This document shows positions 1 to 32,000 of a DNA stretch of 32,000 nucleotides, piece by piece. This DNA is from Cylindrospermopsis raciborskii Cr2010 (lineage in GTDB: Bacteria; Cyanobacteriota; Cyanobacteriia; Cyanobacteriales; Nostocaceae), in contig NZ_CP065936.1 of NCBI RefSeq assembly GCF_003367075.2, forward strand, positions 390,001 to 422,000, in the 5' to 3' direction. The stretch's first letter is position 1. The number at the start of each line of letters is the position of its first letter. Under the pieces are notes generated by a model that ran no database searches, was not told where the DNA came from, and was given only the letters and a program-made list of their open reading frames with translations. The position numbers were made by a program, and so were the translations under genes.

Positions 1-192
1 TGGCATCATTACGTCCAAAAGAATTAGGTCTGGAGGGGATTGAACCGTTTTTTGTAAAGCTGTTGCTCCATCGGAAACTGAATCAATTGCATACCCTTCA
101 CTCTCTAATAGGGTTTGGACTAAAATTAAATTATCTCTTCTATCATCGACTACAAGAATACGCGCAACTTGATCACTCTTGCTAACTGACAT
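1..192 (-). CDS. Response regulator receiver-domain protein, 5' part only (continues beyond the left window edge)
   Basis: Absent from the ORF track because it is open at the window edge. Reverse-strand translation from the ATG at 192-190 gives MSVSKSDQVARILVVDDRRDNLILVQTLLESEGYAIDSVSDGATALQKTVQSPPDLILLDVMMP. This is a canonical CheY-like start, with a VVDD acidic pocket and the LILLD phospho-acceptor context. It lies directly downstream of the kinase gene on the same strand. Confidence 0.75.
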   Translation of the reverse strand, partial: MSVSKSDQVARILVVDDRRDNLILVQTLLESEGYAIDSVSDGATALQKTVQSPPDLILLDVMMP

Positions 193-232
193 ACCCTATC
201 CACCTGAGTAAATTTAGTTTAATTGGTAGTTT

Positions 233-307
233 AAGTGGGTGAGTGGAATTAAATATAAGATCAACCATGGGTTAACCCATCCTACAAATAATTGTGCCTC
301 CCTACTT
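233..307. repeat. MITE-like repeat, copy 1 (short variant lacking the central hairpin)
   Basis: AAGTGGGTGAGTGGAATTAAATATAAGAT...ATGGGTTAACCCATCCTACAAATAATTGTGCCTCCCTACTT matches the copies at 4029 and 20545. About 33 nt, including the GTTGGGTT/AACCCAAC hairpin, are replaced by CAACC. Confidence 0.75.
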
Positions 308-328
308 ATTGACGCTCCCCCACAAGGA

Positions 329-1615
329 CTAATATCTGGCTCTCCATTTTTCTGGAACTGACATACTGCGACCTTTTTTCTCCAAATAGCTCAGTTTCTC
401 TTCACTGAGTGAATTTACACTAACTTGTCTTGGTAATTCAACTGTAAATAGTGAACCTACTGCTAATTGACTTTCCAACATTATTTTTCCTCCCATGATT
501 TTCACTAATGAATCAATAATTGCTAAACCCAATCCAGTCCCTGGATATTTACGACTCATACCTTGGTCTACCTGTCTAAATGCTTCAAAAATATGTTCAC
601 AATCTTGATTGGAAATACCAATTCCAGTATCCCTAATAGAAATAGCTATGCGACTTTTACTGGTTTCGGTAACTCTAACCCAAACACACCCGCGCTCTGT
701 AAACTTAATAGCATTTGAAAGCAAGTTAATTAAAATCTGACGCACCCGTACAGGATCATTAAATACAAGAGTATTTTCCAAATCTATTTCTACAGATAAA
801 GATAACTTCTTGGCTTCCACTAAAGAGCGGATTTCACCCACAGTATGATTAACCATCTTAGACAGATCGAAAATTTCTGGTTTTAATCCTAATCTACCAG
901 AATCAATCTTAGAAAAGTCTAAAACCTCATTCAGTAACATCGACAAATCCTTGGCATTATTCAGAATGCGTTTTAACATATCCGTCTGTACACTACTTAG
1001 CTGACTAAATTTAGGACGCAGTAGAATTTGGGCAAACCCGATTATAGCATTCATGGGGGTTCGCAACTCATGAGATATGGTTGACAAAAATTGTGATTTC
1101 AATCTTGATACTTCTAATAGTTTCAAATTCTGTAGTTGAATTTGTTGTCGTTGTCTCTCTAATTCATCGTTACTACGAATCAACTTTTCATGGCTTTCTT
1201 TAAGCTGACTATAAGCTAACTGGGCTTTAGTCTCGGACTGGTGCAAGCGAATTGCATTTCGCAGTGTTATAGATAAAATTTCTGGAGTGAGACTGGATTT
1301 ATTTAAATAGTCTGTAGCACCGTTATGTAATAAATTGAGAGCGGTTTTTTCCTCTCCTGGACTTGTAAGAATCACCAGGGGGACTTTAATCTGGGAGAAA
1401 TGTAGTTTGTCAATTAGGGTCAAAGTGCCATCCACCAAAGGAGAACCAAGAAAAATACAGTCGAATCTAGCACTTTCTAGGACACAAAAAACATTCTTGC
1501 TGTCACTGACCTCCCATAATTCCAAGGATAACCTGGTTTCGTTTACCACTAAACGAAATAGCTTACGTGCTAAGTCATCCTCATCCACAACCAAAATTTT
1601 TAGCCTCTCTTCCAT
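329..1615 (-). CDS. Sensor histidine kinase with an N-terminal receiver-like (pseudo-receiver) domain
   Basis: 428-aa ORF with an ATG start. It has the H-box SHELRTPMNAIIGF, N-box LLSNAIKFT, G1 RDTGIGI and G2 GTGLGLAI. A coiled-coil linker (QRQQIQLQNLKLLEVSRLKSQF) precedes the H-box. The N-terminal 120 aa have a CheY-like pattern but no Asp at the phospho-acceptor position (DCIFLGSPLVDG). Confidence 0.9.
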   Translation of the reverse strand: MEERLKILVVDEDDLARKLFRLVVNETRLSLELWEVSDSKNVFCVLESARFDCIFLGSPLVDGTLTLIDKLHFSQIKVPLVILTSPGEEKTALNLLHNGATDYLNKSSLTPEILSITLRNAIRLHQSETKAQLAYSQLKESHEKLIRSNDELERQRQQIQLQNLKLLEVSRLKSQFLSTISHELRTPMNAIIGFAQILLRPKFSQLSSVQTDMLKRILNNAKDLSMLLNEVLDFSKIDSGRLGLKPEIFDLSKMVNHTVGEIRSLVEAKKLSLSVEIDLENTLVFNDPVRVRQILINLLSNAIKFTERGCVWVRVTETSKSRIAISIRDTGIGISNQDCEHIFEAFRQVDQGMSRKYPGTGLGLAIIDSLVKIMGGKIMLESQLAVGSLFTVELPRQVSVNSLSEEKLSYLEKKGRSMSVPEKWRARY

Positions 1616-1915
1616 TAGTTTCCATTTCCCCCCCGTTTACATATATTTGTCTAATTTTTAGACCAGTTTTACGCGCCCAGATGACCGGTTTCCCAGACTC
1701 AAGTTATACCCACATTATTTCGTATTCGCATCAGCATTTCATATCCCGGAACTTTTGGCATATATCCCTGGTTATATTTTTACTCTTCCCTAAGATAGAT
1801 GTAATTTACAACATATATCATCTAAGATCCCCTTGGGGATATTAGACACAAGGAGTTTGACCTAATGGGTGAATTTCCAAGATAATTATGATAATTTGGT
1901 TAATTTGGTACGACA

Positions 1916-2632
1916 ATGAGTGAAATTAGCATTATTTTAATAGAAGACCATGATTTAACTAGAATGGGTTTAAAGACTGTCATCCAGTCCCACCCAGGGT
2001 TGAAGGTAATCGGCGAAGCAGCAAATGCAACTCAAGGACTAAAACTTTTGGAAACTACTAAACCAGATGTGGCTGTGGTCGATATTGGATTACCTGATAT
2101 GGATGGGATAGAATTAACTCGTAAGTTTAAGCGCCATCAAACTGAAAACGGACAGAACAATACCAAAATACTGGTTTTGACCATGGATAGTACGGAAGAA
2201 TCAGTTCTAGCTGCTTTTGCAGCGGGAGCAGACTCCTATTACATGAAAGAGACTAGCATTAATAAATTAACAGAAGCTATAAATGCTACTTATGCGGGAA
2301 ATTCTTGGATAGATCCAGCGATCGCGAATGTAGTTTTAAGGAGGATGCGTGTCCAGTCACCGGGGGAAGCAGGGGATAAACCAAACATGGTCAAAATAGA
2401 GGGTTTAGCCATAGAGTACGAACAGGTGCTAGAAAGCTCTCCCCTGACCCAACGGGAGTTGGAAATTTTGGAATTAATAGTGGATGGTTGTAGCAACGGA
2501 CAAATAGCAGAGAAACTCTATATTACAGTGGGAACGGTAAAAACCCATGTTCGCAATATTTTGAATAAGCTCTGTGCGGATGATAGAACCCAAGCTGCTG
2601 TGCGGGCTCTACGTTCAGGATTGGTTGGGTGA
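1916..2632 (+). CDS. NarL/FixJ (LuxR-type HTH) family response regulator
   Basis: 238 aa with an ATG start. The receiver domain has the phospho-acceptor context VAVVDIGLPDMDG. The C-terminus carries a LuxR HTH (LTQRELEILELIVDGCSNGQIAEKLYITVGTVKTHVRNILNKL). It is transcribed divergently from the kinase gene. Confidence 0.9.
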   Translation: MSEISIILIEDHDLTRMGLKTVIQSHPGLKVIGEAANATQGLKLLETTKPDVAVVDIGLPDMDGIELTRKFKRHQTENGQNNTKILVLTMDSTEESVLAAFAAGADSYYMKETSINKLTEAINATYAGNSWIDPAIANVVLRRMRVQSPGEAGDKPNMVKIEGLAIEYEQVLESSPLTQRELEILELIVDGCSNGQIAEKLYITVGTVKTHVRNILNKLCADDRTQAAVRALRSGLVG

Positions 2633-3964
2633 GCCCAATCTCACTTCCAAACATTCAGCAATGCGTTTTGCTGCTCCTGGTTTCCCCATACGTTCCCATC
2701 CATTTGTGGCAATTTCCTGGAAAAAGTCAGGATTTTGGAACAGATTTGAAACGGTTTTGGGAACTTGTCTGGGGTGATCTAATAATATTAAAGAAACTCC
2801 TAAAAGACGACTTTGAGCTTCAGCAAAATTGGGATTATATTGAGGACCTTTACCTGGAAAAGCAATTACAGGTTTTCCCAGTCCTACAAATTGCTCTGTG
2901 GCGGTACCCGCCATAGCAATGGCTAAATGTGCCCAGTGTAGACATTCATTATAAGATGTTTTTGTTAATAGTAAATAGGCATTTCTTTGTTTAAAAACTA
3001 AAGCATGGGGATCCCTAATAGCAATGGGGGATGAGTGATGATTTTCCCAACCTTGAATTTTTAAACTTTCAGATAAAATTGCCTCGTCCAAACCGGGAGC
3101 GATCGCACTGAGAAAAATAATTTTTTGCCCGTGTAAACTCTCCATTAAACCGGATATAGCCACCATAATCATTTCCCAATTATTATATGCTTCACCAGTG
3201 CGGGAACCGGGGAGTAAAGTAACAATGAGGGGGTAATAACTCTCTGATTTTTGGAGATTGGAATCTAGAAATTGGGGTGTATTAGAAGAAGGCTCCAAAC
3301 CATCCATCATGGGATTTCCTGCATCAAAAGCTGGGATAGGCCACCTTCTTAAAATTTCCGTGGTTAGGGTATCTCGAGGGAAAACTGCACGACAGCGACG
3401 ACCACTCATCAACCATCTTTCCCAGGGGTGGTAAATGGAACCGGAGAAGTTTTCCCACCAAGATTTTTGGGAATTTCTCCTGAGTAGACCGATTTTATCC
3501 CGCACATAATATTCTGATTTTGCGGTTCCCACAAAAGCATAATTAGCACCGCTGATGGCGGCAAATAATAGAGGTATGATATCACCCACTGCTAGAATTC
3601 CTTGGTGATTGCCCAATTTTCTTTGACATTTTACCCAGATACGAACTGCTTGAATTTGCTTCCAGGTGAGTTGAATTAGACCACTTTGGATATCCTGTAC
3701 CAGTTGACTACTATCCATATAGATAAAACCACCTGAAGGCATGGTTTTTACATCCCCAATACGGGGTATATTTAAACTTTGATAGGTATGACCTTCTCCT
3801 ACTATTGGTAAGGCAAAAATATCGGGAGCTGAGGGGAGCTTTTTTAGTTCTTCGATAATCCTTCCTGCAATTATATCCTCTCCGTGACCATTACTTAAAA
3901 TAAGTAACTGCCAATTGGGGCTTTTTTCCAGGGTATGGTCTAAGGGTAACGATGAATGTTTCAT
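2615..3964 (-). CDS. Lipid-A-disaccharide synthase-related glycosyltransferase-like protein (cyanobacterial LpxB-related family)
   Basis: 449-aa ORF with an ATG start. The N-terminal LLILSNGHGEDIIAGRI and the C-terminal MAGTATEQFVGLGKPVI pattern match my memory of the conserved cyanobacterial LpxB-related family. The assignment was not searched. Confidence 0.7.
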   Translation of the reverse strand: MKHSSLPLDHTLEKSPNWQLLILSNGHGEDIIAGRIIEELKKLPSAPDIFALPIVGEGHTYQSLNIPRIGDVKTMPSGGFIYMDSSQLVQDIQSGLIQLTWKQIQAVRIWVKCQRKLGNHQGILAVGDIIPLLFAAISGANYAFVGTAKSEYYVRDKIGLLRRNSQKSWWENFSGSIYHPWERWLMSGRRCRAVFPRDTLTTEILRRWPIPAFDAGNPMMDGLEPSSNTPQFLDSNLQKSESYYPLIVTLLPGSRTGEAYNNWEMIMVAISGLMESLHGQKIIFLSAIAPGLDEAILSESLKIQGWENHHSSPIAIRDPHALVFKQRNAYLLLTKTSYNECLHWAHLAIAMAGTATEQFVGLGKPVIAFPGKGPQYNPNFAEAQSRLLGVSLILLDHPRQVPKTVSNLFQNPDFFQEIATNGWERMGKPGAAKRIAECLEVRLGSPNQS

Positions 3965-4028
3965 ACAATTGACAAAATAATATATATTAAAACTAGACCA
4001 GAACCGTTTTTAAAAACAATTCGTGGAT

Positions 4029-4136
4029 AAGTGGGTGGGTGGAATTAAATATAAGATGAACGTAGGTTGGGTTGAAGTATGAAACCCAACACCCCCATGG
4101 GGTTAACCCATCCTACAAATAATTGTGCCTCCCTAG
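4029..4136. repeat. MITE-like repeat, copy 2 (full length, about 108 bp)
   Basis: AAGTGGGTGGGTGGAATTAAATATAAGATGAACGTAGGTTGGGTTGAAGTATGAAACCCAACACCCCCATGGGGTTAACCCATCCTACAAATAATTGTGCCTCCCTAG. It contains the 8-bp hairpin GTTGGGTT(4066-4073)/AACCCAAC(4083-4090) and a GTTAAC-centred palindrome. Confidence 0.8.
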
Positions 4137-4528
4137 GGTATTTTACCCTCTGCTTGCAATCTTTCTAAACAGGATTTCAGGGTTCTAGGGTCAAATAAAA
4201 TTGGCAAAAAATGGATGCTTTTGATTTCTCTAAAATAGAACAAAATTGGCACCCTATCCCAAAAAATTCGCCAACTTTGCCACTCCCCATAAGGAAATCT
4301 CCTGATTAACTTCTCACCTCGGTAAATATCAAAGTCATTCCCAGTAAATAAAAACCGCAACGACACAGCTTGAAACATGAGAAATAATCCAAATAGCGCG
4401 ATCGCACCACCCAATAAAGGTTGAAGCACTAATAGGGGAATAGAACTAATTACTAATACCAGAGGAATATTGTAACTAGTTTTGAGCTCCGTGGTAGATA
4501 AACTACTAGATAAGGGATAATTTGTCAT
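4133..4528 (-). CDS. Small conserved membrane protein (possibly DUF3119 family)
   Basis: 131 aa with an ATG start and two clear hydrophobic helices (IPLVLVISSIPLLVLQPLLGGAIALFGLFLMFQAV). It lies immediately downstream of the MlaE-like permease on the same strand. The family name is from memory only. Confidence 0.6.
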   Translation of the reverse strand: MTNYPLSSSLSTTELKTSYNIPLVLVISSIPLLVLQPLLGGAIALFGLFLMFQAVSLRFLFTGNDFDIYRGEKLIRRFPYGEWQSWRIFWDRVPILFYFREIKSIHFLPILFDPRTLKSCLERLQAEGKIP

Positions 4529-4555
4529 AATTTTTGAGAGTTGTAGGTGAAATAA

Positions 4556-5350
4556 TTAAGGTCTGATAGATGGATTACCCGCTCCCTGAAACATCAACCA
4601 TGATAAAAAGAAATTGCTAATGAAAATCACTAACAGAGCAGTAACCACTGCTGTGGTGGTTGATTGTCCCACACCCTTAGCTCCCCCTGTCGTGGTTAAA
4701 CCCCAGCTGCAACCAATTATGGCGATTAAAATCCCAAAACACGCTGCCTTAATCATGGCACTAGTTATATCTCGCAGATCTAAAAAGTTACGCGCTGAGT
4801 CTAAAAACACCGTATCCGAAAGATTGTAAAGATTGGTAGCAATTATCAATCCTCCCCACATTCCAGTAACCAGAGATAGCAGGGTCAAAATTGGTAACAT
4901 TAATAAACATGCTAAAAGACGAGGGATGACTAAAAAATCAATAGGGTCAGTCTTTAACATTAACAAAGCATCTATTTGTTCTGTAACCCGCATAGTACCA
5001 ATTTCTGCCGCAAATGCAGAACCTACTCTACCCGCTAAAATAACTGCTGTGAGTACAGGTGATAATTCTCGGGTTAAAGCTACTGCTAATACCCCCCCTA
5101 CCAAATTCCCAGCACCAAAGTTAATAAACTCTCGCGCTACCTGAATTGTAAACACTGCACCGACGAAAATCGCCGTTAGTAAGGCTATAAATAGGGAATC
5201 TGGTCCCACTACCGCTAGTTGCTCTAGTGTGTTACGACGATGAATTTTTCCCCTGAGCAAGTGCAGTGTCACTTGTCCCCCTAAAAAAATCGCCTCCACC
5301 AGTCTTTGACCCCATAGTCCTAAACTGGATTTAGATATAGTCTGGCTCAA
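4556..5350 (-). CDS. mlaE: MlaE/Ttg2B-family ABC transporter permease (lipid transport, TGD1-like)
   Basis: 264-aa polytopic membrane protein. The MlaE-typical segments are LAVVGPDSLFIALLTAIFVGAVFTIQ, TRELSPVLTAVILAGRVGSAFAAEIGTMRVTEQIDAL and GGAKGVGQSTTTAVV. The first codon in the track is TTG, and there is no nearby in-frame ATG. Confidence 0.85.
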   Translation of the reverse strand: MSQTISKSSLGLWGQRLVEAIFLGGQVTLHLLRGKIHRRNTLEQLAVVGPDSLFIALLTAIFVGAVFTIQVAREFINFGAGNLVGGVLAVALTRELSPVLTAVILAGRVGSAFAAEIGTMRVTEQIDALLMLKTDPIDFLVIPRLLACLLMLPILTLLSLVTGMWGGLIIATNLYNLSDTVFLDSARNFLDLRDITSAMIKAACFGILIAIIGCSWGLTTTGGAKGVGQSTTTAVVTALLVIFISNFFLSWLMFQGAGNPSIRP

Positions 5351-5721
5351 TGTCTTCTATCTAACTCGGTGACTCTTCTAAGAATAGCGAAACTTCTCGC
5401 TTTTTTCTCTTGACCATTTTGATCACTATATTAACTTTGGTTAAGGATTTTCTCACTAATTACATCTTAACATATCTTAATTTTTAACCCGATACAACAT
5501 ATCTAAATGTAATTAATTAACCAAACCCATGTATATCAAGGGTTTTACCACTTGGGGTTCCCTAAAACTGACCCTGCACTAGATGGTAATTTTCATCTGT
5601 ATTTTAATTAAGATTTAAGATTTTTGACAAATCCGTATTTTTCATCGCGATCGCCCCTATTGTAGAAATTGACGTGCAGGTTTTGGTCTGTCGTCGTCTT
5701 AAATCTTGGAGATGGCCTGAA

Positions 5722-6120
5722 ATGATGGTTTTTACTAACTTTCTCCGCTCAGTTTTACTGGCCATAGTATTGAGTTTTATAGCTCCAATATTATTTGTTG
5801 GTTTTTTATTGTCCTGTCTATGTTTGTTTGGACTCATCCCTATCTTACATGGAGTGACTCAGGACATACCCAATGACATACTGCATTTTTTAGCTACCTT
5901 TGGCACTGGTAGTCCCCTCCATGGATTGTTAATCATTGGTCTGACCTTTGGTTTTGTTGGCGGGTTATTTGACGTTTATGCCTACTATCGTCATCAGGTT
6001 TTTAGTTTAAACAGTGAGGGATTGATTCAAACTTCAACAATTACAGTGTTTTGTGAATCCTTAGAGAATGAGGAAGTATATTTAAAACCTTTAACCAGAG
6101 CACCAGGAGCTATATCTTAA
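5722..6120 (+). CDS. Hypothetical small membrane protein
   Basis: The track ORF 5674..6120 starts at GTG. The tandem ATG ATG at 5722 is the more likely start. It has two or three hydrophobic helices (FLRSVLLAIVLSFIAPILFVGFLLSCLCLFGLIPIL, GLLIIGLTFGFVGGLF). I recognised no family. Confidence 0.4.
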   Translation: MMVFTNFLRSVLLAIVLSFIAPILFVGFLLSCLCLFGLIPILHGVTQDIPNDILHFLATFGTGSPLHGLLIIGLTFGFVGGLFDVYAYYRHQVFSLNSEGLIQTSTITVFCESLENEEVYLKPLTRAPGAIS

Positions 6121-6745
6121 CAAACAAAGCGCGGTAAATGGGTTCACCCTTATTCTGGGTAGCTATTTCCCGTTCTGTGGGGACTAGGGGGTTTTCCGAT
6201 AACCATACCCCGTTAAATGCTGGGTGTTCTTGCAGGCGATCGCACATTTGAGTAGCTAGAAAATGTTGATCAGACTGTATAAACACTTCTCCACCCACAA
6301 CCAAGTAATTAGCCAAATGTGACACCAATTGGGGTTGTACCACACGACGTTTAGCATGACGGGATTTAAACCAAGGATCGGGGAATTGGATAGTTACCCG
6401 TTGTAGAACTCCCGTTGGCAAACTGGACAAAATTGGCTCTAGGGAATTATTCACATTACAAAATAAATAATGTAAATTTTGCCAATCTAATTGACCAGCT
6501 AATCTGTTAGCTTCCGTCACCAGAGGTTCTCTAATTTCTAAACCCAAAAAATTCCAGTTTAATTCTCTTTGAGCCATTTGTAATAAAAACCTACCTCGTC
6601 CAGCTCCAATATCCAAGTGTAGAGGTTGGTTTGTTTGAGAAAAAACCTGTTCCCATATTGGTGGATCAATAGGAGTTTGGAACTTTCTAGCTAGAGGGTT
6701 AACGTGCTGACGCACCCGAATCAAAGGCAAAATTTCCACCTCCAA
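6110..6745 (-). CDS. trmB: tRNA (guanine46-N7)-methyltransferase
   Basis: 211 aa. It has RVRQHVNPLA near the N-terminus, the SAM-binding motif LHLDIGAGRGRFLL, and FPDPWFKSRHAKRR. The track start is TTG, so the exact start is uncertain. Confidence 0.85.
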   Translation of the reverse strand: MEVEILPLIRVRQHVNPLARKFQTPIDPPIWEQVFSQTNQPLHLDIGAGRGRFLLQMAQRELNWNFLGLEIREPLVTEANRLAGQLDWQNLHYLFCNVNNSLEPILSSLPTGVLQRVTIQFPDPWFKSRHAKRRVVQPQLVSHLANYLVVGGEVFIQSDQHFLATQMCDRLQEHPAFNGVWLSENPLVPTEREIATQNKGEPIYRALFVKI

Positions 6746-6824
6746 AGACTATAAAAGGTCTAATTTAGTGTACATTTTAGATTAAACAGATAAGTGGTTT
6801 TAACATTTTTTTAAATTAACAGAT

Positions 6825-7928
6825 ATGAAGTTTCGCTTTGCCATAGTTAGCGATTTGCACATTGCTCTACCCCACACCATATGGGATCATCCTGATCGGT
6901 TCCACCTAGTGGAAGTAAGTATCCCCGCTTTAGAAATTGTCCTAGAACATCTCACCCAACTGGATCTGGATTTTCTTTTACTCCCGGGAGACCTCACCCA
7001 ACACGGTGAACCAGAAAATCACGCCTGGTTGAGCAACAGACTATCACAGCTACCATTTCCTAGCTATGTTGTCCCTGGTAATCATGATGTCCCCGTATTG
7101 TTAGCCAATTACCAGTCTATTGGTTTTATGGAGTTTCCCTATTATTACCATAAATTTGGCTATGATCACCCAGACCATTTCTATTATAACCGTCAAATAT
7201 TGCCAGGTGTGAGACTAATTGGGTTAAACTCTAACACCTTTGACCACCATGGTAAACAGATAGGACTTTTAGACCCGGAACAATTTCAATGGTTAGAGTC
7301 AGAATTGTCCAAGATAAAGGATGAATTAGTCTTGGTTATGATTCATCATAATGTTGTTGAGCATTTACCCAACCAGGCAACCCATCCCATGGCTAATCGT
7401 TACATGTTAGAGAACGCTCGAGAGCTAGTAGACCTGTTGGTTAGACATGGGGTTAAACTAGTGTTTACAGGACACTTACATGTACAAGATGTAGCCCAGT
7501 CCAACGGAGTTTATGATATTACCACCGGTTCCCTTGTCAGTTATCCCCATCCCTATAGAGTATTAGAATATGAACGAGACCATCTAGGGAGAGAATGGTT
7601 ACAAATATTCTCCCATCGAGTTCAATCAGTACCCCAATTTCCCGATTTACAACAATCATCCAGACAATGGATGGGCGATCGCTCCTTTCCCTTTGTGATC
7701 AAACTACTCACCTTACCCCCCTTGAATTTACCCTTAAATCAGGCCCAAAAGCTAGCTCCTGACCTGCGAGAATTTTGGGCCACCATAGCGGATGGGGATG
7801 GAATCTTGGAATATCCCACCTTTCCCCTAGAAGTTCGGTCTTACATTGCAAAATATGGAGCCATTAGTCATAGTGGTGCTCCCACCTATATTGATAATAA
7901 CAGTCGTCTTTTGCTTAATGATCGGTAA
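6825..7928 (+). CDS. Calcineurin-like metallophosphoesterase
   Basis: 367 aa with an ATG start. It has the ordered motifs SDLH, PGDLTQHG, PGNHD, IHHN and TGHLH. Confidence 0.85.
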   Translation: MKFRFAIVSDLHIALPHTIWDHPDRFHLVEVSIPALEIVLEHLTQLDLDFLLLPGDLTQHGEPENHAWLSNRLSQLPFPSYVVPGNHDVPVLLANYQSIGFMEFPYYYHKFGYDHPDHFYYNRQILPGVRLIGLNSNTFDHHGKQIGLLDPEQFQWLESELSKIKDELVLVMIHHNVVEHLPNQATHPMANRYMLENARELVDLLVRHGVKLVFTGHLHVQDVAQSNGVYDITTGSLVSYPHPYRVLEYERDHLGREWLQIFSHRVQSVPQFPDLQQSSRQWMGDRSFPFVIKLLTLPPLNLPLNQAQKLAPDLREFWATIADGDGILEYPTFPLEVRSYIAKYGAISHSGAPTYIDNNSRLLLNDR

Positions 7929-7943
7929 ATTACCTTTTACCCG

Positions 7944-10919
7944 TTAATCTGCTCCTTCTATGGGAGCAAAACCCTGACGTTGAATGTTCTCAGTTATGGT
8001 TCTTGGTTCTAAAAACTGTAATAAATAATCAGGACCACCTGCTTTGGAACCCACACCAGAAAGTTTAAACCCACCAAATGGTTGACGAGCTACAATCGCA
8101 CCGGTAATATTCCTGTTAATATACAAATTTCCCACTTCCAGTTCCCTCTTTGCTTGTTCAATATGGGAAGGTGTGCGGGAATAAATACCCCCAGTTAAAG
8201 CATAGTTGGTTGAATTGGCAATTTTTACCGCTTGATCAAAATCTGGCGCAGGAATTACTGATAAAACCGGACCAAATATCTCCTGCTGGGCGATCGCTCC
8301 CTGGGGAGGAACGTCAGCAAAAATCACAGGTCCGACAAAATACCCTTGAGATGGGGACTCCAACTGCAAAACCAATTTGGCTTCTTTTTTGCCCATCTCT
8401 ATATATTCTAAAATCCGGTTTTTAGCTTGACTATCAATCACTGGACCAACCTGGGTACTAGGTAGCTCTGCTGCACCAATATTTAAGGACTTGGTTGCTT
8501 CAATTAATCTATTTAAAAACGTTTCATAGATAGGTTGTAATACAATTACCCTAGAACAGGCGGAACACTTTTGACCACTATAACCAAAAGCGGAATGAAC
8601 CACTCCTACCACTGCTTGGTCTAGATCCGCACTTTCATCTACAATAATGGCATTCTTACCTCCCATTTCGGCAATTACCTTTTTAAGATGTTTTTGTCCT
8701 GGTTTAACAATAGCAGCTTCAGCATAAATTCTACATCCCACTTCCTGAGATCCCGTAAAAGCAATTACATGGGTTTGGGGATGATTAACCAGGTAGGCGC
8801 CCACTTGAGATCCTTTTCCGGGCACATATTGAAAAACACCTTTGGGGATTCCCGCTTCTAGAAGGATTTGTGTAAACTTGGCGGTAATCACAGAAGAGGT
8901 TTCTGCTGGTTTGAGCAGAGTACAATTTCCTGCAACCAGAGCAGCAACAGTCATACCACAGGCGATCGCCAGCGGAAAGTTCCAGGGGGAGATGACCACA
9001 GCAATTCCCTTGGGTTGGTAAATATAACGGTTGGTTTCTCCAGCTACATCATATACCACTCCCCCATCCAGACGTTCCATTTCCTGAGCGTAATAACGAC
9101 AAAAATCTATAGCTTCGGAAACTTCTGCATCAGCTTCTTTAACAGGTTTGCCCACTTCTAATACAATCCAGGCTGCCAATTCAGCTCGTCTGATTTCCAT
9201 TAAGTTTGCTGCGCGACGCAAAATATCAGCTCGTTGTGGCCCAGGTGTTTTTTGCCAATGGGGAAAAGCAGCTTGAGCAGCTTGCATTGCTTCCTCAGCT
9301 TGTTCCACACTAATCAAGCCAATTTTGCCCACTACCTGACTAAAATCAGAAGGATTTAAGGAATCGATAATAGTTGATGTATTAACGTATTCTCCATTAA
9401 TTAGGGGTAAATAGGTTTTCCCCAATTGTTGATGCACCTGCTCAAAAGCCAATCGGGAATCTTCTCGTTTTTGCTCCTCAGCATAATCTATATCCGCAGC
9501 ACCTATAAAATCATCTTGTGTTGGGTTTTCTGGAATGGGAGTTTCTTCCACTATGGGAGGAGCTAACAATTCAGCAACCGGACGATTTTCCAGATTTTGC
9601 CTTAAAAAAGAACTATTAGCCGTATTCTCCAATAGTCTGCGAATTAGATAGGCCATCCCTGGTAATAAATCACCGTAGGGACAATAGACTCGCACTCGGT
9701 AACCTTTATCTACTAACGCTTTAGCAATTTTGTCCCCCATGCCATACAAAACTTGCATTTCAAAGCAGCGTCGTGGAACGTTGAGACTTTCTGCAATGGC
9801 TATGGCACGAGCTTGGGATCTAACATTGTGGCTACCCAGAGCAGAATAAACGTATTGGTGATTCTCTAAAAGAAGCTGAGTTATGGCTTCAAAGTTAGCA
9901 TCCGTAGCTACTTTATCATTGTAAACTGGTTGATCCCAATGTTTTTGGGCAGCCTTAATAGTTTCCTGATCCCAATAGGCGCCTTTTACCAATCTAATGG
10001 TTAGGGGATAACCTCGTTGTTTCAACCAGTCAATTACCCCTTGGACATCTTCCTTACTATCACGTAAATAGGCTTGAATAGTTATGCCAATATCCGTACG
10101 TTGACGAAATTCCTCTTCTAATAATAGCTTTTTCAGAATTTTCAAAGTTATATCTTTATAGCCATACTGCTCCATATCAAAATGTACTGCTGCTCCCAAT
10201 TCCCGCGATCGACGTAGCAAAGTCCGAATCCGCTCGCTTACCTTTGCTTCACTCCCTTCAGCATTTAAAGGATCAAATTGGGAATAAAAAGCAGTTAATT
10301 TCACTGAAACCTGTACTTTGGGAATTATTTCTCCATCAGCTTCGTCAATAATAGGTACATGTTGCCATTTTTTTGATGCTTCCACTAACTGCTGCATCAA
10401 TTCTAAATATTTTTCTAAATAAGACTGTGCCTCTATTTCTGTAATGACTGCTTCCCCAAGTAAATCAATAGTGAAAGCCATTTTTTCTTTTCTGAGTTTT
10501 TCCACGGTTTTAATTACCTGTTGGATATTCTCTCCAGAAATATATTTATGTGCCAGAGTTTGCACGGCTGTCTCTACGGTGGTAGCAGCTACCTGACCTG
10601 GCATAGAATCCGGATAAGCAAAATTTAACAAACTTTTCAATGCTGGTGGTAATTCCACTGAATCATCACCCAAATACTCCTGTAAATGGGAGGCAATTTC
10701 CACTTTGCTATGGAGCGCAGGTAAAGTGTCTATAAAACGAAACAATTGCACCCGCAACCCAGGATTACCCATAGTCCACCCCAACAGTTTGTCATCCCAT
10801 CGCATTTGATCCCGTAAAGCAGCAAAAAAGGAACGACCTTCCTGGGTGTTAGCGAGAATCTGCTGGGCAATTTCTTGGGTTTTAACTTCGTAATTGCTGT
10901 TTTGTGTTTTTAATGCCAT
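7944..10919 (-). CDS. putA: Bifunctional proline dehydrogenase / L-glutamate gamma-semialdehyde (P5C) dehydrogenase
   Basis: 991 aa with an ATG start. The N-terminal half resembles proline dehydrogenase. The C-terminal half is an aldehyde dehydrogenase, with EMGGKNAIIV and the catalytic Cys context GQKCSACSR. Confidence 0.92.
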   Translation of the reverse strand: MALKTQNSNYEVKTQEIAQQILANTQEGRSFFAALRDQMRWDDKLLGWTMGNPGLRVQLFRFIDTLPALHSKVEIASHLQEYLGDDSVELPPALKSLLNFAYPDSMPGQVAATTVETAVQTLAHKYISGENIQQVIKTVEKLRKEKMAFTIDLLGEAVITEIEAQSYLEKYLELMQQLVEASKKWQHVPIIDEADGEIIPKVQVSVKLTAFYSQFDPLNAEGSEAKVSERIRTLLRRSRELGAAVHFDMEQYGYKDITLKILKKLLLEEEFRQRTDIGITIQAYLRDSKEDVQGVIDWLKQRGYPLTIRLVKGAYWDQETIKAAQKHWDQPVYNDKVATDANFEAITQLLLENHQYVYSALGSHNVRSQARAIAIAESLNVPRRCFEMQVLYGMGDKIAKALVDKGYRVRVYCPYGDLLPGMAYLIRRLLENTANSSFLRQNLENRPVAELLAPPIVEETPIPENPTQDDFIGAADIDYAEEQKREDSRLAFEQVHQQLGKTYLPLINGEYVNTSTIIDSLNPSDFSQVVGKIGLISVEQAEEAMQAAQAAFPHWQKTPGPQRADILRRAANLMEIRRAELAAWIVLEVGKPVKEADAEVSEAIDFCRYYAQEMERLDGGVVYDVAGETNRYIYQPKGIAVVISPWNFPLAIACGMTVAALVAGNCTLLKPAETSSVITAKFTQILLEAGIPKGVFQYVPGKGSQVGAYLVNHPQTHVIAFTGSQEVGCRIYAEAAIVKPGQKHLKKVIAEMGGKNAIIVDESADLDQAVVGVVHSAFGYSGQKCSACSRVIVLQPIYETFLNRLIEATKSLNIGAAELPSTQVGPVIDSQAKNRILEYIEMGKKEAKLVLQLESPSQGYFVGPVIFADVPPQGAIAQQEIFGPVLSVIPAPDFDQAVKIANSTNYALTGGIYSRTPSHIEQAKRELEVGNLYINRNITGAIVARQPFGGFKLSGVGSKAGGPDYLLQFLEPRTITENIQRQGFAPIEGAD

Positions 10920-11019
10920 AAAATAAAATACTACTGGAATTACTACCTATAATTTAAAAGACGCGATCGCCAATTATTCTAATATTCTAAATATAATACT
11001 GTAATCTAAAAATCCGCCA

Positions 11020-11226
11020 ATGAACAGTCAACAACTAGCTACATATTTAGAACTAACCGATAGTATTGCCAAACCGTGGTTATTAGTGCAACTCAGGTTA
11101 AAAAAATTACAGGAGCGACGGCATGACATATCTACGGAAGTTTATATAGAAGAACTAGCAGACATTCACCAAGACATGATGAATTTAGGAGAATGGTGGA
11201 AAGGAATGGAGGATGAGGTTTTCTAG
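11020..11226 (+). CDS. Hypothetical small protein
   Basis: 68-aa ORF with an ATG start in an otherwise empty gap upstream of purM. The acidic, helical composition looks protein-like. I recognised no family. Confidence 0.4.
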   Translation: MNSQQLATYLELTDSIAKPWLLVQLRLKKLQERRHDISTEVYIEELADIHQDMMNLGEWWKGMEDEVF

Positions 11227-11288
11227 AGATTTTAGTGATTTTGTGGTAATGATGGATAGAAAAAAAACGGAAGGTTAACATTACAGTC

Positions 11289-12320
11289 ATGGATTATCGG
11301 GATGCAGGTGTGGATGTAGAAGCGGGTAGAGCTTTTGTAGGACAAATTCGCAATTTAGTTCACAGTACCTTTAGACCAGAAGTTTTGGGTGGTTTGGGCG
11401 GTTTTAGTGGATGTTTCCAACTACCCACAGGTTATCACGAACCTGTATTGGTGTCTGGTACGGATGGTGTGGGCACAAAGCTAAAAATTGCCCAAATCCT
11501 CAATTGTCACCACACTGTGGGTATTGATTTGGTGGCTATGTGTGTTAATGATGTACTCACCTCGGGAGCAGAACCACTATTTTTTCTAGATTATGTCGCT
11601 ACTGGTAAACTAGAAGGAGAGCAGTTAACTCAGGTGGTGTCAGGAATAGCTGAAGGTTGTAAATTAGCTGGTGCTGCTCTATTGGGGGGAGAAACAGCTG
11701 AAATGCCAGGTTTCTACCAGGTGGGTGAATATGACCTAGCTGGTTTCTGTGTGGGAATTGTGGAAAAAAGCAAAATGTTAGATGGTTCCCAGGTGCAAGT
11801 TGGCGATCTGGCCATAGGTCTAGCTAGTTCTGGTATTCATAGTAATGGTGTGAGTTTAATCCGAAAGATTGTTAGTGATGGTGGTTTTACTTGGAACCAC
11901 ACTCCAGATTTTTTCCATGGAAAAACTTTAGGTTCTACTTTTCTCACCCCTACTCGCATTTATGTTAAGTCTGTTTTATCAGCTCTGCACCAAGGTCTGG
12001 AAATTCACGGTATGGCCCACATTACCGGTGGGGGTTTACCAGAAAATTTGCCCAGGTGCTTAGGAGCTAATCAATCTGTGAAAATTCATCCAGGTAGTTG
12101 GCCAATCCCCCCCGTATTTAAATGGTTGGCTGATTTTGGATCTGTGGGTGCACAAGCTATGTACAATACTTTTAACATGGGTTTGGGTTTTGTGTTGATT
12201 TTACCTCCCACACAAGCACAACAAGCAATTACTCATTTCCAATCTCAGCATATTCCCGCTTTTACTATTGGTGAGGTTGTGGGGGGATCCGGTGAATTAA
12301 TTGCTCTTTTTGATTCTTAG
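11289..12320 (+). CDS. purM: Phosphoribosylformylglycinamidine cyclo-ligase (AIR synthase)
   Basis: 343 aa. It has [35 protein letters not shown] and HITGGG, the classic PurM signature order. Confidence 0.95.
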
Positions 12321-12970
12321 CTATCCACAGGATGTTGACCGTAGTAGGGTAGGGAATCAGACCAATGACCATTCTTACCTTGTTGCCAATCTAAATAAGC
12401 CAGGTGTAATATACTGGTTACTGTCACTGCTAAATTTGATGTGGCTCTAATTAGTTCATGTTCAATTGGATAATTATTGGGATAATCATTTAAGGTTTCT
12501 TTCCATGCTTCTAGAGTAAACACCTGGTCTGCTAATAGAGCTTTTATCTCGGATTTTTCAACATCAATCTGATAAATCGCTCCAAATACTTTCCCCTGCT
12601 GTGCTGGCATTTCTACAGCTATAGTGGCTGGTAAATGAGGATTTTGATTCTTTTCGTGCCATGCCACCGCTGCTAAGGTGGATATAGCTAAAACCGGAAT
12701 GTTCAATTGCTGACCTAGGGTACGTGCTAAAACCATACCAATGCGAGTACCGGTAAACCCTCCAGGTCCTTTAGCTACTGCAATTAACCGTAGATCTGGC
12801 CAGCTTTGGGGTAGGATAAAATCCACTAGACATTGGTGAATATGACTGGATACATCACGTCCCAAATTCCATACCTGAGAGCGCGTGTCATCCACAAAGT
12901 TACTCATTACTAAACCTAATTCCGGTGTAGTAGTGTGTATTCCTAAAGCGTATTTTTGGTGATTGTTCAA
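12317..12970 (-). CDS. tsaB: tRNA threonylcarbamoyladenosine (t6A) biosynthesis protein TsaB (YeaZ family)
   Basis: 217 aa. It has [15 protein letters not shown] and [15 protein letters not shown]. The track start is TTG. Its stop codon overlaps the purM stop; the genes are convergent with a 4-nt overlap. Confidence 0.85.
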
Positions 12971-13019
12971 GAGCTTCTATTAGCAGTAAAGTGGAAAATT
13001 AGAATAACATGCACCAACA

Positions 13020-13268
13020 TTAAGTGGGTACTAATTCACCCGGACGTAATGATGCCCATTTACCCATTTCTGGTTTAAAACTTAGACAACCTACCACATC
13101 CCATTCCATTTCAATAATTTCTCCTTTAGTACGAATGTTAACATTTATGGCAGGTTCCTGGGCATTAAAATCGGGATTTTCATTTAAGTGTGGTTGTTGG
13201 TGTTGAGTTTCTACCGCATTGTAGGTAACACAACGGTCTACGTAGTGACAGTTAACGCAAATACACAT
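13020..13268 (-). CDS. ycf34: Ycf34 family protein (small Cys-rich cyanobacterial/plastid protein)
   Basis: Starts MCICVNCHYVDRCVTYNAVE. The track ORF begins two codons upstream at a TTG (13274). The ATG at 13268 gives the canonical Ycf34 N-terminus. Confidence 0.8.
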   Translation of the reverse strand: MCICVNCHYVDRCVTYNAVETQHQQPHLNENPDFNAQEPAINVNIRTKGEIIEMEWDVVGCLSFKPEMGKWASLRPGELVPT

Positions 13269-13373
13269 GACCAACTCCTACCCTAAGGTTAGATATGTAG
13301 CTATATCATATAGTTTTAGCAGGTGGAATGGCAATATAGACTAATTTGCCGCTCATACTTTTTTGGATAAATA

Positions 13374-14645
13374 ATGAATGATTCAATTACTGCTCGCTTA
13401 GATCCCAAAAATTGGCCGTTTAGCTTGGGGATGCTACCTCAACCAGCTTATATGGTAGGTGGTGCAGTGCGGGATGGCATTTTGGGTAGAAGTCAAGACT
13501 ACTTGGATTTAGACTTTATCATACCAGACAATGCGGTAAAAGTTGCTCGGGCGATCGCCCAACATTATGGAGCTGGTTTTGTGTTGTTGGATGGGAAGAG
13601 AAATATAGCCCGGGTGGTGTTTCCCCAGGGGACAGTAGATTTTGCCCAACAGGATGGAGACAGTTTACTGACTGATTTACATCGGAGAGACTTTACCATT
13701 AATGCGATCGCCTATAATCCCTATACTCAAGAACTGATGGATCCTCTAGGTGGTTGTAAAGACATAGAAAGTGGTTTATTGCGGATGATATCTCCCCAAA
13801 ATCTCCAAGATGACCCTTTGCGTTTAATGCGTGCTTATCGTCAAGCTGCCCAATTAAATTTTGTTATTGAACCTCATACCCAACTAACTATTCGTAAATT
13901 GTCTGCAAATCTTTGTCAAGTCGCTTCCGAAAGGATTAGAACAGAAATTGGTTATCTTTTGCAAAGTGCTGTAGGTACATTTTGGTTAAAAACCGCTTGG
14001 GAGGATGGGTTATTAGGTCAATTTTTTATTTATGCAACGCCAGAAAGTGTAGATAAACTAATTGCAGTAGATCCAGCGGTTCAAGCAATAGGGGAAAATT
14101 GGTCAGAACTGGGGGAACAGCTAGAAAAACCCATTCGGGATTCTATGAAAACCAGATGGTTGGATATTGCTAAACTAGGGTGTTTAGTGAATCCTGCTCC
14201 TGAGATAGCAGAACGGGAGCTGGGGGAAATGACATACAGTCGAGTGGAGATTCGTAGTATTATTACCGCCCTACGACTATTCCCGCAGATGAAACAAGCA
14301 AATAGCATGTCCTTGCGAGAACAGTACTGTTGGTTTAGGGAGGTAGGGGTTGTTTTTAGCTCTACAATCGTTCTAGCTTTAGCACAGGATATGTTAAACA
14401 CCAAGTCCCACAAGCATAGTTTAGAATTGTATAGACCCCTGGTTAAACGTTATTTGAACCCTGATGATTTGGTGGCCCACCCATCACCGTTGGTGACTGG
14501 TAAGGAGGTGATTATAGCACTAAATATCCCACCCTCACCACTGGTGGGAGAAATTTTGCAGGAAATTGCCATTGCTCAAGCTGAGGGTAAGGTAAATAAT
14601 TCCCAGGGGGCACTAGCACTAGCTAGAAAATTAATAGATAAGTAA
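13374..14645 (+). CDS. cca: CCA-adding tRNA nucleotidyltransferase / poly(A) polymerase family protein
   Basis: 423 aa with an ATG start. It has the head-domain motifs VGGAVRDGILGR, DLDF and RRDFTINAIAY, plus DPLRLMRAYR. Confidence 0.85.
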   Translation: MNDSITARLDPKNWPFSLGMLPQPAYMVGGAVRDGILGRSQDYLDLDFIIPDNAVKVARAIAQHYGAGFVLLDGKRNIARVVFPQGTVDFAQQDGDSLLTDLHRRDFTINAIAYNPYTQELMDPLGGCKDIESGLLRMISPQNLQDDPLRLMRAYRQAAQLNFVIEPHTQLTIRKLSANLCQVASERIRTEIGYLLQSAVGTFWLKTAWEDGLLGQFFIYATPESVDKLIAVDPAVQAIGENWSELGEQLEKPIRDSMKTRWLDIAKLGCLVNPAPEIAERELGEMTYSRVEIRSIITALRLFPQMKQANSMSLREQYCWFREVGVVFSSTIVLALAQDMLNTKSHKHSLELYRPLVKRYLNPDDLVAHPSPLVTGKEVIIALNIPPSPLVGEILQEIAIAQAEGKVNNSQGALALARKLIDK

Positions 14646-14651
14646 TAGGCA

Positions 14652-15116
14652 CTACAAAGCATATTTGGGAGACTTGGCTAATCCTTCGGCAACATTTTTA
14701 AACCGGACTAACTGTGACCGCATATCCGATTTGGTCCAGGATGCAGCAAAAGTGTTAAATCCCCAACTGATAATGGGATTGGGTATTTTAAATTCAAAGG
14801 AATTAATCAATAATGTGCCTTGACTTAGAGGTTGACATTCCCAGCGATCGCTCCCTTGAAAGAACCCCTTAAAACCCCAGACAATAAGTCCTGGTTGTCT
14901 TTCAATGACCACCACATTGAGAGTGGGTTTAATTCCTGGGATTTGAATCATAAAACGACTGCGACTGCCAATTTCTGTGGTCCAAACCTCCCCTAGGGGT
15001 TCACAGCGAAGGAGGGGATTTAACCATTGGTGCATTAAATGCAAGTCGGTTAAACATTGTTCTACTAATGTAGCAGGAGCATTAATTTGAATTGACTGTT
15101 GTAAAAGTTGGGTCAT
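14652..15116 (-). CDS. SRPBCC (START/polyketide-cyclase-like) domain protein
   Basis: 154 aa with an ATG start. The size and the alternating beta-strand pattern with a terminal helix are typical of the SRPBCC fold. The assignment is by resemblance only. Confidence 0.55.
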   Translation of the reverse strand: MTQLLQQSIQINAPATLVEQCLTDLHLMHQWLNPLLRCEPLGEVWTTEIGSRSRFMIQIPGIKPTLNVVVIERQPGLIVWGFKGFFQGSDRWECQPLSQGTLLINSFEFKIPNPIISWGFNTFAASWTKSDMRSQLVRFKNVAEGLAKSPKYAL

Positions 15117-15143
15117 TTTTAAAAATATAGCTTGTGCCAGAAT

Positions 15144-16436
15144 TTAGGGTTGGCTCGCATACCAATGGTGTAAGGCCAAGCGTTGGATTTCACGCCAAGG
15201 GAGATGATGCTGTCTAGCTAGATTGGCACAGTCTTCATATTCAGGTTGTACATTAGTAATGACCTTTTGTGACGTTTTACCTTGCCAAGCCACCTTTACA
15301 GCAACTTGACCATAGGGAGTTTGCACCGTTTGCATATCTCTTTGTAAAATACGGCGTTGTTGAGTAGTATAACGAATACCCAAGGTGGTAGTTTCCCTAA
15401 ATATCACCTCCTGACAACCAGTCAGATTTTCCGGATGACAAATTGCACTTAGTAAAATTCCCGGACGTGATTTTTTCATACCTATAGATTGGGTAAACAC
15501 ATCTACCGCACCAGCAGCAAACAAAGCTTCAAAAACATAACCTATAGCTTGGGGACTCAAATCATCTATTTGGGTCTCTAAAACACAAATTGTCTCTTCC
15601 CCTTGTCCATGAGGATCCCCATCATTCACCTGTAACTTGTGAATATGTAAAGGATCTGGGGAAGTTTCACCTAGCCAAATGCGTAGTATATTAGGAATGG
15701 GTAAATCCAGAGAACCAGCACCCAATCCCACCTGCTTCAACACCATCGGTGGAGGTGAACCAAAACTCCTCGCCAAAGTAGTGGCGATCGCTGCTCCTGT
15801 TGGTGTAACTAGTTCTCTGTCAATACCATTACTATAGACGGGAGAATTGGTCATTTCCCATAACTTTAACACTGCGGGTACGGGAACTGGCATTCTACCA
15901 TGAGCAGCTCTAACCGTTCCCCCCCCCGTAGGAAAGGCTGAACAATAGACTAAGGGTAGCCCAGTTTCATCACTGTCTATTCCTAACCAGTCTAAACTCA
16001 AACAGGTTCCCACAATATCCACAATTGCATCAACAGCACCAACTTCATGAAAGTGAACTTTTTCAGGTGCAATGCCATGTACTGCGCCTTCTGCTACTGC
16101 TAATTGGCGGAATACAGCTAAACTCCAGTCAGCTGCTCTTGTGGGTAGATTAGCTGCGAGGATCATCTTTTCTATTTCTGGTAGATGACGACCATGGTGA
16201 TGATGGTGATTATGATCGTGATCATGATGGTAACTGGTTAGGTTGACATGGATTTTAGTAGCTTGTTGAGTTTGACGATGAACTAACTCGCTTTCCAATT
16301 CATATTCCTGGTCAATCCCCAAACCCCCAAGTTTTTCCAGTAAGTAGTTGACAGGAACACCCAAACTTACGAAAGCGCCCAAACACATATCACCAGATAT
16401 TCCCGTAGGACATTGAAAATAGGCAATTTTACTCAT
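15144..16436 (-). CDS. larC: Nickel-pincer cofactor biosynthesis protein LarC (DUF111 family)
   Basis: 430 aa. It has the N-terminal YFQCPTGISGDM, HFHEVGAVDAIVDIVG, and a His-rich tract (YHHDHDHNHHHHHGRH) consistent with nickel binding. Confidence 0.85.
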   Translation of the reverse strand: MSKIAYFQCPTGISGDMCLGAFVSLGVPVNYLLEKLGGLGIDQEYELESELVHRQTQQATKIHVNLTSYHHDHDHNHHHHHGRHLPEIEKMILAANLPTRAADWSLAVFRQLAVAEGAVHGIAPEKVHFHEVGAVDAIVDIVGTCLSLDWLGIDSDETGLPLVYCSAFPTGGGTVRAAHGRMPVPVPAVLKLWEMTNSPVYSNGIDRELVTPTGAAIATTLARSFGSPPPMVLKQVGLGAGSLDLPIPNILRIWLGETSPDPLHIHKLQVNDGDPHGQGEETICVLETQIDDLSPQAIGYVFEALFAAGAVDVFTQSIGMKKSRPGILLSAICHPENLTGCQEVIFRETTTLGIRYTTQQRRILQRDMQTVQTPYGQVAVKVAWQGKTSQKVITNVQPEYEDCANLARQHHLPWREIQRLALHHWYASQP

Positions 16437-16578
16437 AAAATGCTAATAATGATTAATCGTTTTTTTGTGTTTCTGTTTAAACTGTAAGTTAAATTCTACT
16501 GATCTTATGGTCATGGAGGGGTCATAGGTAGCAATGACGTTTAAGTTGGAAATTAATCTTTCACCCATTTATTAGCTT

Positions 16579-17232
16579 ATGGCTAGAATTTTGGAAATTC
16601 ATCCTGATAACCCACAAAATCGTCGGATAGAGGATATAAGGTTGGCACTTTCTGGTGGTGCTGTTATGCTTTATCCCACTGATACGGTTTATGCCATCGG
16701 TTGCGATTTAAATGCCAAGTCAGCTGTAGAAAGAGTTAAGAAAATTAAGCGGTTGGCCAATGATAAACCATTAACCTTCCTATGTCCTTCTCTTTCTCGC
16801 GTAGCTACTTATGCCTTTGTCAGTGATATAGCTTATCGGATTATGAAATCCTTGATACCAGGTCCCTACACTTTTTTGTTGCCTGCTACCAAGTTAGTAC
16901 CGCGATTGGTACAAAATCCTAAGCGTAAAACCACGGGGATTCGAGTGCCAAATCACCACCTGTGTTTGGCCTTACTAGAATCTTTGGGGAATCCCATTAT
17001 CTCTACTTCGGCGCATTTACCCCTTTATGATATGGATGACCTAAATGTAGATATTGACATACACCCATCTAAGATGGACCTGTTTGACCGTTTAGATAGC
17101 TTGGTAGATATTATTATAGACACGGGTGAGGAACCCAAGAATCAGGTATCTACTATTTTAGACTTGACGGATAATCAACCTATTATAACAAGAAAAGGAA
17201 TGGGTTGGGAAGCAGTAGCAGCTTGGATATAA
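16579..17232 (+). CDS. L-threonylcarbamoyladenylate synthase family protein (Sua5/YciO/YrdC fold)
   Basis: 217 aa with an ATG start. It has the YrdC-domain motifs LYPTDTVYAIGCD, PLTFLC, PGPYTFLL, IRVPNH and ISTSA. Confidence 0.85.
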   Translation: MARILEIHPDNPQNRRIEDIRLALSGGAVMLYPTDTVYAIGCDLNAKSAVERVKKIKRLANDKPLTFLCPSLSRVATYAFVSDIAYRIMKSLIPGPYTFLLPATKLVPRLVQNPKRKTTGIRVPNHHLCLALLESLGNPIISTSAHLPLYDMDDLNVDIDIHPSKMDLFDRLDSLVDIIIDTGEEPKNQVSTILDLTDNQPIITRKGMGWEAVAAWI

Positions 17233-17464
17233 TCACCTTGCCAATTTTAATAGATGATCCCCATTTTGACTATTACTTTGATACTATTGCACCAAAAAAT
17301 GCTCAATTCAGAAAATACAGCTTTAACACTTCACGGTAACATACACCAAGACTATCCGCAAAAAATCTTCAAGGGAAGAGGTGGTTTCATACCGGATAAT
17401 GCCATGGAAAGACATCAATCGGTTGCGTTTAATTGTAGTTAAGGTGCAATACTCAGGAAAAGTC

Positions 17465-18679
17465 ATGAAAGCTAACCCCGTTAATCTGCCAAATTTTAGA
17501 CCCGCTCTTGATGGTGACTCTCAAGACTCACCACTTGCTAGTTCCAAAACCTTAGTACAGCTCCTATCTGAGGAAATCGAGTCTCAAGTTAAGGCTTCCT
17601 CTGGATGTATACAAGCTGTTGTAAATCGCATAACTAAGGAAGTAGAAAGAATTTGTGATAAAAGTTCCCGTATTCAAACTTCTGGACAAGTTAAGTCTTG
17701 GCAGGCTACTTTAGCTAAACATCGCTTACAAAAATGCCTACGTTATTATCAATTGGGTTCAAGACAAGGAAGAGTAGAGTTACATAGTAGTTTAGGTGCA
17801 ATTGTATATCGTCACGTCACTACAGCTGGATCTGAACTAGGTTTTGAAGCCCGTTATAATCTAATTGAAGATTTTTTACAAGCATTTTATATTGAGGCCA
17901 TTAAAGCCTTTCGTCGGGAAAACGAATTAGCAGAAGATTATACACCACGCACTCAACTGGAATTAGCTGAGTATATGGCATTTACAGAGCAGTATGCTAA
18001 ACGTCGAATTAATTTGCCCGGTGGAGCTAATCAACAGTTAATTGTGCTGCGAGCCCAGGGTTTTGCTCGTCGTCAACCCCAGGAAACAACGGTTGATATT
18101 GAAATGGCTGTGGATTCAGCTAAAACAGAAGAAGCGGAATCTTATCAGCGTAATTTGGCAGTTCAGCAAATTCGCTCCCAAATGGTTGCTAAGCCCACCT
18201 TTGACCCCTCTGAAGAGTCAGAACGAGACCGGGTAATTACTGAGTTGATGAAGTATCTTCAATCTCAGGGTCAAGCGGACTGTATGAATTATTTGTCTTT
18301 GAAACTTCAGGATCTATCCGCACCAGAAATCGATCAAATTTTGGGACTAACCAGTCGTCAGCGCGATTATTTACAACAAAGATTTAAATACCACGTTGAA
18401 AAGTTCGCTAAACAACATCATTGGCAATTGGTACATCAATGGTTGGGAGCTGGACTAGAACATAAGCTGGGTTTATCCTCTCAACAATGGGATCTTTTCT
18501 GGAATCAATTGACTGAACAACAACAACAAATCTTTCAACTTAAAACCACTATGGAAAATGATCAGGCGATCGCCAAGGCTGTGCAATGTACTCCTAAGCA
18601 GTTACAAAAGCGATGGACTCAAATGTTGGAATTGGCCTGGGCTATACGTAATGGAAATATGGAAGTTAAGACTTGTTGA
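17465..18679 (+). CDS. HetZ-related protein (two C-terminal sigma-70 region-4-like HTH segments)
   Basis: The track ORF starts at 17381. The ATG at 17465 (MKANPVNLPNF) is the more plausible start. The central block LGSRQGRVELHSSLGAIVYRHV and the two HTH-like segments (LSAPEIDQILGLTSRQRDYLQQRF and NDQAIAKAVQCTPKQLQKRW) fit my memory of the cyanobacterial HetZ / HetZ-related family. The assignment was not searched. Confidence 0.55.
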   Translation: MKANPVNLPNFRPALDGDSQDSPLASSKTLVQLLSEEIESQVKASSGCIQAVVNRITKEVERICDKSSRIQTSGQVKSWQATLAKHRLQKCLRYYQLGSRQGRVELHSSLGAIVYRHVTTAGSELGFEARYNLIEDFLQAFYIEAIKAFRRENELAEDYTPRTQLELAEYMAFTEQYAKRRINLPGGANQQLIVLRAQGFARRQPQETTVDIEMAVDSAKTEEAESYQRNLAVQQIRSQMVAKPTFDPSEESERDRVITELMKYLQSQGQADCMNYLSLKLQDLSAPEIDQILGLTSRQRDYLQQRFKYHVEKFAKQHHWQLVHQWLGAGLEHKLGLSSQQWDLFWNQLTEQQQQIFQLKTTMENDQAIAKAVQCTPKQLQKRWTQMLELAWAIRNGNMEVKTC

Positions 18680-18799
18680 ACCGTTGAAACCCCTAAACCG
18701 AGATTGACCATGGGCAAAATTTGAAAGTGTATTAGTTTCCCTATTGCCCATTTTCTGCTAAACTACTTAATAATAAAAAAGTGTATATTCAAAACTCAA

Positions 18800-19006
18800 A
18801 TGTTTGACGGATTCTGGAATAACGTATTTCGCTACCCCCGCTACCTGGTGACTATAGTCTTAGGTCTGCTAGTTAATACATTTGACCCTCTAATTCCACT
18901 TTTAAAACGTCCAGGTACACTACTGGCGATTATAGGTCTGTTTGTGGGAGGGTTCTTCTTCCTCACCCTAACTCTCCGAGCTATGTTGGGACTGAGTGCA
19001 ATCTAA
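18800..19006 (+). CDS. Small membrane protein, DUF751 / Ycf33-like
   Basis: 68 aa with an ATG start and two hydrophobic helices (YLVTIVLGLLVNTF, LLAIIGLFVGGFFFLTLTL). The N-terminal FWNNVFRYPRY is typical of this family as I recall it. Confidence 0.6.
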   Translation: MFDGFWNNVFRYPRYLVTIVLGLLVNTFDPLIPLLKRPGTLLAIIGLFVGGFFFLTLTLRAMLGLSAI

Positions 19007-19072
19007 AAGGATTATTCCTAATAAGATAAACTATCTATTGTTAAATCTCTATCAAAAGGCGGAATTTATAAT

Positions 19073-19447
19073 ATGGCTACAAATCGCCGTGTTTCCCGTG
19101 TTGCGGAATTAATTAAACGGGAGGTCAGCCAAATGTTAATCCACGGTATTAAGGATGACCGGGTGGGTGTGGGTATGGTAAGCGTCACTGATGTCGATGT
19201 TTCAGGAGATTTACAACACGCCAAAATATTTGTCAGCATTTATGGAACAGAAGAAGCAAAAGCCGAAACTATGGCGGGGTTAAAATCCGCTACCGGTTAT
19301 GTTCGTAGTGAGTTGGGCGCTAGGGTTAGATTGCGTCGCACTCCAGAAGTGATTTTTGTGGAAGACCATTCCTTAGAAAGGGGAACTAAAGTGTTAAATT
19401 TATTAAACCAACTTCAACAAAAACGCGAAGACTCCCACCAAGATTGA
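19073..19447 (+). CDS. rbfA: Ribosome-binding factor A (30S maturation)
   Basis: 124 aa. It has [37 protein letters not shown] and [12 protein letters not shown]. Confidence 0.92.
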
Positions 19448-19602
19448 TCTACCACCAAAATACTAGATCAGATTGTAACTCTAGACATATTCATACTTCA
19501 CTCAAATATGTTAATACTGTCTATATGGTACTTTCTGTCATGTTTGTGCCTGCTTTTCGGTTTGACTATTACTAGTACATTTAGTTTTGATGTTATATTT
19601 CC

Positions 19603-19631
19603 TTGACAAACTTCACATTTCTTTAGATAAT
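19603..19631 (+). promoter_or_regulatory. Sigma-70-type promoter candidate (TTGACA-N17-GATAAT)
   Basis: A consensus -35 TTGACA lies at 19603-19608. An exactly 17-nt spacer separates it from GATAAT at 19626-19631. The site is about 135 nt upstream of the ATG at 19769. This is a sequence match only. Confidence 0.3.
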
Positions 19632-19768
19632 TTATAGGTCTGTAGCGTCAAAATAATAATAGTTCCGTATAGCAAACTACAAAACCTAGCCACAGGTCTA
19701 AATTATCACCACGTCTTCTCAATGAAAATTGGGAATACTATCTAAACGTAAATTTGTGAGTAAAAGCA

Positions 19769-20005
19769 ATGAGTGTAAGTACGGTGCCTTCTATCAATTA
19801 TTACTCTCTAGACGTAATCCAGTACGAAGCAAGCCAACTTGTGCGTAAGGGAATCGTCAGTCGGCAACAGCCGATATACACACTCTGCCAGTACATCCCC
19901 GCTCGGGAATGGGTCTTTGTGGAATATGAATTAGAGAAATGTGACTTTTTGTTGCGCGATCGCATTGGGGATTTGATTGGTCGAGAACAATGGGAAAATG
20001 ACTAA
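19769..20005 (+). CDS. Small conserved cyanobacterial protein (possibly DUF4327)
   Basis: 78 aa with an ATG start. The composition looks protein-like (YSLDVIQYEASQLVRKGIVSRQQPIYTLCQYIPAREW). The family name is from memory only. Confidence 0.5.
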   Translation: MSVSTVPSINYYSLDVIQYEASQLVRKGIVSRQQPIYTLCQYIPAREWVFVEYELEKCDFLLRDRIGDLIGREQWEND

Positions 20006-20123
20006 TCAGGACTGCAGTAATTAAGGAGGATCCCGAAGATCCCCAAGTTTCCTAAGTAGTAGTTAAGTAACTTATTTAATCTATGCTTGTCTAAAGTTAC
20101 TGACTTTGGCAAGTATATTTTTC

Positions 20124-20483
20124 TCAGGAGGTTGGTTCCGTTTGTTGGAGGTACTGATTAACATCGTCAACTAAGCGGGTGAGATCTGCTTCTGTAGTTA
20201 AGCGAACGCCTAAATTGCGTACAGTGAGTAGAACTTTAGCTGCGAAGGGAGTGGGCCAGATATTGGGGTTACAGAACACCTCAAAGAAAACATCACCTGT
20301 ATGGCGATATTCCAAAGCGGGTTCAGGTGTGATTTTTACCCCGGGGTTAGATTTAACAGTAACAGCTTTCAGACTTAGCATTAATTTATCCATGGCAGTT
20401 TTTAGTTCTATAGCAGCGTGGTGGGAAAAAGTGAAAGAAATAGAGCCATGGTCAAGATTGAGAGTGAGTAATGGGGAAGACAT
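20124..20483 (-). CDS. Hypothetical protein
   Basis: 119-aa ORF with an ATG start and balanced composition. The overlapping plus-strand ORF 20179..20526 is Arg/Ser/Lys-biased and looks spurious. Confidence 0.5.
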   Translation of the reverse strand: MSSPLLTLNLDHGSISFTFSHHAAIELKTAMDKLMLSLKAVTVKSNPGVKITPEPALEYRHTGDVFFEVFCNPNIWPTPFAAKVLLTVRNLGVRLTTEADLTRLVDDVNQYLQQTEPTS

Positions 20484-20544
20484 AATGGTATGGGGTAAAA
20501 ATTTTCTAAAACTTTGGCAACCATAATAACTATAATGATAGGTT

Positions 20545-20653
20545 AAGGGGGTGAGTGGAATTAAATATAAGATGAACGTAGGTTGGGTTGAAGTATGAAA
20601 CCCAACACCCGCATGGGTTAACCCATCCTACAAATAATTGTGCTTCCCTACTT
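20545..20653. repeat. MITE-like repeat, copy 3 (full length)
   Basis: AAGGGGGTGAGTGGAATTAAATATAAGATGAACGTAGGTTGGGTTGAAGTATGAAACCCAACACCCGCATGGGTTAACCCATCCTACAAATAATTGTGCTTCCCTACTT. It is near-identical to copy 2. Confidence 0.8.
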
Positions 20654-20699
20654 ACCTAATTGCTCCATAATTAGGAATAGCAATGGTAAATATTCGATT

Positions 20700-21596
20700 A
20701 TGAATTACAACTACCTAAGGGAAGTAAGGAAAGTACTAATTATTACCCTTTTACTTAACTTGTTTGTGATGGCATTAAAAGTTGTAGTAGGATATGCTAC
20801 TGGTTCCTTGAGCTTATTAGCGGACGCTTTACACAGTGTTACAGATAGTGCTAACAACGTGTTAGGACTAGTAGCTAATAAATTTTCTTCTCCCTTACCA
20901 GATCGAGAACATCCCTATGGACATCACAAATTTGAAGCAGTGGGGGCGTTAGGAATAGCAGCATTTTTAGGGATAGCTTGTTTTGAAATTCTTCAAGGAG
21001 CGATAGAGAAAATTATTCGAGGTGGTTCACCCGTGAGAATATCTGGTCCTGAACTGTGGTTATTACTAATTGTATTGGGCGTAAATATCTTCGTCGCATT
21101 TTATGAGCGTAACGTAGGGACAAGAATAGGCAGTTCCATTTTAGTTGCTGATGCTAAACACACCATGAGTGATGTGTGGGTAACCATTTCCGTGTTAGGG
21201 GGACTAATAGGGATTTGGTGGTTCAACTTTCAATGGTTGGATGTGGTATTGGCCTTTCCCGTAGCTTTGCTAGTCTTTTGGAGTGGATGGTCCGTTTTAA
21301 AAGAAAATTTGCCCTGGTTAGTGGATCAAATGGCGATCGCTCCAGAAGCAATACATGGGATTGCCACTTCCGTACCTGGTGTAATTAACTGCCATGATAT
21401 TGCTTCTCGTGGGGTAATAGGTAGACAGGTATTCATAGAAATGCATCTAGTAGTAGATACACCGGAAGTAGAAACTGCCCATCAAATCACAGAGGAAGTA
21501 GAAAACAAACTACAGGAGAGATATAGTCCTGTGAGGATTATAATTCATATAGAACCACCAGCATACCAATCGGAGAACATTAGCTTTGGTAATTAG
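20700..21596 (+). CDS. Cation diffusion facilitator (CDF) family metal efflux transporter
   Basis: It has the CDF motifs LLADALHSVTDSANN and ADAKHTMSDVWVTISV, six hydrophobic helices and a C-terminal cytoplasmic domain. The track start at 20640 (GTG) lies inside the MITE copy. The ATG at 20700 (MNYNYLREVRK) is preferred. Confidence 0.88.
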   Translation: MNYNYLREVRKVLIITLLLNLFVMALKVVVGYATGSLSLLADALHSVTDSANNVLGLVANKFSSPLPDREHPYGHHKFEAVGALGIAAFLGIACFEILQGAIEKIIRGGSPVRISGPELWLLLIVLGVNIFVAFYERNVGTRIGSSILVADAKHTMSDVWVTISVLGGLIGIWWFNFQWLDVVLAFPVALLVFWSGWSVLKENLPWLVDQMAIAPEAIHGIATSVPGVINCHDIASRGVIGRQVFIEMHLVVDTPEVETAHQITEEVENKLQERYSPVRIIIHIEPPAYQSENISFGN

Positions 21597-21625
21597 GATT
21601 AGCACCCGAATTTGCTTTCATATAC

Positions 21626-23248
21626 CTATTCCCATTCTATAGTGCCCGGTGGTTTAGAAGTAATATCATAGACCACTCGATTGACCCCTTTAACCTCATT
21701 GACAATTCTATTAGAAATGGCTTCTAGCACATCATAAGGTACTCGTGCCCAATCTGCTGTCATGCCATCTTCACTAGTCACTATTCGTAAGACCACAGGA
21801 TAGGCATAGGTGCGCTGATCACCCATAACCCCCACACTACGAATAGGTAGTAAAACAGCAAATGCTTGCCAATACTGATTATATAAATTCCTTTGGTTGA
21901 TTTCTTGGCGAACAATTAAATCAGCATCACGTAGAATATTTAACCTTTCTGCTGTCACCTCCCCCAAAATGCGAATAGCTAAACCCGGTCCAGGAAAAGG
22001 TTGTCTTTGAACTATCTCCTCTGGTAGACCAAGGGAACGACCCACCTTACGCACTTCATCTTTAAATAGTTTTCGCAGGGGTTCCACCAGTTTAAATCTC
22101 AAGTCCTTAGGTAGTCCACCCACATTGTGATGACTCTTGATTTTCACTGCTACCCTCTCCCCAGTTTTAGGATCTACATTAGTGCCAGCAGATTCAATTA
22201 CATCTGGATATAGTGTACCCTGTGCTAAATAGTCAAAGTGACCCAATCTTTTGGATGTTTCTTCAAACACCCTAATAAACTCGTGACCAATACGACGGCG
22301 TTTTTCTTCCGGATCTGTCACACCAGCAATAGCATTTATAAAGCGATCGCGTGCGTTAACGTACTCTACGGGAATATGAAATTGCTCCTGGAACAATTTT
22401 AATAATCTTTCTGGCTCTAATTTTCGCATAAAACCCTGATCAATAAACACGCAGGTCAATTGATCTCCAATAGCTTTATGGAGCAAAAATGCCAGGGTAG
22501 AAGAATCCACGCCTCCAGAGAGCGCTAACAGCACTCTTCTATCGGAGACTTTAGCACGAATCTCCTGAATAGCATTTTCCACAAAAGCTGCTGTTGTCCA
22601 ACTGGGTTCGCAGTCACAAATATGGTAAACAAAGTTGCGAATTAGTGCCAGTCCTCCCTGGGAATGAACTACTTCAGGATGAAACTGCACACCATACAGT
22701 TTGCGCTCATGATTCGCAATAGCTGCACAAGAAGTATTTTCTGTATGTGCTAGCAGTTCAAAACCAGGAGGCATGGTTGTAACTGAGTCCCCATGACTCA
22801 TCCACATAATCACACCATTTTCCACATTAGTAAGCAAGTGTGTGGGTTCATCTATAAGTAATGATGCTTTACCATATTCCCCACGATCAGCTTGGGTTAC
22901 CTTTCCCCCCAGTTCATTCACCATCAGCTGCATTCCATAACATACACCCAATATGGGAATACCCAATTCCCATATTTCTGGGTCACATTGAGGTGCATAA
23001 TCGCTATAAACTGACCTAGGACCACCAGATAAAATTATCCCCTTGGGGTTCATTTTCCTTATCTCTTCCGGTGTGATGCGATAGGAAAGCACCTCGGAAT
23101 ATACTTGTGTCTCCCTTATGCGTCGAGCAATCAGTTCCGAATATTGGGAACCAAAGTCTAAAATCACTATCATTTGGCGATCGCCATCTGGGAGATTTTC
23201 CTCACTTTGGCATGTTATATCTATTGGTAGACCTACCGCTGTATTCAT
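21626..23248 (-). CDS. guaA: Glutamine-hydrolysing GMP synthase
   Basis: 540 aa. It has the GATase Cys in GVCYGMQL, the ATP-pyrophosphatase P-loop SGGVDSS, and the C-terminus KPPGTIEWE. Confidence 0.95.
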
Positions 23249-23336
23249 GATGGTGGGAGTGTGTCTTTGAACATAATTGAGTTACTATGTAGTTGTTAAC
23301 AACTACGAGCGGTTTGATTTTGACAGTCCATTTAGG

Positions 23337-24446
23337 TTAGCACAATTTCTCCATTAGCACACAACCTGTTTGACTTTTAATAATAACTTCTCTATTTCGG
23401 TCAAAAAGCACAGAACCACAAACTGTTGTTTTCACACTCTGGTCACTATGGCTTTTTATATACTCTTGGGAACGATTGTCAATAGTTTGGGCAATACTGA
23501 AATAAATTTGGTTAGTCCAGTTACTACCACTTATAGTATCCAGAAAGCGCAGATGTTGCAGGGCATCCTCCGCCCTGGGACTATGAAATATTATTTGTAT
23601 ATCTTCATACTTTAACCCCAGGATAGCACTATGGGCGACTATAATTTCTCTCCTTCCATCTGCTAAATGATGATGAGTATGAAATATTCCCCCTGCTAGT
23701 TTCATTAATTTTCCGTGATAGCCAAATAATAATATTTCTTCAACCCCCAAAAGATGGGCCTCAACTAATAGAGGACCAATCCAATTAGCAGTTTTTACCA
23801 TGCGTTGCGGATTTATTCCCAATTTTCTCCCCAGGTCTAAACCATTTTCGCCAATACAAAAAACTAAGCTATTAAATTCCTTTGCCTTCGTCCTTAAATC
23901 GTCCCGAAAAACCTCAAGCTGTTCTGGTGTACTTAATGGTTGAGATATACCGCTTGTTCCTAATAAAGAAAGTCCTTCCACCACTCCAAAAGCAGGGTTG
24001 GAGGTTCTGGTAGCTAGGGAGCGCCCCTCGGGTAAAATCACCGTCACTAGGATTTTTTCCCCCGGAAATAGTAGTTTCTCTAGGTTTTTCCGCAACAATT
24101 GCTGGGCGTATGTATAAATAGCAGCCATCCCCTGTAAATCCTTACCAATCCCTTCTCCACCCCTGATAACAATCGTTTCCCCCTCTCCATCATACCATTC
24201 TACTTTTGTCCAAATTGGTGTATCTTTAGTTAGATCTAAGTTATCCCCCGGATCACTTCGAGTAATAGCTAAAGCACCACTCTCGGAAATTCCAGCTACC
24301 TGTTCAATGGGAATTTCCACTATTTGATCCGGTGAAATTAGATCAACACCCGCTGTATTTAATATACGGCAATGGCGCAACCAATATAACGCCGCTATTG
24401 CACCACCACAGGCAAAAACTGGTAGGGTATAACCGGAACGAAACAT
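23337..24446 (-). CDS. cbiD: Cobalt-precorrin-5B (C1)-methyltransferase
   Basis: 369 aa. It has the N-terminal RSGYTLPVFACGGAIAA and later GTSGISQP and GYHGKLMKLAGGIFHTHH, which are characteristic of CbiD. Confidence 0.88.
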   Translation of the reverse strand: MFRSGYTLPVFACGGAIAALYWLRHCRILNTAGVDLISPDQIVEIPIEQVAGISESGALAITRSDPGDNLDLTKDTPIWTKVEWYDGEGETIVIRGGEGIGKDLQGMAAIYTYAQQLLRKNLEKLLFPGEKILVTVILPEGRSLATRTSNPAFGVVEGLSLLGTSGISQPLSTPEQLEVFRDDLRTKAKEFNSLVFCIGENGLDLGRKLGINPQRMVKTANWIGPLLVEAHLLGVEEILLFGYHGKLMKLAGGIFHTHHHLADGRREIIVAHSAILGLKYEDIQIIFHSPRAEDALQHLRFLDTISGSNWTNQIYFSIAQTIDNRSQEYIKSHSDQSVKTTVCGSVLFDRNREVIIKSQTGCVLMEKLC

Positions 24447-24508
24447 AAAAAATTTTGTATGTGATAAATTTTGTGTTTTTGTATTTAATTATATAGGTGT
24501 TGAATCTT

Positions 24509-24820
24509 TCAACTTTCCAGAAAAATACCCACCTCTGATAATAAAACTGCCATGGTCTCCCAAGAAATACCCTGTTGAATATAACGGGGTGATTCGGGAT
24601 TATAAGGACTAGCTATTCGGTCAATGGTGACAATTATGGCACCTTCCGGTAGTACCGCCACATCAGGGTCAAAAGCGGTGGGGCGCATCAAGGAGCTGGA
24701 AAATCCTTTAAAAACTGCTATTTTGTCCTCCTCCCCATCAATATTGATGGTGACTACTAGCACTTCCTGAGACCTTTTGCTCGTGTATTCTTCTAAGCAC
24801 TTAGCAATGGAATTACTCAT
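24509..24820 (-). CDS. Hypothetical conserved small protein
   Basis: The track ORF starts with a GTG at 24823. The adjacent ATG at 24820 is preferred. The composition looks protein-like. I recognised no family with confidence. Confidence 0.5.
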   Translation of the reverse strand: MSNSIAKCLEEYTSKRSQEVLVVTINIDGEEDKIAVFKGFSSSLMRPTAFDPDVAVLPEGAIIVTIDRIASPYNPESPRYIQQGISWETMAVLLSEVGIFLES

Positions 24821-24849
24821 CACAGTTTATAAACACTTTTATGAAAACT

Positions 24850-25449
24850 TTAATGTACTGCTGTTCTACCATACTTGCCAAATTTAACCAAGACAAAATA
24901 GGTAAGATAGATTATGTAAATTGTTAAGCCAACAATACCTAAAAAGCCAAGAAATGCAGGTGTGCTGTTATGATGGAAATAGTCCTTAAACATTAGGGGT
25001 GCTTCGGTCCAAACCTTACAGTAGGCTGAATTCCTAGAATCACCTGAAAAAGCACAGCCCAGAAAGGGCACGGTGCCAATTACCCCTAAAATTCCATAAA
25101 CGGTTATTGCCCAACGCCAAGAGGTAAAAACCAGTTTTAAAGGTCCTGGGGACTGATACTCAACTTCATCATTCAAATCAACCCAGAACCAGATGGAAAG
25201 GGGAATGAGGATCCGAGCTATTAGACCAGATATAAAACTGACTGCAAATCCGCCAATCATCAGGTATACAGTTATAGCCGCAAGACTGGCTACACGCCAG
25301 TAAATAGCCAATAACCTTTGTATACAGTCTGAGCTTTGCACAAATGCCCAAATTGTCAAAACTATGGGGATAATTAAATTAAATAGCAACGCCAATCTGT
25401 AATCTGTCCACACATAAGGGCGAAACCAAACTTCTTCCAGGTTTGTCAT
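24850..25449 (-). CDS. Integral membrane protein (possibly DUF3177 family)
   Basis: 199 aa with an ATG start and five or six hydrophobic helices. The family name is from memory only. Confidence 0.6.
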   Translation of the reverse strand: MTNLEEVWFRPYVWTDYRLALLFNLIIPIVLTIWAFVQSSDCIQRLLAIYWRVASLAAITVYLMIGGFAVSFISGLIARILIPLSIWFWVDLNDEVEYQSPGPLKLVFTSWRWAITVYGILGVIGTVPFLGCAFSGDSRNSAYCKVWTEAPLMFKDYFHHNSTPAFLGFLGIVGLTIYIIYLTYFVLVKFGKYGRTAVH

Positions 25450-25620
25450 CTCTTGATTAGTCTTGTATTAGTCAATTTGAAGTTGTTTTGGTAATGGGAG
25501 ACAGGTACCAAAGATTAACACTTTTGACCACCTTTGTCTCCCTATGCTTGACACCGGATGACCACATTTGAACTTCAGTCAAGAATCGGTGCAGCCATCT
25601 GAACATGGACTCCTGAATCT

Positions 25621-25863
25621 CTAATTGTCATTAATGCGACATTCATCTGCATCCGGATTAGCTTCACAATATGCTTCTAAGGAGTTCTTAGGTTTTTCTT
25701 GTTTCTGGTGAGAAGCAGCAGCTTGCAGTTCTTCTACCGCATCCCATGCAGCAGCACAAGCTGCAGAGTTGCCACCGGAAATATCACAAACTGCACGAGC
25801 TTGTTGGCGTTCTTCTTCGATTTTATCTTCTATGGAGGTTGCTGTTTCTTGAGTGTTTGTCAT
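25621..25863 (-). CDS. cp12: CP12 (Calvin-cycle GAPDH/PRK regulatory protein)
   Basis: 80 aa. It has the core AWDAVEEL motif, an N-terminal Cys pair (CDISGGNSAAC) and a C-terminal Cys pair (YCEANPDADEC). Confidence 0.85.
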   Translation of the reverse strand: MTNTQETATSIEDKIEEERQQARAVCDISGGNSAACAAAWDAVEELQAAASHQKQEKPKNSLEAYCEANPDADECRINDN

Positions 25864-26048
25864 GAGCTTAGTCTCTTTGATTAACGTTTATATCAGTCTA
25901 GAAAAGTTCAAAATTGCCGTTTTGGTTTTATAGTTCACATACTATTCTAACCTCTAGGTTGTTAAGTTAGACTAGAATCCGGAATTATTAATTACTAATA
26001 GAGCAACTTACCATATATAGACCGGATCCGTCTCAATGTTTTAAGATT

Positions 26049-26930
26049 TTAGAATCTCTTTTGCATTCGCGGATGGATCAGTTCATTTAATCCCTCACCC
26101 AGTAGTGATAAACCTACCACCATAATAGTCATAGCCAAACCAGGAAAAAGGGTAGTCCACCAAATACCCGTGGGTAAAGCCTCTAAAGCTTGTCGTAAAT
26201 CGTATCCCCACTCTGGTACCTCTTCTGGTAGTCCCAAACCCAAAAAGCCCAAACCACCCAAAACTAATATGGCATCTGCTGCATTCAGGGTAAATAACAC
26301 AGGAACACTCTGAATTACATTTAAAAATAAATATCGAGATAACACAGTCCAAGTAGAAGCACCCATGGCTTGGGCAGCTTCGATATATACTTCCGTTTTC
26401 ACACTCACCGTATGATTACGGACAACTCGATAATATTGGGGGATGTAGGCTATGCTAATGGCGATCGCCGCATTTAAGATTCCCCTACCCACCACAAATG
26501 CCAGGGTAACAGAAAGTAGAAGTCCGGGTAGGGTGTAGATACTGTCCATGAGAAATAGCAGGGTTTTATCTAATTTGCCACCTAGATAACCACTGACCAT
26601 TCCCAGGGGTACGCCCACCACCATACTCAACCCTGTAGCTAATATGACCACCTGTAATGCTGCTTGAGCACCAAAAATGGTACGGGAGAAAACATCATAA
26701 CCCAAGCGACTAGTGCCAAACCAATATTTTCCCGAGGGGGGTTGATGAATGGGATTGGTCAGAAGTTCTTTAGGGTCAGATAACCACCCCCAATTTTGCC
26801 AAACCGGTGCCATAAAAGCCAGCAAGACGAAAAATAGGGTAATTATCAACCCCAGGAGCATGAGTTTGCCAGAGAGATTAGATTGAGCAAAGTTTAAAAA
26901 AGAGGGTATTCTTCGTTTTTTGATCTGCAT
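26049..26930 (-). CDS. ABC transporter permease, DppC/OppC-type (peptide/nickel family)
   Basis: 293 aa with six hydrophobic helices. It has an EAA-loop-like segment, IEAAQAMGASTWTVLSRYLFLNV. Confidence 0.88.
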   Translation of the reverse strand: MQIKKRRIPSFLNFAQSNLSGKLMLLGLIITLFFVLLAFMAPVWQNWGWLSDPKELLTNPIHQPPSGKYWFGTSRLGYDVFSRTIFGAQAALQVVILATGLSMVVGVPLGMVSGYLGGKLDKTLLFLMDSIYTLPGLLLSVTLAFVVGRGILNAAIAISIAYIPQYYRVVRNHTVSVKTEVYIEAAQAMGASTWTVLSRYLFLNVIQSVPVLFTLNAADAILVLGGLGFLGLGLPEEVPEWGYDLRQALEALPTGIWWTTLFPGLAMTIMVVGLSLLGEGLNELIHPRMQKRF

Positions 26931-26986
26931 AATGCAAATTGGGGAAATGGCTCAATTGATTTTAACTCACAACCAATCCAACCATT

Positions 26987-27072
26987 AAGTGGGTGAGTAG
27001 AATTAAACATTAAGATGAACGTAGGTTGGGTTGAGGATACGAAACCCAACACCCCCACAGGTTACCCTACAA
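26987..27072. repeat. MITE-like repeat, copy 4 (subfamily B)
   Basis: AAGTGGGTGAGTAGAATTAAACATTAAGATGAACGTAGGTTGGGTTGAGGATACGAAACCCAACACCCCCACAGGTTACCCTACAAATTA. It shares the left arm and hairpin with copies 2 and 3. Its right end is diverged and shorter. Confidence 0.75.
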
Positions 27073-27073
27073 A

Positions 27074-27298
27074 TTACCCCTTAGGTTTGACACCCTTCCA
27101 TTCTTGAATCAATTCCTTGTTTTTAAAAACTTGCACCGTTGGTGTACCCACAATTCCAGCATTTTGCGCAATGTCCTGATCCTCATCAATATCGATTTCC
27201 ACAAAATGTATCCTCCCATCAAAATCATCCACCACCTTGTTGAGTATGGGTTTAAGGGTATGACAAAGACCACAACCAGGAGCAACATACTTTACCAC
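27074..27298 (-). pseudogene. Duplicated 3' fragment of the NTRC thioredoxin domain (74 codons, CGPC changed to CGLC)
   Basis: [73 protein letters not shown] is near-identical to residues of the intact gene. It lacks the N-terminal part of the Trx fold. It starts only at a GTG that follows an in-frame TAA. Confidence 0.75.
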
Positions 27299-27318
27299 TA
27301 ACAGGCGATCGGTCCATT

Positions 27319-27408
27319 AAGTGGGTGAGTGGAATTAAACATTAAGATGAACGTAGGTTGGGTTGAGGATACGAAACCCAACACCCCCACAGGTTACCCT
27401 ACAAATTA
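27319..27408. repeat. MITE-like repeat, copy 5 (subfamily B)
   Basis: It differs from copy 4 at one position (GAGTGG vs GAGTAG). Its right end overlaps the NTRC stop codon (TAG at 27401-27399, minus strand). Confidence 0.75.
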
Positions 27409-28612
27409 CCCCCAATTACCTCACGATATTCCCCCTTAGGTTTGACACCCTTCCATTCTTGAATCAATTCCTTGTTTTTAAAAACTTGCACCGTTGGTGT
27501 ACCCACAATTCCAGCATTTTGCGCAATGTCCTGATCCTCATCAATATCAATTTCCACAAAATGTATCCTCCCATCAAACTCATCCACCACCTTGTTGAGT
27601 ATGGGTTTAAGGGTATGACAAGGACCACAACCAGGAGCAACATACTTTACCACTAACAGGCGATCGCTTTCATGGAATAGTTTCCTGAGAGCATAACCAC
27701 CATGATGGCGTGTTTTCTGTAGATTGAACTCGGTGGGGGGAATTTCTTGTTGGGGTTGGGTGGTGGATTCTGGAGTTGGTTCCGATTGGGTTTGATGGAA
27801 TTCCTGAATTAAACCCCCTGATGATAACCATCTTTCTGCTAATAGTGCTGCTTGACAACCAGTACCCGCAGCGGTGATTGCTTGACGAAATTCATGGTCT
27901 TGAACATCACCAGCAGCAAACACCCCCTCCACACTAGTTTCCACATTTCCATGTCTGGTGACAATGTAACCTATCCCATCTAGCTCCAATTGTCCCTGAA
28001 ATAGCTCTGTATTTGGTTTATGTCCTATGGCGTAAAATAAACCCCTAGCAGGAATGGTATTTTCTTCCCCTGTATGGTTGTTACGCACTTGCACCCCCAC
28101 CATTTGCTCCTTACCGATTACATCTACCGCTTCTGTATGCCAGTGAACCTTGATTTTAGAATTACTTAAAACCCGATCTTGCATAGCTTTAGAAGCACGC
28201 ATCTTATCAGAACGCACTAATAAATGTACTGTAGAGCCATACTTGGTGAGGTAAACAGCTTCTTCCGCTGCGGAATCACCAGCACCAATTACCACCAACT
28301 CTTGACCGCGAAAAATAGGAGTTGCACCATCACAAATGGCACAAGCAGAAATTCCCCGACTCCAAAACTCCTTCTCACTGGGTAAACCTAGACGTTTAGC
28401 AGTTGCACCAGTCGCAATAATTAAACTATGGGTTTTCACCTCCCTCTCTGAAGAACTAACAATAAAAGGACGCTGACTCAAATTAACGGATATCACATCC
28501 TCTGTGTACAATTCTGCCCCCCAGCGTTCCGCTTGGGCTTTCATATTAGTCATTAAATCTGGTCCGGTGATTCCCTGGGGAAATCCCGGAAAATTTTCTA
28601 CTTCCGTGGTTG
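27399..28612 (-). CDS. NADPH-dependent thioredoxin reductase C (TrxR-Trx fusion), exon 2
   Basis: The track ORF 27399..28553 begins at an internal Met. The frame is open upstream to the 3' splice site and reads (T)[24 protein letters not shown]. It has the TrxR redox site CAICDG, the NADPH site [10 protein letters not shown] and a C-terminal Trx domain with CGPC. Joined to exon 1, the length is 1389 nt, or 462 codons plus a stop. Confidence 0.9.
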
Positions 28613-28618
28613 GTTAAA

Positions 28619-30169
28619 CTAAGCCAAAAGGTCACCCTCTTGACTCGTCTTCAGAACCGTGCATGAATTTTTCAATTCACACGGCTCCTCAATGGGGTGG
28701 GACTTGTCTTGTCTACCTAGCATACCGTCTTTAACAGCTTTTGCCTGGGGATGAATATTCTGTGTGCTTCCAGATCTTCTTAATTTCAAATCTTGGTGGA
28801 TATGTTGGTGCTTCATCAGTTCGTAGGTTTTACCCCCCGAGTTCTGGTGACAAAATCTCCAACTCTCTCCCATTGACCAGTATTTTTTACTAATCCATCT
28901 CTTACCTTTTTGGTTGTGTCGTCGTCGTGACCAAGCTCTTAATTTAGATTGTAACTCAAAATCTACCTTGCTAAAAATGCGATCGCTTATTAGGGGAGAG
29001 TAGTATTTTGTCCAGCTTTCAATTAAGGGATTCAGCTTACTAATCAGCACTGATTGTTTAGCGGATCGGTGCTGGTCAATAATTGCTCCCAGGGACTTAG
29101 TATGGTGTTCTAGGCTTTCTTTACTAATAGAAATCAAAGTGCTATAGCTGGTGTTATAATGGTTTGACCCTGAATCAGAGTTTTGGGATAATTTGTCATG
29201 GGTGACAAACTGTCTAATATAAAACCCCAAAAAGTTACAACCCACATTTCCCTGATAATCATAGAGACTGTGGGAGACCCTGCTTCCTCCCGCTTTCAGC
29301 TGTAAACCCACTTCTGATAGCCATTGGGTAATAATATTCTGACACAGAATAATCACTTCCAATTCCTGATGTACCAGCACGAATCTACCTTTGTGCTTAA
29401 CAAAGTGAGGAATTACATCACAGCCAAAACTAGTAGTATCAGCTATTAGACCAACCCAATTAATCCTCCGTTGCAATTCCCCTAAAGCTGCACCCAATAA
29501 AAGGGAACATAGGGAATGTGGGTGATTGAGAAAACCCAACTTCAACCATAATTTGATTTGTTTCCCCAGTAATGGAAAAGTATTAAGCTGCTTGAGGAAA
29601 TATTCAGGGTTAACCCCCTGGAAACTTTCTTCCAACTCACCAACTAAAACATACTTAGGTTTTTTTACCACTTCCCTGCGAATAGACCTAATAGCATCAT
29701 AACAAGAAATATCAGAATTAGCCTCGTGTAAACCCAAATTTAACTTTGCATCCCATTCTGGACTCATCGCCATACTAATAAGCAAAGTCAGAGCCTGGTT
29801 GTATATAGTAAACACAACCAAAGAAAGATTTTTCCTGACCAGTAGTGATTTGGCAATAACAGAGAGTTCCCTAGCCAAAACCAGTTTTTGTTCAGGAGAG
29901 AAAGATTTAGCACCCTGGTCCTGGGGAAATACCCCCTTCACCGCAATACATCTTGCTGACCAAGATTTAATTAACAGCTTCTGGAGCTTATGAACCGTTT
30001 TGACATCCCCACGCTGCGAGGCTTTGTATATTCTCTTTTGCAGCTTAAAAACATGACGTTCCAGTTTTTTCCAAGGAATTTCTTGCCAGTTTACATCTGA
30101 CTCAATTTCCCCAGGAACTGGTCCATTGTTTTTCCATTCCATCCGCAAGTTATTTTGGGCCTTGGACAT
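28619..30169 (-). CDS. Group II intron-encoded protein: degenerate RT domain, retained maturase (X) domain, no recognisable endonuclease domain
   Basis: 516 aa with an ATG start. The N-terminus WKKLERHVFKLQKRIYKASQRGDVKTVHKLQKLLIKSWSARC and the X-domain-like LISKLNPLIESWTKYYSPLISDRIFSKVDFELQSKLRAWSRRRH are typical of cyanobacterial group II IEPs. There is no YADD; the protein contains no Asp-Asp dipeptide anywhere. Confidence 0.85.
   Translation of the reverse strand: MSKAQNNLRMEWKNNGPVPGEIESDVNWQEIPWKKLERHVFKLQKRIYKASQRGDVKTVHKLQKLLIKSWSARCIAVKGVFPQDQGAKSFSPEQKLVLARELSVIAKSLLVRKNLSLVVFTIYNQALTLLISMAMSPEWDAKLNLGLHEANSDISCYDAIRSIRREVVKKPKYVLVGELEESFQGVNPEYFLKQLNTFPLLGKQIKLWLKLGFLNHPHSLCSLLLGAALGELQRRINWVGLIADTTSFGCDVIPHFVKHKGRFVLVHQELEVIILCQNIITQWLSEVGLQLKAGGSRVSHSLYDYQGNVGCNFLGFYIRQFVTHDKLSQNSDSGSNHYNTSYSTLISISKESLEHHTKSLGAIIDQHRSAKQSVLISKLNPLIESWTKYYSPLISDRIFSKVDFELQSKLRAWSRRRHNQKGKRWISKKYWSMGESWRFCHQNSGGKTYELMKHQHIHQDLKLRRSGSTQNIHPQAKAVKDGMLGRQDKSHPIEEPCELKNSCTVLKTSQEGDLLA
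28654..28687 (-). ncRNA. Group II intron domain V (catalytic hairpin)
   Basis: GAGCCGUGUGAAUUGAAAAAUUCAUGCACGGUUC. It has a 9-bp lower helix containing the AGC triad, a 5-bp upper helix, a GAAA tetraloop and a 2-nt 3'-side bulge (AU). The total is 34 nt. Confidence 0.9.
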
Positions 30170-30825
30170 TTTTACTGCTACTTAAAACCATACATTCCAA
30201 CCCATCGTGTCTACGTCAGCTTATCCTTTGGCTCTCCCAAAGGCCAATGCTTCTTAGACAATCCCTCCTACTATGTTGCTTGCGGTTAGCACCTACTCAA
30301 GTTTTCGACCTCAACTCAAGAGCTAACATAGAGGTTACTTCGTTCCTAATCTTCGTTTGGCGTTAGTTTTAGAACCTCTCTCTCCACCGGGTTACTTCCA
30401 GGGTGCAAGGTTGCAAATAATGAATTTTCCAACCCTTTTCACCATTCCCAATTTTAGGAAAAGCCTAATCCGCGTTGGCTTATTGGTCATTACGATGGTT
30501 CTGTCGAAAGTTTGACCCCTAGGTCTGTTCATGACTAACTGTGCTAGAAGGGATTCCCAGTCGGACTCTATAGGTTACCTCCGTTTATCCCCGCTTCATT
30601 AGTTTGATGGCTACTCTCTCCAATGGGGGATATGCTTTCACCCATGCACCTTAGGGGAAGGAATTACCTGATATTCAATAATGTTCAGGTTCACCTTCAC
30701 GAAGATTAAGTTATCTGGGTTTATTCCACCCAGTGACCTATCCCTCAATCTTATTATTGGTTATGCAAGCTATAGCTGTTTTACAACTATTATTTGCACT
30801 CATAATCAGAATTGATTTCAGATCA

Positions 30826-31023
<198 letters not shown>

Positions 31024-31225
31024 CTACTGAATATAGTATAACAGAATGATGCCTGTGCCCAACCTCTTGTATCAAAAGTAAGCTTAAATTTTAACGGTTA
31101 TGTGAACCATTGATAATATTACTCTATATCATAAAATTTTCCTTGGCTTCAATAACAGAAAATTACCCACATTCCTTTTGGTTTTTGGTATAAATAAATC
31201 AGAATGATATTACCAACAAGCTACC

Positions 31226-31750
31226 ATGAAAACTAAACTCCAGGTTAAACTACTCCAGTATATCCTGATTAGGGACAAAACAGCTCAAGGTTTTACTCTG
31301 CTAGAACTACTAGTGGTTATTGTCATTATTGGTATACTGTCCGCGATCGCCTTGCCCTCTTTTTTTACCCAAGCCAACAAAGCTAAGGAATCAGAGGCTA
31401 AAACCTATGTCAGTTCCTTTAATAAAGCTCAAACCCTATACAGGCTAGAAAATACCGGGTTTGCTACCACTCTTAATCAGTTATCAATTACCGTTCCCGC
31501 ATCCACAGATTTTTACAACTACACGATTGGAGGGAGTGGTACTATTACCAACCTTACAGCAAGTACTAAAGACCCTAACTCCCTCAAAGGGTTTAGTGGT
31601 GGAGTAACCATATTGTCAGGAAGCGGACAAACCCAGTCTGTTGCCTGTCAAACTGAACAAGTGCAGCAAGTTCACCCTGTTGTTGTTCCCATTCTGGATT
31701 CTACCCAAGCCAAATGCGATGACACAAAAAATATGACCGCCATGAAATAA
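31226..31750 (+). CDS. Type IV pilin-like protein (prepilin N-terminal cleavage/methylation domain)
   Basis: 174 aa with an ATG start. It has the class III signal and N-methylation motif AQGFTLLELLVVIVIIGILSAIALPSF, followed by a variable globular domain with a C-terminal Cys pair. Confidence 0.85.
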   Translation: MKTKLQVKLLQYILIRDKTAQGFTLLELLVVIVIIGILSAIALPSFFTQANKAKESEAKTYVSSFNKAQTLYRLENTGFATTLNQLSITVPASTDFYNYTIGGSGTITNLTASTKDPNSLKGFSGGVTILSGSGQTQSVACQTEQVQQVHPVVVPILDSTQAKCDDTKNMTAMK

Positions 31751-31768
31751 TCAAATAAATTATAGCCT

Positions 31769-31817
31769 GAGCCAGAAAGTTTAGTACTGACTAGTCGTTC
31801 TGGCTCTCCCTTTTATT
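31769..31817 (+). terminator. Rho-independent terminator candidate downstream of the pilin gene
   Basis: A perfect 9-bp stem pairs GAGCCAGAA (31769-31777) with TTCTGGCTC (31798-31806). It is followed by TCCCTTTTATT. The 20-nt loop is long for a terminator. Confidence 0.5.
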
Positions 31818-31827
31818 GATCGAGCGT

Positions 31828-31885
31828 AAAACCCCAACGCCCCCATGGGTTAGCCATCCTCATAAATAATCGTGCCTCCCTACTT
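31828..31885. repeat. MITE-like repeat, copy 6 (right half only, diverged)
   Basis: AAACCCCAACGCCCCCATGGGTTAGCCATCCTCATAAATAATCGTGCCTCCCTACTT aligns to the right half of copies 2 and 3 with several substitutions. The left arm is absent. Confidence 0.65.
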
Positions 31886-32000
31886 GGCTGGTGGTAGTAA
31901 TTACCGTACAAAAGCTAAAGATTCTCAATTTGAGGGAATATTGTATGATATGCTATGAGAGTTAAAACCAAAACTTAACCATAAAGTTAAATGTTGCACG

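What the first reader, a model, noticed from the sequence alone, without database searches (positions are those of the whole stretch)
28619..30169. The intron-encoded protein has lost all RT catalytic motifs and the En domain but stays open for 516 codons (matK-like, maturase-only candidate)
The N-terminus and the thumb/X region still look like a cyanobacterial group II IEP, but every catalytic landmark I can recall is gone. The TAGVDG-type block is replaced or deleted (AVKGVFPQDQGAKSFSPEQ). The IPKP..RPLGIP block reads VRKNLSLVVFTIYNQAL. GFRPGRSCHDAI reads HEANSDISCYDAI. The D..D..FD block reads VLVGELEESFQGVNP. The PQGG.ISPLLAN block reads PHSLCSLLLGAAL. The YADD position reads VKHKGRFVLVH. 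There is no DD dipeptide in the whole protein. The C-terminus has no CxxC/HNH pattern. Yet there is no internal stop or frameshift in 1.5 kb. The pattern of RT decay with a retained X domain and an intact ORF is what is known for plastid MatK. It implies an immobile intron kept only because the host gene needs the maturase. I am not aware of this being described for a bacterial NTRC intron.
Basis: partly seen in the sequence, partly recalled or inferred. Interest (0 to 1): 0.8.

Follow-up and report, generated by a model that had tools for sequence, protein, structure and literature searches.

The report
RT-dead maturase in cyanobacterial NTRC intron
A self-splicing group II intron that interrupts the NTRC redox gene of Cylindrospermopsis encodes a protein that has lost its reverse-transcriptase active site and its endonuclease, yet selection keeps it intact across the genus, which makes it a rare bacterial counterpart of the plant chloroplast splicing factor MatK.

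Summary
On the minus strand, NTRC is split by a 2224-nt group II intron (30836..28613). Its 516-codon ORF matches only RVT_N and GIIM (domain X). It has no RVT_1 or HNH match. All three catalytic aspartates are replaced (RT3 D->V, YADD->HKGR), and RT0, RT1 and RT4 carry deletions.

This is not neutral decay. Orthologues sit at the same NTRC site in C. raciborskii, C. curvispora and Raphidiopsis. They share the degenerate motifs, and every indel within codons 1-465 is a multiple of three. dN/dS is 0.33-0.5 (P<0.001 against simulated neutrality), and this includes the former fingers/palm. The ribozyme evolves 5-7 times slower than synonymous sites, and EBS1/IBS1 and DV show compensatory changes.

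Only codons 1-~465 are constrained. The tail reads through DV/DVI, evolves neutrally and is frameshifted in sister strains.

A graded series exists: an intact RT+HNH intron in NTRC (metagenome), a half-decayed Umezakia copy (YADY, frameshifted En), and the fully RT-dead Cylindrospermopsis form.

Best reading: an immobile intron whose protein survives as a splicing maturase. A 2015 review lists one bacterial precedent (O.i.I2). I found no description of this one. Splicing dependence is untested.

The parts
30837..31011 (-). NTRC exon 1 ([14 protein letters not shown]...GGQLM, last base is the first base of a Thr codon)
   Evidence: ORF list and sequence. The joined exons give a 462-aa NTRC that is continuous across the junction (...[16 protein letters not shown]...).
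28613..30836 (-). Group II intron, 2224 nt, 5' GUGCG ... 3' UUUAAC
   Evidence: Boundaries were read from the sequence and from the exon reading frame. The same insertion site is used in all orthologous loci.
30170..30836 (-). 5' ribozyme part (domains I-III and DIVa up to the ORF start)
   Evidence: K = 0.02-0.03 within the clade, against dS of 0.14-0.21. The last 64 nt before the ATG are identical in all five clade sequences.
30418..30423 (-). EBS1 (UCAUUA), which pairs with IBS1 UAAUGA at the end of exon 1 (30842..30837)
   Evidence: Six Watson-Crick pairs. Umezakia has UCAUGA / UCAUGA, which is a compensatory change on both sides.
28619..30169 (-). Intron-encoded ORF, 516 codons plus TAG
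28775..30169 (-). Selectively constrained core of the protein (aa 1-465)
   Evidence: pN/pS is 0.33 (binomial p 6e-11). ML omega is 0.41-0.46. The observed value lies below all neutral simulations at kappa 1-4. All indels are multiples of 3. AF2 pLDDT is high up to residue 468.
29903..30088 (-). RVT_N / RT0 N-terminal RNA-binding region (aa 28-89)
   Evidence: Pfam PF13655, 8.8e-22. It is nearly invariant against intact IEPs. pN/pS is 0.15.
29150..29902 (-). Former RT fingers/palm (RT1-RT7, aa 90-340), catalytically dead
   Evidence: No RVT_1 match. Motif-by-motif losses are seen in alignment A1. The RT1-5 part still has omega 0.3-0.4. The RT6-7 part with the variable linker cannot be distinguished from neutral.
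29384..29395 (-). Codons for H259-K260-G261-R262, the position of YADD in intact relatives
   Evidence: Alignment A1. The orthologues read HKGR, HQGG or HRGG. Umezakia reads YADY.
28877..29104 (-). Domain X / thumb (GIIM, aa 356-431)
   Evidence: Pfam PF08388, 1.7e-15. pN/pS is 0.22. pLDDT is above 90.
28619..28774 (-). Unconstrained C-terminal read-through tail (aa 466-516) over the DIV end, DV and DVI
   Evidence: K is 0.15-0.20 in the pre-DV part, which is close to dS. A 5-nt indel shifts the frame in L002, L004 and L009, giving products of 488-501 aa. pLDDT is below 50.
28650..28690 (-). Domain V
   Evidence: Rfam RF04357 at 57.4 bits (cut-off 53), and RF00029 at 55.6 bits (cut-off 40). 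The distal pair U-A becomes C-G in Umezakia and L008.
28613..28649 (-). Domain VI and the 3' splice site. The candidate branch-point A is at 28620, inside the ORF's TAG stop codon.
   Evidence: RF00029 alignment and sequence.
27399..28612 (-). NTRC exon 2 (thioredoxin reductase plus thioredoxin domains)
   Evidence: NTRC omega is 0.10-0.19 within the clade.

Best explanation
The element is a chloroplast-like (IIB-type) group II intron fixed in the NTRC gene of Cylindrospermopsis/Raphidiopsis. Its intron-encoded protein has been reduced from a reverse transcriptase/maturase/endonuclease to a maturase-only protein.

Proposed mechanism:
1. The protein is translated from the unspliced NTRC transcript.
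2. It binds its own intron through the conserved N-terminal RT0 region, the remaining fingers/palm scaffold and the thumb (domain X).
3. Binding stabilises the ribozyme fold, so the intron excises as a lariat and the NTRC exons are ligated.

Without catalytic aspartates, dNTP-binding motifs and the HNH nuclease, the protein cannot reverse-transcribe or nick DNA. The intron is therefore immobile and is inherited vertically. Selection keeps both the ribozyme and about 465 codons of the ORF because NTRC expression depends on splicing.

Shown: loss of the motifs, retention of the fold-defining regions, purifying selection on the ORF and the ribozyme, and co-divergence with the host gene.

Inferred: that the selected function is maturase activity, and that it acts in cis on this intron.
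For: Domain content:
- Only RVT_N and GIIM match. RVT_1 and HNH are absent.
- The TIGR04416 score falls from 323 bits (intact P0005) to 264 (Umezakia) to 61 (window).
- All three catalytic Asp residues are replaced, and RT0, RT1 and RT4 carry deletions.

Distribution:
- Orthologues with the same lesions lie at the same NTRC site in C. curvispora, several C. raciborskii lineages and R. brookii.
- ORFs of about 480-530 aa are annotated in most listed cluster members from named strains, including R. curvata NIES-932.

Selection on the ORF:
- pN/pS is 0.33 over aa 1-465 (p 6e-11). By region it is 0.15 (N-terminus), 0.32 (RT1-5) and 0.22 (X).
- ML/YN00 omega is 0.41-0.54.
- The observed value lies below all 1000 neutral simulations at kappa 1-4.
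- At least 191 substitutions occurred in the clade without a stop (P about 1.6e-5).
- ORF indels are all multiples of 3, whereas non-coding indels are 55, 17 and 1 nt.

Ribozyme:
- K is 0.03 against dS of 0.14-0.21.
- DV and DVI score above the Rfam cut-offs.
- EBS1/IBS1 and DV show compensatory changes relative to Umezakia.

Host gene: NTRC is under strong constraint (omega 0.10-0.19), and its dS is similar to the ORF dS.

Fold: the AF2 model (pLDDT 78.6, pTM 0.72) best matches the T.el4h group II maturase in its RNP (8FLI_B and 6ME0_C, E about 1e-14). 6ME0 is also the only PDB match by sequence.

Precedent for the logic: MatK and O.i.I2 (PMC4424553).
Against: - No expression or splicing data are available.
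- Constraint is relaxed relative to the Umezakia/L008 pair (omega about 0.2 against 0.33-0.5). The RT6-7/linker segment and the post-X segment cannot be distinguished from neutral.
- The R. brookii D9 draft carries three 1-nt indels in the ORF. All three lie in A-homopolymers, so I read them as likely sequencing errors, but this is unproven.
- The AF2 alignment is dominated by intact homologues, which may inflate confidence in the palm and fingers.
- Whether an RT-competent group II intron or other ORF-less introns exist elsewhere in these genomes could not be checked.
Confidence: 0.75

Rival explanations
1. The protein is kept for a function other than, or in addition to, cis-splicing of its own intron. 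It could be a general trans-acting maturase for other (ORF-less) group II introns in the genome, as MatK is. It could also be an RNA chaperone or RNA-binding factor unrelated to splicing.
For: Purifying selection says the protein matters but not for what. MatK evolved exactly this kind of broadened role (PMC4424553). The fingers/palm scaffold is still constrained although catalysis is gone.
Against: No other group II domain V is found in the 32-kb window. Among the six metagenome contigs with this DV type, the four Cylindrospermopsis-like ones all lie in NTRC, and the only non-NTRC copy carries an intact-type P0005-like IEP. The DIVa region upstream of the ATG and the ribozyme core are highly conserved together with the ORF, as expected for a cis pair. 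Group II maturases act preferentially in cis (established knowledge, cited in PMC4424553).
Confidence: 0.12
2. The ORF is a decaying pseudogene that happens still to be open. The intron self-splices or uses host factors, and the protein has no function.
For: All catalytic motifs and En are gone. The C-terminal tail evolves neutrally and is frameshifted between strains. The RT6-7/linker segment has omega near 1. The D9 draft shows frameshifts.
Against: Omega is 0.33-0.5, with P<0.001 against simulated neutrality. This holds for the N-terminus, RT1-5 and X taken separately. At least 191 substitutions occurred without a stop (P about 1.6e-5). All ORF indels preserve the frame. The ORF is open in many independent assemblies. 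The D9 indels all lie in A-runs.
Confidence: 0.05
3. What is selected is translation through the intron rather than the protein. Ribosome transit might prevent premature termination or degradation of the long unspliced transcript.
For: An open frame that reaches the 3' splice site (stop codon 6 nt from the intron end) would keep ribosomes on most of the intron.
Against: This predicts an open frame with omega about 1, but amino-acid sequence is conserved. Sister strains end translation 128-146 nt before the intron end without loss of the ORF core. The intact relatives have the same layout for ordinary reasons.
Confidence: 0.04
4. The protein is still a polymerase with a non-canonical active site, and the intron is still mobile.
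For: The overall RT-like fold is predicted with confidence.
Against: All three metal-binding Asp residues are replaced (V176, G261, R262). The dNTP and template motifs RT0, RT1 and RT4 are deleted, and En is absent. No copy outside NTRC was seen in any Cylindrospermopsis or Raphidiopsis locus. ORF and exon dS agree.
Confidence: 0.02

Closest known systems
MatK (ORF of the trnK group IIA intron of land-plant chloroplasts)
   Same: It is an intron-encoded protein inside domain IV of a group II intron in a needed host gene. The upstream RT motifs and YADD are lost, RT5-7 remnants and domain X are retained, En is absent, and the ORF is kept open by selection. The intron is immobile (PMC4424553).
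   Different: It is not a homologue at family level. There is no match to the MatK_N or Intron_maturas2 Pfam models. The intron here is of a IIB/chloroplast-like type in a free-living cyanobacterium. The N-terminal RT0 region is still almost intact, whereas MatK cannot be aligned across RT0-4. MatK serves several introns in trans, and nothing suggests that here.
O.i.I2 of Oceanobacillus iheyensis (intron in radC)
   Same: It is a bacterial group II intron in a housekeeping-type gene. Its IEP lacks YADD and other RT motifs but is free of stop codons, and it is inferred to be a maturase. The 2015 review described it as the only known bacterial case (PMC4424553).
   Different: It belongs to the ML class in a Firmicute, and the review describes it from a single organism. 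The present case belongs to a cyanobacterial lineage close to T.el4h-type IEPs. It is conserved across a genus with measured dN/dS, and it has an intact relative and a half-decayed relative at the same insertion site.
T.el4h RT/maturase of Thermosynechococcus (PDB 6ME0, 8FLI)
   Same: It is the closest solved structure by both sequence (E 3.8e-19) and fold (Foldseek E about 1e-14, TM 0.66-0.71 on the target). It is also a cyanobacterial group II intron IEP.
   Different: T.el4h is an active RT with YADD. The window protein has lost the catalytic residues and several finger loops.
Intact NTRC-intron IEP P0005 (metagenome contig, L008) and the Umezakia ovalisporum IEP P0006
   Same: The intron lineage and the NTRC insertion site are the same, and the DV/DVI sequence is nearly the same.
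   Different: P0005 has the full RVT_1 domain (158 bits), YADD and HNH. Umezakia has RVT_1 at 117 bits, YADY and an En remnant broken by frameshifts. The window protein has no RVT_1 match and no En. Identity of the window protein to both is only 45%.

Membership tests
Group II intron ribozyme | 5' GUGYG and 3' AY boundaries that restore the host reading frame | tested here: met
   The intron runs GUGCG...UUUAAC. The joined exons give an uninterrupted 462-aa NTRC.
Group II intron ribozyme | Domain V and domain VI with a bulged A | tested here: met
   RF04357 scores 57.4 bits (cut-off 53) and RF00029 scores 55.6 bits (cut-off 40). DV shows a compensatory pair change relative to Umezakia.
Group II intron ribozyme | EBS1-IBS1 pairing with the 5' exon | tested here: met
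   UCAUUA pairs with UAAUGA (6 bp), and both sides covary with Umezakia.
Group II intron ribozyme | EBS2-IBS2 pairing and the complete six-domain fold | tested here: inconclusive
   Only a 6-nt candidate (UGACCA) was found, which is no better than chance. A 26-nt hairpin next to EBS1 that is present in Umezakia is missing here. The full fold was not modelled.
Group II intron RT/maturase (TIGR04416; RVT_N + RVT_1 + GIIM) | RVT_N and domain X (GIIM) | tested here: met
   PF13655 at 8.8e-22 and PF08388 at 1.7e-15.
Group II intron RT/maturase (TIGR04416; RVT_N + RVT_1 + GIIM) | RT domain with catalytic Asp residues (RT3 D, RT5 YADD) and a score above the family cut-off | tested here: not met
   No RVT_1 match. 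TIGR04416 scores 61 bits against a cut-off of 300. D becomes V176 and YADD becomes HKGR.
Group II intron RT/maturase (TIGR04416; RVT_N + RVT_1 + GIIM) | RT-like fingers/palm/thumb fold | tested here: met
   The AF2 model has pLDDT 78.6. The top Foldseek hits are 8FLI_B and 6ME0_C. The alignment used is rich in intact homologues.
Group II intron RT/maturase (TIGR04416; RVT_N + RVT_1 + GIIM) | HNH endonuclease domain (present in the nearest intact relatives) | tested here: not met
   No HNH match and no CxxC pattern. The region is deleted in alignment A1.
RT-degenerate, maturase-only IEPs (functional class: MatK, MatR, O.i.I2) | Encoded in domain IV of an otherwise intact intron in a host gene under selection | tested here: met
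RT-degenerate, maturase-only IEPs (functional class: MatK, MatR, O.i.I2) | ORF maintained by purifying selection after loss of the RT motifs | tested here: met
   Omega is 0.33-0.54 with P<0.001. Indels preserve the frame. The ORF is open in many strains.
RT-degenerate, maturase-only IEPs (functional class: MatK, MatR, O.i.I2) | Protein promotes splicing of its intron | not testable with these tools
   This needs splicing assays with and without the ORF.
MatK family proper (Pfam MatK_N / Intron_maturas2) | Sequence homology to the MatK-specific models | tested here: not met
   No such match at E<=10. The resemblance is convergent and not family membership.

The most novel reading that the evidence does not exclude
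Cylindrospermopsis/Raphidiopsis carry a genus-wide, selection-maintained, RT-dead maturase in a chloroplast-like intron of a free-living cyanobacterium. All three stages of the retroelement-to-splicing-factor transition are preserved at one insertion site: an intact RT+En form, the Umezakia form with YADY and a broken En, and the fully degenerate form. That would be a bacterial snapshot of the domestication path inferred for MatK, MatR and, more remotely, Prp8. It is the second bacterial case, and the first backed by comparative evidence of selection.
Probability: 0.65. Interest if true: 0.65.

Novelty: new member of a known kind. Interest (0 to 1): 0.6.

Why it matters
Group II introns in bacteria are almost always active retroelements. 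Loss of mobility with retention of a maturase is regarded as an organelle phenomenon, and it is central to ideas about how spliceosomal introns and Prp8 arose.

A 2015 specialist review lists a single bacterial example. This case adds a cyanobacterial one, from the phylum that gave rise to plastids. It comes with measurable purifying selection, a conserved ribozyme and natural intermediates at the same site.

That makes several questions testable in bacteria:
- Which parts of an RT scaffold are needed for maturase function.
- How quickly mobility functions decay once an intron is trapped in a needed gene.
- Whether the ribozyme becomes dependent on the protein.

It also corrects the annotation. 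These proteins are filed as 'reverse transcriptase N-terminal domain-containing protein', and NTRC is annotated as two fragments.

Tried and rejected
- EBS2/IBS2 could not be assigned. The only candidate in the window (UGACCA, intron nt 348-353) is no better than chance. An 8-nt complement in Umezakia lies in the stem of a hairpin that is deleted in Cylindrospermopsis. I left this open.
- The three frameshifts in R. brookii D9 were considered as evidence of pseudogenisation. I set them aside because all three are single-base length changes in A-runs of a 2010 draft. This is an inference, not a proof.
- NG86 alone was not trusted. ML and YN00 give a higher omega (0.41-0.54). A simulation null with kappa 1-8, conditioned on no stops, was used in place of the plain binomial test.
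I therefore could not search whole genomes for RT-competent or ORF-less introns.
- The metagenome scan with the DV pattern found only NTRC copies and one ectopic P0005-like copy.
- Literature searches for Cylindrospermopsis, Raphidiopsis or NTRC together with 'group II intron' found nothing relevant. Simon et al. 2008, the primary source for O.i.I2, is not held.
- The weak Rfam hits inside the ORF (snR13, mir-383) are chance matches below their cut-offs.
Full report
**What is there**

On the minus strand, the NTRC gene (NADPH-thioredoxin reductase fused to thioredoxin) is interrupted after its 58th codon.
- Exon 1 is 31011..30837.
- The intron is 30836..28613 (2224 nt, GUGCG...UUUAAC).
- Exon 2 is 28612..27399.
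- The joined exons read ...GGQLM|[11 protein letters not shown]... without interruption.

Rfam places a group II domain V at 28690..28650 and DV+DVI at 28689..28613. Both hits are above their gathering scores, and there is no other group II hit in the 32-kb window. EBS1 (UCAUUA, 30423..30418) pairs with the last six exon bases (UAAUGA).

**The ORF**

The ORF 30169..28619 encodes 516 aa.
- Pfam finds RVT_N (aa 28-89) and GIIM/domain X (aa 356-431). It finds nothing else, even at E<=10.
- The NCBIfam equivalog for group II RT/maturases scores 61 bits against a cut-off of 300.
There is no DD dipeptide and no CxxC pattern.

Alignment with intact cyanobacterial IEPs shows homologous positions rather than misalignment:

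| Motif | Intact relatives | Window protein |
|---|---|---|
| RT0 | TAGVDG | lost in an 8-aa deletion |
| RT1 | present | lost in an 11-aa deletion |
| RT2 | FRPGRSCHDAI | EANSDISCYDAI |
| RT3 | LDADI | LVGEL (catalytic Asp -> V176) |
| RT4 | PQGG | deleted |
| RT5 | YADD | HKGR (aa 259-262) |
| D domain | present | only a remnant |
| HNH (En) | present | absent |

The flanks of RT6-7 and all of domain X align well.

**Is it more than chance?**

- The other two frames of the same DNA have 31 and 51 stops.
- 5.6% of possible single substitutions in the ORF would create a stop.
- Neutral simulations from the intact relative remain open over 465 codons in 0.4% of runs at K=0.1 and in none at K>=0.2. 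The actual ORF divergence from the Umezakia relative (L005) is K about 0.55.

**Relatives**

The protein search identifies the organism as Cylindrospermopsis raciborskii. It finds four clusters of orthologues (82-98% identity) that also carry only RVT_N and GIIM. They come from C. raciborskii, C. curvispora and metagenomes.

Cluster listings show ORFs of about 480-530 aa in most named strains, including CS-505, S07, C04, CENA303, LB2897 and R. curvata NIES-932.

Every locus fetched has the ORF between the two NTRC fragments at the identical insertion site. This covers L001, L002/L003, L004 and R. brookii D9 (L009). The Cylindrospermopsis-like metagenome contigs L010, L013, L014 and L015 carry it directly upstream of NTRC exon 2.

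Two further relatives sit at the same NTRC site.
- P0005 (metagenome contig L008) is fully intact, with RVT_1 at 158 bits, YADD and HNH.
- The Umezakia ovalisporum protein P0006 is partly decayed. Its RVT_1 score is 117 bits, TAGVDG reads TTGVDR, PQGG reads PQRK and YADD reads YADY. The ORF stops before the En domain, and En-like DNA downstream is broken by two frameshifts.

A P0005-like intron also occurs at a non-NTRC site with a related exon sequence. There its ORF is split by an IS607-like element (L011). The intact form has therefore been mobile.

**Selection**

I built codon alignments of the ORF and of NTRC.

Within the RT-degenerate clade, NG86 gives pN/pS = 0.33 for aa 1-465. This sums two non-overlapping paths (69 synonymous and 85 non-synonymous differences; binomial p 6e-11).

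| Region | pN/pS (NG86) | Note |
|---|---|---|
| N-terminus/RT0 | 0.15 | |
| Former RT1-5 | 0.32 | p 5e-6 |
| RT6-7 plus variable linker | 0.56 | not significant |
| Domain X | 0.22 | |
| Short post-X segment | about 1 | too few sites to be informative |

ML and YN00 estimates are higher, at 0.41-0.54 for the whole core. The Umezakia/L008 pair gives 0.21 and NTRC gives 0.15-0.19.

NG86 is biased by transition excess (observed ts:tv 68:56). I therefore simulated neutral substitution conditioned on no stops.
- At kappa 1-4, none or one of 1000 simulations reaches the observed whole-ORF value.
- The N-terminus and X are significant for WIN-L001, but weaker or non-significant for L001-L004 (N-terminus P 0.07-0.19; X P 0.01-0.14).
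- RT1-5 is significant in both comparisons at kappa 1-4.
- RT6-7 is not significant.

All indels inside codons 1-465 are multiples of three (3, 6, 9, 12, 15, 21, 30 and 33 nt). Non-coding indels are 55, 17 and 1 nt.

**The ribozyme**

The ribozyme is more conserved than the ORF. K is 0.02-0.03 for DI-DIII and 0-0.06 for DV-DVI, against dS of 0.14-0.21. The 64 nt before the start codon, which is the expected DIVa binding site, are identical in all five clade sequences.

Relative to Umezakia there are two compensatory changes:
- The EBS1/IBS1 pair changes on both sides (U:A to G:C).
- The distal DV pair changes from U-A to C-G.

**Limits of the ORF**

The segment between aa 465 and DV evolves at K of 0.15-0.20, which is about neutral. 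A 5-nt indel there shifts the frame in L002, L004 and D9, giving products of 488-501 aa. AF2 gives pLDDT below 50 for residues 469-516.

The read-through into DV/DVI, with the TAG stop inside DVI, is shared with intact relatives such as P0005 and P0038. It is ancestral to this intron lineage. The functional protein is therefore about 465 aa.

**Fold**

The AF2 model was built with 67 homologues. It has mean pLDDT 78.6 and pTM 0.72. It matches the T.el4h maturase in its intron RNP best (8FLI_B and 6ME0_C, E about 1e-14). Other group II RTs come next, and Prp8 matches more weakly. 6ME0 is also the only PDB match by sequence. The alignment is dominated by intact homologues, so confidence in the palm may be optimistic.

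**History**

Within the clade, the ORF dS (0.14-0.21) matches the NTRC exon dS (0.12-0.17), and the same strains group together. This fits vertical co-inheritance and immobility.

Between Umezakia and the L008 host, the ORF dS is only 0.5, while NTRC dS is saturated and the NTRC proteins are 76% identical. That intron lineage therefore reached at least one of these hosts by transfer and homing into the NTRC site.

The window protein is 45% identical to P0005, whereas P0005 is 60-64% identical to hundreds of other cyanobacterial IEPs. The Cylindrospermopsis branch thus went through a period of fast change before the present moderate constraint.

**Interpretation**

The best-supported reading is an immobile intron whose protein is retained as a maturase. 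The regions known to contact intron RNA in solved RNPs (N-terminal RT0 region, thumb/X) are the most conserved. The catalytic residues and the dNTP/template loops are gone. The ribozyme and its exon-binding site are kept, and the host gene is under strong constraint.

That the selected activity is splicing, and that it acts in cis, is inference by analogy with MatK and O.i.I2 and from what is known of group II maturases (PMC4424553).

Rivals and my confidence in each:
- A broader or different RNA-binding role: 0.12.
- Neutral decay: 0.05.
- Selection for translation per se: 0.04.
- Residual polymerase activity: 0.02.

**Comparison with the known**

It works like MatK but is not a MatK family member, because it does not match the MatK-specific models. 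It fails the defining RT feature of TIGR04416 and RVT_1, although it clearly descends from that family.

The 2015 review by Zimmerly and Semper states that IEP degeneration is rare in bacteria and that O.i.I2 is the only known example. My searches found no description of this intron.

I therefore rate it a new member of a known kind. It is of real but specialist interest (0.6), mainly because of the comparative evidence and the natural intermediates.

Noticed in passing
window 26965-27666: The 3' end of NTRC (C-terminal part of the thioredoxin domain) and the downstream spacer are tandemly duplicated. The repeat units are 27073-27311 / 27428-27666 (98% identical) and 26965-27080 / 27297-27412 (93% identical). 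This leaves a 74-aa Trx-fragment ORF at 27074-27298. Sister strains go straight from NTRC to the ABC permease gene.
   Followed up: partly
L003 about 5707 (GCA_026929755.1, C. raciborskii): There is a 227-nt insertion made of NTRC sequence inside exon 2, relative to the otherwise near-identical L002. It would frameshift NTRC if real. It may be an assembly artefact, or a second sign that this locus is prone to tandem duplication.
   Followed up: partly
window 28619-28621 (and L008): The ORF's TAG stop lies inside domain VI, and its A (28620) is the candidate bulged branch-point adenosine. Intact relatives share a C-terminal peptide encoded by DV and DVI (...EEPCESKDSCTVLKTSQKGDFLA). In this intron lineage the ORF overlaps the catalytic domains.
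   Followed up: partly
L009 (R. brookii D9, ACYB01000010): The orthologous ORF has three single-base length differences, all in A-homopolymers (AA/AAA, A5/A4, A7/A6). The annotation is therefore a 306-aa fragment. These are probably draft sequencing errors. If they are real, this strain tolerates loss of the protein.
   Followed up: partly
L011 (metagenome JAESGF010000435) 210-4803: A P0005-like intron (89% IEP identity) lies at a non-NTRC site whose 5' exon resembles the NTRC site (GGTGGTACAATGAAAAA against GGTGGTCAACTAATGA). Its RT ORF is split by a 2-kb IS607-like insertion that encodes a serine recombinase and a 433-aa TnpB-like protein.
   Followed up: partly
L005/L012 (Umezakia ovalisporum) intron: This is an intermediate state of decay. 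YADD reads YADY and PQGG reads PQRK. The ORF ends before En, and En-like sequence downstream is broken by two frameshifts. The RVT_1 score is 117 bits against 158 bits in the intact relative.
   Followed up: partly
window about 30425-30475 (intron nt 363-412) against L005: A 26-nt hairpin just 5' of the EBS1 hairpin is present in Umezakia and absent in all Cylindrospermopsis copies. L002 and D9 have lost a further 17 nt next to it. C. curvispora (L001) has a 55-nt insertion near the intron 5' end. Peripheral DI elements therefore appear to be under relaxed constraint. EBS2 could not be assigned.
   Followed up: partly
window 31226-31750 (+): A type IV pilin-like gene (N_methyl and Pilin_GH in the orthologous loci) lies divergently upstream of NTRC. 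The synteny pilin / NTRC / ABC permease is conserved in the Cylindrospermopsis loci but not in Umezakia.
   Followed up: no
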